A stretch of 64,000 bases of DNA from Mayamaea pseudoterrestris (Eukaryota), in NCBI GenBank assembly GCA_027923505.1, contig BROI01000008.1, positions 930,001-994,000 of the forward strand. The letters run 5' to 3'. Under the pieces are notes generated by a model. The model had not been told where the DNA came from and did not search any database. It saw only the letters and a program-made list of their open reading frames with translations. Both the position numbers and the translations under genes were made by a program. Numbering within the stretch: the stretch's first letter is position 1; each line of letters starts with the position of its first letter. Of the stretch, positions 1-64,000 are shown piece after piece.

Positions 1-3000
1 CGTCCAACTGGGTTTGCCATATGCTGTTGCAATCTTTCTGGATTTGATTTTAAATGGTTTCTTTAACCATCGACAGCGACACTTAGCCATGAAGACTGGT
101 GTGGTGTTGAGAGCGTCGCTCATCACTGTGCTGTACGAACGCGTGCTCAAACTGACACCACAAGGTCGTAGCGGCTTGACGAGTGGTCTAGTCAGTACGC
201 TGGTCTCGGTCGATTCTCAAAAGCTATTTGAAGTAGCGCAGGAGGGCCATTTGTTGTGGAGCTTGCCGTTGAGTGTGTTGATGGTAACCGCCCTGCTGTT
301 GTGGGTCATGGGCCCGACGACGCTAGTTGGAATTGCTGTGCTGCTCATGTTTGTACCAGTAGTTGGAAAAGTAACTTCAGTGTCCTTGGCGATTCGACAA
401 AAACGGGTCACAAAGACGGATGAGCGCATTGAAATCATCAATGCAATGCTACAAGGGGTGCGTTAATGTTGAGCTGGGTAATCTACAGAGGATGAAGCAA
501 TCTAAAAATACTTCTGCTTCTTCATTACAGATAAAGGTAACTAAACTGAATTGCTATGAAGAGAACTATAAGAAACGAATCATGGAGACCAGGGAGCAAG
601 AAGTAGCACTTTTAAAACGCGAACTGTCGGTTTGGGCATGCACTTTGTTCATGACGGTCCTCTCGCCCGTCTTAGCTACAGCGGCAACGTTCTCAGTATA
701 TGTACTGGTCGATGAAAATAACATTTTGACTGCAGCCAAAAGTTTTTCTGTGTTGCTCTTGTTCGCCGCTTTGCGATTTCCGATCAACTACGCTGGTCGT
801 CTTGTCGGCAGGGCAGCTCAAGCTCTCTCGGCCATTCATCGCTTGACACGCTTTTTGGACCGTGACGTGAGGGATGACTTTGCAGAGTCTAAATCAAGAG
901 ATGCGCAACAGGTGATGGTCAAAGAACCTTTAAACGATACAAAAGGAACTGATCCATTACTGATGCTTTCGAAGGCGGCTTTTACAGTCGGCGTCAACGA
1001 GACTGACATTACCATATCGGAGTTTGACTTGTCGGTCAAAAGGGGTGAAGTTCTCGCCGTATGCGGACCTGTTGGTAGCGGAAAGAGCTCGCTGTGCTTG
1101 GGGATCATTGATGAGCTCTCTAAGGCATCGTCTGACACTTTGGTGGAGCTGAAAGGGAATGTCGCTTTTGTTCCTCAGACTCCCTTCATTATGAATGCAA
1201 CACTTCGTGAAAATATAATGTTTGGTTTGCCTTTCAATGCAAATCTCTATGAAACAGTTCTTGACGCATGTCAGTTGAGGCATGACATTGAGCAGCTGGG
1301 CAAGGCAGGCGACCTCACTGAAATTGGCGAACGAGGAGTGACGTTGAGCGGTAAGCTGTGGCCTGATGGTTTACTGTTTACTTTTACTTGCGCCATGCAG
1401 TCTGACTAATCATTTCATTGTTGTGGTACATTGTCGCCACCCTTACCAGGAGGGCAGCGTCAGCGTGTGAGTCTTGCACGGGCGGCATACTCTCGCCCAG
1501 ATATTGTGCTGCTTGACGACCCATTGTCGGCGTTAGATTCAGGCACAGCGAAGGAAGTTTTTAGACGCTTAATTCGTGGGGAAGCCTCATTGTTCTGCGA
1601 TGCTGCGGTTATACTAGTGACGCATGCTTCTCAGTTTCTTAGTCGGTGCGACCAGATTCTTCTTTTAGTTGACGGGAAGAATAGCTTTCTTGGGTCATGG
1701 AATGATTTGTCTAAGTTTGAGCCTAGCGATACGAAAACAAAAGAAGCCGTGGAGCATTTGCAAAAGTCTTTGCAAGAGGGTCAGAAGCAGTACGATGGTG
1801 GTGATGATCTGGATGCAGATGTTGAGCCAAGTACCAAGAAGACGACGCCTGATGCACTTATGACTATCGAAGAGCGAGAGCATGGACTTTCGAGCCTGAA
1901 TACATGGCTACTTTGGTTCCGTCATGCCGGTGGTATGCAGTTTCTCGGGTTGCTGATCCTGGCGATGATATTTGATCGACTTGCGTATGTTGCTTCGGAA
2001 TTTTGGCTTGGTAAGGGGAGATAAGGAATTGATCTGAATCGGCGCATGAGAACTGATTCTGTGATTCAGCTTCTTACAAAATTTTCCTTTTCAGCTCGTT
2101 GGACGGGGGGAGCCGATGGTCCTGTAACGGTATTTGGGAAAGAATATCCATCGCAAACTGACGGACGATCTGCGCAATATCAGTACCTGAAGGTTTACAG
2201 TATCATTCTTCTTTTTTCTGTCATTGGCACGATTGCAAGGTCTGAATGGGCCGTGACAGGAGGGACCAGGGCGGCTCGCAAAGTATTTTCCAAAATGTTG
2301 ACGCAGGTTTTAGGTTGCCCGCTGACTTATTTTGAGACAACTCCCATGGGACGAATTGTGAATCGCTTCACGTACGATATGGAGGTTGTTGATGTCTCGC
2401 TCACTCAAAATATGTCAGTCCTACTTATTTCTTTGGGCTGGTACTTTGCGGGCGTGCTGGTCATGGCTGTCATTCTGCCCTATACGCTTTGCGCCATTCT
2501 TCCCGTGACGTGGCTCTACTGGCTGCTTTTGCTACACTACCGCAAATCGGGTGCTGATCTACAGCGGCTTGATGCAGTCAGTCGCTCGCCTGTCCAAGCT
2601 ATGGTGGCGGAGGCTCTTGATGGTTCTGCTTCAATTCGCGTCTTTCAGAAGCAGGTTACTTTCTTATTAAAGTACTTTCGTGCAGTCGATGACAACACGT
2701 CTGCCCTGTTAAATTTTGTTTCGGCTCAGCGATGGCTTGGCATTCGGATCGAACTACTTGGATCAATGGTTGTTCTTGTTAGTACTTCACTGGTTGTATG
2801 TTTAAATGACGTGTTTCAGTTGAGTCCTGGTATTATCGGATTGATGGTTATCTGGAGCAGCAATTTCACGATAACGCTCGGGTTCTTGGTGGACGCCTTT
2901 GGTGAAGCCGAGGCGGCAATCACTGCCATCGAACGTGTTGACGCAATGTCGCGATTGAAGCAAGAGAATTCTATGACGACGGAGGAAGCCAAGCGACCTG

Positions 3001-3779
3001 CATCGTCATGGCCAGAAAAGGGTGCTTTGAAGTTCCACAATGTATGCCTTCGCTACCGCAGTGGCCTACCACTTGCCTTGAACAATTTGTCGCTCGAAAT
3101 TCCACCGGGCAAACGAGTTGCCGTGTGCGGGAGGACGGGTGCAGGCAAAAGCAGCCTTGCTGTCGCTCTTTTTCGACTGGTGGAGATAGAGTCTGGTTAT
3201 ATCGAGCTTGATGGCGTGGACCTTGGAGCACTGGGCCTCTCCGATGTCCGTGGCCGTGCGAATGGGATGGCAATTATTCCACAGGATCCGTTCTTGGCAG
3301 GATCGACTGTACGTCAATGCTTGGACCCATTTAAGCAAAGCGAAGATGCTGAAATTGAAGCTGCTCTTGCCGCCGTTCGGTTAGATGACACTATATCTTT
3401 GGATACGCCGGTACACGAAGGCGGAAGTAATTTTAGTGTGGGCGAGCGCCAGCTTTTTAATCTTGCCCGCGCATTACTTTCGCAACCGAAAGTTTTGGTT
3501 ATGGACGAGGCAACTAGTTCGATAGATGGTGCTACAGACAACTTTATACAAAAGATGCTGCGTACGCGGTTCCCCGATACCACGCTAGTTACTGTCGCGC
3601 ATCGATTGAACACGGTTGTGGACTACGATGAGGTTGTGGTCATGCAAGCAGGCGTTGCAGCTGAAGTTGGTGCACCAAGAGAGCTGTTGCTAAAACCAGA
3701 CTCGCTCTTCAGCGAGCTTGTAGACAATACAGGGGCTGATAGCGCCAAGGCTTTGCGGGCCATGGTGGGCATTAGCTAA
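1..3779 (+). CDS. ABC transporter, ABCC/MRP subfamily (5'-truncated by window; 4 exons visible)
   Basis: TMD-NBD-TMD-NBD layout. Walker A GPVGSGKS and GRTGAGKS, signatures LSGGQ (after splicing) and FSVGERQ, Walker B LLDD and VMDE. GT-AG introns 458-530, 1351-1449 and 2011-2094 join the ORF fragments in frame. Confidence 0.95.
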
Positions 3780-4083
3780 GGAAATATGATGAAAGAGCAC
3801 CCGTCTGCGGGTAACATACATAGTGGTGCCCTTTTTAGAGAGTTATCGCACTGTAGCTGAGCTTTAACTGTAACTAAAACTACTGGGTGCGTCGAAAATA
3901 AACGACAAGCAGTAAAAAATAGAAACGAACTGAACCGCTGCGACAAGCTATCAAATAGCGTTCGGATTCATCGTGTCGCGATTGGGATTTGGCTGGGTGC
4001 AGCATGTGAGCAAGCATTGTTGCGGCGCCTCTTCGACGAGTATTTACGTCAGCTTGCGTCTCTATCAGCAAATATTTTATCTC

Positions 4084-7000
4084 ATGACGTCAAAGAACAA
4101 TTTCTGGAAGCGAAAGAATGCAGAAGGTGCCCAAGGGCCACAAGATTTAGCAGCCAAAGCTGCTGCTTCGACTACGAGCAGTGGATACGGCCTCGGCAGC
4201 TCATTTTCCAACTTTTCAAAGTCTTCCTCGTTTTCTTTCCTTCCTGCTGTGACAAGTGAAGAAGCTGCTAATTCGTCTGCAGTTGGAGGGTCGGCCGCCA
4301 GTCATTTTCAGTTACAGCGGACGCGTCTATTTAACACGCCATCGACACAGCGTCAAGCCGGATGCAACGGTTCCAATAGCAAGTCAATGGCGTCGTCAGC
4401 CAGTCGATTCACAAGTTCAGCAGATCGGTCCATGCGATCTCCTCCTAGAGCGGTTCACCTAATCTGCGCCATTAGCGAAAACTTGGCGCGCGAAACGTGC
4501 GTTGCATCGATGGATGCGGGTTGTCCAACTACGCTGCAAGTAACTAAGCAAGGAAATGGACAAGCCTATTCGGAGACAATTGCGTACCTCTCTATATTAA
4601 AACCAAATGAAATCTTGTTCAATGACGGCCGACGCAATTCGCTTTTAACTCGAAAAATACTCGAGCATTTCGATTTGGATGACGAGAGTCCGCAGGCTGG
4701 CATCGTAGATTTTTCGACGAGGCGACGCAAAGCAAAGGGACCGTCTCGAAACTGTCCCAAGAGTAACCAAACTTATCCTAACATCAGTCGAATTGCTGCG
4801 GGATCAGCTGTTACAGATGATGAGCAAGTCATTGTAAAGTTCGTGTCTCGAGCGTGGTTTGATCAAACTAAGGGCGCTGCCCTCCTACAGACGATTGCAC
4901 GACAAGACACGTATGATCCGTTGGTAGTTGAAGAATACATAATCTTATCGGCTGCGCATGCTGTCGTTGTATATTTACAACAATGTCTAGGAGCCTCGCT
5001 AGCAGCGAGAAGTTTGAACGTCAGCATTAACGCCGATGGTACAAATAGCATGATGATTGACCGAGCTTCCTTGTGGCAACTCGAACTTTTAGTCAATTGC
5101 AAGACTGGAAAATCTCGCAATTCTCTGGTCGGTACAATTGATTTGACAAAGACAACCGTAGGCGCTCGCTTATTGCGGACAAATCTCATGGCCCCACCTA
5201 CCAGTACCGATACTATCAACAGCCGCCTTGAACTAGTCGATACCTTCTTGGCGTCGCATGACTTATTCAACGATGTCTACGAACACTTACAAAAGCTCCC
5301 AGAACTTGATACAATGCTGGCAAATATTAGTCTCGTTCCAAAACGCGTCGAGAAAGTCAAGAGCGACGAACCCACCACTGCAGCTGTCCGCATGGCAAGC
5401 AAGGGTATTTCGGCTCTCATAAGCATTAAAGCGGTTCTATCGGCTGTGCCTGCGTTGGGCCATATTCTCCAGACGCACATATCACAGTGTGGACAACAGC
5501 GAGGCCTTGATCGCGACGATAGCACCGTGGAGTCAAGTCGATCGAATTTGCTAATCGGGCTAGGAACCAGCCGCACAAAGTTTCGCAAATTAGACCACAA
5601 CTCCTTGCTTCAGGCTATTATACATGCCATGTCAGAGCCTTCGTTGGTAGCTGTATTGGAATTGGTGGAAGAAACTTTCACCGACAATACGACATATGCC
5701 AAAAATCCGCATTCTCGTCAGCATCAAGAATGTTTCGCACTCAAGGAGCCAGCCGGTTCGTTCCTGGATATTTACCGCATGAATTTTCTAAGCAACGTCG
5801 AAGAAATTTACAAGCAAGCCGATGCTTATGCTGAAGAATATGGCTTAAACGTCGCCGTCCGATACTCCGGTGCCAGAGGCCACTATCTCGCAACTGCATC
5901 AACGTGTGGCCAGAACCTGCCTGCAGTGTTTATCAATTGCTCAAAAAACAACAGAACTATCACTTTTACAACAAAAGCTGTAGCAGAATGCAATCTGCGC
6001 GCAAAAGCATGCGTGCGAGACATCCTTGTCATGACGCATGACAGAATTCAAGCGGTTTTGTCAAAAGTCCGCGAGAACTTCGATGCACTGGCAAAGTTAA
6101 GTGATGCAATCGCCATATTGGATATATGTCACACCTTTGCGGACAACGTCTCACTGAGTGGCGAGCCATGGTGCCGACCATTTGTCTCGGACGACAACTC
6201 AGAAAGCTACGGTGATCGCCTTGCAAAATCAGATGGGTCAACCACCATTGACTCGACAGTGGCGCTACTGATTCGCGGTGGTCGCTTCGCCATTGATACA
6301 CCGAATCTCGGCGCCACCAACTCCTGCAATGATCTTGTCAAGCCATTCGTCTCAAACGATACGTACGCTTCTATTGATAAGAACTTTACGGTCATTTCAG
6401 GAATAAATGGGAGCGGCAAGAGTACTTATCTCAAACAGATTGCAATCATTGTAATCCTCGCACAATGCGGAAGCTACGTCCCAGCAGATCAAGTCATAAT
6501 TCCCATTCGAGACCGGTTATGCACTAGAATTGGCAACGCGGACGATCAAGAGCATTCAATTTCCACTTTTATGATGGAGATGAAGGAAACAGCCTTCATT
6601 TGCAAGAACGCCACGCCGAAATCGCTCATCCTTCTAGATGAGCTCGGTCGCGCAACCAGCAACGAAGAAGGAATGAGTTTAGCATGGGCTGTCGCAGAGT
6701 ATCTTCTCAAGAAACGGGTCATGACGTTTTTCGTCACGCACTATCCTCAACTTAACATGCTCGCCAACACATATCCTAACGTGCAAAATGTCCACCTGGA
6801 AGCTTCCATTGAGCGTGCCACCACAAATAACATCCGATACACACACAAAGTCAAGTCAGGCGCTTGCTCCGTCTCAACAGACTATGGTGTAGAACTCGCA
6901 GCGGCTTGCGCTTGGCCAGCCAAGGTCGTAGCCAAGGCCAGATCGATTGAATCGCACGTCAAGGAGCTGCTCCCCGGCGACAGCTTTTGCGAAGCACCGC

Positions 7001-7425
7001 AGACAGAAGGACTTGCACGGCATACGCGAGCCTTTGATAATATTCTCGATATCCAAAGCGAATTGTTAGTTGTAGGTCGAAACAACGATGCCAGCACGGA
7101 AGAGTTTCGCGATGCATTGGTCGCCTTGCAGAAGCGTTTTGTTACTCGTGAGGATCCAGAGCTGATTGACCAAATGAAACGCCTGCTTCTCCGAGGACGC
7201 GATCACCATCGTCCAGGAAAGACAAGCAATCGAGAGAAAGAAGAGGATCCTTTGGACGTAATTGATATTGATTCGGAAGCTGATATTGACTGTCACACCC
7301 TTCAATCGTTTGCGAATGACGACGGATTAGTGGCATCCTCACATCCAGCATCGCCATCCTCCGAAGATTTGTCCGATGATTCCTCTACGAACGCAAGCGC
7401 TAGCTCCATCTCAAAAGCCGATTGA
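4084..7425 (+). CDS. MSH4: MutS homolog, most similar to meiotic MSH4
   Basis: C-terminal MutS ATPase (GINGSGKSTY, STFMMEMKETAFI, LLDELGRATS, FVTHY). No N-terminal mismatch-binding domain. N-terminal ICAISENLARE..QAYSET resembles MSH4. First ATG at 4084. Confidence 0.85.
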   Translation: MTSKNNFWKRKNAEGAQGPQDLAAKAAASTTSSGYGLGSSFSNFSKSSSFSFLPAVTSEEAANSSAVGGSAASHFQLQRTRLFNTPSTQRQAGCNGSNSKSMASSASRFTSSADRSMRSPPRAVHLICAISENLARETCVASMDAGCPTTLQVTKQGNGQAYSETIAYLSILKPNEILFNDGRRNSLLTRKILEHFDLDDESPQAGIVDFSTRRRKAKGPSRNCPKSNQTYPNISRIAAGSAVTDDEQVIVKFVSRAWFDQTKGAALLQTIARQDTYDPLVVEEYIILSAAHAVVVYLQQCLGASLAARSLNVSINADGTNSMMIDRASLWQLELLVNCKTGKSRNSLVGTIDLTKTTVGARLLRTNLMAPPTSTDTINSRLELVDTFLASHDLFNDVYEHLQKLPELDTMLANISLVPKRVEKVKSDEPTTAAVRMASKGISALISIKAVLSAVPALGHILQTHISQCGQQRGLDRDDSTVESSRSNLLIGLGTSRTKFRKLDHNSLLQAIIHAMSEPSLVAVLELVEETFTDNTTYAKNPHSRQHQECFALKEPAGSFLDIYRMNFLSNVEEIYKQADAYAEEYGLNVAVRYSGARGHYLATASTCGQNLPAVFINCSKNNRTITFTTKAVAECNLRAKACVRDILVMTHDRIQAVLSKVRENFDALAKLSDAIAILDICHTFADNVSLSGEPWCRPFVSDDNSESYGDRLAKSDGSTTIDSTVALLIRGGRFAIDTPNLGATNSCNDLVKPFVSNDTYASIDKNFTVISGINGSGKSTYLKQIAIIVILAQCGSYVPADQVIIPIRDRLCTRIGNADDQEHSISTFMMEMKETAFICKNATPKSLILLDELGRATSNEEGMSLAWAVAEYLLKKRVMTFFVTHYPQLNMLANTYPNVQNVHLEASIERATTNNIRYTHKVKSGACSVSTDYGVELAAACAWPAKVVAKARSIESHVKELLPGDSFCEAPQTEGLARHTRAFDNILDIQSELLVVGRNNDASTEEFRDALVALQKRFVTREDPELIDQMKRLLLRGRDHHRPGKTSNREKEEDPLDVIDIDSEADIDCHTLQSFANDDGLVASSHPASPSSEDLSDDSSTNASASSISKAD

Positions 7426-7485
7426 TCGGTCATTAAGTAGAAATGGACCATAGTACGTAAACTCAGTTTTTCGACACCCCGCATT

Positions 7486-8457
7486 TTAAACTTGCACAAT
7501 GCCATTTGAGATTGCCCATCGAGCAAGTTCCGTCCGATTTTTCACCCTTGTTTTACGGAACAATTGTGTTAGTAGCGAAGCAACCCGCGGCTGGGAGAGG
7601 GACATTTTTGCAGCAATTTCCTTGTTCATGAGACCCTCACATAGCAGCGACACAACGACGCGTTCATCGGGCGTCAAAAACACTCTTTCCTCATTCTTGG
7701 CATCCTTGTTATTGACAAACCCGTTCATGCCTGCTCCTCCGCCTCCTTGATCGAGCAAAAGCTGCTTGATCTCCATCATGTCGCGCTTCAAACTTTGCAT
7801 GTCGGAGGCAGCATTAGTTTTCGATGTGAACGATGCATGCGTCCTCAAGACTTGCTCCATGACACTAACTAATTCATCGGGATCAAATGGTTTAGGAATA
7901 TAAGCGTCAGCTCCTGCATTATAGCCTTGAATGCGATCGGGTGTTCGTCCTTTGGCAGTGAGCAGAATGACGGGCAAGTCCATCAAGGATTCATCGGATC
8001 GTATCGCTTGCAACAGTTCAAGGCCATCCATTCCAGGCATGCGAATGTCACTAATCAAAACTTTAGGCAAGATGTTTGTTAATGGTGTATTGTCGTTCAT
8101 TAATGTAGGTTGTCGTTTTGCAATCTTAATCAATTGCTGCAGACACACTTGAGCATCCGCAAACGTCTGGACAAAGTATTTTTGATCGGCCAAGAACCTG
8201 CCTACAGCTGTTCGAATCGATATCTCATCATCAACGAGGTAAACAAGTGTATGTTCTGGGCTTCCATATTCAGTTATTGAATTCGAGTAGAGTGGTGAAA
8301 ATGATCGATAGTGATCATGATCGCTAGTGAGTTTGCAGGCGAATGCTGCTGGGCGAAGGATGAATGCCAATCCCAAATGATTCTGTTGCAGACAACCAAG
8401 CAAGATGATTAAAAGGATAACACTTTGGTTGGTAGTGTGTTTAAGTCGGTGATACAT
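7486..8457 (-). CDS. NarL/LuxR-family response regulator (Ycf29-like) with putative bipartite plastid-targeting presequence
   Basis: Receiver motifs LVDDE, ISDIRMPGMDG, LLTAK and YIPKPF. C-terminal LuxR HTH (LTPDE..GLMNKEIA..LFRKT..NRTELARWA). Hydrophobic N-terminus ending GLA-F if the ATG at 8457 is used. Confidence 0.88.
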   Translation of the reverse strand: MYHRLKHTTNQSVILLIILLGCLQQNHLGLAFILRPAAFACKLTSDHDHYRSFSPLYSNSITEYGSPEHTLVYLVDDEISIRTAVGRFLADQKYFVQTFADAQVCLQQLIKIAKRQPTLMNDNTPLTNILPKVLISDIRMPGMDGLELLQAIRSDESLMDLPVILLTAKGRTPDRIQGYNAGADAYIPKPFDPDELVSVMEQVLRTHASFTSKTNAASDMQSLKRDMMEIKQLLLDQGGGGAGMNGFVNNKDAKNEERVFLTPDERVVVSLLCEGLMNKEIAAKMSLSQPRVASLLTQLFRKTRVKNRTELARWAISNGIVQV

Positions 8458-8589
8458 TCCAGTTGAACTATAGGATAGTGATGAGCGGAGTAATTTGCAG
8501 ATGGAGGCACGGCTTTTTGTCGTCATGGTCAAGGTTGTCGCCATTCTGTCGTGTCGCAAGATACATTGACAGTAAGGCATAAATAATAA

Positions 8590-8809
8590 TGACGCAGTTT
8601 TCACTGGCACCCGTTTCGTATTATTGCTTTGTGCGGCAGTTTTCACTGGCACCCGTTTCATACTATTGTCTTATGACTCAGTTTTCACTGGCACTCGTTT
8701 CATACTACTGCCTTGTGACGTAATTGACACTGGCACTCGTTTCGTACTACTGCCTTGTGACGTAATTGACACTGGCACTCGTTTCGTACTATTGCCGCGT
8801 GACGTCAAT
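8590..8809. repeat. Tandem repeat, 5 full 42-bp units plus a partial sixth
   Basis: Units start at 8590, 8632, 8674, 8716, 8758 and 8800. Shared core CACTGGCACYCGTTTCRTAYTAYTG. Confidence 0.97.
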
Positions 8810-9053
8810 GCATTATGGGTCTGTCCGTCGACACCAGCCGACGCGCGCAACCATGGACGCTGCCATATGAAGCTGCGAATCGTTTGCAGGATCTGCCGCT
8901 CTCGAGACGTGCCTCATCGCTATATAATCAAGCAGATACGCACCCCTACGACATACATAACGAGACGTGCAAGAGAAGAGTTTCTGCCTGTAACGTAAAC
9001 GACTGTAGCATACACACATACTGAATACTGTCGGTACCATCCAGCCATCCAAC

Positions 9054-10517
9054 ATGAGTGAACCAGTTGCAGTGGCTGCACCGTCCGACACTACCACTAC
9101 TACATCCACCACTGAGAAGGAGGAGGAAAAGATTCCAGAGGCTACTGCGCCAAAGGAAGTCAAAGCAAAGAAAGCGGAAATTCCCAAAATCAATCTCCAA
9201 AAGAAGGATGACAGCGAGGAACTTACCAAGCGCCTTCAAAAGCTCGCGCTTGAACGTCAAAAGCAAAATGTCAATGATCGCCTCCGCGTTATTCAGTCGG
9301 ATCAATCCTCCCATTTGAGTTCCGCTAAAACATTCCAGGAATTGAATCTCCCAAAACATTTGCTAGATGCTCTCTTTGCCATGGGATTTGATCGGCCATC
9401 GGCCATTCAGGAGGAAGCTCTACCGCGCATTCTTGCCAATCCACCACGCAACCTCATCGGACAGGCGCAGTCGGGCTCGGGGAAGACGGCGGCATTTACT
9501 CTCGGCATGCTCTTTCGTATCAATGTTGACGCTCCCGCGACGACGCAAGCTCTCTGTGTCACGCCGACGCGAGAGTTGGCCGTGCAGATTGTCGACAAGG
9601 CTATCAAGCCAATGGCAGCCAACATGGCGGGTCTCAAGATTGAACTGGCGATCGCGGGTGCCAATGTGGAACGAGGGACCGCACTTGATGCGCATTTGGT
9701 GGTTGGAACGCCCGGGAAGGTGGTGGATTGGCTGAAGCGCCGGTTGATCAACTCCAAAACAATCAAGGTATTTGTTTTGGACGAAGCGGATCATATGGTG
9801 GATGAAGGAGGACATCGCGCAAACTCGTTACTCATTAAGAAGGTACTTCCTAAGAACTGCCAATGTTTATTCTTTTCCGCAACCTTTCCCGAAGAAGTTG
9901 TCAAGTTTGCCACGAAAATGGTGGACAAGCCGGACAAGATTCTGATTGAGGACGGTCCCGAGTTTTTGGTTTTGGACGTGATCAAGCAACTATGGATCGA
10001 CACGCGCGGATACCAAGGCGGAAAGCTTGCTTTCCTAGCTGACATTTACTCGCTCTTGACGATCGGCCAAAGCATTGTTTTTGTTGGGACAGTCCGCGAC
10101 GCTGACATGGTGCATCAGACGCTCGCCGATAATGGCTTCACATGTTCAGTCCTGCACGGCCGCGTTGAAGGCGCCATGCGCGATGTCACTATGGAAGCCT
10201 TTCGCAACGGAGAGTCTAATGTACTCATTACGACAAATGTCTTGGCTCGTGGTGTTGACGTTGACAATGTTTGTCTCGTGGTAAATTACGACATCCCTTG
10301 CGACAAGGATGGCAATCCAGATTTTGAAACCTATTTGCATAGGATTGGACGCACTGGGCGATTCGGACGAAAGGGTACAGCAATTAATCTTGTGGATGAT
10401 GAACGGTCGCTGCAGATTCTATCGGCCATTGAGCGGTACTTTGCCAAGGGCGACACTGAAATGATTCATCAAGCGGATGCTGACGCGGAAGCGCTTGCCG
10501 AGATTGTAGAAATCTAA
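9054..10517 (+). CDS. DBP5: DEAD-box RNA helicase DDX19/Dbp5 (mRNA export)
   Basis: Q motif GFDRPSAIQ, AQSGSGKT, PTRELA, DEAD, SAT and YLHRIGRTGRFG. LANPPRNLIGQ and DFETYLHR are typical of Dbp5. Confidence 0.93.
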   Translation: MSEPVAVAAPSDTTTTTSTTEKEEEKIPEATAPKEVKAKKAEIPKINLQKKDDSEELTKRLQKLALERQKQNVNDRLRVIQSDQSSHLSSAKTFQELNLPKHLLDALFAMGFDRPSAIQEEALPRILANPPRNLIGQAQSGSGKTAAFTLGMLFRINVDAPATTQALCVTPTRELAVQIVDKAIKPMAANMAGLKIELAIAGANVERGTALDAHLVVGTPGKVVDWLKRRLINSKTIKVFVLDEADHMVDEGGHRANSLLIKKVLPKNCQCLFFSATFPEEVVKFATKMVDKPDKILIEDGPEFLVLDVIKQLWIDTRGYQGGKLAFLADIYSLLTIGQSIVFVGTVRDADMVHQTLADNGFTCSVLHGRVEGAMRDVTMEAFRNGESNVLITTNVLARGVDVDNVCLVVNYDIPCDKDGNPDFETYLHRIGRTGRFGRKGTAINLVDDERSLQILSAIERYFAKGDTEMIHQADADAEALAEIVEI

Positions 10518-10555
10518 AACTAAGTTACATTATATAGGCGATATTTTATTACTCA

Positions 10556-13177
10556 TTACTCTTGCATCATGCCATCGACATCGCAGCTCTTCAGGGCGGC
10601 CTTCAAGTTTGCCCTGAATTTGCTCCCTTTCTTGTATTTTGGGCTGGATTTCAGGACGCGGACAAAGAAGATGGTAAAACTTGCTCTTAGCGCGTCACCT
10701 TCGTCCAGCAAATCCAGTTCATCGCTAGCACTAGCAGCGTCCTTTTTGGGTTTCTTTTGAGCAACACCCATTGCAAATAATTCCGCAGCGTCTGACGGTG
10801 CTTCACAATGATCCATGACGGCAGAGAAGAAGAGTGTAGCAAAGATCATGGCCGCTTCGGGTAGCTCGTCAGGTGAGGCAAGATCAATGGCCTTGAGTAC
10901 GTTGAGCTTCAGAGTGCGGTGAACGACGACGAGCTGAAATAGTAGTTTGGCATAGTTGGCAGCCTTTCGGATCTTCATGTCGTCAAACTGCTTAAACATG
11001 TCCCAAAAGGCAAGCTGGAAGCTAAACTTGGATTGCGGTTGATACTCTGCAATCCGCGCAGCCAAATAGGCATATACCTTGTTAAATTCCTTCTCGCTTC
11101 CACAGCATTCCATCAGCACTCTGACAGTCTCGCGTTCGTTCCTTCCCTTGAGCATTCCAGCGCGAACCAACTTTTCGAACGCATCCTCGCAATCCGCTGA
11201 ACCCATGATTATACAGAAAATCGAGCGCCGAACATCTGTATTCATGCGATATTTTGCGGCAAGCTTAAGCAAGCGCGCCTGTTCTTCGTCGCTTACTTCA
11301 AAAACTGTGGTGTTCGACGCGACCTTCTCAATTTCACTTTTATCATTCTCTCCGCTTTCAGTAAACTGGTGCTGGTTACCAATCCAAGAAGCGCCAATCT
11401 TCCACCAGCGCCCCTTCGTTTCAGCATTTAAGATATCATCCAGGGAGAGACGAAGAGAAGAATCGGCTCGGATGGCTGTTTTGGCGGCGATACTCTTGAT
11501 CTGACCCAGCATTTTGCGAAGCTTGCTCGTCTTTTGGGTAAAGACCTCGTCTTGCTTGCGCTTCTTATTATTCTTAAGATCATTGATAGCCGAAACCATG
11601 TAATCGACTCGCGAATAATTTCCAATCGTTCCCTTGACTTCCAACGCCCGCTTCTGAACCAGCAGCACTATGTCCTTCAGGGATGTAGGATCGTCGGACC
11701 GCAAAGACCGTCCCGAATGACTTAACATGAGGAGAAGAAGCTCGATGTCTCGCTCACTGAAATCACTGATAAACTCCCGGATGAGATCATACAACAGCGT
11801 GCAATGAATGGCGCCAAAATTATACAAATAACACAGCATCAGCGTGAGGTTTGATGCCGACTTGTCACTAATGGGATCAGCCGGCTCATCCTTTTCTGCA
11901 CCATTGTCTGCCAATGGTGTCTGTCGTTGCTCCCATAAGATCGTGACGCACTGTTCAACCAAGTACTCGCTAAGTTGTGCCGTGTCGCCCATTAAGTAAT
12001 GTACACCCGTCACTGCCGCCATGTAGACTGGTATCAAACCGCTCATAAGCAGGTGCGGAGCTACGCATGCGTTCTGCGCGTTGCTCCACAGGCACTCATT
12101 GACAACAGAGGTTGGATTTGCGGGGTAAATCGTTTGAACGACCTCTTGACAAACTGAAACGACGTTGTCTTCGGACAATCGATTGAGAATTTGGTTCAAT
12201 GCTCGTCGAACTTGTCGAGCTGCTGCTAATTGAGCCTTGTCATCCTTGTCATTGCATTTATCGCTACTATCTTCCTGCTGTTTGCGCAAGTGGGGCGGCA
12301 CATATTTGCTTGGAGCTGATTTCGGGCCTGAGTCAAGCTTTCTCTTGCCGTAAATGTCTTCGCCTTTGCTCGGCCGATAGGTGTCCGGCACCACCTCCGC
12401 GCCAATTTCTTCTTCTTCTTCTTCCTCTTCGTCTTCTCCTTCTTCTTCGTCCTCCTCCTCGTCACTCTTATTCATATCATCCTCATCCTCATCGTCGACT
12501 GTTTCGTCCGCCGTTCGTTCCTCGGCTTCCAACTCTTCCATGACGCTGTCATCGTCGTCAAGGCCGTCGTCATCCTTCATTGGTAGCTCCTCGTCCTCGT
12601 CATCATTCACTTCATCACTAGAGCCATCAGAGTAGCTGTCTACACTTTCGTCCTCCCGCTTGCTGCCCAGCATACTGTCACCATCGGAAGCGTCGTCACA
12701 GTCGCTACCAGTGTCTCTCGCAATCCGACCAACAAGCCCATCCAAATCATCCAAAAAGTCGCCAAAATCATCTCCGTATCCTTCCAATTTTGCAAATTCC
12801 TTGCCAAGTCGTTGTTTTTGCTTCTTATTGGTCATGCCCAAGTTGCGTTCCAAGTATGCGATTTCTTCGTCGTCCCGTCGAAGGGCGGCGGCCGTGGCCG
12901 GGTCCAAATGAGCGTATGGATCATTCGACTTTGCAATTTTCGTTTCTTCCTTAACTTGGTCTTTTTTGTGCTTCTTGTTCTTGACTTCTTCTTTCTTCTT
13001 AGACTGAGACAGCCCGTCAAGTGTCGGTCGAGCGCCTGTATTTTTCGTTGGAAGGACAGGGGGAGGCTGATCATCCTCCGAGTCTCGACGCTTACGCTTC
13101 TGCCTGTCTAGTTTCCTTCTATCCTTGCGACTCTGGACATGTGTAACAATAGATTTTTGCTTGCTCTTGTTCTTCAT
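10556..13177 (-). CDS. NOM1: Nucleolar MIF4G + MA3 domain protein (NOM1/Sgd1)
   Basis: Acidic/basic N-terminus, KYVPPHLR, LNRLSEDN (MIF4G), KGRWWKIGASW and KYRMNTDVRRSIFCIIMGSADCEDAFEKL (MA3). Confidence 0.9.
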   Translation of the reverse strand: MKNKSKQKSIVTHVQSRKDRRKLDRQKRKRRDSEDDQPPPVLPTKNTGARPTLDGLSQSKKKEEVKNKKHKKDQVKEETKIAKSNDPYAHLDPATAAALRRDDEEIAYLERNLGMTNKKQKQRLGKEFAKLEGYGDDFGDFLDDLDGLVGRIARDTGSDCDDASDGDSMLGSKREDESVDSYSDGSSDEVNDDEDEELPMKDDDGLDDDDSVMEELEAEERTADETVDDEDEDDMNKSDEEEDEEEGEDEEEEEEEEIGAEVVPDTYRPSKGEDIYGKRKLDSGPKSAPSKYVPPHLRKQQEDSSDKCNDKDDKAQLAAARQVRRALNQILNRLSEDNVVSVCQEVVQTIYPANPTSVVNECLWSNAQNACVAPHLLMSGLIPVYMAAVTGVHYLMGDTAQLSEYLVEQCVTILWEQRQTPLADNGAEKDEPADPISDKSASNLTLMLCYLYNFGAIHCTLLYDLIREFISDFSERDIELLLLMLSHSGRSLRSDDPTSLKDIVLLVQKRALEVKGTIGNYSRVDYMVSAINDLKNNKKRKQDEVFTQKTSKLRKMLGQIKSIAAKTAIRADSSLRLSLDDILNAETKGRWWKIGASWIGNQHQFTESGENDKSEIEKVASNTTVFEVSDEEQARLLKLAAKYRMNTDVRRSIFCIIMGSADCEDAFEKLVRAGMLKGRNERETVRVLMECCGSEKEFNKVYAYLAARIAEYQPQSKFSFQLAFWDMFKQFDDMKIRKAANYAKLLFQLVVVHRTLKLNVLKAIDLASPDELPEAAMIFATLFFSAVMDHCEAPSDAAELFAMGVAQKKPKKDAASASDELDLLDEGDALRASFTIFFVRVLKSSPKYKKGSKFRANLKAALKSCDVDGMMQE

Positions 13178-13261
13178 CTTTCGGACTAATTAACGGGAAG
13201 TGGCAGCGAATGTTCCGTCGATTATTGTGATGAGGTCTGTTCCCTATTTTCTTGGTCCTCG

Positions 13262-14476
13262 ATGCATGACAAATCACGATGTCGCACAAGTTCTCAATAC
13301 GACCTCGTACCGGTACTAAACCATGCGACTCCAAAAATGAACGAGCAGCGTTCCAACGATCCCAAGGAGCTCCTATCACCCAGCTATCGAGCAAGCTGTT
13401 GGCATCCCACACAAATGATGCATTATGAAGAAAAGCGACAAAGTTCTAAATCGATCGGTGCCAAAGTCTGGATATTTTTGGCGATGGCCAGTCAGATGGG
13501 CGTTATTTGTTCTTCGAAATCCGACCAGACAGGATGGATTCAAGCAAAGCCCATGACGCGCACAACTTGGATGAAGTATTCTAGTCAACAGCATTCGATA
13601 ATAGAAAGTGAGGCAATTTTTGGTCTTAATGACAACGATGTCAGCCTTGACGAATCCTATCGCCTTCGCTTCACTGGCGTCGGTCGACTCTACCAGTCAT
13701 CCACACACCCATCACTCGACGAACCACTTTATCGCTTACAAAAAGCCACTGTTGCCGTCATTGGCTTGGGCGGTGTTGGTTCCTGGGCCGCGGAAGCCTT
13801 GGTCCGGAGTGGCATTGGACACATCGTCTTGATAGACCTTGACGACATTTGCGTGTCCAACACGAACCGACAACTCCACGCGCTCACGTCCACAGTTGGC
13901 CAGTTCAAGATTGATGCCATGCAGCAACGCCTGCTGCAGATTAATCCAAATGTCAACGTTACTTTGATACACGACTTTGTCAACGCTGATAATGTGCATG
14001 ACTTGCTAAATCCGCAGTGGACGGCCGTTGTGGACGCGATTGATGGAAGTCGGGGCAAGTCGGCTCTCTTGGCGGCCTGCGCCGATTTGCGGATGCCCGT
14101 TGTCACGTGCGGGGCTGCAGCCGGTCGAGTGGACCCGACACAGATTCGTGTGGGTGACTTGACAATCGTTGAAGGCGACAAGCTACTCGCGAGCTGTCGC
14201 AAGGAGCTTCGCAAGTATCATGGGTTTGCTCAAGGATATTCGTTCCGAGACAAGCAAAAACTAAACAAGAAGCCAAAACAGTTTCATATACAAACTGTAT
14301 ATTCACTGGAGGAGCAAAGAACGGCGTTGGTCCAGTCTGACACCGCTCAATCGCTTCGAGTATGTGATTCGGCCTTGGGGACGGCGTGTTTCGTGACTGG
14401 CACCTACGGTTTCGTAGCGGCTGGACGAATCATCGATATGATTGTCAACGACAAGCTTTTATCGCCTCGTCGATAG
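13262..14476 (+). CDS. tcdA: tRNA threonylcarbamoyladenosine dehydratase (TcdA/CsdL, ThiF family); true start probably downstream
   Basis: VIGLGGVGSWAAEALVRSGIG, DLDDICVSNTNRQLHA, GAAAGRVDPT, D.LLA..RKELRK, VYSLE and FVTGTYG. Confidence 0.88.
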   Translation: MHDKSRCRTSSQYDLVPVLNHATPKMNEQRSNDPKELLSPSYRASCWHPTQMMHYEEKRQSSKSIGAKVWIFLAMASQMGVICSSKSDQTGWIQAKPMTRTTWMKYSSQQHSIIESEAIFGLNDNDVSLDESYRLRFTGVGRLYQSSTHPSLDEPLYRLQKATVAVIGLGGVGSWAAEALVRSGIGHIVLIDLDDICVSNTNRQLHALTSTVGQFKIDAMQQRLLQINPNVNVTLIHDFVNADNVHDLLNPQWTAVVDAIDGSRGKSALLAACADLRMPVVTCGAAAGRVDPTQIRVGDLTIVEGDKLLASCRKELRKYHGFAQGYSFRDKQKLNKKPKQFHIQTVYSLEEQRTALVQSDTAQSLRVCDSALGTACFVTGTYGFVAAGRIIDMIVNDKLLSPRR

Positions 14477-14547
14477 CATTGTAGGGGGATAATGTAAAAT
14501 ATAATGGTGCATAGTTAAACATAACAAACTGAAAAATTATATGTCAA

Positions 14548-16929
14548 CTATGTGTAGACTTGAATCATGTCGTTCAATATGCCACACGTATTTTCACCCA
14601 TCGCGACATATGCGTAGCCATTCATACCAAAGTAGGTGGACCATTGGTTGCGAATGATCCAGTATCCAGTTCGTTGTGACTCGCCTTTGTCGTTGCTGTG
14701 ACCGCCGTCACCACTGTCCTTCTTCTCATCTTCATTACCGTCGCCGCCACTCGTCGTGAAAGCGTATCCAACCGCCTGGACGCAGTGATTTACATCCATA
14801 AATGCAGAGCTGCATCCAGAGTCTGATGTTATTATACCACCAGAGTAGTCTTGCCACAGCGAAGCGTCCACACATACGATCGCAGGTCCATAAGTCGCAA
14901 GGTTGCGAACCGCCAAGCCTTCGTTTTGTGAATCGCAGTCGCAGCCAGACCCGTCCGTGTAACAAACGCATCGATCCGTAGCATATCCGTATCCTTTAAT
15001 CTCGCTACCATATCGCTTGTAGCTGGTTCCTCCACTGCCGTCACCATCCTGCGAGTGGGAATTGCCCCCGCCGCCACCCACTGGACATATTGTGTTTCGG
15101 TAATTTTGGAGGTAATTGTCATCTGTTGCATCATCCGATTCGCCATCCAATGCCTTGGTCAATGTCAAGAGCAAGTCAGCATTATACTTGAGATCTGACT
15201 CAAGCGGCACACCATTATTATTTATTACATAGTCAATGGCATCTTGTGGCCAACCGCCGCTACACATTTGACAATCGTCGGTGCATACAATGACTTCATG
15301 TTCCGACAAGTCATTCAAGACACCCGTCGCCAGCGCCACGGCCGATTCCACAGTCTCAGTGGCTGTGATAGCCCAACAAGCCCCGCAACTGCCCTGGGAA
15401 TGAACATCGGTTACAATTCCATAGTCGCGCCAATCCCATGCAGTTGGGTAAGAGTCGGCATCGTAGGCGGGTTCCATCGTCCCTCCAAATCCGTAAACAT
15501 ACGTTTCAAAAAAGTAGCGAAGAAAACAGCTTACATCATAGATGCTGCAGTCGCGGTAGTTGGATTGTCGCTTGTTTGAATAATGAACGTTGCCATCTTT
15601 CATTGACTGCATTCTTCTTCGAACATCAGCATGTCGACTCCCGCCTTCGTGCTGACCCATGACTGGTACTGGTCGATCATCGTGCAGCTTGCGAGTTACG
15701 TTATAGGCATTCAAGTACTGCGCTTTAAACTCCTCCGACGTCAAGTCTGAAAATGACGTAACGCCAAAGACCGGCTGCCCAGTAAGTTGACAGGGTCCAT
15801 GGCGTTCATTTTTTGCCGCCGTCCTTTGGTGATTGTCGCGCCAAACGGCAAAGCGCTTGGTCATTTCTTTTCGCGTGGGATAGCTCTTGTTATGGTTTAC
15901 TGCCCAGTCCTTAAAGTCAGACCACAGCTGACGACGATTGGGCATGAGTCGCCGATGTGATTGTTTAGTTCTGGTCGGGTCTCCGCGGTGTTGATTGTGT
16001 TGCTGCAGAGCCCGATTATGATGACTATGATGAGACTGTATTGTATCTGGAGTAGATTGTAATTGCAATGGTCGAAGAATTACAGTAGCTGAATTTGGAA
16101 TTTGCACCGCGTTGTATTGCTCGTCATACCCTGCAGCCTCGTTCAAGGGATATTGCTGTTGCTGGTCCAGCTTTTGCATTTGTGCGTCATCCATGGCAAC
16201 AATTCGAACCATTGACGAGGACATGGATGATGAGTAGTCTATCATGCCATTTGTTAGTTGCGAATTATTACTGGTTTGATTGCTGGGCTGTTTCATGTGA
16301 TGAAAAACGACAACAACCGTTCCAATCGCAATCACCATGGCTGAAAGTCCAACCCAAACCTGCACGTAGCCTAGGAGACGTCGGAGCAAAATCAAGGTTG
16401 TGCGAGATGAAGCATGGTTGCTATAGTAGCCGTGCTCATATTCCATCCCTTCCAGTGGAAGTGTTCGGTGAAAGAAATTACTGCTCGGGCGTTTCTTGGT
16501 TTGGCCACCATCGTCATCATTTTGTATATTTTGACTTGATCCTCGACCGGAATCCAAGGAAATTCTTCTATGCGTCAATAGCAAGCCCGACTTTGTTTGA
16601 ATTGGTGCATTGACCTGGTAGCGAGATGCAGAATGCTGCAATTGTTGTTCCGTCTTTCCGTCTCGTTCGGGTGTCCGAGGAGGCTCGTCCTCCATTTCCA
16701 AGAATCCGGCCACACCGGGAACTGGAGCTTTCTTAACAATATCACTGAATTCTATGGTTTCTTGTTCGTCGTCCGTCTCTTCATGATCTAAAAGAGACCC
16801 TTGTTGTACAGTGTTTGAGTGCAAAACAGCGTCGTTGTATGGATCAAACGATTCGAGATTGGTGGAGTCTTGTTGGGACGAATCGTCGGCTGAATGCTGT
16901 GATAACGGATGTATAACACTACTCATCAT
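14548..16929 (-). CDS. Papain-family (C1A) cysteine protease with I29 prodomain and N-terminal membrane anchor
   Basis: QGSCGACWA (Cys), VNHCVQAVGY (His), WIIRNQW (Asn), WDWRDYG. Prodomain F..W...HNKSY..FSDLTSEEF. One TM segment at about aa 190-210. Confidence 0.92.
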   Translation of the reverse strand: MMSSVIHPLSQHSADDSSQQDSTNLESFDPYNDAVLHSNTVQQGSLLDHEETDDEQETIEFSDIVKKAPVPGVAGFLEMEDEPPRTPERDGKTEQQLQHSASRYQVNAPIQTKSGLLLTHRRISLDSGRGSSQNIQNDDDGGQTKKRPSSNFFHRTLPLEGMEYEHGYYSNHASSRTTLILLRRLLGYVQVWVGLSAMVIAIGTVVVVFHHMKQPSNQTSNNSQLTNGMIDYSSSMSSSMVRIVAMDDAQMQKLDQQQQYPLNEAAGYDEQYNAVQIPNSATVILRPLQLQSTPDTIQSHHSHHNRALQQHNQHRGDPTRTKQSHRRLMPNRRQLWSDFKDWAVNHNKSYPTRKEMTKRFAVWRDNHQRTAAKNERHGPCQLTGQPVFGVTSFSDLTSEEFKAQYLNAYNVTRKLHDDRPVPVMGQHEGGSRHADVRRRMQSMKDGNVHYSNKRQSNYRDCSIYDVSCFLRYFFETYVYGFGGTMEPAYDADSYPTAWDWRDYGIVTDVHSQGSCGACWAITATETVESAVALATGVLNDLSEHEVIVCTDDCQMCSGGWPQDAIDYVINNNGVPLESDLKYNADLLLTLTKALDGESDDATDDNYLQNYRNTICPVGGGGGNSHSQDGDGSGGTSYKRYGSEIKGYGYATDRCVCYTDGSGCDCDSQNEGLAVRNLATYGPAIVCVDASLWQDYSGGIITSDSGCSSAFMDVNHCVQAVGYAFTTSGGDGNEDEKKDSGDGGHSNDKGESQRTGYWIIRNQWSTYFGMNGYAYVAMGENTCGILNDMIQVYT

Positions 16930-17266
16930 GTAAGTTCGTCTATATCTATGCGATTGATGCTTGTATTTGTATCTGTAATGCTCCTTGTTGTTGCCATGGT
17001 CGGACCGTGGAAATTGCAATCGCTCGAGGTGGCGTTGGCAAGTTCGCTACACTTTGCGTCACAGTGAAATCGAAACCGGCGATGGAGTGCTTCAACGGAT
17101 GATGCGCGCCAGTCGGGTGATATGTAAGCGCGACTGAAAAGTGTGACTGCTTTCCATCCGACGTTCGACGAACAACTTGCATGAAGGATGGGCGAAAGAT
17201 TCGAAGGCTCACTCTTCCTGCACATTGCATGTGTTTGGCCGTGCCTTACAACTTAACTTCAGCGTC

Positions 17267-18473
17267 ATGACTTCATCCTCAACTCCCGTTGTCTTGGTGG
17301 CCGGCGGCTGCGGCTACATCGGCACGCACACTGTAGTCGTTCTGCTCCAGCAAGGTTACAATGTGGTGATTGTTGACAACTTGGTTAACTCGTCTCTCAA
17401 GGCGCTGGACGCCGTGAGTGATATTGTTGGTCTTTCTGCAGAGGAACGAAAGGAACGAATGGTGTTTCATCAGGTGGATATTTGCGACTCATCATCAATG
17501 CGCAAGGTCTTTGAGCACTCGCCGAAATTTGCGGCCTGCATTCATTTTGCTGGACTAAAGGTACGATCGATCGAAAGGAAAAGAAGATTTGTCTGGGTAA
17601 ATCGTTTCATGATGAACTGTTTATCTATTTATTGGTGTCGACTTACAATGCTGCATGTATCGATCGTTTCAGGCTGTTGGAGAAAGCACTCGCATTCCGA
17701 TTCGCTACTATGAGAACAATCTCATTAGCACGTTTGTCTTGGTGAATCTCCTTGACGAGTTCGGTTGTCATAAAATTGTCTTCTCGTCATCAGCGACTGT
17801 GTATGGGGATGTACAGAAGATGCCAATCACGGAGGAAACACCGGCGGGTGGAAGCATCACTAATGCCTACGGTCGCACCAAACACATGATTGAGGAAATT
17901 CTAAAAGACTTTTATCGCAGCAAGACGCTCGACGAAGATGGTCCGCCTACGGACTGGAGCGTGACTATTCTGCGATACTTTAATCCAGTTGGTGCGCATC
18001 CGTCGGGACTTATAGGAGAAGATCCTAATGGCATTCCCAACAATCTCATGCCCTTTGTCGGGCAAGTTGCCATCGGAAGACGTGAATTTTTGACCGTTTT
18101 CGGAGACGACTACACGACGCATGACGGAACGGGCGTTCGCGACTACTTGCACGTGGTCGATCTGGCGGAAGGACACTTGTCGGCGATTCAATACATGGAT
18201 CAAAAACAGTGTGGCATTTTTACATTCAATTTAGGGACTGGTATTGGCTACTCAGTGTTGGACATGGTCAAGGCGATGGAGAAAGCATGTGGACGAGAGA
18301 TCAAATATCAAGTGGGGCCGCGTCGACCGGGAGATATTGCGGTCTGCTACGCCGATGCCGGTCTTGCCAAACGAGAAATGAACTGGGAAGCGACGAGGGA
18401 CCTAGATGAAATGTGCCGCGACTTGTGGGCGTGGCAGACAAAGAATCCAAATGGATTCGCAAAGGAGGAGTAA
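17267..18473 (+). CDS. galE: UDP-glucose 4-epimerase (2 exons)
   Basis: GGCGYIG, HFAGLK|AVGES joined across intron 17561-17672, FSSSATVYG, YGRTK, LRYFNPVGAH and GVRDYLHV. Confidence 0.96.
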
Positions 18474-18570
18474 AGTGACGGAAGCAGAAAAGATAAGGGC
18501 TTTAATGCCATGCGGTGATTGTAATGGAGAAAATGACATAGACTATACAGCTAATTGGACTGCAATTGTA

Positions 18571-20388
18571 TCATTTATGAGTGTCGAGTGGTTGCACACT
18601 TACTTTGCCTGTATTGTCAAGATCCACGCGAATGCCCATGTCCGTCAGTGACTCACTTTGCACAGCTTCCTGTGCTTGGAGATTGGCAATGAGTGCTTGG
18701 TTTAAATCATTCCCTTCTAAAGCATTGCGAATGGCGACAAGTGCCCACTCGCGAAGTGTAAAACATGCCCATGCAAACGATGTACACGAAAGTAGAATGT
18801 GCAATACGTTTCTATGGGCAGCAGCGTCTGAATCATTCGACATCGTGGCATTTGTCACTGGTACGACGAGCGTCGTGCGGAGCAAGTCTTGATTCGGCGT
18901 GCAGTGGTACGCAAGATTTCCAAGCACGCGCACGAGACCAGTAATTGCCTGTTGCTCCTCTACGCCCATGTCCAAGTCACGACCTGATCCCTTTTTCCTC
19001 CCTCCGACACCATTGTTCCGTAGCAACAGTGCATCGACCAAAATTGCAAGCTGGCTGCCTGCGACGGACATGAATGATGACTGCTGCCCAATTAATAGAC
19101 GCATGCTTGCCACTTCGCCAGCTTCTGATCCAATGTTATCAGCTAATAATTCAACCAGCTTGCACATTATCGCAGCTCGTAGTTGTCGCTGATCATCATT
19201 TCCGATTTTGCTGCTGTCTCTTGCGTGCGTGGCAGCGTTTGTACGCGGATCATCATTTGCAAAATAACAGAACTGGTTGGCCATGAACAATAGAGATGAT
19301 GCTATCTCCGTCTCGTTCCTTCCAAAAACTCGGACTTGACTCTTTAGCAGGCACGCAAGGAAAATATTCAGTGCTGGCCGCGCAACGTATTGCTCTGCAT
19401 CTGTATTTAAGGGCGGCATGGTCCAGCCGGAGAGGTTGAAGAAAACATCTTGCAAGTGCCCCAAAGAAACAAGCTTCTCGAGCAAAAGAAGTATCCATTC
19501 ATTGACTTCCTCTTCCATATCAATTTCTATCAAGAACAGCGCTGCTGAAGGCGCGGCAACGGCAAGGGTTGCAAGTCGCAGCTCTCCAAGTATTGTCGGG
19601 AGCAGTGTGGACGATGCCAACTCCTTCGCCATCTTAGTCGGTTGCTCCGTGCCAGCGTCGCTACTATTTTCTTGGTGAGTTCCATCGTCCGCAATAATTG
19701 CATTGTGCAGAGCCGCAACAATGGGCGCCAGAGCGGAACGATTGTCATGTGCTGCGATGCAGGCGGTTTCCACGAAAGCTAGCCACATTTTATTATATGC
19801 GAAATGCTGCTTTTTCAACTGCAAATGCAGACGCTTGACATCACTTGATATGTAATCGTACAAACAGTCTGGGCCTACCGTTACTTCATAGCATGAGGTA
19901 ATTAGATTGCAGTACAGTCGAGCGGCATAGAGTCTGCATTTTGCATCGACGTTTGGATATGTCAAAACTTTCATGACGTGCTTGGTCCAAAGACGAGCCG
20001 CTTGGTTCAGCAAAGCTTGTATATTGATTTGTACTGTATTCGTCGCAGCAGTCGCTAACAAGCTCGCTGCCAGCCTCAAAGCAAGCCTTGTATCCCGTAA
20101 TGTCGCAGCAGTCACCTGGCCACCGTTAGTAGCCTCAACCCGCTGAAGGCCTGCAGCTTCCAGAGATTCTGGCGACAATGTTTGCAACTCTGAAGTATAT
20201 AGCACAAGTTGGCTGGCAATGGAAGAAAGGCATTTCTGGAACATGCTTTCGAGTGTGTCCGTTTCCACGTCGTCATCGGATTGTTCCGTCATGCTAATTG
20301 AGTCAGCTGCTGTATCACTTCGTTGCTCAATCTTTCTGTAAACATCAAGATCCTTGAGAGCCCTTGTAAAGTCAGTACTTGCTAACAT
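18571..20388 (-). CDS. Ataxin-10-domain (ARM-like) protein
   Basis: C-terminal LREWALVAIRNALEGN..NQ.LIA.L and GNLAYHC..NQD match the ataxin-10 homology motif. Start taken at first ATG. Confidence 0.75.
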   Translation of the reverse strand: MLASTDFTRALKDLDVYRKIEQRSDTAADSISMTEQSDDDVETDTLESMFQKCLSSIASQLVLYTSELQTLSPESLEAAGLQRVEATNGGQVTAATLRDTRLALRLAASLLATAATNTVQINIQALLNQAARLWTKHVMKVLTYPNVDAKCRLYAARLYCNLITSCYEVTVGPDCLYDYISSDVKRLHLQLKKQHFAYNKMWLAFVETACIAAHDNRSALAPIVAALHNAIIADDGTHQENSSDAGTEQPTKMAKELASSTLLPTILGELRLATLAVAAPSAALFLIEIDMEEEVNEWILLLLEKLVSLGHLQDVFFNLSGWTMPPLNTDAEQYVARPALNIFLACLLKSQVRVFGRNETEIASSLLFMANQFCYFANDDPRTNAATHARDSSKIGNDDQRQLRAAIMCKLVELLADNIGSEAGEVASMRLLIGQQSSFMSVAGSQLAILVDALLLRNNGVGGRKKGSGRDLDMGVEEQQAITGLVRVLGNLAYHCTPNQDLLRTTLVVPVTNATMSNDSDAAAHRNVLHILLSCTSFAWACFTLREWALVAIRNALEGNDLNQALIANLQAQEAVQSESLTDMGIRVDLDNTGKVSVQPLDTHK

Positions 20389-20765
20389 ATTGGAACTGGC
20401 TTTTAGGATGATTGACTGTCCCTTCGACTTTGTCAATAAAAGCCGTCGTTTGGATGCATTTTGCGTTGCATCATTAGTTTGCAATCGTGTCTTACCGGCT
20501 TTCAAGTCTTGTTGACCGTGCCTCAAGCTTGGCCGGCTCGCTCAAGCCTGCCGGGCGGCTGCGATTTACGATTTCCGTGCAAGATCATCGGCGGCCAATG
20601 CAAGCGGTCAGTCGTTTACATCAAAAGTTTCGGCTAACGACCATGACAATAAGTGCAGTACGGAAGGAGCCCGAGAATTGTTGATTGCGAGAAACTGCTG
20701 ACTTGAGATATTCATCCTAAGTCTGTGGTCAGTCCATTAATTTGTACTCGGGTGTTTTATCCAGA

Positions 20766-23186
20766 ATGACGGAAGGTTATCGATCGCGATTTGCTACGCA
20801 GCAGCTGCACCTCGACAACGTCACTCGCATCTATCCAGACTCTTTTGAGGCTGAGCGAGTAGGTAGAGTCAAGCGTTATAACGAGTCTGCAAGTCGTCGA
20901 CAGTCATCACCACAGGGCTTAGACGGATGGAAAAATCCCCTTCAGCGCAATCGTCCATTCGTCGCAACATTATACAATCCCGACCAGCAGCAGCAAGACC
21001 ATACGACTATTTCACGAAATCCATCGCAAAATGGCGACATGACGGACAAGTCTTTAAGCAGAACTCATCTGATTCCTCAGTCGCCAAGATACACCAGCGG
21101 CAAGCATCAACAGGCGCAAAATGGACGAGAAGAAGCAGTTGACTGCGATGTGAACCAAAATTTTGCTTTAATTTCGCCTTCTCGGGACGAATTACATGCA
21201 CCTGTCGTATTTGGTAACCTTCACGAGTCGTCAAGTGTTGTGACTGGCATGAGTCAGCAGGAGCTCTTGAGACACAAGGCAAGAGAAGATGGTCGGAAAC
21301 GACGGCATCAAAACGCCAAGTCGAAGAAGAGTAAAATGTATCCGATTGTCAACATTCCCATAAATCTCTCACAAGGATTAAACATTCGAAGAGGCCATTA
21401 TGATAAGGTGAACAGCGTGACTGGCGAAAGCGAGCACAACAATCATTCCAGTAACATGTCGCGCCGGTACAAACCCATGACGACAATCATTGACAGTGGC
21501 GACTACCGTGAGCAATTTACCGCTTCATCCGCTCCCACCGGCGAACTGCCACGGGAGTCTTCGTCTTTTGGTGCCAATTCAAACAACACGTATGGAACCC
21601 CGTCCCTTTACTCCACTTTGCCGGCGCAGCAAACGGTTCTCAACGAGGCAGATGGCGACACCATGATGCTTTGGTCGACGCCCAGCAAAGATGAGTCAAT
21701 GGAGTCGTTTCCTATCCTTTCGAACCACTGCGGACTTAGTTTGTCATCTTTCGAGCCCAAAAATGCATTCTATACACCAAAATTGAACGATGAAAGTGGA
21801 AATTTTGTGTCACTTGCTGTTTCTAAAAGCGGACTGAGAGAAAGCATCACTGTTTCCGGTCAAGCAAGCCGTTCTAAAAGATTGGTACGGTTCTCTCATC
21901 AAGATTCATTTTCTTCTGCACCTTGGGATGAGCGTGACGAAGGTCAACAGGAACTAAAGGAAATTGAGAACAGAACAACGACGCTGCAATCATCGAATAT
22001 CACTTTCTCTCCAGACAGTCCACCTAAGTCCATACTTAGAGCAACTCGCTTCTCGTCGTCGAGCCCTGGTGCACGTACGAGTTCTTCATATTACGCCCAG
22101 CTTCAAGCATTTCGGAATAAGCAATCACGAAGAGCTGAGCACAAAGTGGAATTATTGAATTTCAAGTCTCCTCCGCGCCCGGAATCAGCCTTTTCGTATC
22201 CGACCGCGGATGAGCTCTCGCTAAATGCAACGTCGCCGTTGCGGACGAAGCTCGGTACGAGCACGTTAAAGCATGACTCAATGGAAGGGCACGTAAAGGA
22301 ACGTTCGAGCTCCAAGACTTTCCACGAGATTTTAGAGCAGGCCAACAGTCTTTACCACTGTCACTCTCCACATTTTTCAGAGGACGATCCATTTGCTGCC
22401 GAAATCGCGGAGAATGACTCGCAAAACTCAAGTCCTGTCCCAGACATGTTTGACGAATTAGATGATGACGAAGAAATCGGTGACGAAAACGAGACTAGTG
22501 TCGTTGCTGTCGCCAGCTTTATCCAGACCATTGCTGCTGTTGTCATACAGGCGGCATTTCGTCGGTACCGCGTGCAGTGGATCTACTCCGATATGCTTGC
22601 CCGTAAAAATTTACAGAGACTTCGCCAAGGACAACAGCACAATAATTCTGGCCCTGTCGTATTTTCTCCGGTGCACGAGTCCAAAGAGTCAGCTCGTGTT
22701 GTCCCTTGCAAAGATGCCATTATGACACCTAATGGTCAGCGTGCACGTGATCGCGTTGCAAACTTTTCGAAAAGCAATGCTATAGGTTTAAACAATACCC
22801 AAGGCAACAATCATCATGGCTTTAACGAAACAAATGCGGCGGCAACGACAATCCAAGCACTTTTCCGCGGGTACTGGGCTCGTGATTGCATATCCGTCGA
22901 TGTTTACTGCGCTTCGCTGGTCCAGAAGACTTGGCGAAGTTACCAAGTTCGTCATGCGTATCTCTTTGACCTTTACAGCATCATTCTTGTGCAATCCCTG
23001 TGGCGTCGAAGCTTAGCACGCACACAAGCCGCCGTAACGCTATACGCGACCATTTTAGCCCAAAAAGCAGCTCGGGGATATTTAGCAAGAAAAAGTTACC
23101 GCACGCTGAAGAGAGCTACAAGTTCTACGGTCATAGTAAATCGTTTTTTGCGACATCATGCACACAGACATCCGCAGCACACGTAA
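20766..23186 (+). CDS. IQ-motif (calmodulin-binding) protein with long low-complexity N-terminus
   Basis: IQAAFRRY, IQALFRGYWAR, VQKTWRSY, VQSLWRR and AQKAARGYLAR. A possible extra 3' intron starts at 23183 (GTAAGC). Confidence 0.75.
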   Translation: MTEGYRSRFATQQLHLDNVTRIYPDSFEAERVGRVKRYNESASRRQSSPQGLDGWKNPLQRNRPFVATLYNPDQQQQDHTTISRNPSQNGDMTDKSLSRTHLIPQSPRYTSGKHQQAQNGREEAVDCDVNQNFALISPSRDELHAPVVFGNLHESSSVVTGMSQQELLRHKAREDGRKRRHQNAKSKKSKMYPIVNIPINLSQGLNIRRGHYDKVNSVTGESEHNNHSSNMSRRYKPMTTIIDSGDYREQFTASSAPTGELPRESSSFGANSNNTYGTPSLYSTLPAQQTVLNEADGDTMMLWSTPSKDESMESFPILSNHCGLSLSSFEPKNAFYTPKLNDESGNFVSLAVSKSGLRESITVSGQASRSKRLVRFSHQDSFSSAPWDERDEGQQELKEIENRTTTLQSSNITFSPDSPPKSILRATRFSSSSPGARTSSSYYAQLQAFRNKQSRRAEHKVELLNFKSPPRPESAFSYPTADELSLNATSPLRTKLGTSTLKHDSMEGHVKERSSSKTFHEILEQANSLYHCHSPHFSEDDPFAAEIAENDSQNSSPVPDMFDELDDDEEIGDENETSVVAVASFIQTIAAVVIQAAFRRYRVQWIYSDMLARKNLQRLRQGQQHNNSGPVVFSPVHESKESARVVPCKDAIMTPNGQRARDRVANFSKSNAIGLNNTQGNNHHGFNETNAAATTIQALFRGYWARDCISVDVYCASLVQKTWRSYQVRHAYLFDLYSIILVQSLWRRSLARTQAAVTLYATILAQKAARGYLARKSYRTLKRATSSTVIVNRFLRHHAHRHPQHT

Positions 23187-23433
23187 GCAGGCCTTAACTG
23201 TTCGCGGACAGCCAGCAAACAGACGAAGTCGTGCAGCTGCGACACTGCGAGTATGTCGCCGGCTCCGTGATAAAGCGGATGTTTACCAGACGATTGGCAT
23301 AAACCAGACATACGATCGCTAAAAGATGGATCACGGACAGTCACCCTTTCGCAGGCGAGTTTGCGAGCTTTTGTGTAGTGTGTAGTGATAATTAGCATCA
23401 GCTTTAAACCACCCATAGGCGCTTCGATAACAA

Positions 23434-25611
23434 TCAATTTAGTCCTCTTAACTGATTATCTAGATCAGTTTCAATTTCTCGGCGTCGCGTCAACGGCAAG
23501 CCTGCCAGAGGGAGTAGACTTTGGCATTCGACAAGGAAGTCGCGGGCAGCGGCAAATTCGCTTCTGCCCGACCGCAGTTCGCACAGAAAAAAGGACAAAA
23601 CATCATCAAAATGCACATGATCCTGAACGAAAGCAAGCGACCTTAGCACAGTCTTGAAGGCAATGCCATCAAGTCTGACTTTGCTCTCGGGGTTTGCGTC
23701 CAGCTCTTTCATCTTTAGATACAATTCGAAAACAATCCTTGTCGCCTCCTGTGAACGTATTCTAGCATAGCATACCATCAAAGCTGTATATGTCTTGCTA
23801 GTGGGCAATGCGGCACGAGGCCCAGTCACTGGGATGCTTTTAAACAACTCCAATGCCGTTTCGGCCGCTTCCTCGTTCTTTATTCTCCCGAGTCCAGCTA
23901 TCACAGCTGTATAGAGTCCAATGGCATGGCTGGGAACCCACTTCACTCTACCTTCATCAGCCAGTTTTTTGTATTGTCTAAGAATATGGACGGCCTTATA
24001 GGTGGCTTCGGTCGATTGAAAGCGGCATAGCATATTGACGGTAGCTTGATAAGCAAACGCATCATGACATCGGCGCTTCTCGGCTAAATTCAAAAGCATC
24101 AACACCTTGTCAGCTGTCTCTGGATTTCCGCTCTTGGTCCAAGCGTCAATGCAAATGGCGAACGACCCGGCGACTGGAATGCAGTCGGCAAGACAAGCAC
24201 CGTTCATGCTGGTAGAGTCTGCAAGGTCAATCATCTGTAACAACAGATCCGTCGCCCGTTGAGCGCGCTTTTCTTCATGGCTGCTTGTCCACGCTTTCAT
24301 GACAGTATGTATCGTTCCCATTAATGGAGTAACTGTAAGTTGCCGTGATGATATTCCAGCCTTTCGTCGACGTCGTTGATAACAGCTTTGAATCATTTCA
24401 CGAACATGCTCATCCGCCTGCGATAAACCTTCTTGCTCGTTGCTCAAAAGTGTTAATACATAGTAGTAGTGCGTATCAGCATTTGGTGCGAAAATAATTC
24501 GCGACTGTTGCGGCGTGCATTGCGACGACGACCAACTCGACGACGCCAAAGTGTACGCATCATCCAGCAAGTCCTTCGCCCGTTGCGCAGCGTCAGGTCT
24601 AGAACTCTTGGACCAGGCACCCATGGTGCGATTCAGGCAAGTGGTCAAGTCAATTGTTGTTTCATGTGGAGCAGTAGCGTTGAAATAATCGAGCGCCCGC
24701 TTCAAGGCAAGCTCCGCCTCCTCGGGGCGATTTCGTCGAGCAAAGGCGTTTATGACGGTCGCAAATGAAATGGAATCTGGATCTGTCTTGGCGTCTTTTA
24801 GGTTAATCATAAGCTCAAGTATCTGTAGCGCTCGATCTGCTCCATTGTTTTCTATGGAAGTAGCCCACGCCTGTAGAACATGATTGAATGCTTGCGTTGT
24901 CGGTCGAAGGTGTTTGTTTTCGGGTTGAATGCTCAAATTGGAAAGGTGCATGAGCCAGTCTTCTGCTGCCGCAGCGGCCCCATAAACTGATGCAGATTGA
25001 TTTGCATGAGCTAGAATAATATTATGGTATGATGTCAATGTAGGAGCAACGTTAGAGTCATGCACATTAGCAAGCGATTGCATTTCCTTCAAAACCTTTT
25101 CAGCAATTTCCGGCGCCTTGGTATGTTTCGACTTGGTGCATGCAAATAGGACAGCGTCATATGTGAATGTATCTGGATATGGAAGATGATCAGAGTATTT
25201 CATTCGTTCCAGCAATTCCTGCGCCTTGACGACTGACTGTTTCTCGTTTGACTTGACATAAGCTCGGAGCAGTCGATTGAAAGGCGTGGTCGTTGTTGAA
25301 AGGGGACCAATAACATTCGATTTACGAAAAGCATCATCTTCAGCGCGTCGCAAGATTTCTTCCGCTTTTTGAATCTTTCTCAAATCCGGCTTCTGCTGCA
25401 GGCTCACGTTGTGGACCAATTCCTCAAAACGGCGAATAAAATCTGAAGGCGACAAAGCATCTTTGTCGGGTTGATTATGAACAGATCCCTCGGCACAAAG
25501 AGTAGAAGTTTTACGCGTTGGTAAGGGCCGACACCTATCAATGGGACGACTTGGGTGTTGCTGGACAACAAATCGTTGTGTAAACGCTTTTGTGGCCTTC
25601 TTCATCGCCAT
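23434..25611 (-). CDS. Pentatricopeptide-repeat (PPR) protein, likely organellar
   Basis: Repeated PD..TY..V..A motifs (PDTFTYDAVLFAC, PTLTSYHNIILA, PDSISFATVINAFAR, PTSKTYTALM). Basic N-terminus. Confidence 0.88.
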   Translation of the reverse strand: MAMKKATKAFTQRFVVQQHPSRPIDRCRPLPTRKTSTLCAEGSVHNQPDKDALSPSDFIRRFEELVHNVSLQQKPDLRKIQKAEEILRRAEDDAFRKSNVIGPLSTTTTPFNRLLRAYVKSNEKQSVVKAQELLERMKYSDHLPYPDTFTYDAVLFACTKSKHTKAPEIAEKVLKEMQSLANVHDSNVAPTLTSYHNIILAHANQSASVYGAAAAAEDWLMHLSNLSIQPENKHLRPTTQAFNHVLQAWATSIENNGADRALQILELMINLKDAKTDPDSISFATVINAFARRNRPEEAELALKRALDYFNATAPHETTIDLTTCLNRTMGAWSKSSRPDAAQRAKDLLDDAYTLASSSWSSSQCTPQQSRIIFAPNADTHYYYVLTLLSNEQEGLSQADEHVREMIQSCYQRRRRKAGISSRQLTVTPLMGTIHTVMKAWTSSHEEKRAQRATDLLLQMIDLADSTSMNGACLADCIPVAGSFAICIDAWTKSGNPETADKVLMLLNLAEKRRCHDAFAYQATVNMLCRFQSTEATYKAVHILRQYKKLADEGRVKWVPSHAIGLYTAVIAGLGRIKNEEAAETALELFKSIPVTGPRAALPTSKTYTALMVCYARIRSQEATRIVFELYLKMKELDANPESKVRLDGIAFKTVLRSLAFVQDHVHFDDVLSFFLCELRSGRSEFAAARDFLVECQSLLPLAGLPLTRRREIETDLDNQLRGLN

Positions 25612-25799
25612 GGTCGGCCTCTTTCTTTGATGCAGGATGAACCGAAAGAATGATGTGTGTGTGTAGTCGTACCGGTTCTACATAGTCGGTCCGGTACTGG
25701 ATGATTGGATGGCAAATCTTGCGCCGCGACCATGACAGAACGCGTCCGTGTCGAAGCTGCCGAAGTTAGATTGAGCCACATACTGCACTTCCACTTATC

Positions 25800-26765
25800 A
25801 TGACGGAAATTGACGATAATGACAAGAGATTAAAAATTATCGGATCTACTGAAGCCTCCGTGTTGCTCTTGGAAGTCGATTCGATTTTGGATTCAGCAAG
25901 GAACACTCTGCAGAAAGCCAAGGATCTCGCCACTACTGCGGAGCTTGATACTACCTCCTGGAGCGAGAATGCAATTGCAGCTAGCGTAGGAGCTGCATCG
26001 ACCACAGCTACTGCTGGTTATTCCAATACAGATCACATAATTCCACAGAGCGGTGACTACGAAACAGACCGACTGGAGACGTTGAAGCGAAAATACGTTC
26101 GCCGATTGCGCAGCAGTCAGCCAGAAGCCAGAGGAAATGATCGATGGGATAAGCCAAAGGTTCCAGGAGAACGCAGACGACGAATTGTTCGCGAAAAGGA
26201 TTCACCGGAAGCTCCAGCCGAGCCGCCTCCGACGGGCTACACGATTTTCGTCGGTCAAATGACGAACAAGATTCGGCATGATCGTCCACATGAGCCTCAC
26301 AATCAACCTCGCGTCGTGCAGGAAATTAGTACTTACTGGAAATCTGTCATGACGGATGCTCAACGCGACGAATACAATGATTTTGCCGATCAAGTACGTC
26401 AAGAATATACTGATCAGCTCTGCGAATTTCGAGCAACAGGAACGTACACTCCGAGTGAAAGGTTCGAGAAGAAACCTGGTGCCAATGTGTGGGTGCGAAA
26501 GCGAGTGCACGAAAAGAATGCGCTGGAGCGCGAGTTGGACACGTATGAGTCTTATTCCTTTCCTCCGCGGCCGGCAGAGCTCGATGAAGCCTACAGGAAA
26601 CGGGAGGAAGCCAGCAAGCAGAGGCGCAAGCTGAAACTAAAGGGGTTGTTAGACAGAGATGGAAACCCCGTAATGGAAGAAAACGCTGTTCGCCTCGACG
26701 AACAAGCAAGTCTTGGAATCCGCCTAAGTGAGGACGAAGAACCACTTGTGATTGAGGAAGTTTAG
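25800..26765 (+). CDS. HMG-box protein
   Basis: PAEPPPTGYTIFV...EISTYWKSVMTDAQRDEY...RQEY is an HMG-box pattern. Confidence 0.8.
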   Translation: MTEIDDNDKRLKIIGSTEASVLLLEVDSILDSARNTLQKAKDLATTAELDTTSWSENAIAASVGAASTTATAGYSNTDHIIPQSGDYETDRLETLKRKYVRRLRSSQPEARGNDRWDKPKVPGERRRRIVREKDSPEAPAEPPPTGYTIFVGQMTNKIRHDRPHEPHNQPRVVQEISTYWKSVMTDAQRDEYNDFADQVRQEYTDQLCEFRATGTYTPSERFEKKPGANVWVRKRVHEKNALERELDTYESYSFPPRPAELDEAYRKREEASKQRRKLKLKGLLDRDGNPVMEENAVRLDEQASLGIRLSEDEEPLVIEEV

Positions 26766-27669
26766 CTAAGGTACTGCTGCTCGTTGTCTTCATTACTCTA
26801 CTTGATGACACCATAACTTGTGGTACTTTATATGACACCTACAATACCTTACTAGCGGTAGTACAAGTACAACATTCTTACGTACGTCGCTCATTGCTTG
26901 TCATTCTTCTCTGTAGCGATGCATATTACGCCAGAGAATACTCGGAAACTGCTCAGGCGACTTTAGCGACATAACCAAGAATGCTTTCTCCGTCGCCCTG
27001 GCGCCACGCGACGCGCGGATTAATATGCATGCTTATGGGACCGTGTCGCCAGCGTAGAGGCTTGGGCGTTTAGGGCTGTGGCACGAAAGGACTCACTTGC
27101 GATGAAGCAAGGCAACTGGCGCATTCTCACGTTCGACATCCAGGGAGTCGTGTGTCGTTTTACGAACACTGCATGGCAATCGTGGATGTGGCAAGTGACC
27201 GGAACGCCGCGTTTCGAGTGACGCTAAACTGACGTCGTCGTGATCCAAAAAGTCCTTCGACCGGCAATAGCGACGTCATGGTCGCCCATTTCGGAGCTTC
27301 GTTGGGGGAGCATGACGTCAACGCGACCAAAAATGGCGTCGAAATGTGACACACATGATTCGGAAAAAATGCGTGGCACTCACACCTCGAAGGGGGCAAT
27401 GGTGAAGAGGAGAAACGAATGATGCGTTCGGAGAAACGATTTTTGGGACACGATCTCTTTTCACAATTTGAACAGTGCCCTCCATTTATGCGCGACAAAT
27501 AGAAATGTCAAGGAAGCCCCAGCAGGCGCCTGGAATCGGGTATGTGAGCTGATAAGTAGTCAGGAATTCACCGAAACGGATTATCTGTTCGGATGCCTGT
27601 TCATTTCTGGCTTCGAAACAAAGTCGTCTCACAAAATCAATTGCAAACAAGCCACTTTCTTCATCACAA

Positions 27670-28419
27670 ATGAACCGACCAAAAATGACTGCAAGCGCGA
27701 TGAATTACAACTTGCCTCTTGTCCAGATGTCAAGTAGCCTCGAGATGCCGGACGGCTGGTTTGATTTCTCGAATGATCAGCATCAGCAATCGAGGCACTC
27801 CTCGACGGATGTCTCTGTTTCGTCAGCTCTACCAACCGCAAGCAAGGCCACTGATAAACCCAAGCGATCACTTTCTGCCTACAACTTTTTCTTTCAAGCG
27901 CAGCGACAGAATATTCTCAATGCCATTCCATCCCGCGACGACGACAAGCCGCGCCGCTCTCACGGTAAGATTGGCTTTGCAGATCTGGCGCGTCTCATTG
28001 CCAGTCGATGGAAGAACATTGATCAACAAGAGAAAGCCGTCTATCAGCAACTTGCCGCTGATGATAAAGCTCGGTATTATCGAGAGATGGAAGTATGGAA
28101 GAAGGAGCAGATTGAATTGGGCAACGAAGCTGCAAAAATGGACAGTCCTCGCCATCAAGCCGTCAAGTCTAGAGCGGTGCCTGAGCTGATCCAGAGCAAG
28201 GCACATACCGCAGAAAGACGCTATAGCCGGCCCATTCCAGAGCTGAATTTGATGAGCAACACGTCGCAGCAACTTCTTGGCAATGACTTTTTCACCACCA
28301 TCGACAAGCCTCTCCCACTCGACATTAAGTCAAGCAATGACCCATGTCCACCCATTGCAGATCTTGCAGATAAGTTGGACGCTGACAGTCTTGAGATGCT
28401 TGTCAACATCTTTCGCTGA
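27670..28419 (+). CDS. HMG-box protein (diatom-expanded HGKIGF type)
   Basis: KPKRSLSAYNFFF...RRSHGKIGFADLARLIASRWK...DKARYYREM. Confidence 0.9.
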   Translation: MNRPKMTASAMNYNLPLVQMSSSLEMPDGWFDFSNDQHQQSRHSSTDVSVSSALPTASKATDKPKRSLSAYNFFFQAQRQNILNAIPSRDDDKPRRSHGKIGFADLARLIASRWKNIDQQEKAVYQQLAADDKARYYREMEVWKKEQIELGNEAAKMDSPRHQAVKSRAVPELIQSKAHTAERRYSRPIPELNLMSNTSQQLLGNDFFTTIDKPLPLDIKSSNDPCPPIADLADKLDADSLEMLVNIFR

Positions 28420-28562
28420 TGATTGCGTCAACGATAGTTTACATGTTTTAACGTACAAATTTTGCACAACTTTTGCTAATGTATACAACTAAAGTAGTCA
28501 GTTGCGGCAAGTGCTGCATATCATGTCAGACGGTCTCTGATTACGAACAGCAAAAGCCACTG

Positions 28563-29819
28563 TCATGGCAAACCGCCGTGCCTTATCAGCGCATCAATAA
28601 GCTTTAGTATATCAAACGTGGTCGTATCCAAATATGGTGATATTCGAAAGGCGCCACACTTGACGGCGATAAATATACTTTCATCCTGTGCCAGCGTTGC
28701 CGCCACATCAAGCATCTGATCCAACGTCAAGTGACGGGGTCGCAAGCCTATCAAATGATGGCAATGTTCCCGAGCGAAAGTATATTGATGCAATGCGCTC
28801 CATTCCATTAAAGGCTGAAGAATCATCTTTAGCTGCTCTTGCGCTTTTTCAATGTCAAGTGTTGCAACTTCGTTCAAGGCTACCGCCAACATGGGCAGAA
28901 GAATGGGATTGGCCTTGCCTCCTGCATCAAACTTGCGGGCATCTGCAAAGAAGGTGGTTGGATAGCCATCCTCGGTCATGGAGTGCTGGCGACAGTCCCA
29001 GCTTTCGCCATCTGGCGAGGCACGGCCACGACCGTGCTGATCAAGTGGTTCCCATGTGTTGTGTAGTTTGGGGTCAATATAGACAAGAGACGCACCTGAT
29101 GGTCCTCGTAACCACTTGTGGACGGAGCAACAAAGCATGTCGGGTTGGATATTTCTGATACTGCATGGATATATTCCAGTCGCTTGCGTCGAGTCGACAA
29201 TGAGATACGCGTTAGCTTCTTTACACCGCTGGCTTATTCTTTGCAAGTCCAGAATGGCTCCGTTCGACCAATGCAGCGGCGTGAGGCAAGTGGCTAGTAC
29301 AGATTCATCAAGCTGCCGGAGAATGGCGTCTGTCCAGGAATCTTCCATCGCTTCATCAGGATATGGAACAATTGATATTTCGAGTTGTCCTTGCGATCGC
29401 TGAATGACTCTTTGCCATGGATAAACAGCCGAGTTGAACTCGTCTTCCATGACAAGTATCTTGTTCTTTGGTTTGGCGGATTGCGACATGGCTCGGTGTA
29501 GTCGGTGTATATTTTCCGCAGCCATTGTCACTGCAAAGGCAGTCGATGGATGAATGGCAATGTTGGATGACTCTGTTTGAATCATTTGCGCAAATAATTG
29601 TCGAACTTGTGCCTGTGCATCATCAGCAATGTCATGCTGCGACTCCCATGGGTGCCGACCAATGGCTTCTACACCGACTTGCTCACACGACTTGCTGAGT
29701 CTAGCTTGAGCAGCATTGTTCAAGTAGACGATATTCGACTCTTCATCTCTGTGAGTAGTCATGTATTCAATGCTTTCATCATCGTTCAAACAGGATGCAA
29801 TGGAGCTGTTCAACACCAT
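28563..29819 (-). CDS. PLP-dependent class V aminotransferase / C-S lyase-like protein
   Basis: VYLNNAA, IVDSTQATG, PLP-lysine motif SVHKWLRGPSG, RKFDAG and RISPY. Start codon uncertain. Confidence 0.85.
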   Translation of the reverse strand: MVLNSSIASCLNDDESIEYMTTHRDEESNIVYLNNAAQARLSKSCEQVGVEAIGRHPWESQHDIADDAQAQVRQLFAQMIQTESSNIAIHPSTAFAVTMAAENIHRLHRAMSQSAKPKNKILVMEDEFNSAVYPWQRVIQRSQGQLEISIVPYPDEAMEDSWTDAILRQLDESVLATCLTPLHWSNGAILDLQRISQRCKEANAYLIVDSTQATGIYPCSIRNIQPDMLCCSVHKWLRGPSGASLVYIDPKLHNTWEPLDQHGRGRASPDGESWDCRQHSMTEDGYPTTFFADARKFDAGGKANPILLPMLAVALNEVATLDIEKAQEQLKMILQPLMEWSALHQYTFAREHCHHLIGLRPRHLTLDQMLDVAATLAQDESIFIAVKCGAFRISPYLDTTTFDILKLIDALIRHGGLP

Positions 29820-29906
29820 GGTGATTTGTGCGAGGTGCCGATTCGCCGAAACCGCAAAACCAAGAGTTGTCGGTTCGGCACTGACTACTATCACATAAAG
29901 AGTTGT

Positions 29907-29991
29907 CCAAAAACTTTGAAATATTTCAAAGTTTTTGGCACTATGGACCAGACAGTACTGCCAATAACTTTGAAAATCAAAGTTTTTGGCA
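29907..29991. repeat. Perfect 32-bp palindrome plus related 15-bp-arm hairpin
   Basis: 29907-29938 CCAAAAACTTTGAAATATTTCAAAGTTTTTGG equals its own reverse complement. 29959-29991 TGCCAATAACTTTGA-AAA-TCAAAGTTTTTGGCA has one mismatch. Confidence 0.95.
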
Positions 29992-30191
29992 CTGTGTGTT
30001 AAAGAGTACTTTCGTTGCGCTTATGTCATAGCGGGAATGACTCGCCGGCAAAAGCCGTCAATCCTTGCGAAGATTTCGACCAGCAATCACTGCGCCTTCC
30101 CACTATTTGGACCCAGTTCAACATACTGTTACGTACATAGTGTCTCCTTCCGTCGTTCTTCATTGACTCTGACGGATACAAAGCAAAAGGC

Positions 30192-33100
30192 ATGAAGATT
30201 CCGCGCGCTAGTGGCTGGTCGTCGCTGCTGCTTTTGATTCTGCTGCAATGTTGTTGTCGCCACGTGTCGTGCAGACCATTTTCGAGGACACCACAAGCAA
30301 TTCCCTATAGCTCAGAGTTGCAATATCGCAGAATGGATTGGCGAGGAGGTTCACAAGACAATCATCGACACGTTGCAGGTAACGACGAGGAACGCTACAG
30401 TCGCCAAGTCTACGCACTGGGCGCCCGAGCCCACGGCCTCATTCGATCCGCAACCATCATCTTGGACGGTCCTCCCGAGTCTGGTCTAATGTACGAAACA
30501 GCCAAGAACTTGGCATTGAGTGGCGTCCATCGCATTCTATTGCTGGAAAGTGACAGCAGTGTCGATGCCGCCTATTTCGAAGGGTCGCTCGATGACTTGG
30601 GACGAGCCTTTGTGAGGGCTGCTCGAAACGAATTGAACGATGCTCGAGGCGAAATGGATACAATGCAACTCTTGAAGGAGTACATACAAAAGCTCAATCC
30701 GTCTGTGGCGGTGCATGTCATTACACGAGAGTCACTCTCAACTGAAATTGAGACCTTTCGTCGGAATGACAACAAGTTGATACTGGTAGCACTAGACCGG
30801 CCACTGTCGACACAATTAGCTCTGAATAACAAGTGTCGACAACTGGATCTTGCATTTTGCTCTGCAGACACTGCTGGGGTCTTTGGTTTGGTGTTTTGTG
30901 ACTTCGGAAATGACTTTGTCGTGCATGATGCCGATGGAGAGACACCGCTGGCGACGCCAGTCGACAAGCTTGTTTTAGGCGATGATAATGTACTAATGGT
31001 ACACTGCGTCAATGGCGAAAAGCATGACGTTTCCAAAGGTGACATTATACAATTCAAATGTCGAGATGGTTCCATTGCCGAAGACGTTTTTCGCGTTGAA
31101 AAGGTATATACGCCGTTTCGGTTTCAAATTTCTGTCGACGGGCAGCATGATTTAAACGAAGTTTGCGCTCGGATCAATCAGCAAGCGGCAACCTTTAGTC
31201 GCATCAAACAACCACAGACGCTTCACTTTAGTCCCTTGTCGGATGCCATTGCGAAGGCCATCGATAATAACGACTCTTTGTTCACAGCGTGCGATTTGGA
31301 GAAGAGTTTTGACAAGGTGCGACGATCGGCTTTAATTACCGCCTTTCATGCGCTTTCAGTGTTCGTGGAGAAGAATGGCCGGCTGCCCAAAAACAAGGAA
31401 CAGAAAAGATTATGGAAACTTATGCAACTGACTCTGTCAAAACATATATCAGAGAGCGATAACAAGCGAGCCAAACGTCACTGCAAACATTTTGTTCGCG
31501 GATGTTCCGCCAAGTTTGTTCCCATGCAAGCAGTTTTTGGTGCCATTGCCGCTCAGGAAGCTTTGAAAGCAGTTAGCGGGCTTTATTGCCCTGTGCATCA
31601 GTTTTTGCTGTATGATTGTGACGAGGTGTTGCATGGCGTACCAAAGATGGATGATCATGATAACGCCGACGAGATTGACGTCCAAGACAATGTTCCAGGA
31701 CTTCGGGCAATTCTTGGAAGTGTGCTGGTTAAGAAATTGGCATCCCAAAATGTGTTTGTGGTTGGTGCTGGAGCCATAGGGTGCGAAATACTAAAGAATT
31801 TGGCAGCTCTCGGGGTTGCCACTGGCGCAAAGGGGAGAATCCACGTGACTGACATGGATACGATCGAGAAGTCGAACCTCAGCCGTCAATTTCTCTTTCG
31901 CGACGCTGATATCGGTAATTTTAAGAGCGCCGCAGCGCATCAGGCTGTAATGCAGTTTAATCCACGCATGAAGATTGATTCGCATTCCAGCAAAGTCGGC
32001 GATTTAACGCATAGCCCCTTCCATGAAGACTTCTGGTCAACCAAGGTGGATGTCGTTTTAAATGCGCTCGACAATGTTGAAGCTCGGTTATTTATTGATC
32101 GTCAGTGCGTCGCCTATCAGAAAGCTTTGGTGGACAGCGGAACGCTTGGGTCCAAGGGGAACGTGCAGGTCGTCGTTCCACATCAGAGCGAATCTTACGC
32201 ATCAAGCGCCGATCCACCGGAGCAAGCAATCCCAGTGTGTACTTTGAAAAATTTTCCATACTCAATTTCGCATACAATTCAATGGGGCAGGGATCTTTTT
32301 GATGGCTTATTCCAGGTTCGTCCAAAGCGAGCGAACACATTTATAGAGGAACTAAAGCATCGTCAAGTTACCGACCTTGTCGAGAGTCTTTTGGCTGACC
32401 ACGACACTGAGTCGGGGCAGGTCATTCTTTCAGAGCTCCAGGAAGACCTGAGCGACGTTGCCGATGTTAATGCGCCGATGGCATGTTTAAATTGGGCAAT
32501 GCAGTTAGCGCATGAAATGTATTACCAATCCGCGTTAGATCTTATTGTCAAGCACCCGCTTGATAGCGTTGACGAAGATGGCGAGCCGTTCTGGACAGGC
32601 ATTAGACGACCACCTATGCCGATGTTATACAGAGAAGCGGTGGAAGATGACGACAAGCAAAGCTACGTCAATGCTAATTTGATCCAATTTGTCAAGGCAG
32701 CTGCTCGTTTGAGACTAAAGATGATTCGGTCGAATCAGCCATCTTCGCACAAAGCGGAATACAATATAACAGTTGATGAAACTGTTGTAAAGCACGGCTT
32801 GCAATCCACTGGTGAAACATGTCTGAAACGTCGGGCAGGCTTGATTGATTTAGCACCTAACGAGTTGCAAGCATTGGCTTTACGGAACACAAGTTTACAT
32901 GCCATCGACTTTGAAAAAGACGATGATTCAAATGGGCATGTTGAATTTGTTACCGCTGCTAGCAATCTCCGAGCCATCAGCTACGGCATACCTCCGGTAG
33001 ACTCGATGGAGACTCGCAGAATAGCCGGAAGCATTGTCCCAGCCATGATCACGACGACAGCCTTCGTTGCAGCGCTTTCTTGCCTCGAACTCATCAAACT

Positions 33101-33608
33101 CACTCAAAACACACCTTTGCGTCTCCATCGAAACGCATTTGTCAACCTTGCATTGCCCTTCTTTGCTTTCACATCACCACTGCCAGCAGAGGAAATATCT
33201 GGCTTGAATGGCAATACGTTCACGATCTGGGATCGATTGTTAATCACAGAAAAAAAGAAGGACGCAAACAAGGGTGGCTTATCTATCCGAACACTCATCC
33301 GTCGACTTGAGAGGCAGTTATCCGAGAGCGGTAACTCCGTTGTCGTTACTTCGTTGAGCATAGGCGAGTTTATGCTGTACGCAAACTACCTACATGAAAA
33401 CGATGCGGATGTACTTGATTGTAATCTGTGGGATCACATAAAAAATGCGCTAACTTTGGATGATGAGTTTCAAGGAAGGACAACTGAGGAAAGCTCGGTC
33501 AACATTGACTGCGAGCGATACGTGGATCTCTCAGTTTCTGTTGAAGAGTCGGCCACTAATATCGAGGTCGAGCTACCTCCCATCCGTGTCCAGAGGTATG
33601 CTATTTGA
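30192..33608 (+). CDS. UBA1: Ubiquitin-activating enzyme E1 with N-terminal signal peptide (probable symbiont-type SELMA sUba1)
   Basis: RYSRQVY, VGAGAIGCE, DMDTIEKSNLSRQFLFR, catalytic IPVCTLKNFP, FEKDDDSNGH and IAGSIVPAMITTT. N-terminus MKIPRASGWSSLLLLILLQCCC is signal-peptide-like. Confidence 0.92.
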   Translation: MKIPRASGWSSLLLLILLQCCCRHVSCRPFSRTPQAIPYSSELQYRRMDWRGGSQDNHRHVAGNDEERYSRQVYALGARAHGLIRSATIILDGPPESGLMYETAKNLALSGVHRILLLESDSSVDAAYFEGSLDDLGRAFVRAARNELNDARGEMDTMQLLKEYIQKLNPSVAVHVITRESLSTEIETFRRNDNKLILVALDRPLSTQLALNNKCRQLDLAFCSADTAGVFGLVFCDFGNDFVVHDADGETPLATPVDKLVLGDDNVLMVHCVNGEKHDVSKGDIIQFKCRDGSIAEDVFRVEKVYTPFRFQISVDGQHDLNEVCARINQQAATFSRIKQPQTLHFSPLSDAIAKAIDNNDSLFTACDLEKSFDKVRRSALITAFHALSVFVEKNGRLPKNKEQKRLWKLMQLTLSKHISESDNKRAKRHCKHFVRGCSAKFVPMQAVFGAIAAQEALKAVSGLYCPVHQFLLYDCDEVLHGVPKMDDHDNADEIDVQDNVPGLRAILGSVLVKKLASQNVFVVGAGAIGCEILKNLAALGVATGAKGRIHVTDMDTIEKSNLSRQFLFRDADIGNFKSAAAHQAVMQFNPRMKIDSHSSKVGDLTHSPFHEDFWSTKVDVVLNALDNVEARLFIDRQCVAYQKALVDSGTLGSKGNVQVVVPHQSESYASSADPPEQAIPVCTLKNFPYSISHTIQWGRDLFDGLFQVRPKRANTFIEELKHRQVTDLVESLLADHDTESGQVILSELQEDLSDVADVNAPMACLNWAMQLAHEMYYQSALDLIVKHPLDSVDEDGEPFWTGIRRPPMPMLYREAVEDDDKQSYVNANLIQFVKAAARLRLKMIRSNQPSSHKAEYNITVDETVVKHGLQSTGETCLKRRAGLIDLAPNELQALALRNTSLHAIDFEKDDDSNGHVEFVTAASNLRAISYGIPPVDSMETRRIAGSIVPAMITTTAFVAALSCLELIKLTQNTPLRLHRNAFVNLALPFFAFTSPLPAEEISGLNGNTFTIWDRLLITEKKKDANKGGLSIRTLIRRLERQLSESGNSVVVTSLSIGEFMLYANYLHENDADVLDCNLWDHIKNALTLDDEFQGRTTEESSVNIDCERYVDLSVSVEESATNIEVELPPIRVQRYAI

Positions 33609-33797
33609 CTCGCATTATGTCTAGCCAGTCCAGTGCTGCATTGTCCAGCCATTAATTTTAAACCTGACTTACGCCAATGGCTTTGGTCGCAAACCTTTCT
33701 CTATTAAATAGAATCATAGATACCATAACATACACATAATCTTACAAAGTATTTTATAACACACATGACTGCATACAAATAAATTTGTAGCAAATGC

Positions 33798-36700
33798 TCA
33801 AGTAATAAGCGGATCTCCCTCGCTTAAAATGTCGTGAAGCAGTGGGTCGCAAGGAATACCATTATTGACAATCGATCCGTATGCACTCGCAAACAGCTTC
33901 TCCTCTTGCCGTAGTCGTTCAATTTCCTTCTTTTCCAGCTCGTGCTCGAAACGGAGATATCTGCCATTAAAAGTTGCAAAGAAAACAGTAGCCACTGCAT
34001 GCAAAACGATAAGCAAATAGAAAGAAAAGGTAAATTGCGGATGGACAGCTTGGTCAGAATCCTCGAGAGGGCTCATATTAAAATTCTTAAAGGCCTTGAA
34101 GCAAGGAATGAAGCAGGCACTCAAAAGGTTGGCGAAAAGCTGTTGGATGACCAGGACGGTATTCTCGCTGAGTGGATAAGCCGCCTCTACTCCAAGCTCC
34201 GTCGATACAGGCTGTAGAGGACCAACCAAGGCAGCGACAATAACAAGAGAGACGCGAAGCTGTACGCCCTTGTCCGCAGCTAGATTCACTCCGCACTCAG
34301 CAAGGCCAAATGCTCCCAGAACCAGCATCCCCACAATAACGGAGTAGTACGCCCTCGTCTTGTCCGTGAACTGACCCATGACAAGGCTAGAGATCATAAT
34401 AACAAATTGAAATGTACCACCCACGATACCGGTGTACTCTCTTCCGGCGCCATTAAGTCGAACCAGATAGTCCATGAATGTTGAGAGTGTGTTAATGACT
34501 ATCCCACTCACGGTGAAAGAGACAAGGGAATGAATGAATCCGGGCCGGGTCATGCATGCTATTATTGAGAGCCAGATTTGATCGTCGCGAATTTCAATAT
34601 CCAAATGATGCGGTGTGAGAGTGAGAACCGGCTCGACGCCTTGATCGTTTTCGCTCTCTGGCGGCATTACATCTTCAGGCGAATCGTAATACCTCACATG
34701 CGAGTAGCCGCTATATGGCGACTCTGGATACTCTTGCACAGGATGCGGCAATCTAGAATATGCTCCTGTCGGATGCTGCACTGTAACAGGATAGTACACA
34801 TACTGGCCGCTTTGCGCATCCCAGTAAGGTTGGTACTGCGGGTGAGTGACGTAGTACTGCCCATTCTCACCCAAAGCTGAACCGTATTCGATCATATGTG
34901 GCGGGTAAACCAGCTCCTGCAACGCGAGTCCGTCAGATTCGACTCCATTCAAACCTTGAGCAACGACAGAATCAGGATGTGAATCAACCCGACCAATTTG
35001 GTCTGCGACGCTGTCGTCCCAATTCGCGGGGGAAGGCAACTGTCCCACTACTGCTTGTGATTTTAAAGAATTTCGGGCTCCTGCGGACTCGATAGGATTT
35101 GATGAATGCACATCGTCGGTTAAGAGACCTATCGAGACGGTTTTCGGTTCCGTAGCCGCGACGTTATCCACAAACACTGTTGGCTTGACCTCGTCTATTG
35201 CAACAGATTCGCTTTGGTTCATACCGAAGTTCATTGTCACGCCCAAGTTTCGCACTGAATCAAAAAGGTCCGTAATCGTTGGAAAGTTAATGTCCAACGT
35301 ACCTCGCATCACTCTGGCGGAACTCGAAGGTGGAGTCGGTGGAGCGTCGTCAAACTGGATCAATGTTCCCAAGAAGGTCAAAGTAGCAAGGACTGACAAA
35401 AGGCTAAAGTATCTGACAATATCATCATTTGTTTTGACCAAAAGCGTACCAAATATGAAGGCAAACCCAATTCCAATCTGATTAGAGTTAAGCGCAACAC
35501 CCGTTGCCAATGTCCGTTCTCTCTCCGGAAACCATGACGCCGATAATAGTGCTGGTGTGCACTGGTACAGTGGTTGACTCAAGCCCACCAGAAAAAATCC
35601 AAGGTAGACTCGCCATTCCCCGCTTCCCTTCTCCAGTCGCGGTTCTATGATGGGTGGCAGACCTCCACTTTTGATGATACTGCCGATCATCGCCAGTAGT
35701 GCTCCAGCCAAAACTGTCTTGCGTAGTCCAAGCCGTGATAATATGATTGGCTCGCATGCTGTCGCAATAGCATTAGCGGCAAGAAACAAAACGACAAGTT
35801 GCTCTGAATTGATCCGGCCAAACGCTTCCTCTGTCAAAACAGCAATAGGAGCAACTGAATAGCATGTCCAATCGGACAAAAGGTTCAGCAGGCTCATGTA
35901 GAGGAGCATAAGCCACCGTTGCCAATAGACCTGGAGTGGTTCATCATCCCGACTGTCACTTGTTTCGGAGGGTAGCACATCAATGTCGCTGCTAGCGCTC
36001 GTTAAGACACGCCGTTCTGTATCCACATCACTAAGTAGACCACTATTGGCATCTTCTGATGAATCGCGGTCGTTCGAGCTTGCGGATTGTTGTTTCTGTT
36101 GCTCGCCCATCTGTCGTCCACCACCTTGGTTGAATCCTGCGGGCACCGGCTGTTGCTGCTGTCCTGGCACACCTCCAGCAGCTCCTGTGTGAGTCACTTG
36201 TGTAAACGAATGTCGCGGCATGGACTCGCTATCCTCGCTGTAAACCAACGATCTGCTCCCCGAGCTCCCAACGGTTGGAGTTCCAACCGAGGTTGATGGA
36301 GACGAGAATGAAAAGTGTATGCGCGGCGGAAGCATGGGAGGCTGCGAAGGCCAAGACGGCGAAACGAGCGGGCTAGAAGCGGTTACCAAATGTGGCTGCG
36401 GATGCACATACTCATTCCTTAATTGTTGCTGCGAGTTCGAGGACAGTATGGTCGGCGGCGAAGGCTGGGTATTGTGCTCGGACGCAGGACTTTGCATTAG
36501 CATGGCGCCGGGACGTGACGGAGGGTGTTTTCCAAGAACAGGTGACATTCGGCCCGACGGTTTCTCAACTTCATCTTCTACCAAGTCGTCCGCATCCGAG
36601 GAATGGTTCGAAGATCCCGACACGAGGGAGCTTATACTATGCATGCGTGTGAGTTGCTGAGGATATAAATCAACCCGGTGGTCTGAGCCCGGATGCTGTC

Positions 36701-37121
36701 TTATGCCATGTCGATGACGGTGCTCTTCGCTGTCGTCGGACAGTGACAAAGATGCATCGCTTTCTCGATGAGAAAGTTCTCGTCGGGGTCGCAGAGTAGT
36801 GTTGTTGCTCGTTGCAGTTGAAGGAGCAAAAGGAAGACCGCTCTTTGGAGATGGCAAAATCATAGGATCAGCAAAGTACGAGCCATCGTTCGACGAATCA
36901 TCGTCGTCCTGTTCGTATTGGACTTCTGTTAAGATCAAGGGTGATTTTCTTGCGCCATCGGGGGTCAAAGGAGAGGTTGCTTCCGTTTCCTGAGTGACAT
37001 TAATTGTAACTTCCGACGCTTCAGAAAAGGTTTTGCGGTGACTACCAGTAGATGGCTCCATAAGCGGCGACTTTGATTCTTCGGAATCCATGGTGCTTGT
37101 CGCGTCCTTCTTCTCTTCCAT
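33798..37121 (-). CDS. MFS transporter, FLVCR/SLC49-like, with long disordered N-terminus and central loop
   Basis: VYWQRWLML, SASWFPERERTLAT, PPTPPSSSA and ELGVEAAYP. Two bundles of TM helices. Confidence 0.85.
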   Translation of the reverse strand: MEEKKDATSTMDSEESKSPLMEPSTGSHRKTFSEASEVTINVTQETEATSPLTPDGARKSPLILTEVQYEQDDDDSSNDGSYFADPMILPSPKSGLPFAPSTATSNNTTLRPRRELSHRESDASLSLSDDSEEHRHRHGIRQHPGSDHRVDLYPQQLTRMHSISSLVSGSSNHSSDADDLVEDEVEKPSGRMSPVLGKHPPSRPGAMLMQSPASEHNTQPSPPTILSSNSQQQLRNEYVHPQPHLVTASSPLVSPSWPSQPPMLPPRIHFSFSSPSTSVGTPTVGSSGSRSLVYSEDSESMPRHSFTQVTHTGAAGGVPGQQQQPVPAGFNQGGGRQMGEQQKQQSASSNDRDSSEDANSGLLSDVDTERRVLTSASSDIDVLPSETSDSRDDEPLQVYWQRWLMLLYMSLLNLLSDWTCYSVAPIAVLTEEAFGRINSEQLVVLFLAANAIATACEPIILSRLGLRKTVLAGALLAMIGSIIKSGGLPPIIEPRLEKGSGEWRVYLGFFLVGLSQPLYQCTPALLSASWFPERERTLATGVALNSNQIGIGFAFIFGTLLVKTNDDIVRYFSLLSVLATLTFLGTLIQFDDAPPTPPSSSARVMRGTLDINFPTITDLFDSVRNLGVTMNFGMNQSESVAIDEVKPTVFVDNVAATEPKTVSIGLLTDDVHSSNPIESAGARNSLKSQAVVGQLPSPANWDDSVADQIGRVDSHPDSVVAQGLNGVESDGLALQELVYPPHMIEYGSALGENGQYYVTHPQYQPYWDAQSGQYVYYPVTVQHPTGAYSRLPHPVQEYPESPYSGYSHVRYYDSPEDVMPPESENDQGVEPVLTLTPHHLDIEIRDDQIWLSIIACMTRPGFIHSLVSFTVSGIVINTLSTFMDYLVRLNGAGREYTGIVGGTFQFVIMISSLVMGQFTDKTRAYYSVIVGMLVLGAFGLAECGVNLAADKGVQLRVSLVIVAALVGPLQPVSTELGVEAAYPLSENTVLVIQQLFANLLSACFIPCFKAFKNFNMSPLEDSDQAVHPQFTFSFYLLIVLHAVATVFFATFNGRYLRFEHELEKKEIERLRQEEKLFASAYGSIVNNGIPCDPLLHDILSEGDPLIT

Positions 37122-37754
37122 ACCTTCGCTACTGCAGGCGCAAGTACCGGTATTTGGAACAGAATTTTGATGGCGAAAACTTGAGGGCCGCCTTTTTTGA
37201 ACTACTACTTCCCGGCTCTGCTAATCGAGAGACTAGATACTATGTAGTATGTAACGCATGAAGTTATTTGCGCAAAAGGTATAAGCGATGCTTGTCCAAA
37301 TAAAACAAAGGGTGCAAAAGGTCAAAGGTCAAACCATTCTCGCTGTCGCTGCGAGTCGATTGCCGTTCCGAAACGCTCCGGCATCCAACGCAGAATGAAG
37401 TTGTCGCAGCGTTATCAATCAGAAACCGAAGCGGTCATAGTTCGGCCCAGAAACCGTAAGGTTCGGATCGGAAAAACGGAGTCGCACTTTTCATTGTGTG
37501 CAATCTCATTCACACTTTGATTCGTTGGTGGTGGTTATGCTTGTGTCGACATTACCTGCACTTGTCTATGATTGCAAGACCAACCGATCAGCTCCCAGTA
37601 CTACGGAAAGCTTAATAAGAAAGATAAAAGTTGATGCAATGAGGCGAGGCTGATTCTTTTGCAACATTGAACCGATACACCAGACGAGCGAATAAATCAA
37701 TCACCGGCAGCAGATTTGGATTAGAAATCCGACAAACAAAGCACAATCTTTATT

Positions 37755-38945
37755 ATGTCTAGAATCGACGCCCAAAATTATCGCAAGGCGTCGCAGGAGG
37801 AGCTTTTTGATGCAGCTAAGGATGTCGTCCACAAAGAGCTTCATAGCTGCACCGTTTTTGAGTCGGACAAGCTAGATGTTCTACCCACTTTCGACAGCAG
37901 CGAACTGGTCCTGGGACGAATAGTTGGCCGCGGAGGATTCGCGGTTTGCCAAGAAATAACTTCTATAAAACTGAAGCAGCTTACGAGCGATCCATCGGAA
38001 AGATCGACAAGCTTAGAATCGGAGCGTGAACGACTAGCGCGTCGCGTCTGGGCGAGGAAAGGTGGCAAATATGTAATCAAGCGAGTCAACCAAGAGCTCT
38101 TGCATACTGACAAATCCACGTATTTGAAGGGAACAATTGATCTTGCATTGGAGACGCACGTTCTTGCGTCGCTGGATCACAACCACATTATATCATTACG
38201 AGGCTTGGCGACAGCGGCACCTTTTGACCCACATGGAAGATACTTTCTCATACTGGACCAACTGCAAGAAATTCTTCCCAAGCGGCTATGCGCCTGGATG
38301 CACCAGCACCGAGCTACCAAGGGTGTGACGGGTCTACTAACGGGTGGCAAACGCAAAATTACCAAGTTATATCTAGAGCGATTGCTCGTCGCTCTGGATG
38401 TGGCAAATGCTATGGACTATCTACATCAGAAGCACATTATATGTCGAGACATCAAGCCGGATAACATTGGATTCACTGTCGACGGTACACTTAAATGTTT
38501 CGACTTTGGCCTTGCGCGTCAGCTCCGGGAAGCTGATCGCGTCGATGGGGATCGTTACCACATGACGAGCTTTTGTGGCGCAATCAGATACATGGCTCCA
38601 GAGAACGGCTTGGGACAGCCTTACAACACAAAAGCAGACGTTTACGCTTGGTCGATGCTTTTGCATTACATCATCGCTCTTGAACCTCCAATGGGGGCAT
38701 ACACGCCTAAAATGTTTATTGAACGTGTCTTCAAGCTGGGTTACCGACCAGCCATAAAGGATAAATGGTCGCCTGCAATACGAGATTTGATGAAAAGGTC
38801 TTGGTCAGAGGATATCGACGAGCGGCCTACATTCTGTGAGATTGTAAGACTCTTAAAGCAAGAAATTGCCATTGTTGATCCAGAGGCTAAATTATTTTCA
38901 TCGGAAGAGAAGAATTGCTCTTGTGAAGCTGAGTCACCATCATGA
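37755..38945 (+). CDS. Ser/Thr (TKL-like) protein kinase
   Basis: GRGGFA, YVIK, CRDIKPDN, DFGLAR, YMAPE and DVYAW. Confidence 0.93.
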   Translation: MSRIDAQNYRKASQEELFDAAKDVVHKELHSCTVFESDKLDVLPTFDSSELVLGRIVGRGGFAVCQEITSIKLKQLTSDPSERSTSLESERERLARRVWARKGGKYVIKRVNQELLHTDKSTYLKGTIDLALETHVLASLDHNHIISLRGLATAAPFDPHGRYFLILDQLQEILPKRLCAWMHQHRATKGVTGLLTGGKRKITKLYLERLLVALDVANAMDYLHQKHIICRDIKPDNIGFTVDGTLKCFDFGLARQLREADRVDGDRYHMTSFCGAIRYMAPENGLGQPYNTKADVYAWSMLLHYIIALEPPMGAYTPKMFIERVFKLGYRPAIKDKWSPAIRDLMKRSWSEDIDERPTFCEIVRLLKQEIAIVDPEAKLFSSEEKNCSCEAESPS

Positions 38946-39085
38946 CGAATTAATTACTACAGGAACGACAGACTAAACTGTATAGGACACTGCAAGCTCT
39001 AGCGCAGCTAAACAGAACTTGATTATGATTTAGCTTACGCGAAGAGTTGTTTTCTCATACTACCTTAGTTTTAATAAGACCCTCG

Positions 39086-40234
39086 CTACACTCGGATCGA
39101 CAAGGATGACGCCAAGTCATTCTCACCTCGATGGCCTTGCCCAATATTGCAACGATAAAAGTTGACATTGCTCGTTGAGTTGATGTCAGCCACAGCCCCG
39201 AACCGACTGTTGATTGCCGTGTTGCCATACCAGAAGCAATCTGCAAAAGCAACTTCAGCGCCGTTATGGAAAAATATGAGTGAACTCGACCATGCCCGGG
39301 TGAAAGTGAAACCACGGATCATTACGTTCTTTGCATTCGGTCCAAAGGATAAGTGAGACGATCCACCGTTCACGACGCAACCCTCGCACTCTATTATGAG
39401 ATTCGGAGCATTGATGAATATGGGGCCGTGTTTGGCTTGTAGCTCGGTTCCTGGGCAGACTTTGAATATTAACTCCTCTTCGTAATACAGTCGATCGTCT
39501 TGAAAGGTTCCTGAGAAATCAGTGTCGGCGAAGAAGCGACTCCAATGAACGAAATGTTCGACAGATAGCTTATTTGCTTCCAGTACAGCAGCATTCAAGT
39601 TGTCCCAAGTATCGAAACCAACCGTCGTGCCATCCGAACATAATTTTGGCGATACCGAAAGTGGCATGGCAGGCGTCATGGGCGGCTTCACATTCGATCC
39701 AGTGATACTTTTACAACCACCATTATCCTTTCGTTTTGCATTGCTTTTGCGATTAACTGGTTGGTGTGCTAAAGTTGATTCTTCAACCACAAGCATGGCT
39801 TTCGGATGACCGGAAGGCTCAACATGTATCACACGCTGAAGACGGAACTTATGAACGTCGTGGTGTGCCGTACTATAGGCCACTATGTCTTGTTCCGGAA
39901 GAGTTATGCGAAACCGATGATTGTTCATTTCTTGTTCTCGAAGATCGATTTCCTTAAAGACTGGAGGTGCTGGCTTGTCAAAGTAGTGAATGGAGATGCT
40001 GATTTCCGCGGCCACGGCAAACAAGAAGGTACAAAGAATGCACGAAATAAGAAGGACCAGCAGAATAACAAGTTCAGTCATTGATATACGAAAGGAAAAT
40101 TTGTGTACTTCTTCCACAGCCTCGAGAAGGTCCTTGGAACCGTTAACGAGAGACGTTGGCTGCCGTGACAGCTTGGCACTGGAAACGTCTGGACCTGCGT
40201 TCGAACTCTGTCGGTTCTTTCGGTTGCCGCCCAT
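39086..40234 (-). CDS. Hypothetical single-pass membrane protein, possible C-terminal beta-helix-like domain
   Basis: 382-aa ORF with one TM (LVILLVLLISCILCTFLFAVAA). The C-terminus has ICPGT-like, NVMIRGFTF and DCFWYGN beta-strand motifs. Confidence 0.65.
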   Translation of the reverse strand: MGGNRKNRQSSNAGPDVSSAKLSRQPTSLVNGSKDLLEAVEEVHKFSFRISMTELVILLVLLISCILCTFLFAVAAEISISIHYFDKPAPPVFKEIDLREQEMNNHRFRITLPEQDIVAYSTAHHDVHKFRLQRVIHVEPSGHPKAMLVVEESTLAHQPVNRKSNAKRKDNGGCKSITGSNVKPPMTPAMPLSVSPKLCSDGTTVGFDTWDNLNAAVLEANKLSVEHFVHWSRFFADTDFSGTFQDDRLYYEEELIFKVCPGTELQAKHGPIFINAPNLIIECEGCVVNGGSSHLSFGPNAKNVMIRGFTFTRAWSSSLIFFHNGAEVAFADCFWYGNTAINSRFGAVADINSTSNVNFYRCNIGQGHRGENDLASSLSIRV

Positions 40235-40595
40235 ATCGCTTATACTTTTTATTAAGCACAGTAGCTCTTCTGTCGAATATTCTGTTAAGTGAATAGATAT
40301 GGTCGGTCTTACTGCACCGAAATCGCCATGGTCGCGACGAGGTTAATTCTATGCGACGAGCTTGACGATGATCCGTCGCAGATGTCGCATGCGTGTCTGA
40401 CCGTTTCTCATGTTAGCTACTATGGTCGAAAACGCAAGGTGCCCGCCAGTGAGCAACGAAGCAAGCAGGCAACTATACTTGCGGTTCGCCGCTGCTACGG
40501 AAGTGAGCGAATAAAGATGAAAAATATGCTTTATCACCATCCATTTACTACGCTCCAGAAAATAAAGAACCAATGTCCGAGTCGATTGCGCGTGT

Positions 40596-42345
40596 TCAAG
40601 CACATTGATAACTGTCGGGAACAAAAGACTGGCTGATTTGGTTTGGAATCGGTGTTCCATTGGCAGAGTTTGTAACACTTGCAATTTGTACAGGACACAA
40701 CAACGTCTCAGACCGGAATCCAATTTGAACCGGAAAGAACGCATCGGTATCATTGCCAGGGATGCTAAATTCCAAGCTTCCAGTCGAGTTACTGGCATCA
40801 ATTTGGTCGAAGTGCCAACACATCATACCTGAGCGAGCATCGTGCTTGTAGACTCCATCAATATTCTCCACGACAGGCGTCTCTGTCGATCCCAACGGCA
40901 ACAAAATATTGACATCTTGCAATACCAAGTCCTTTCGAGTCAATTCCATTTCGATATTTACGGTAATTGAACCACCCTCATCTTCCGGCCAGCAATTAAT
41001 CGTAATCGGAGCGGCATCCTCACCATTGTACGACCAACGCAATACACCGACAGGACGGCCCACGGGAAATCCCTTGTCGCCCTTGAGCGCCAAAACGCCT
41101 TGCGATTCGTACATTTTCTTGTCCACCTTGGGATGCGTCGCAACGTTGAAGTTGGGCGCCAAGGAAGCCTTGTTGACTTGCACCACTGCCATGGTTCCGG
41201 CGTCTGTATTCGCAGTCAAAGTCAACGTACCCTTCACTTCGCACGCCTCCACAACACCTTCGCGGTTCATTGTGACGTTGATTTTCTCTTCTAAAACCAG
41301 CGAGACCGGTGTCGACGGAGTAACAGCAGGTTTGGCAGGAGCAGAAAGATCAAAGGCGTTCTTTCCAGCAGGAGCGAGCGGAAAGAGGTTATCCTCCGCA
41401 GCCATGGCAGCCATGAGATTATTCTTGGCGCCAGCACCAGCTTTTCCGCCAGCTCCAAGCTTCATACCCGTCTTGGCAAGCACCTTGGGTACATCAGCGA
41501 CCGGCGGCGGCGCAATTTCAAACCCGTATTGCGGCTGAACCACTTGGGGTTGCTGAGCACCAGCATTGAAATCCATCCACGAAGACGCTTGCGGTCCACC
41601 TCCACCAAACCCAACCATGCCTGCTGGCATTGGCGTCGCTGTACCTCCCTGGACAAACTGCTGGCGCATATGCGCCATCTGACGGTCCTTAATGTCCTTG
41701 GCCTTGCGCCGCATTTCATCCTTGGCTTGATCTTCCTTGGTTTGCTTCAAGGCCATGTGAATCTTTTCCTCGTGCGAGTCCATGATTAGATTGGACCGAA
41801 TCGCGGAAAGCGTGACTTCTTCCTTGTATCCTCCAGCCGTCAAGACTTCATCAAAGGCAAAAATCAGGTCAAACGCATGCTCCTGGATGGAGTGTTCCTG
41901 CAAACCTCCAGCGACATCCGGAACGAGCTTGGCCAAGAGACGTAACGTTCCAAGATCCTCAACAATATTGGAAGCCTTAGTCGTAATGAGCAGCAAGTAC
42001 ATTTGATTCTCCAAAGGCTGATAGACATATCGAACCGAGTCTGTCTCGACGTACGTGTGCTGCTTGGAATGGCCAACTAGCTTTGGAAAAGCAGCAAGGA
42101 GCCCTTCAACTCGGAGGCGATTCATTTCCACAAATTGTCTCGAGAAAAGTGCCTTGCCTTGGCGAGTGCAGACAGACGCGGACAGAACAACCTGAATAAA
42201 AATTATGAAAGCTGTGTTAAGAGAATGTAATGAACACGAACCCTGTGCGTGTGACTATAATATCCTTGCTGCCTTTCATGAAATTGAATCCACTCATTAT
42301 AGCTCTCGATAAAGAATAACATTTTCCGTAACACAAACGTACCAT
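40596..42345 (-). CDS. ARCN1: Coatomer subunit delta (2 coding exons; exon 1 contributes only ATG)
   Basis: Spliced start MVVLSASVCTRQGKALFSRQFVEM, then QHTYVETDSVRYVYQP and a mu-homology domain with PITINCWP. Intron 42342-42192 (GTACGT..TTTATTCAG). Confidence 0.95.
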
Positions 42346-42691
42346 TGCTGACTAAACTTATTTTAAAGAGTATATAACAGAAAGCGACGCCTCAGTTGTC
42401 GCGTTGGTCTAACAAGAGGAAGATGCCTTTCGCCTGCGACGGTCCGATGGTTTGCGGTCGCCCATGGTGGTCATCGCATGCAAAAACCTTAACGTTAAGT
42501 CACTATTGTGCAGCGGTTTTGAAAAGTCAATCTTTTCGTCCGCCGCGCCAGCGCGCACAACGGATCTTGATTGGCACTCGTCCCTCGAAAACCGACCATG
42601 GACGACAACAATTGAAGAAACCAGTTCGATCCTATAGTATCTACAGTTCTCTACGCATCATCCACTCTCGCTTCCTCCAGCAGAACACAAG

Positions 42692-45600
42692 ATGGATCGT
42701 CCGACGCAGACGCTTGATCTACCGCTCGATCATGACGAGGAACATCCACGCCGCCTCCTTGCGCTTGGACGGCAAATCATTGCCTACGGCGGAGACGACG
42801 GAACCGTGGCGCTCGTTGAACGAACCTCCAGCAGCACTCATGTTGCCCGCCCCATTCGGCGTTTTGACGATGATAGTGTTCGAGTCATTGGTGCTTCGGA
42901 TGACGGAAAGCGAGTCGTCATTGGATCTGATTCTGGGATGGTCCAAGTCTACAGCTATGACGACTATGATGCAAACGAGGCTCATCCATTCATCAGCAAC
43001 AGCCCCACGATAAACGAAGACGCCCCAGATGAAGACGACTTGCTCATGTCGCAGTCAGATGCCCTCGGAGCGAGCTATCAGGGCGAACAGACATTTGCTG
43101 GTCCATCATACGAGGCCCCGATCCGCGACGTCAAGTTTTTACCAAACTCGCACTTTGCTGTCATTGCGACGGAAACGGCGCTCACCATTGTCAACCTAGA
43201 GTCGTCGAACACTCTCACTGAGAATGTGCAAGAGTTGGAGACGGACGTTGGAGTTCGAGGAGTCACCATGATACAGACAGAGGAGAATGACTTGATTCTT
43301 TCGGCGCTGGACATGAATGGGCGTTTGACTCACTACAAAATTAGTTTGTACGACGACAAGAACACGACGTCTTATCAAGTACTAGAAAAGGAAGCAAGAC
43401 TTGTTATTGAGAAACGGGACGTCGGAGAAATGTTGGGTGCATCGGCAGCGTGTCGCTCGAGTCGGCCATGTTGGCTACAAATGGCAGACAACCGCCGTGC
43501 CGTTCTGGCAGTCGGCGGCCAAACCTACCTGCAACTTCGGGCGCTGGGGACTTTAAAAATGGAACTGTCGGAACAAGATCAACCATTGTCCATTTTGGAT
43601 AGTGAAACAGGCGGAGTGCAGGGGCATCTGGACTCGATTGTTCTAACGGAGACAATTGGGAATGATCACGTGGTTAGCTGCGGACGTGATAAGCGCTTGG
43701 TCGTTTGGAAACTTGAGACTCGCAAGGATGGATCGTTGCAGGCGCATTTTGTCCAAGAACTTGGTAATGGCGAATTGGACTCTGTTCCAACGGACTTGCT
43801 TTGGTTCGGGAATGGCGAGGCAATGGGTGAGAGTCTCTTCGTGACCACTGCCGCTGGAAAGCTTTTCGTCATGGAAAACTTATCATCCATCACATCCAAA
43901 GCTGCGAAGAAGTTACAAAAGAATGCGACCGCAGCCACGCAGTCCGAGGTTGATGCAGCAGCGGCAGCTACCCCCGACGACGACGAGGCTTTTGCAAGCA
44001 AAACGACAACGGAGACCAGCAACGGAGACGAAGACGAAGAATTATTTGGAACGGACGCTAGTTCGCTACCGAAAAATCGTTTCATCGATGACGAGGCTGA
44101 TGACGGTGGCGATGAGGACGACGATGATTCTGTTCCGGGACCGCCGGTCAGAAGTCATGCAATTAGCTCTTTTGGGCATGAATACGACGAAGGATCAGAA
44201 GGAGATGAGTTTGATGTGGAGCAGTATCGTTTGGGGAATCAACGATCGACAGTTGCTCAGCCCACAATGAAGCTGCCGGATCCTCAACCGGCGTTTGCTC
44301 CCTCGTCGACGCCACTAGGAATGACAAGGCGCTTCATGTGCTGGAATCACATTGGCACAGTAACTCATATTCAAGGGATACCAGGTGTTTCGCGCAGCTC
44401 GATCGATATCGACTTTGCCGAAACGCTAACGCATCGACCCGTTAATTTTACAGACAATATTGGTTTTATTCTTGGCTCAGTCGGAGAGGATGGTGCCATC
44501 TTTGCGACTGATTTAGCTGAAGACGAGGACGACGCGGATGACAACCTTAACGAAGTCATTGATGGTCTTGGTATGTCGGAAATGACCAAGGCTGCACTTA
44601 AGAAGAGCCAACAGAAGCGTATGAAAACGAACGGATCGAAAGCTACCGGCTCTACCATCTTTTTCCATCGTTTCGACACCTTTGCTGCTATTCGCGACAA
44701 GGACTGGTACTTGACCCTCCCAGACGGCGAGCGCGCTCTTGGATGCGCCTGCGGTGAAGGTTGGGCCGCGGTAATGACGAGTCGACGATTTCTCCGTCTT
44801 TTTTCGTCTGGAGGCAATCAAGGACAAGTGATTTGGCTGCCAGGCGAAGCGGTATCCATTGTCGGACGTGGTCGATTTCTTGCCGTATTCTACCACGAAG
44901 CTTCTCCCATGATGGACGAGACGCAAAAGCTGGGATGTATGTTCTATGATGCCACAATGAATCGTACCATCCACAAAGGGTCAGCTTCTTGCATCAGCTC
45001 GGGCTCCTGTTTGGCGTGGACTGGCTTTACGAATGAGTACTCGTTGGTGGCAATGGACAATGACGGTATGATATCAATGCTTGCGACGTCTGGTCTTGAC
45101 GATGGTCCCGGTGGAGCGAGTTGGGAATGGGCCCCGGTGCTTGATACTGTAGGTCTCCGCAAGTCGATCGACGATAGCTTCTGGCCAATCACTGTGTATG
45201 ACGGAAAGCTCGTTTGTGTCCCGTTGAAAGGAGGAATCAAGCATCCTGACGCTACAAGGAGACCGGTCACTACGACTGTTGGACTTCGCTTACCATTGGC
45301 TCGTGGTACTTTGTCCGCAATGTAAGCGTTTCCAATGAGGCGATGCGATACCGATATTGATATTCTGCAGCTCATGTACTTTTTATTCTTTTACAGCAAT
45401 GCTTTGGAAGAACTTTCTGTTCGAGCGGATATGGCGTTCAACCAAAAGAAGTTGGTCCACATGTTGCTTGGCGACGAAGACGAGGAGACAGAGACTGAAA
45501 TGCGCACTATATCCGCGCAGCTGGTAAGAAGCTCTAGTATAGTAATTTTTATTATATCATTTGTCATCCCGTGTTCCTCACTCATGGGCTCTCTCGTGTC

Positions 45601-45995
45601 CCGCTTGCCTTTAGGACAAGGTGACGCTAAAAATGTTTGCTTCTATGGTTGAAGCGGGAAAGCTGGAGCGCGCACTCGATCTGGTAGATCGTCTCCACAT
45701 GGAAAAGAGTTTTGATCTCGGCATGAAAATTGCTGATCGTCACCATAAGCTGGTGGATCTAATTGAGGAAGCGAAGGAACGCAGGTTTGGTAGGGATGAC
45801 CACGATCAGGATGACCAAGAATTGAGCGACAATGATCCATTCGGTGAAACCCGAGGCCAAAGTCTTGATCGACAAAGAGTCACACCCGATGCTATTTCAG
45901 ATCGCAAGTATAAAAGGGCCTTTGATGATATCAATGCGGCGGATTTAAAGGGTGGCGGAGGTCGACAAGTTCGTAACCGCAGCGCCTTTACCTAA
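42692..45995 (+). CDS. CTF4: CTF4/Mcl1/AND-1 (WDHD1) replication and cohesion factor (3 exons)
   Basis: N-terminal WD40-like region, PQPAFAPSSTP..RRFMCWNHIG, and TSRRFLRLFSSGGNQ (SepB domain). Introns 45322-45396 and 45524-45614. Confidence 0.88.
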
Positions 45996-46492
45996 CTGTA
46001 AAAATGTAGGGTTGATGCTTATGGTCGATCATATAATCACATATACTTTATCTTCTTGACTTGATGGGACTATTTCGTAACTAATCAAACTAACGCTAGC
46101 TCCATGCTCGGTCGTTGGATGCAGTTGCATGGAACAGAAACGAGCGTTCTTCGGAGTCATGAAGGGCGATACGTCGGCATTGAAAACTCATAAATACTCG
46201 GCCGGCGCGCAAGACCACAAATCAGATGCAGCGACGAGTTCATGTGGAGGCGGTGGTCATCACACACGCGACGGCAGCAAACGACACACATTATTGAAAG
46301 ACCTGTCGCTCGCTCGAGTCTTCACTTTATATATACCAAGGTAAGCTTCTAAGCGATGATGTATATGGCAGTCAGTGCATTGAGGAAATGGTGGAGACGG
46401 CTAACTTTTTGAACGCAGCTGGATACTAATGTTTGGCTCTCTTTCCGTCGGAAAAGCCATACAGGAGTCTTCGACATATTAGCGAAACGAGA

Positions 46493-48138
46493 ATGTCAGT
46501 TTCCAAAGAACCAGCGATAACTTTATCCTCCAGTGGCGACGAGCACAACTTCCTTGCAGAATCTGATCCCACGCTGGGCGATGAAGACTTTTTAGATGGA
46601 GCGGAGACGACAAGACCTCTCTTTGACGATGAGGAAGAGGAGGAGGAAGATGAAGAAGACGAGGATGACGACTCATTCACAGGAGACGCACCCACCTCGT
46701 CAGATCAAATGAGAATCAACCATATTACAGGGTTAAAGAAGAAGAAATTGTCGCCGCAGTTGGCTGCCATGACGGCTACGAGCTCACAAGCAGGCGACAG
46801 AGGTCCGCAGGGCGAAAACACGGGTCGCTGGACGGCCGAAGAACATAGCTTGTTTCTGCAGGGATTGGAACAGCATGGGAAAGGATGGAAAAAGATCGGT
46901 AAGTGGGGAGTATTTCATTAAAATTACATTACGAGTCTGCTGATTAAAAGTGCCTACGAATTAGTAACAATACCTGAAATCGACTTATTTAATCTTCTTG
47001 TTGCAGCTCAACTGATCAAGTCTCGCACTGTCGTACAGATTCGCACTCACGCGCAAAAGTACTTCCAGAAAATGACTAAGGCTCGACAGAACGGCGAAGA
47101 AGGAGAGGTCATCATGGAAGGTCGCGGCGGTGTTTCGTCGGTTGCTTCGGCTTCACCGACGGCTGGAGCGGCGCTTGCTTCGAAACGCCGCAGACCTACC
47201 ACTGGCACGAAACGCAAGGCCATTCAGTCGGTAGTATCATCCGCCATTCGACAGGGCAAGAGAATGGCTGCTGCTCAAGTCGCGGCTGGGGTGAAGGATC
47301 CAACGCCACCGCTACCTTCATTGGCCCCAATTCTGGCACACTTTATTCTGCCGCAAATCAAGGATGGCGCCGCACCTGGAACGATTCGGCAATATGAAGA
47401 CCAAACAACAATATCTGGTCCTGTTTTGGAAGATTCAATGTACGTTGCATTTTGTACAGCGCTCACATTCGCCGGCGCGTTTCTCATCTATCGTTAACTT
47501 GTCATTCTCCTTTATATTGCAGCTTCCGCTTCTTAACGCCAGCGCCTATTGCTAACGACTTGCCTTTGAACGATGTTGCTCGTCAAGCAGGAGCGAATCC
47601 GATAATTGTACCGAATGGGAGTTCAGGAGCAGCAGCCGCAGGCGGGGAAATTAGTCCTACGGGTGTGGCCGATCTATCAATGTATCCAAGCTGGGTGGAC
47701 GGCAAGAATCCGCCATCTTGGTATGCCAAAGGCGCTGACGTTGACGCCCTTTTGGATATCAGTGATTCGCTCGACTGGCTCGCCGATACGGGAGACCTGC
47801 AGGAGACATATCAGCCACCGTTGGACGATTTTGAATCTGGTGATGCCAAGGAACGACTTGGTGATCTGGGAAGCGCGATGAACCACACCAGTGTTGCTAC
47901 ATTGCCACATGTGGAATCGGTGGTTCCACCATTGCCATCTTTGTTTGGTGATTCAAGTTCGGAATTGAAGAAATCCGGTGAGGCGACGTTGTGCGTAAAC
48001 CTAAAAGTATCGGCGAGTGCCACAAGCATGGATGAGCACCTACAAGTGTTTGAGAGCTCAATGGAAGAGCACGACTTTGTTTCCACCATTCTCGAGAATA
48101 ACAACGAGAGCACTGTCTCACTTCCGGCGTTGAATTAG
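46493..48138 (+). CDS. Single-repeat MYB transcription factor, SHAQKYF class (3 coding exons)
   Basis: Spliced GRWTAEEHSLFLQGLEQHGKGWKKI|AQLIKSRTVVQIRTHAQKYFQK. Introns 46899-47006 and 47440-47522. A possible 5'UTR intron lies at 46341-46418. Confidence 0.92.
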
Positions 48139-48681
48139 CGTGAAGGGGAGCCAGGCCATAATCGAACTGTCCGTCTGACCCACGGCTGTTTTATGTGCCT
48201 TATACGCAACTCGTAATTAGTTCTTTACATATGCATCTTCTTACACTACAAAGGAAAGGTGTTGAAAGGTTACGCTGGTTGCTAAAGTTTGATAGGTTAA
48301 AGTGTGATAGGCTGCTTTACAGTATGATCGGATCATAGCGCGCCAGAATAGTGCGCGCGTTGGGCTTAAGTACCGAAGAGACCCGCTTGAGACAGACGAC
48401 TCGTCGAGCGCAGAAGTGGACCAAACGTAACAAGGCGGCGTAGCCGTTCCAAAAGAGAGAAACAACATACGAATAAGCATCCACTGTTTGTTGTATACAA
48501 TTTTGAGTAGCTTGGCGGAAAAGCACAAACGGAGTTGACGGAAACGTTTAGCGGCAGCAAGGTTGTGCATTGAGGAAACCATTCAACGCTTTCGATACCT
48601 CCATACCTCTGACTCTCTCCTTGAACACACTCCACGATCACGATCGAATCTCTTCTGCTGCATCACATTTGTCACTAAAAC

Positions 48682-51426
48682 ATGTCGAAGCTTTCAGCCA
48701 GCCTACCCACCGCAATGAATGATTCAAGTAGTAGCTTGCAATTGGATAATCCAAAGCATTTGCGTAGATCGCACTCCGCAGATGGGTCAACAAGCACAAG
48801 TCAGCCCCACTCGAGGCGTTTGTCGGTGGACGATTGCTCGTCGGCTGGTGGATCTGATCTTTTTTCTGGACCTTACGAGGTGATTGAATATGATGCCGCG
48901 GATGACGGGGAATTGGGATCGGACTTCTTTAACGAATTGGATCTCCGCATTGAAGAAAATACACCAGCCGCGGATGCATTGCGTGCGAATGCAAATGTCC
49001 GAGTCTCTCTTGCCGGTAAGGCTGCGAGAGCAGTTAATATGCAAGTAGTTCGAAAGTTAATGAAAAGAGCAACCATGACATCCAAGAGTGGTATTGTGCG
49101 TGGAAAGCCTCCTCGCATTCCACCGTCGCGAGCAGATGCGGATAGCGGCACACAAAGCCCAACGAGGAGGCGCGCCTCTACAATTGATTTTGGTTTGCCA
49201 GTTGTCCACGAGGATGCCCGACAATCAGCTCCGCAACTTTCCATGCCTCAACTTGAAGATGAGGCGCACATTGAAGACGATGTCGTGGCTGGAACAAGAG
49301 AAGCGTCTAAGCAAGGTATGAGCGTGCGGTGAGACTTATGTCGATGTTACGTAGAGTCCCTTTCCTCACCATTGTTGTACCTATTCATAGTGCTTGGGGA
49401 TGTTGATCCGCATGGCTACTTACGACTCTTACGTTGGAAGCGCAAACGTAACAAGTCAAAGAAACCAAAGTCGTACGTCAAGGGCAAGGTTATTGACGGC
49501 GAGCACGAGCTATATACACTTTCGATTGCGGTTATGATTGGCGTCAGGACATCTATCTCACGAACGCACACGGAGATCAATAATCGACGGCACGGTTGGA
49601 TCAATGACAAGGATTTTTATCGGACGGAGAAGTATGAGTTTCGCCCCAAGGGTGGCCAGAATGGAATGACGCCGCCCCACCAACTGGCGCACACTTTCAA
49701 GTTTAAAGACTACTCACCGGTCGTTTTTGCCTACCTTCGAAGGCTTGCTGGGGTCAACGAGTTTGATTTCTTGCTTTCCGTATGCGGAAATGCCAACTTT
49801 ATTGAATTTATCAGCAATGCCAAGAGCGGGCAATTTTTCTTCTATTCGGCTGATGGACGCTTTATGATCAAAACCATGACAAATACCGAAAGCAAGTACC
49901 TGCGAAGAAGTAAGTTCATGTGCCGAGACGTTTACTCTCAATGTTCAGCTCGGTTTTGACTAAAAGTTCTCAACGACGGTTTGCACTTAGTCTTACCGCA
50001 GTACTTTCGCCATTGTGTGGAGAATCCAAACACAATGGTGACTAGATTCTTTGGCATGTATCGAGTTAAGCTCTACCATTTGCGAAGGAATGTCAAGTTT
50101 GTCATTATGAATTCTGTGTATTACACCGACAAATTCCTACAAACTATATACGATTTGAAGGGATCGACTGTCGGACGCGACGCCAAGCCCGGCGAAACAG
50201 TAAAAAAGGACAATGATTTGCGACGGAGCTTGCCAGAAGAAGCACTTGCGCTTCATCCGAGCACAAGACATCGCGTAAAGGAACAAGTTGTCAAGGATAG
50301 CTCATTTTTGGAGAGTGTTGATGCTATGGATTACTCGTTGCTGGTTGGTGTTCATCATGTTCCTCACCGGGACAGCGGTAGTCTAGCAACCAGCGGCTTT
50401 CAAGGCAGCCGCTCGTCGATTCGAATGTCAAGGAGGATGTCTGTTGACGACAGTGAGAATGGTCATTTTGACGTCAGCAATGCGAGCGGCAGGGAAGACG
50501 ATGCATCGATTGATTTTTCATGCGAGAATGACAATGGAAAGAAGACAGTAGGTTCTATAAGCACACCCGACAGCCCATCTAGGGGCCACCAGCGGAAACT
50601 AAGTGAATCAATTGGGAACTTTTTTCTTGAAAATGGTTTGGAGGACGACGATAATAGTTATTTATTGGGCTCCAAGCGGCGATCCTCATCGAATGTTGTC
50701 TCGAACCACGAATCTGAACACAAAAAGCTCGCTACAATCGAGAAGCTCTATTGGCCATTCCATCGTTTGTATGATATCCACGGCCATCGTCGACTGGTAC
50801 CATACCTTTGCCCTAAATGCGGCAAGGGTCCATGCATATGCAATGAGGCGCTTGACGCTAAGGTGCTAAAGGGATACGAGATTCCACCGTTTGTGGCGCC
50901 ATTGTCTGAGCGAAAGGACGCTGGATTTGAAATGGACACGACAGGCCTGAAAATGCCAATGACTATTAAAGGACCCGACGGGCTCGTCCCATATGATGGT
51001 CGCATTTTTTACATGGGTATCATTGACGTTTTGCAAGAGTACACGACCCGTAAGGCTCTCGAGTCTCAGTATCGTTATCTCCAAACGCAAGGTCGCCCAG
51101 ATGCTAGCTGTGTGCCCCCTGAAGAGTATTCGGAACGATTTATAAGCTTTTTTGATGAAGTTACCCACCGGGAGCCACAGACTAATGAGAATGGCGTAGA
51201 GGTCGACTTGAAAAATATTGATAAGCTCTCGACTGTTGGCGAAGACCTTGATGAGTCGGAAGTTGTCTCTGGGGCTGGAAAAACGGAGGCAAGTACACCG
51301 AGTCATGCCGTCGAGAATGAAACCAATGGTACTTGTACTGTCGACGAAGGATCGTCGCGGAATGAGGGAGCGCCTTCTGGATCTCAAAAGACATTGATTG
51401 CCACCGCGGTAGATTATTTTCTCTGA
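48682..51426 (+). CDS. Phosphatidylinositol-4-phosphate 5-kinase (3 exons)
   Basis: FKFKDYSP, KSGQFFFYSADGRFMIKT, YDLKGS, KKDND, MDYSLLVG and GIIDVLQEY. Introns 49316-49390 and 49910-49990. Confidence 0.94.
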
Positions 51427-51648
51427 ATATAAAGAATTGTCTGTAAACCTACTACAAGCGGCATATATATATACGGTACTATACTCCCGGTATATCAACT
51501 ACCTTGATACATACCGTGGGTAGTCGATAGTCGATCGCCGGTCGTACCGGGACTGCGAGTCATTTTCTTCCAGCAGTTGGCACGGCTGGCGCGCAGGGTG
51601 CGACACGGAAGGAGCGATTGGACCTTTCGCACCATCATCTTTGTCACC

Positions 51649-53498
51649 ATGAAGGTCGTCTTCGCCTTGCTCCTCCTTTCGGTCGTTTCCGGTCAGGAAT
51701 GCACGAAAGATGGTGCCTGCGACAAGCATGAGCGCTGCTCTGTATGGGCTGAAGAGGGAGAATGTCTGCGCTCCACGGCGTACATGCAGGAGCACTGTCC
51801 AGCGTCATGCCAGCTACTCCAACAAGCATTAGGCTCCGACGAAGAAAAGACACAGCGTGTCCTCGAACCGAATGAGTGCGAGGACTTGCATGAGCGCTGC
51901 TCACTATGGGCAATTGCGGGTAAGATTTAATGTGTTCCTTGTAGCTTGAGAGCTATCATAGCTTATGCTAACTCCTATACTTCTTGTCGCAGGCGAATGC
52001 GAAGTGAATCCAAAGGACATGAAGAAATACTGCCGAAAAGTGTGCAAATTCTGCTTTGACGAAGGCGATGAAGGAGACGAAGACGATGATAATGATGACG
52101 ATGACGACACCGTAGTCGACGAGCAAATCGCTGACTGTAAGGATACGCATGAACTGTGCAGCTTTTGGGCCGAACATGGCGAGTGTCAAAAAAATCCTAC
52201 CTTCATGGAGGTTGGTTGCTCTAAGAGCTGCAAAACCTGCGACAAAGTCAAAGTGGATCCGCGCAAGTTGGATGTGTCTCAAGTTTTGCCAGCCGATATT
52301 GATAAAGAAGTGGCGCAGCAAATCATGGAAAAGTCCAAGGCCTTTGGTGTACGGCAAATTGCGGCTGGAGCAGACATCAAGGCGACTTTAGTCAAGATTG
52401 AAGAAACGGCGCAATACATGGCGAACGAAAAGACTCTTGCTCTTCCCAAGGATATTCTTGACAACTGCTCTAACAAGCATGAAATGTGCAGCTTTTGGAG
52501 TGCTGTCGGAGAGTGCACGAACAATCGTGCTTACATGACCACCAACTGCTCACCTGCTTGCGCAAGTTGCAATTTAATCGATATAAAGGCGCGCTGCCCG
52601 CCGCTGGAAAATGTGGAACCTGCGCTGCGGCCAGGAGACCTTCAAAAGGTGGGTTGGAGTGCAAATTGATGTCATGGTACGGATTCAGATTCAGAACTCA
52701 CTCTACATGTTCTCTGCCCAGATGTTTGAAAGAATTTTGGCAATCGCTCCGGGCAACAAAACTCTCACCGACGAAGAACGAAAACAGCTCACGGATCAAA
52801 GTATGCCAATCTACACGGTCCATGTTCACTCCTCACCTGGCGAGCCTGTTACCGAAATATCTGCAGTCTTGGACAAGTCCCTGCCACCCTGGGTTGTAAC
52901 GTTTGAAAACTTTCTCACCGACGATGAATGCGAGGCGCTTATTCAGCTTGGCGAAGAGCAAGGCTACAAGCGCTCGGAGGATGTTGGCGCGCGTAAATTT
53001 GATGGAACATTTGAATCGGTGACGAATGATCGTCGTACATCGGAGAATGCGTGGTGCTCCGACTACGGCGGATGTCGAACAACAGACGCTGCGCAGTTGA
53101 TCCATGAACGCATGGCCATCGTCACCGGTATACCCGCCAATAACAGTGAAGATTTGCAAATTTTGCGCTATAAGCCGGGAGAATTTTATCGGACTCATCA
53201 TGACTTTATCCCACACCAGGTCGACCGCCAATGCGGGCCCAGAATTCTGACCTTTTTGTTGTATTTGAGCGACGTTGAGGCTGGCGGTGGCACTAACTTT
53301 CCCAACCTTGATATTACAATCATGCCAAAGAGAGGAAGAGCACTTCTTTGGCCGAGCGTGCTAAACTCAAATCCAATGAAAAAGGACGGTCGCTTTATGC
53401 ATCAGGCATTGGACGTAGAGTCAGGCCTCAAATACGCGGCGAATGCATGGATCCACCAATATGATTACATTGCACCCCAAAAGAATGGATGTAGCTAG
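51649..53498 (+). CDS. Secretory prolyl 4-hydroxylase with four ShKT domains (3 exons)
   Basis: Signal peptide MKVVFALLLLSVVSG, four C..WA..GEC..M...C..SC modules, and a 2OG-Fe(II) domain (HHD, HQA, KYAANAWI). Introns 51920-51992 and 52649-52721. Confidence 0.92.
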
Positions 53499-53565
53499 TG
53501 AAAACATAAATTAATAATCGTGGATATTCATCTTTACTTTAACGCAGTCGCCGCAGCGGCTCATG

Positions 53566-55089
53566 TTAACGGAGCGTCGCAGCCGCCATCTGACAAGAGT
53601 AAACAATTACTGCCAGTGGTGGCAGGATGCTGCTTCCGTTGGCCCGATCATCTTGCTGCATGAAAAACTTGTTTAAGATTTGCAGTGTTGGAGTCTTCGT
53701 CTCGTTCGACACTATAAAATGCCGAAAACTGTACCAAATACAAACAGCATAAGTGCCATAGACGGCTGCCCAGAGGCTGATGAACTTCAACGACGTGTCC
53801 GACAGCGCAATCGCGCACATGCCGTAAACAAACGTCCTCACCACCGGTGGCAGGTGCTTGGTTGCAACAGGAACAGATAGGGCTCCAATCAACAAAATAA
53901 TGCATATTAACCCATGCATGGCGTAACAAGAGGATTTGGAAACGCTGGCGCTCGCTATCGACAGGTAATTGTATGCTCCACCCAATGGCGAAAGCAAGTA
54001 AGCCGTCCAAGAGCTGTCATCTACGACCGACGTCGCTACTGGAGAGCATCGATCTGAAAATCGAAGAAGAAGCGTCTGAAGTACTCCGTACAAGCCATCT
54101 CGGTAGACGAGGCGGCCTTGAAACAAAAGACTAGCTGAAACGCGACAGATGAGCAACCAAAAATAGGAAGTCGCAAGCGTCGTATACGATCGCTCCCGAG
54201 CGGCGTAAATCTTGACCAGCCAGTCCTTGTCTTGATCAGACGTCCTTAACATCTCTTTGTGCCGCCGCTCCGTGTGTTCAAAGTCTTGCTCTCTATGATG
54301 CGACTGAATAACATGGCTTCGGTACTCGCGATATTCTTGCATCCGCTCCTTCTCATGCAGACTGACGCGACCAATCGCAATGTGGCAAACAGTGTCATCA
54401 TTCACCGTCATGCCAGCTTTAGCAAAAGCTATCTTGTAGGCAACGACATGACCAGCCACTTGTTCGGCATCCGCTTCACTATCCTGTCGTGAGAAGGGAA
54501 CAACTCGCGAGGCTGGGTACAAGGCCATTGCTTGGCTCGTTGGCGAGTGTTGCTCGTGCTGCGGTCGACTCGCCGTCGAATCGTCTTCATCAACCAAGTC
54601 GTGTTGGCAGTCGTCGGTCGTAATGACCTTAGGAACAAGATAATGGTTGCTACAATTCTTTGGTGGGGTTGTATTCACGACAACGACGCTTGGCTCCGTA
54701 CGGTTCGAGCGAAGCATTACAATCTCGGTCTTGTCAACAATTTCCCTTCCCTTCTTCTTATTCGTCTTATGCGTGTGGCGAAATGACAAGCACTTTATTG
54801 CAACCAAGAGCGCAAGACTCAAGGCAAGGCAACACGCAGTCATCTTTACGACTCCATCTAACGAAACGCCAAACCAAACATGTGAATTGCGCCATGGTTC
54901 AATTCGTTCAGTCGGGACAATTCTTATTGCATGAACCGTTCGACCACTACCCACCACTGATAACGTTGAGTCGTCGCCGTCACCAACATTTAACACATCA
55001 GCCCAAAAGGCATGTCGCGCCGAAGGCCCATCGTCGTCGTCGTCGTCTTCGTTGTTCGCCATGGCGATGGTGTTCCGAGCCGGTGGCAT
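53566..55089 (-). CDS. Hypothetical multi-pass membrane protein
   Basis: 507-aa ATG-initiated ORF with several hydrophobic segments. No family recognised. Confidence 0.6.
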   Translation of the reverse strand: MPPARNTIAMANNEDDDDDDGPSARHAFWADVLNVGDGDDSTLSVVGSGRTVHAIRIVPTERIEPWRNSHVWFGVSLDGVVKMTACCLALSLALLVAIKCLSFRHTHKTNKKKGREIVDKTEIVMLRSNRTEPSVVVVNTTPPKNCSNHYLVPKVITTDDCQHDLVDEDDSTASRPQHEQHSPTSQAMALYPASRVVPFSRQDSEADAEQVAGHVVAYKIAFAKAGMTVNDDTVCHIAIGRVSLHEKERMQEYREYRSHVIQSHHREQDFEHTERRHKEMLRTSDQDKDWLVKIYAARERSYTTLATSYFWLLICRVSASLLFQGRLVYRDGLYGVLQTLLLRFSDRCSPVATSVVDDSSWTAYLLSPLGGAYNYLSIASASVSKSSCYAMHGLICIILLIGALSVPVATKHLPPVVRTFVYGMCAIALSDTSLKFISLWAAVYGTYAVCIWYSFRHFIVSNETKTPTLQILNKFFMQQDDRANGSSILPPLAVIVYSCQMAAATLR

Positions 55090-55625
55090 TGTGAAAGGCT
55101 AACGCGTGCGTGCGTGACAAGTTACGACTGAATGAGAAACTACGTTGAGACTCTTCTCAGCAATGTGAATTGAATCGTCGCAGCGAGTACTGAAGCGTCG
55201 CACGAGAATGTGAAAGCGCCTCGAATGTTTCTCTCAAGGTCGCGTGCTGGATTCGCTAAACCGCTCGTGTATGGCGAGCGAAAAATGTGTGTTCCCTCGA
55301 AAGTCTGAAAGGATCGACTCGCGTGTCTCCCGAGCTTTTAGCGAATCACTATCTTTTTGAAGATTGTTTGGCACGTTCAACTCGTAAATGTATTCGTCCG
55401 TGAGACAACTAGGAATACATGAGCGGCAGCAGTGTCATGGTGGAAACGTGACGGGTTGGTGGGAGTTCCGTCGCAGAAACGCATGTCGTTCCGTTACTTA
55501 AACTCTGTCGTTCCGGTATCAAAGATACGTGTGACACGTGGAATGGAAAACGCCGCGACGGCTTTTTCCTCGCGACTTTCCAACCTTTTGGAACGACTGC
55601 TGAGGATTCAAACATTGCGATAACC

Positions 55626-58537
55626 ATGAGAGTTTCTCGCTTAGCCCTGAATGGGCTCCTTGCCGTTGCTGCTGTCCTATGCTTTAATAGTCATGGTAGG
55701 TAGAGATTCAATATATGCTTTACGACAGCTCTGGACGCATTGGATCCAAAAACAATGCAGCGTGGTCGTCATGACCATCAAAAATTGGTTGATCGACGAC
55801 ATTCTGCTAACTGAATGCATACTTCTATAACAGGCATTGCATTTACTTCCGCGCAAGAGGCAACGTCAACTGCTGAAGCTGCTGCAACAACGACGTTAGA
55901 CCCAAACTCTGCTGCTGCTTCGCCTCCACCCGACGCGGAAACCTTTTCGTTTGATGCGCAAGTGGATAAAATGCTCCACATTGTGGTGAATTCCTTATAT
56001 CAGACACCTTCCATCTTTATTCGCGAACTCATTTCCAACTCGGCAGATGCGCTTGACAAAATTCGATACTACTTGCTGACCGAGCCCGAAAAATACAAGT
56101 CGACTGACATTGACTTTAAGGTGGAGATTGAATATGATGCTGAGAAAAAGACTTTGACGGTGCGAGATACTGGCGTTGGAATGACAAGGGAAGACATGAT
56201 TGCAAATTTGGGAACTGTAGCTAGATCGGGAACCACCAAGGTGAGTGGTGGAAGGAGGTCTTCGGTGGATTGCATGGATCTCTAGCCTCAAGTCGCTCAC
56301 TCTCGTCTTCCTTTCTATACATTATTATCAGTTTGTAGAGGCGCTCAAGGAGAGCGGAAATGCTGATGCAACCATGTCGCAGATTGGTCAATTTGGTGTT
56401 GGTTTCTACTCGACATTTTTGGTAGCCGACAAGGTTTCGGTGGCTTCCAAGGTACGTGACGAAAAGACGACGAGTGATGATGCTTGGCTGTCCCTCAACA
56501 AAGTTTACTCACTTTTTTTTTGCACTTTGTCAGAATCCGACGGATCCTATTCAGCATGTTTGGGAGTCGAGCAACGGATCGAGTGACTTTACCGTTTACC
56601 CCGATCCACGAGGAAACACGCTTGGGCGCGGAACTGAAATTACTCTTCATCTTAAGGAGGATGCGCTTGAGTACACGGACCCAAACCGACTCAAAAGCTT
56701 GGCGCAACACTACTCAGAGTTTGTCATGTACCCCATTTCTCTGCGGACGACGCACACTATTGAAGTCGAAGACGATGAGGACGATGATGTTACTGAAAAA
56801 ACCCCACAGTCCGACGAAGATTTGGAAGTATCTGACGAGGACGAGCCAGTAGAAAAACCAAAGAAGATGAAGGAGGTGACATCGTATGAATGGGAGCGCT
56901 TAAATAGCAATCAAGCGATTTGGACGCGCGACAAGGACGAGATTACGGACGATGAGTACCAGGCATTCTATCATGTAAGTGAACCTTGAAGGCAGTTGGC
57001 ACCCACTGAACTTCGAAACTATATACTTAACTATTGTTCTTCGTCCTTGTTCCTTGTTGAATTGCAGGTGCTCTCGGGCAGCGAATACACGAATGCTACA
57101 ACATGGGTGCACTTTAACGCGGAAGGAAACATTAATTTTAAGTCGATTCTTTATCTGCCGGAGGACATTCCTGCTTCCTACCGCTACGGTAACATTGACA
57201 CTGTGACAAGTGCGATGAAACTCTACGTTCGTAAGGTATTGATTGGCGACGATTTTGATGTCATGCCCAAGTACCTTGGCTTCATTCGTGGTATCATTGA
57301 CAGCGAGGACCTGCCGCTTAACGTAAACCGCGAAACGCTACAGGAGACCAAGATATTGCAAGTTATTAAGAAGAAGGTTGTCCGAAAGGCTATTGATCTT
57401 ATCGCGCAGTTTGCTCGGGACAGTGAAGAAGAGGCAGCGAAAGCCAAGGGCGAGAAGGACGAGGAGGGAAATGACGTTATTGCGGCGAACAAGTACATTG
57501 AGTGGTACAAGAAGTTTTCTCCGAATATCAAACTAGGTATGATTGAAGACGAACCAAACCGCGCCAAGCTGGCGAAGCTTGTTCGATACCCTACGTCGAA
57601 ATCCAAAGGCGAACTCGTTTCTTTGAGCCAATACGTGGAGAACATGAAGGATTGGCAGAGGGAGATTTTTGTCATCGGTGGAACCAACGTTGAAGAAATA
57701 GAGAAAAGTCCCTTTATCGAGACCTTCCGCGAAAAAGACGTCGAAGTAATTTATATGACTGACGCGCTTGACGAATATTTGGTCCAAAACGTTCGAGACT
57801 TTAACGGTAAGAAGTTTGTTCAGGCGACATCGGAAAGTGTCAAATTTAAGGATGAAGACGAAGACTTGACGAAGCGACGGGAAAAAGTGTACAAGAAGAA
57901 GTTTACTCCCTTGACCAAGTGGCTTAAGAAGCTCGTTGGAAACAGTGTCCTGCGTGTCCAGGTTGCCAAGCGAGGTTTGGGCTCAGTGCCTGCTATTGTC
58001 TCTAGTTCGGAGTACGGCAACAGCGCAAACATGGAGCGCATTATGCGCGCCCAAGCCTTTCAGCACGGAGTTGATCCATCGGGCATGATGTCCATGCGCG
58101 TCTTCGAAATTAATCCTCGGCACCCGCTCATCATCAAGCTCTTGGAAGGTTGCCCACCCGAAAACGACAAGGAAGGCGATGAAGCTTTTAATGTTTCTCA
58201 AGAAACTATTGATGCTGCGATGATGATTCATGACATGGCAATGTTGGCTGGTGGATTTCCTATTAGCGATTTCAAGGGACACAACCGCCGGCTGTCGAAG
58301 ATTTTGAAAGAGAAGATGGGACTGGAAAGCCTCAAGCTAGAACCGGAGTTGGATCCACCTGTGGAGGACGATGAAGTTCCCGACGGAGAAGACATTGGCG
58401 GAGGCTTGAACATGGAAGACTTTGCGGGATTGAATATGGAAGACTTTGGCGGCGGCGCAAACTTTATGAGCGCTGACGATTTGAAAAACATGAACTTTGA
58501 CCTTGGTGACATGATGGCAGACAATGATGAGCTTTAG
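55626..58537 (+). CDS. HSP90B1: ER Hsp90 / endoplasmin (GRP94) (5 exons)
   Basis: Signal peptide [69 protein letters not shown] and C-terminal NDEL. Introns 55696-55833, 56241-56331, 56452-56533 and 56975-57067. Confidence 0.95.
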
Positions 58538-58700
58538 TTATGATAAAATGTATAGCAATGATTGTCAAAAGTTTCCGAATCCCCTTCTTACAATTGAGAG
58601 CAATCCGCAGTAGTAAGTTGATGGTTCCATTGCCGCTCCGACATTTACATGAGCGCGCCTCCACTAAAACTTGCTCCCCAGCTCCAAATCGATGTTCATC

Positions 58701-60685
58701 ATGGCGATCCAGGGAATCATCAAACCACCACCAGAGATCCGTGCTGTGGCGGACCGAACAGCTTTGTATGTCGCTAAGAATGGACGAGCATTTGAGTCGA
58801 GGATTCTGAATAGCGATAAGGGCAAGACGCCAAAGTTTTCCTTTTTGCAGGTGACGAGTCCATTTCACGAGTATTACGAAGAAAAAGTAAAGTTCTACGA
58901 GAGTGGTGGGACAGACGAGAAGGAAGAGAAGAAGGAAGAAGAAAAGAAAAATTTGGAACTTGCCGAAGAGAAAGTACGCCAGACTGAGAAGCAAGAAAAG
59001 ACGCAACGCGCAAGTGCCATTGATCCGATTGCCAAGGCCTTGCTCGACCAACGATCCAAAATCAAGCAGCGCCGCGCGGCTGAGGAAAGACCAGAAACTA
59101 AAGATGAAACTGGTGTTCTAGACCTGCCATCGTCGATATCTCGTCCTGCTCTGCAGTTTATCAATATCGTGGCCCCGGCCTCGCTATCGATTGCGGAGGT
59201 TGAGGCGATACAGCTCGTTGCCCAATTTACTGCCTTGGATGGACGCAATGGGACGTTCCTTTCGCAACTCATTCACCGCGAATGGAACAATCCGCGCTTT
59301 GCGTTTGCACAGCCTCGTCATGGACACTTTGCGTACTTCAGCTCGCTTGTGGACGCCTACCGAACGATTCTCACGAACTGGACTGCTCCAGCAGGAGTCT
59401 CGACGGACTATGTCAAGGATCTGTCTGGCAACGTCGACAAATGTTTGGAAACTGCTGCATACTGGGCCGAGATTGAACGGGACGAGGAAGAGCGAGCTCG
59501 TAACGAAGATGCGCCGAACGCTGGTGCCATGATTGATTGGCAGGATTTCATTGTTGTCGAGACAATTGACTTTGGAGCACATGAAACTGTGGACATGATG
59601 CCACCTCCGCCACCTGCTGTGCTTTCGCAACATGCAGCGGTTGTTGACGAGGGCATGGATGTTTCAGAAGACGAAGATGAACAAATTCGAGTGGTACCGT
59701 CGTATCAACCAAAGATTGCGACCCAGGCGGCACCTGCTGCAATGGTTATTGATCCTATCACTGGCAAAGCTGTCGCTGCCAAGGACATGTCTGAACACAT
59801 GCGTATTCAATTGCTTGATCCTAAATGGGCGGAAGAGAAGAAGAAGTTCCAGGAGAAGCAAAAGGATAGCAATCTCGTCTCGGGCGATGTGGTTGCGGCC
59901 AATCTCTCTCGCTTCACGCAGGCCATAGGCGAATCGAGGGTAAGTATACTCATTCCTGGCTGTATTGAGTGTACACTAATTATTTATTGGTTGTATACTA
60001 ATGGCGCCTTCTTCTACAGGACCAAGACTTTCTGAGCCAAGCCGAATCGAAGAAGAAACTTGATGAAGCAAACCGTATCCTTCGCGCACAAGGTCAGGGT
60101 GCCACTGTCGGCCCAGCTTTACCGCAGCAGCAGCGACCAAGAACCGGCCCATCCCGTCCCGGTCCGACCATTGGAGAAGCAGAGCCCGACGCCAAGCGTG
60201 CCAAGGTACAAGTCACGCATATCGAGGCACCGACCATACCAACTATTCCACTGCCTCCCGGCTTTGATGGTCAGACGTCGATAACAGGAACCGATGACCC
60301 ATTTGCTGCTGCAGGAACTGCACTCATGACAGGAGCGATAGAATCAGACGCGAAGCCGCTTCTTCCCGAAGCCGACTTTGTGGCATCGTTGGACAAGCCA
60401 GACGTCACGCTGCAAATTCGCATTCCAAATGACTCCACCCAAATCGCTTGGAACTTTTACGGCCAAATTGTAGCTCAGATTGCAAATGTCATGTCAACAA
60501 TCAAGAGTGTCAAGCAAGAGCTCTCCCAGAAGCATTTAAACAACATGCCGGCCAATAAAATCCAGCTGAAGAATCAAGCAACTGGATCGTTCTTAAAAGA
60601 CGGGTCAACGCTTGCCGCGTTAAATCTGGGACCGACGGCATCCCTGGAGCTAGTACCACGCGCAAGAGGCGGAGGTCGTAAATAG
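58701..60685 (+). CDS. SF3A1: Splicing factor 3A subunit 1 (Prp21) (2 exons)
   Basis: Two SURP domains (GIIKPPPEIRAVADRTALYV; IQLVAQFTA), IDWQDFIVVETIDF, EHMRIQLLDPKW and a C-terminal ubiquitin-like domain ending RGGGRK. Intron 59940-60019. Confidence 0.95.
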
Positions 60686-60772
60686 TTCGTCTGGCCAGGT
60701 CGATGTAAATCGCAACGTTGTGTGAGCTTGAATTTTGCAAACAAATGATTACGCACGACAAGTAAAAAGCAT

Positions 60773-60886
60773 TCTTATCAGTAGTAATATAACAGGAACA
60801 ACAGTATTCTACATCGAACCTTGTTGACAGCCCATTTTGGACGTCGATTCTCGTAGCGAGCTGGGTGTATGTTTACATCATAAAGA
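60773..60886 (-). ncRNA. Box C/D snoRNA, U29/snR71-like (LSU Am2946 yeast numbering); 3' end uncertain
   Basis: Box C-like ATGATGT (60881-60875). Guide ACCCAGCTCGC (60866-60856) is complementary to LSU GYGAGCUGGGU and is followed by T and D' ACGA, so the +5 rule hits the A. Candidate box D CTGA at 60781-60778. Confidence 0.68.
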
Positions 60887-61021
60887 CCCTGCAGCAAATG
60901 TTGACAACGCTGTACGAGAGCTTACCTCTTCAGCGACGTCAGGACGATCACTGCAACAGCAAACAGATGACATAAGTGAGACATCTGGACAAACGAATTG
61001 ATCATTACATTGATAAAGTGC

Positions 61022-61107
61022 CATCGATCGGTTTGAATAACTGTTTGAAAGAGTATCGTCAGAGAAAATCGGACTGGGGCGGCAATCAACAACTCGTCAC
61101 TTCGATG
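61022..61107 (-). ncRNA. Box C/D snoRNA, U31/snR67-like (LSU P-loop Gm2619 yeast; E. coli G2251 equivalent)
   Basis: 6-bp terminal stem CATCGA/TCGATG, box C GTGACGA, guide TGCCGCCCCAGT plus D' CCGA, C' CTGACGA and D CCGA. The +5 rule hits the second G of CUGGGG. Confidence 0.88.
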
Positions 61108-61291
61108 TGTCTGCAAGAAATGTAGCTATTCTGCTTCATCACCTTACCTGTAATCCTCTTATTCTCGGTATGTATGCACTCTCTGCCATGCTTGTCTAAG
61201 TGATAAGAGAATGACAATGCGGTGAGTTTCAAAGTTGCTCGTTGCTGTGCACCAGCGTCGTCCTCTTGACAGTTTCTTCTTTCGTCCGCGT

Positions 61292-61371
61292 CAAGAGTCA
61301 GTGTAACTATGACAATATACAATCACGGCGAATCGCTCAAGCTGTAACATTAAAGTTTCGTCATTCTCTCG
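61292..61371 (-). ncRNA. Box C/D snoRNA, U46/snR63-like (LSU helix 69 Am2256 yeast; E. coli A1913 equivalent)
   Basis: Stem CGAGAG/CTCTTG and box C ATGACGA. Guide GTCATAGTTAC (61313-61303) is complementary to GUAACUAUGAC and is followed by A and box D CTGA. Confidence 0.88.
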
Positions 61372-61399
61372 CGTGTATGGACCGCTTTCAAGTTCGTGC

Positions 61400-61501
61400 T
61401 GACCGATCAGAGTATATTGAAAGGATGGATTCATCAATCGCTCGGACAAACAAGCGTCAAGAAGGGGAATCCGAAATCTCATTCTCTCTTCATTTCGATC
61501 A
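61400..61501 (-). ncRNA. Box C/D snoRNA, family unassigned, with LSU-complementary element
   Basis: 7-bp stem TGATCGA/TCGGTCA, box C ATGAAGA, D' CCGA, C' TTGATGA and D CTGA. The 13-nt element TCGGATTCCCCTT is complementary to conserved LSU AAGGGGAAUCCGA. Confidence 0.8.
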
Positions 61502-61848
61502 AGCTTCACGACTTCTCTCTATCTTAGTATTCGTTGTCTCTTTCTTACCTTCGTCCATCTACCAAGGAAGAAACGATGGAGTTGCCCGCTTTGCACATGG
61601 TCCAATTGTGCGGAATTTTTTGAGTGGTGGTCGTCGAAACAATGTGTGTCGCATGTGTCGCATGAGAACCGAAGCGACGCTTGGAATGCGAAATCTCGTC
61701 GCATTTGGATCGAGCGATACATCCATCATGCATTCAACCAGCTGTCGCACTTCCTGCCATTAATATTAATCGCGTCGCGCCTATCGTTTCAGTCTCTGAT
61801 TCGATATCGCTAGAGCTTCTCTCAGTGCGGCATCAAAACTTCGAGCAA

Positions 61849-62745
61849 ATGGCTCAAGACCACAATGATCAAGACGAATCAGCATGGGATTGTTTGTCGA
61901 GCTACCTTGCCGAACCCGTTTCCACTCACTTTTCTCGACAACGATGCCCTGGTTGCCATGCATCCGTGACAATTTACTGTCACGATTGCTTGGACGTCAT
62001 GTTGCCTCGAGAAACTTGGCCAGCATCGGTTGCTGCCCAAGCTCTCCGACTCCCCTTTCAGCTTGACATTTTGCTCGACGATCGACGAGCGTCGTCTACC
62101 GGAGTACAAGTGGCGAGCATACTAAAAGCGGCAGGTCAAGAAACTAGCTTTAGAATATATGATCTCACCAAATGTGAGGACGATAAAGCTCTTCCAGATT
62201 ACACATCCACCGACGCCGACGACAACCATGATGGCACCTACCTACTCTTTCCTGACAGCTCGGCAGTAACACTTTCATCCGTTATCAAAAGTGGCAAACC
62301 AATCAAGCGTATCATTGTCATGGACTGCAAGTGGTCTAAATTTAGCAAAACTTTGGTTTTGCCTTTACACAAGGCAGTGGCGGATGTACCTCGCATCAAG
62401 CTTGAACTACCAGCGCACGTTGAGTCATTCTACTGGCGATGGCACAATGCGGGGGACGGTGCAGTCAGTACAATCGAAGCCATTTATTATGCGGCCCATC
62501 AAATTAGCGGAAAGTGTGTTTTGAATCAGCAAGAAAATGTCACAGCTAGCATGGATATACTGGACATATTTTGGCTGTTTCGCTTGCAGCGAAATATAAT
62601 TGCAAACCGATATGAGCAAGAATCGATTGAAAACCGGCGAGCATTTCCATTTTCGGCAGAGGGTAAGGAGTACAATCGTGCTTTACGTCGGGGACACAGT
62701 TTACAGCAGGCAGAGTCGGAACTGGACGTTGCAATGGAGGGTTAG
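61849..62745 (+). CDS. DTW-domain protein (DTWD1-like tRNA-uridine aminocarboxypropyltransferase)
   Basis: RQRCPGC..YCHDC zinc-like motif, LPFQLDI, SSTGVQ, LLFP, DCKW (DxTW variant), SFYWRW and STIEAIYY. Confidence 0.8.
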   Translation: MAQDHNDQDESAWDCLSSYLAEPVSTHFSRQRCPGCHASVTIYCHDCLDVMLPRETWPASVAAQALRLPFQLDILLDDRRASSTGVQVASILKAAGQETSFRIYDLTKCEDDKALPDYTSTDADDNHDGTYLLFPDSSAVTLSSVIKSGKPIKRIIVMDCKWSKFSKTLVLPLHKAVADVPRIKLELPAHVESFYWRWHNAGDGAVSTIEAIYYAAHQISGKCVLNQQENVTASMDILDIFWLFRLQRNIIANRYEQESIENRRAFPFSAEGKEYNRALRRGHSLQQAESELDVAMEG

Positions 62746-62792
62746 TGTGTATTTTAAGAATGACAACCACCTCAATTTAGAAGTTTTAGAGT

Positions 62793-63314
62793 TTATACAA
62801 CTGGATCACTGGCCTTGGTGTAAAATGAGATCAGTGCATCTGCCCGCTCCATCATATTCACTATTTTCAGCGACAAATCCTTCTTTCGTTGCTTCACCAG
62901 ATCATTATCCGATAGCACAGTGTCAACGCTTGCTGCCAATAGATCCAAGTTATGACTTAACACTGCCAACTCCTGTCTTAGGTCAGCTGTCATCGGTTGA
63001 ACGTTTTTCTGCCACTCAATCAATATTGATGAAAAATTGGATTCTTCGGCCAAGTGTGCATTGTCCAAGGCGACTTCGAGCGCACGGATCGTGGTTTGCA
63101 GTGTCCTGGCATTGTTACTGGCATCATCTAAGGCTTCATGTGGCACCCTCGATTCTAGGGGATATGGCGAACCCTCCCATAGTAAACGTAATGTTCCATC
63201 ATAGCCATGTCGAGAAAGCAGTCTGTAAATGTAGAATGATGACGCGCTGAGAATAGTGGCAGTCACCACTCGTGCCCATGGGACAGCTGTGTGGTGGGGT
63301 GGTATTTTTATCAT
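62793..63314 (-). CDS. Small N-terminally membrane-anchored protein with BAG-like C-terminus
   Basis: N-terminal hydrophobic segment. LL..VD.V......KQRKKDL...I..M...D.L resembles BAG-domain helices. Confidence 0.6.
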   Translation of the reverse strand: MIKIPPHHTAVPWARVVTATILSASSFYIYRLLSRHGYDGTLRLLWEGSPYPLESRVPHEALDDASNNARTLQTTIRALEVALDNAHLAEESNFSSILIEWQKNVQPMTADLRQELAVLSHNLDLLAASVDTVLSDNDLVKQRKKDLSLKIVNMMERADALISFYTKASDPVV

Positions 63315-63490
63315 TCTAGGACTTTTTCTTGAAACTTTTGTTCATAAAAGAGTGTAAGAAGTTATCTGCAGTCATGTCCTATGGACGAAATGGCCTTGGC
63401 GAATGAATGCAAGGCTTCAAACATGACACTATTTCTAGGGGATAAATAGCTATTTCTGCAATATAATGATCACACTGTGTCTGAGTACAT

Positions 63491-63563
63491 GGGAGCTTAG
63501 CTCAGTTGGTAGAGCGTCCGCTTCGCATGCGGAAGGTCTAGGGTTCGATTCCCTAAGTTTCCA
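63491..63563 (+). tRNA. tRNA-Ala (anticodon CGC)
   Basis: Cloverleaf: acceptor GGGAGCT/AGTTTCC with the G3:U70 alanine identity pair, D arm GCTC/GAGC, anticodon arm TCCGC-TTCGCAT-GCGGA, T arm CTAGG-GTTCGATT-CCCTA region and discriminator A. TTTT follows. Confidence 0.97.
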
Positions 63564-63605
63564 TTTTGCCAGTTGAGAGATAAGTATTTTGTTAGCTTAG
63601 GTAAT

Positions 63606-63930
63606 AAAATTGTGACCCATGTGGCAACATACATGGGGGACTGCGGATAATCCGGCTCAGGGCGGATGCTTCGAGGAGACTGCCTTGGGGACACTCATAA
63701 GATACCCTTATGAGTACACTGTGATCGATAGTCACGTCATCAGTGGTGCGGGAGAGAAGAATGGGAACAGCTACCGACAACGGGCAGACCACATGCCGAT
63801 GTTGATCGGGTTGCCTCCCATTCCTTTGGTTAGCTTGCCGACCTTGTTGTTGTCTAGCAAGCTCTCTGAATTGGCTCTGAAGACTCCCAAAGTGCACTGT
63901 GAGTCCATTGCCTGGTTGTGGTTACTCAAG
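63606..63930 (-). ncRNA. Candidate structured non-coding RNA of unknown family
   Basis: At least six stems in about 320 nt, several extended by G-U pairs only on the minus strand. A terminal hairpin is followed by ACA-A-TTTT. A TA-rich tract lies upstream. Confidence 0.5.
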
Positions 63931-63958
63931 CAAAGTACAAAAGTCATTAAACCGTTGA

Positions 63959-63983
63959 TAATATATATATATATATTTATATA
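63959..63983. repeat. Imperfect (TA)n microsatellite / TATA-like tract
   Basis: TAATATATATATATATATTTATATA. Confidence 0.85.
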
Positions 63984-64000
63984 CATTGACCTATCATAGG

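Follow-up and report, generated by a model that had tools for sequence, protein, structure and literature searches.

Transcript and flanking genes

The window, which is the whole 64,000-nucleotide stretch of Mayamaea pseudoterrestris DNA analysed, carries a spliced minus-strand transcript between two plus-strand genes, SF3A1 and the gene of a DTW-domain protein. The last coding part of SF3A1 is located at 60326..60685 (+), with its stop codon at 60683-60685 and a weak ubiquitin-like match. The identity of this gene is given by Pfam matches to Surp (86.6 bits) and PRP21_like_P (94.1 bits), both upstream of 60326..60685. The DTW-domain protein gene, the divergent neighbour, is at 61681..62745 (+) and matches PF03942 with 36.6 bits against a cut-off of 33.7. 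Both flanking genes had been named in the original prediction, and the Pfam matches agree with these names.

Four public sequencing runs, all unlabelled and from one study, were compared with positions 59900-62000. Runs X3 and X4, two samples of one study without an RNA label, behave as cDNA, since they skip the plus-strand GT..AG intron of SF3A1 at 59939-60018 and give no cover in bins 61604-61674. Run X1 has colinear cover throughout 59900-62000 and zero joints. Three minus-strand joints, 61549^61195, 61148^60950, and 60926^60690, are each present in one contig of X3 and one of X4 and skip 353, 197, and 235 bases, respectively. On the plus strand each of the three main joints is bordered by CT..AC, corresponding to GT..AG on the minus strand. 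A fourth, alternative joint, 61148^61040, skips 107 bases and is also present in both runs. All three junctions predicted from the sequence, the last of them with an approximate acceptor at ~60690, were thus found in transcript-like contigs. A branch-point-like CTCAC, read from the intron tails, is located 25-31 nt upstream of each main acceptor, as had been predicted as well.

Exon 1 (61549..61596, minus strand) is represented by contig 61549-61596 in X3 and 61549-61592 in X4, where 61596 is a contig stop. Intron 1 (61196..61548, 353 nt, GTAAGA...TTAG, joint 61195/61549) contains sno1 and sno2, and is followed by exon 2 (61148..61195, 48 nt), intron 2 with sno3 (60951..61147, 197 nt, joint 60950/61148), and exon 3 (60926..60950, 25 nt). 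The alternative form of intron 2 (107 nt) uses the 3' splice site 61041|61040 (joint 61040/61148 in X3 and X4) and lengthens exon 3 to 115 nt (61040-60926). Intron 3 (60691..60925, 235 nt) contains sno4 and its joint 60690/60926 was found in X3 and X4. The start of exon 4 is annotated at 60601..60690; a contig with the SF3A1 mRNA runs through joint 60690/60926 into exon 3. All these features are coded on the minus strand. Because there are joints on both sides of the 48-nt (61195-61148) and the 25-nt (60950-60926) exon, both predicted tiny exons are real. Low-depth contigs also cross unspliced parts of the introns, e.g., 61226-61486 and 60702-60953. A pyrimidine run is visible by eye in exon 1.

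Exon 4 begins 5 nt past the SF3A1 stop and runs antisense into the SF3A1 coding end. On the opposite side, the host contigs end at 61596 and 61592 and the DTW-side contig of X4 starts at 61713, with no RNA cover between them. The predicted divergent transcription with the DTW gene fits these contig ends in the window, but the DTW gene is the upstream neighbour in none of the relatives described below.

Box C/D snoRNAs

Each of the four snoRNAs lies inside 61548-61196, 61147-60951, or 60925-60691, except that the alternative isoform cuts sno3. All are coded on the minus strand, and a C box, a D box, and a terminal stem were found in all four, the D box of sno3 being degenerate. The snoRNA designated as sno1 (61399..61502, 104 nt) has an 8-bp terminal stem, C box ATGAAGA at 61493-61487, D' guide at 61474-61462, D' box TTGA at 61460-61457, C' box TTGATGA at 61437-61431, and D box CTGA at 61410-61407. 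The sno2 (61292..61371, 80 nt) has a 6-bp stem, C box ATGACGA at 61364-61358, D guide at 61313-61303, and D box CTGA at 61301-61298. These two are in tandem in intron 1 with a spacer of 27 nt, and the intron is removed as one unit.

The sno3 (61022..61107, 86 nt) has a 6-bp stem CATCGA/TCGATG, C box GTGACGA at 61100-61094, D' guide at 61084-61072, D' box CCGA at 61072-61069, C' box TGACGA at 61061-61056, and the degenerate D box CCGA at 61031-61028, whose position, like the stem, was set by the register with five relatives. The sequence GTGATGA at 61142-61136, next to the intron-2 donor, is a perfect C box but is not conserved among the relatives and was dropped from sno3. The sno4 (60773..60886, 114 nt) has a 4-bp stem, C box ATGATGT at 60881-60875, D' guide at 60866-60856, D' box ACGA at 60854-60851, C' box GATGTAGA at 60815-60808, and D box CTGA at 60781-60778. 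The four modules are present where they had been predicted and three are unchanged, but the third one had been delimited too short: the original 52-nt module 61106-61055 lies inside sno3 as delimited here (61107-61022).

When a uniform finder was run on both strands of the whole window, it gave 11 C/D candidates in 128 kb (0.086 per kb per strand). The 0.86 kb of minus-strand introns contains three of these 11, where ~0.07 would be expected, i.e., ~40x the window background. Among the other candidates of the window, an Rfam scan of 9800-10700 gave just weak matches at chance level.

Guides, predicted rRNA targets, and Rfam families

One guide of each snoRNA pairs with eukaryotic LSU rRNA in methylation register, in duplexes of 11-13 bp computed against LSU fragments of other eukaryotes; to this extent the predicted complementarity to LSU rRNA was borne out. 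All four have at least 10 complementary nucleotides with the target at the fifth nucleotide from D or D', and this nucleotide faces G, A, G, and A in sno1 to sno4, respectively. The guide of sno1 forms a duplex of 11-13 bp with LSU loci and would direct 2'-O-methylation of the second G in GGGGAAUCCGA. The predicted target of sno2 is an A in GUAACUAUGAC, namely the second A of GUAAC; in the shuffle control, 11 bp were reached in 20 of 60 shuffles, so the length of this duplex alone is not beyond chance. The 13-bp duplex of sno3 with LSU loci points to the second G of CUGGGGCGG as the putative methylated nucleotide, and this motif is missing in three of the ten LSU loci long enough to contain it. 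The sno4 guide forms an 11-bp duplex with GTGAGCTGGGT of the LSU loci and may direct methylation of an A in GUGAGCUGGGU (the A of GUGAGC), a target that is missing in three of six LSU loci. For sno4, the shuffle control scored as its longest duplex a match of 13 bp that takes in the C box, not the guide.

The second guides gave no consistent LSU target. Neither the sno1 D guide nor the sno2 D' guide is kept among the relatives. Four relatives keep the sno3 D guide and the distant relative L022 retains part of it; in the window it has diverged. The core TTCCTGTTAT of the sno4 D guide is shared by the window, L015, and L020.

At the gathering threshold, Rfam recognized only a tRNA in the whole window, and none of the four snoRNAs reached the gathering cut-off (40-60 bits), with family matches of 14.7-24.7 bits. 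The sno1 matches snoZ157 with 26.4 bits over its full length, and its homologue in L022 matches SNORD101. The sno2 matches SNORD46 with 20.1 bits, and its guide and D box are the same as the consensus across 18 nt. The sno3 scores 19.6 bits with SNORD31 and 16.0 bits with snoU31b, and sno4 scores 14.7 bits with snR71, while the L022 homologue of sno4 scores 24.7 bits with SNORD29. The best Rfam matches of the four snoRNAs or their L022 homologues align over the guide elements. The Rfam search proposed with the original prediction led to four families through the guide elements, but with all matches below the gathering cut-offs.

Guide elements of sno1 and sno2 fit the consensus of SNORD101 (RF00186) and SNORD46 (RF00218), and those of sno3 and sno4 the consensus of SNORD31/snR67 (RF00089/RF01177) and SNORD29/snR71 (RF00070/RF00479), whereas the remaining sequence is unrelated and the D box of sno3 is degenerate. 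The four Rfam families have target nucleotides of the kinds predicted here (G, A, G, and A); mouse Snord101 is described as guiding methylation of a 28S G (PMC11863803). As judged from the sequence, sno1 to sno4 are guide homologues of SNORD101, SNORD46, SNORD31/snR67, and SNORD29/snR71, respectively. This term was preferred and they were not filed as members, because the likeness is limited to the boxes and the guide.

Conservation in relatives

Eight metagenomic loci, representing five distinct sequences, all have the order sno1-sno2-sno3-sno4, and the sno1-sno2 tandem is also present in five out of five relatives. Donors and acceptors between the snoRNAs were predicted in all five; the splice sites of the relatives are predictions throughout. 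The aligned snoRNAs share 52-63% identity, and 24-41% of their columns are invariant, compared to 29-40% identity and 2-8% invariant columns in exons 1-3. Exon 2 alone is 29% identical to the relatives, with one invariant column out of 48, and its predicted lengths in the window and relatives are 48, 40, 42, 25, 27, and 23 nt.

The guide and D' box of sno1 are invariant in all six sequences, and the sno4 guide is kept in all relatives. Compensatory changes were recognized in the sno2 stem (AGAG/CTCT, TGAG/CTCA, and CGAG/CTCG), and position 6 of the sno3 C box covaries with position 1 of its D box (G-C, G-U, A-U, and U-A). These changes were read by eye and by script on six sequences. The snoRNAs hence show conservation of boxes and guides together with compensatory change in the stem.

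In three out of five relatives (L015/L016/L021, L017, and L020) the cluster is followed by SF3A1 in antisense orientation, and L019 and L022 have the whole cluster without SF3A1. Going by gene order, the conserved neighbour of the cluster is convergent SF3A1. In alignments of the five relatives, the guides, boxes, gene order, and flanking predicted splice signals are conserved and the exons are not. The comparison proposed earlier, in which snoRNAs should be kept but exons not, came out as expected in five relatives, with no ORF common to them.

Coding capacity and nature of the host transcript

The spliced RNA of the window has an ORF of 87 codons with ATG at 61558, open through all junctions. 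In the alternative isoform it has 117 codons, as the 90-nt extension of exon 3 preserves the frame. Of the 87 codons, ~60 lie antisense to the SF3A1 coding end. The relatives have no ORF in common, and their predicted spliced RNAs contain no junction-crossing ORF longer than 34 codons. L022 has a 78-codon Cys-rich ORF that stops 6 nt before the first donor. Neither this small ORF nor the exon-4 part of the window ORF had a match in Pfam. Poorly conserved exons without a conserved ORF, as looked for in a non-coding host, were therefore found, with splice sites predicted in the relatives and an 87-codon ORF in the window. The transcript had been described as apparently non-coding; this has to be qualified by the open 87-codon frame in the window, but the frame is not conserved in the five relatives.

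The locus is very probably a dedicated non-coding snoRNA host of the UHG/SNHG type, with two snoRNAs in the first intron and with introns as the useful products. The minus-strand transcript would start near 61596 and be spliced at three GT-AG introns. According to established snoRNA biology, the C/D motifs would be recognized by core snoRNP proteins either in the pre-RNA or after excision of the intron, and exonucleases would then shorten the debranched intron as far as the protected parts. A box C/D snoRNA is in general a stable RNA of ~60-120 nt to which fibrillarin, Nop56, Nop58, and Snu13 are bound. The distance from the final snoRNA of an intron to the acceptor is 72-96 nt in the window, close to the optimum for splicing-coupled assembly in mammals. 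As the two snoRNAs of intron 1 are 27 nt apart, an internal cut is also needed there, as in plant-type clusters. The spliced exons would be a by-product RNA, with the last exon antisense over the SF3A1 3' end.

The internal cut, which would be required anyway for sno1 and sno2 in their common intron with the 27-nt spacer, is also what an unspliced polycistronic precursor of the plant and yeast kind, cut up by endonucleases, would use, and the low-depth contigs across unspliced parts of introns 1 and 3 suit such a precursor. Splicing would then be incidental to snoRNA production. This is very unlikely, as the snoRNAs are framed by splice signals, observed in the window and predicted in each of the five relatives, despite the drift of exons, and the last snoRNA of each intron keeps its 72-96 nt from the acceptor in the window. 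Most animal snoRNA hosts are coding genes with snoRNAs in introns, and the host could likewise be a small protein-coding gene, with the 87-codon ORF (117 codons in the alternative isoform) translated. Its frame across three junctions, the in-frame 90-nt extension, and the Cys-rich ORF of L022 ending just before the first donor agree with this. Still, some 60 codons are explained as antisense of the SF3A1 coding end, the Pfam searches of the exon-4 part and of the L022 ORF gave no match, the predicted exon lengths of the relatives differ by non-multiples of three, their junction-crossing ORFs in predicted spliced RNAs do not exceed 34 codons, and exon identity is at background level, so a coding host has a slightly smaller probability still. 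The least probable explanation considered is that the spliced RNA itself has the main function, as an antisense regulator of SF3A1, and that the snoRNAs are passengers. It would account for the antisense start of exon 4 only 5 nt past the SF3A1 stop and for convergent SF3A1 in the window and three of five relatives, but L019 and L022 keep the full cluster without this gene, and upstream of the overlap the transcript is conserved in the snoRNAs alone.

Comparison with known snoRNA hosts

As a dedicated non-coding host, the locus resembles the vertebrate non-coding hosts UHG/SNHG1 and GAS5 in having a spliced Pol II transcript, whose exons are short and poorly conserved and contain no conserved ORF, and C/D snoRNAs in consecutive introns, the last one less than ~100 nt from the acceptor. 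SNHG1 hosts SNORD29 and SNORD31, which sno4 and sno3 resemble. Vertebrates have one snoRNA per intron, whereas intron 1 here has two. Other differences are the tiny exons of 48 and 25 nt, the overlap of the last exon with a convergent protein gene, and the very distant lineage. Hosts of the UHG/SNHG type typically have a 5'TOP start, and their spliced RNA is unstable and NMD-sensitive.

The original prediction had taken vertebrates as typical of this kind of host, and it is known there, but it is less exclusive, as conserved snoRNA clusters in introns of non-protein-coding hosts are also described from fungi (PMC3596301). The fungal polycistronic hosts share the intronic clusters in a non-coding transcript; they belong to another lineage with another set of snoRNAs, and some members of the clusters outlined in that source are in exons (PMC3596301). 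In plants and Ostreococcus, according to PMC7671301, one intron can release more than one snoRNA and intronic and polycistronic modes are mixed. Intronic snoRNAs of Ostreococcus are reported there in protein-coding hosts, and most clusters as independent intergenic units (PMC7671301). Several snoRNAs per intron are thus common to these systems and the locus, whereas the host found here has no conserved coding capacity.

From animals and fungi this layout is familiar, but for this algal group there is hardly any description of it. The diatom affinity was derived solely from the nearest named HSP90 hit, which belongs to the diatom Helicotheca tamesis (56% identity). A literature search on diatoms and other stramenopiles found no snoRNA catalogue or host-gene description, and very little is on record. 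Before the 2020 work on Ostreococcus, snoRNA characterisation in unicellular algae was, by the statement in that source, restricted to Chlamydomonas and Euglena (PMC7671301). The conserved block of four snoRNAs is usable for finding such genes in other genomes and for correcting gene models that leave the space empty or call spurious ORFs there. It also bears on the question of whether the placement of snoRNAs in introns of non-coding hosts is an ancestral trait of eukaryotes or has several origins. Four testable sites of rRNA methylation are predicted by the locus.

Alternative acceptor within sno3

Since sno3 runs from 61107 to 61022, the alternative acceptor 61041|61040 falls within it. The contig depth of the alternative and main joints is comparable in both runs (4 vs 5.9 and 13.1 vs 8.1). 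Each use of this acceptor would either destroy full-length sno3 or leave a 52-nt mini-module (61106-61055) with canonical CUGA. The LSU element CUGGGGCGG, the predicted sno3 target, is presumably the P-loop. It seems unlikely, but is worth considering, that the choice of splice site gates a universally conserved ribosome modification through the loss of sno3. If so, alternative splicing of a non-coding host would tune the sno3-guided methylation and, with it, ribosome heterogeneity.

Splicing of the Host Transcript

The snoRNA host gene between SF3A1 and the DTW-domain gene is a real and well-supported feature of the window. The minus strand of 60300–62000 was read, and contigs of four public sequencing runs (X1–X4, all without an RNA label, X3 and X4 being two samples of one study) were mapped on 59900–62000. 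Run X1 gave a single near-identical contig, colinear over the entire 59900–62000, and X2 was fragmented, with the joints absent. Runs X3 and X4 behave as cDNA-like samples. An 80-nt SF3A1 intron (59939–60018; GT..AG, plus strand) is skipped in both, and one contig in each carries each of the minus-strand joints 61195/61549, 60950/61148, and 60690/60926, which skip 353, 197, and 235 nt, respectively. These three main joints are CT..AC on the plus strand and thus GT..AG on the minus strand, and in the intron tails that were read CTCAC lies 25–31 nt upstream of each main acceptor. They coincide exactly with the junctions of the original prediction, and because of this agreement the tiny exons of 48 and 25 nt that it proposed are real.

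A fourth minus-strand joint, 61040/61148 (107 nt skipped), uses an alternative acceptor inside sno3 and therefore yields an alternative isoform without full-length sno3. Within the 107-nt intron of this isoform there remains a 52-nt module, which has an ATCG/CGAT stem and a canonical CUGA box. The host RNA contigs end at 61596/61592, and there is no cover over 61604–61674 in X3 or X4, which places the longer upstream minus-strand ORFs outside the transcript. The pyrimidine run TTTCTTCCTT in exon 1 (61572–61563, minus strand) is reminiscent of the 5'TOP motif with which snoRNA host transcripts of vertebrates begin.

snoRNA Anatomy and Proposed Processing

Intron 1 harbors sno1 (61502–61399) and sno2 (61371–61292), intron 2 sno3 (61107–61022), and intron 3 sno4 (60886–60773). 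The distance from the end of the last snoRNA to the acceptor in the window is 96, 72, and 82 nt, respectively. A C/D-box finder with uniform criteria (no more than one C-box mismatch, a CTGA, and a terminal stem ≥4 bp), run on both strands of the whole window, returned 11 candidates, three of them inside the 0.86 kb of introns where about 0.07 were expected. The same finder listed C/D-like modules with terminal stems of 4–6 bp at 46325–46222, 58134–58060, 56650–56551, and 33052–32977 on the minus strand and at 9978–10483 and 16018–16092 on the plus strand. An Rfam scan of 9800–10700 gave chance-level matches only. A perfect C box, GTGATGA, at 61142–61136 (minus strand), 5 nt past the intron-2 donor, was rejected as part of sno3: it is not conserved in relatives. 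A partner D box was not found for it.

The third snoRNA had been predicted with a wrong extent and D box. It is present, and its extent is set to 61107–61022 by the C-box/D-box register shared with relatives. The CTGA originally taken for its D box belongs to the C' box (TGACGA). In the window the actual D box is the degenerate CCGA, and the D guide has diverged from the version common to the relatives.

No match was found at the snoRNA locus at the Rfam gathering threshold. Matches below it were taken by E-value thresholds, and the best were snoRNA families aligned via the guide: SNORD46 for sno2 (20.1 bits; consensus matched over 18 nt, guide plus D box), SNORD31 (19.6 bits) and snoU31b (16.0 bits) for sno3, and snR71 (14.7 bits) for sno4. 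The likeness of sno1 to snoZ157 (26.4 bits across the full length) is one of architecture, not of guide. At L022, a related metagenomic locus, the homologues of sno1 to sno4 matched SNORD101 (18.5 bits), SNORD46 (17.6), snR67 (16.2), and SNORD29 (24.7), respectively. Since none of these scores reaches the gathering cut-off of its family, the four snoRNAs are regarded as guide homologues and not as family members.

Beyond the observed splicing, anatomy, conservation, and complementarity, processing would involve snoRNP assembly on the intron, then debranching and exonucleolytic trimming. Intron 1 would need an extra endonucleolytic cut within the 27-nt sno1–sno2 spacer.

Vertebrate UHG/SNHG1 and GAS5 are the textbook non-coding hosts with intronic snoRNAs. 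Such hosts are described for fungal snoRNA clusters too (PMC3596301), and several snoRNAs per intron are described as the mode of plants and Ostreococcus (PMC7671301). The locus in the window mixes a non-coding host of intronic snoRNAs with a multi-snoRNA intron of the plant/Ostreococcus type. Full-text literature searches on diatoms and other stramenopiles yielded no account of their snoRNA host genes; in the text retrieved from a diatom small-RNA paper, snoRNA appears only as a qPCR reference (PMC4247016).

Conservation and Coding Capacity

A single metagenome scan for sno1 and sno2 guides 135–165 nt apart gave eight loci representing five distinct sequences. These come from other species; the C-terminus of the SF3A1 protein is 64–74% identical. 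In all five, the sno1–sno2 tandem comes first, then sno3, then sno4, as in the window, and the spacing is similar. Compared with the five, the window has a mean identity of 63% for sno1, 54% for sno2, 54% for sno3, and 52% for sno4 (invariant columns 24–41%), and 32%, 29%, and 40% for exons 1, 2, and 3 (invariant columns 2–8%); the sno1–sno2 spacer has 21%. The sno2 stem shows compensatory changes (AGAG/CTCT, TGAG/CTCA, CGAG/CTCG). C-box position 6 and D-box position 1 of sno3 pair as G-C, G-U, A-U, or U-A with one U-C exception (five loci, by script), and as U-A at L022, the sixth, by eye. C-box position 2 and D-box position 2 canonically form a U/U pair. In the homologues of sno1 to sno4 at L015, L017, L019, and L020 this pair is often G/G (AGGACGA with CGGA), or U/G, G/U, or G/A; the sequences suggest that the kink-turn requirement at position 2 is relaxed or shifted in this lineage.

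All five relatives have a predicted GT[AG]NG donor before sno1, acceptor–donor pairs between sno2 and sno3 and between sno3 and sno4, and an acceptor after sno4. Implied lengths in the window and relatives are 48, 40, 42, 27, 25, and 23 nt for exon 2 and 25, 27, 53, 17, 38, and 82 nt for exon 3. The spliced RNA of the window has an ORF of 87 codons (117 in the alternative form), with ATG at 61558 and open through every junction. About 60 of the 87 codons run antisense to the end of the SF3A1 coding region, the exon-4 part has no match in a Pfam search, and the predicted spliced RNAs of relatives have no junction-crossing ORF above 34 codons; the ORF is read as fortuitous. On the snoRNA strand, L022 has a Cys-rich ORF of 78 codons (2281–2514, minus strand) that gave no match in a Pfam search and stops 6 nt short of the first predicted donor. 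In this most distant relative, a small coding gene may carry the snoRNA introns in its 3' UTR.

Predicted LSU rRNA Targets

Duplexes were scored on LSU loci of other eukaryotes, found by searching prokaryote assemblies for sequences complementary to the sno1 and sno2 guides at a spacing of 105–135 nt. The matches listed include at least 14 eukaryotic rDNA contaminant contigs (L001–L014) in assemblies deposited as bacterial or archaeal. L001 was recognized as LSU_rRNA_eukarya with 1476 bits; it also has a group I intron (59.2 bits). Because of this selection the sno1 and sno2 duplexes are present by construction; the co-occurrence of both sites at the searched spacing in LSU loci is itself a result. 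Beyond the imposed 11 nt, the sno1 duplex reaches 13 bp in seven and 12 bp in five of the 14 listed loci. Independently of the search pattern, the sno3 guide TGCCGCCCCAGTC forms a 13-bp LSU duplex. Of the ten loci that continue for 450 nt or more beyond the sno2 site, six have the target motif of sno3 and another has it cut by the locus end; the motif is absent in L004, L008, and L013. The sno4 guide, likewise independent of the pattern, forms 11 bp with GTGAGCTGGGT in 3/6 long-enough loci.

The duplex length of sno2 alone is not significant, 11 bp being reached by 20 of 60 shuffles, and the longest scored match in the sno4 control is a spurious 13 bp that includes the C box. The weight is therefore put on register, conservation, and likeness to known guides. 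The nucleotide opposite the fifth position upstream of D/D' is G, A, G, and A for sno1 to sno4, and these four LSU positions would be methylated. The LSU sites of SNORD46/snR63, SNORD31/snR67, and SNORD29/snR71 are A, G, and A, respectively. Mouse Snord101 is described as guiding a G methylation in 28S (PMC11863803). The gene order along the host (61502–60773, minus strand) equals the 5'-to-3' order of predicted targets in L014 (2001, 2133, 2459, and 2932) and L011; a four-item match by chance is 1/24.

Neighboring Genes

SF3A1 is convergent, antisense downstream of the cluster in the window, L015/L016/L021, L017, and L020, and is not beside it in L019 or L022. At L022 the genes that border the cluster encode an Atg3-like E2 and a prolyl-hydroxylase-like protein. 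The DTW gene is upstream in the window only. The cluster thus relocates as one unit; its association with SF3A1 is old, not obligatory.

Across the whole window, Rfam gave a single match above its gathering threshold, a tRNA gene at 63491–63563 (plus strand, 67.7 bits). The terminus ...NDEL of an HSP90-family ORF at 56996–58537 (plus strand) suggests an ER-resident chaperone of GRP94 type. Its closest database proteins, 87% and 80% identical, are metagenomic, and the one named match among the best 120, which is the basis for calling the window diatom DNA, is HSP90 of Helicotheca tamesis, a diatom, with 56% identity.
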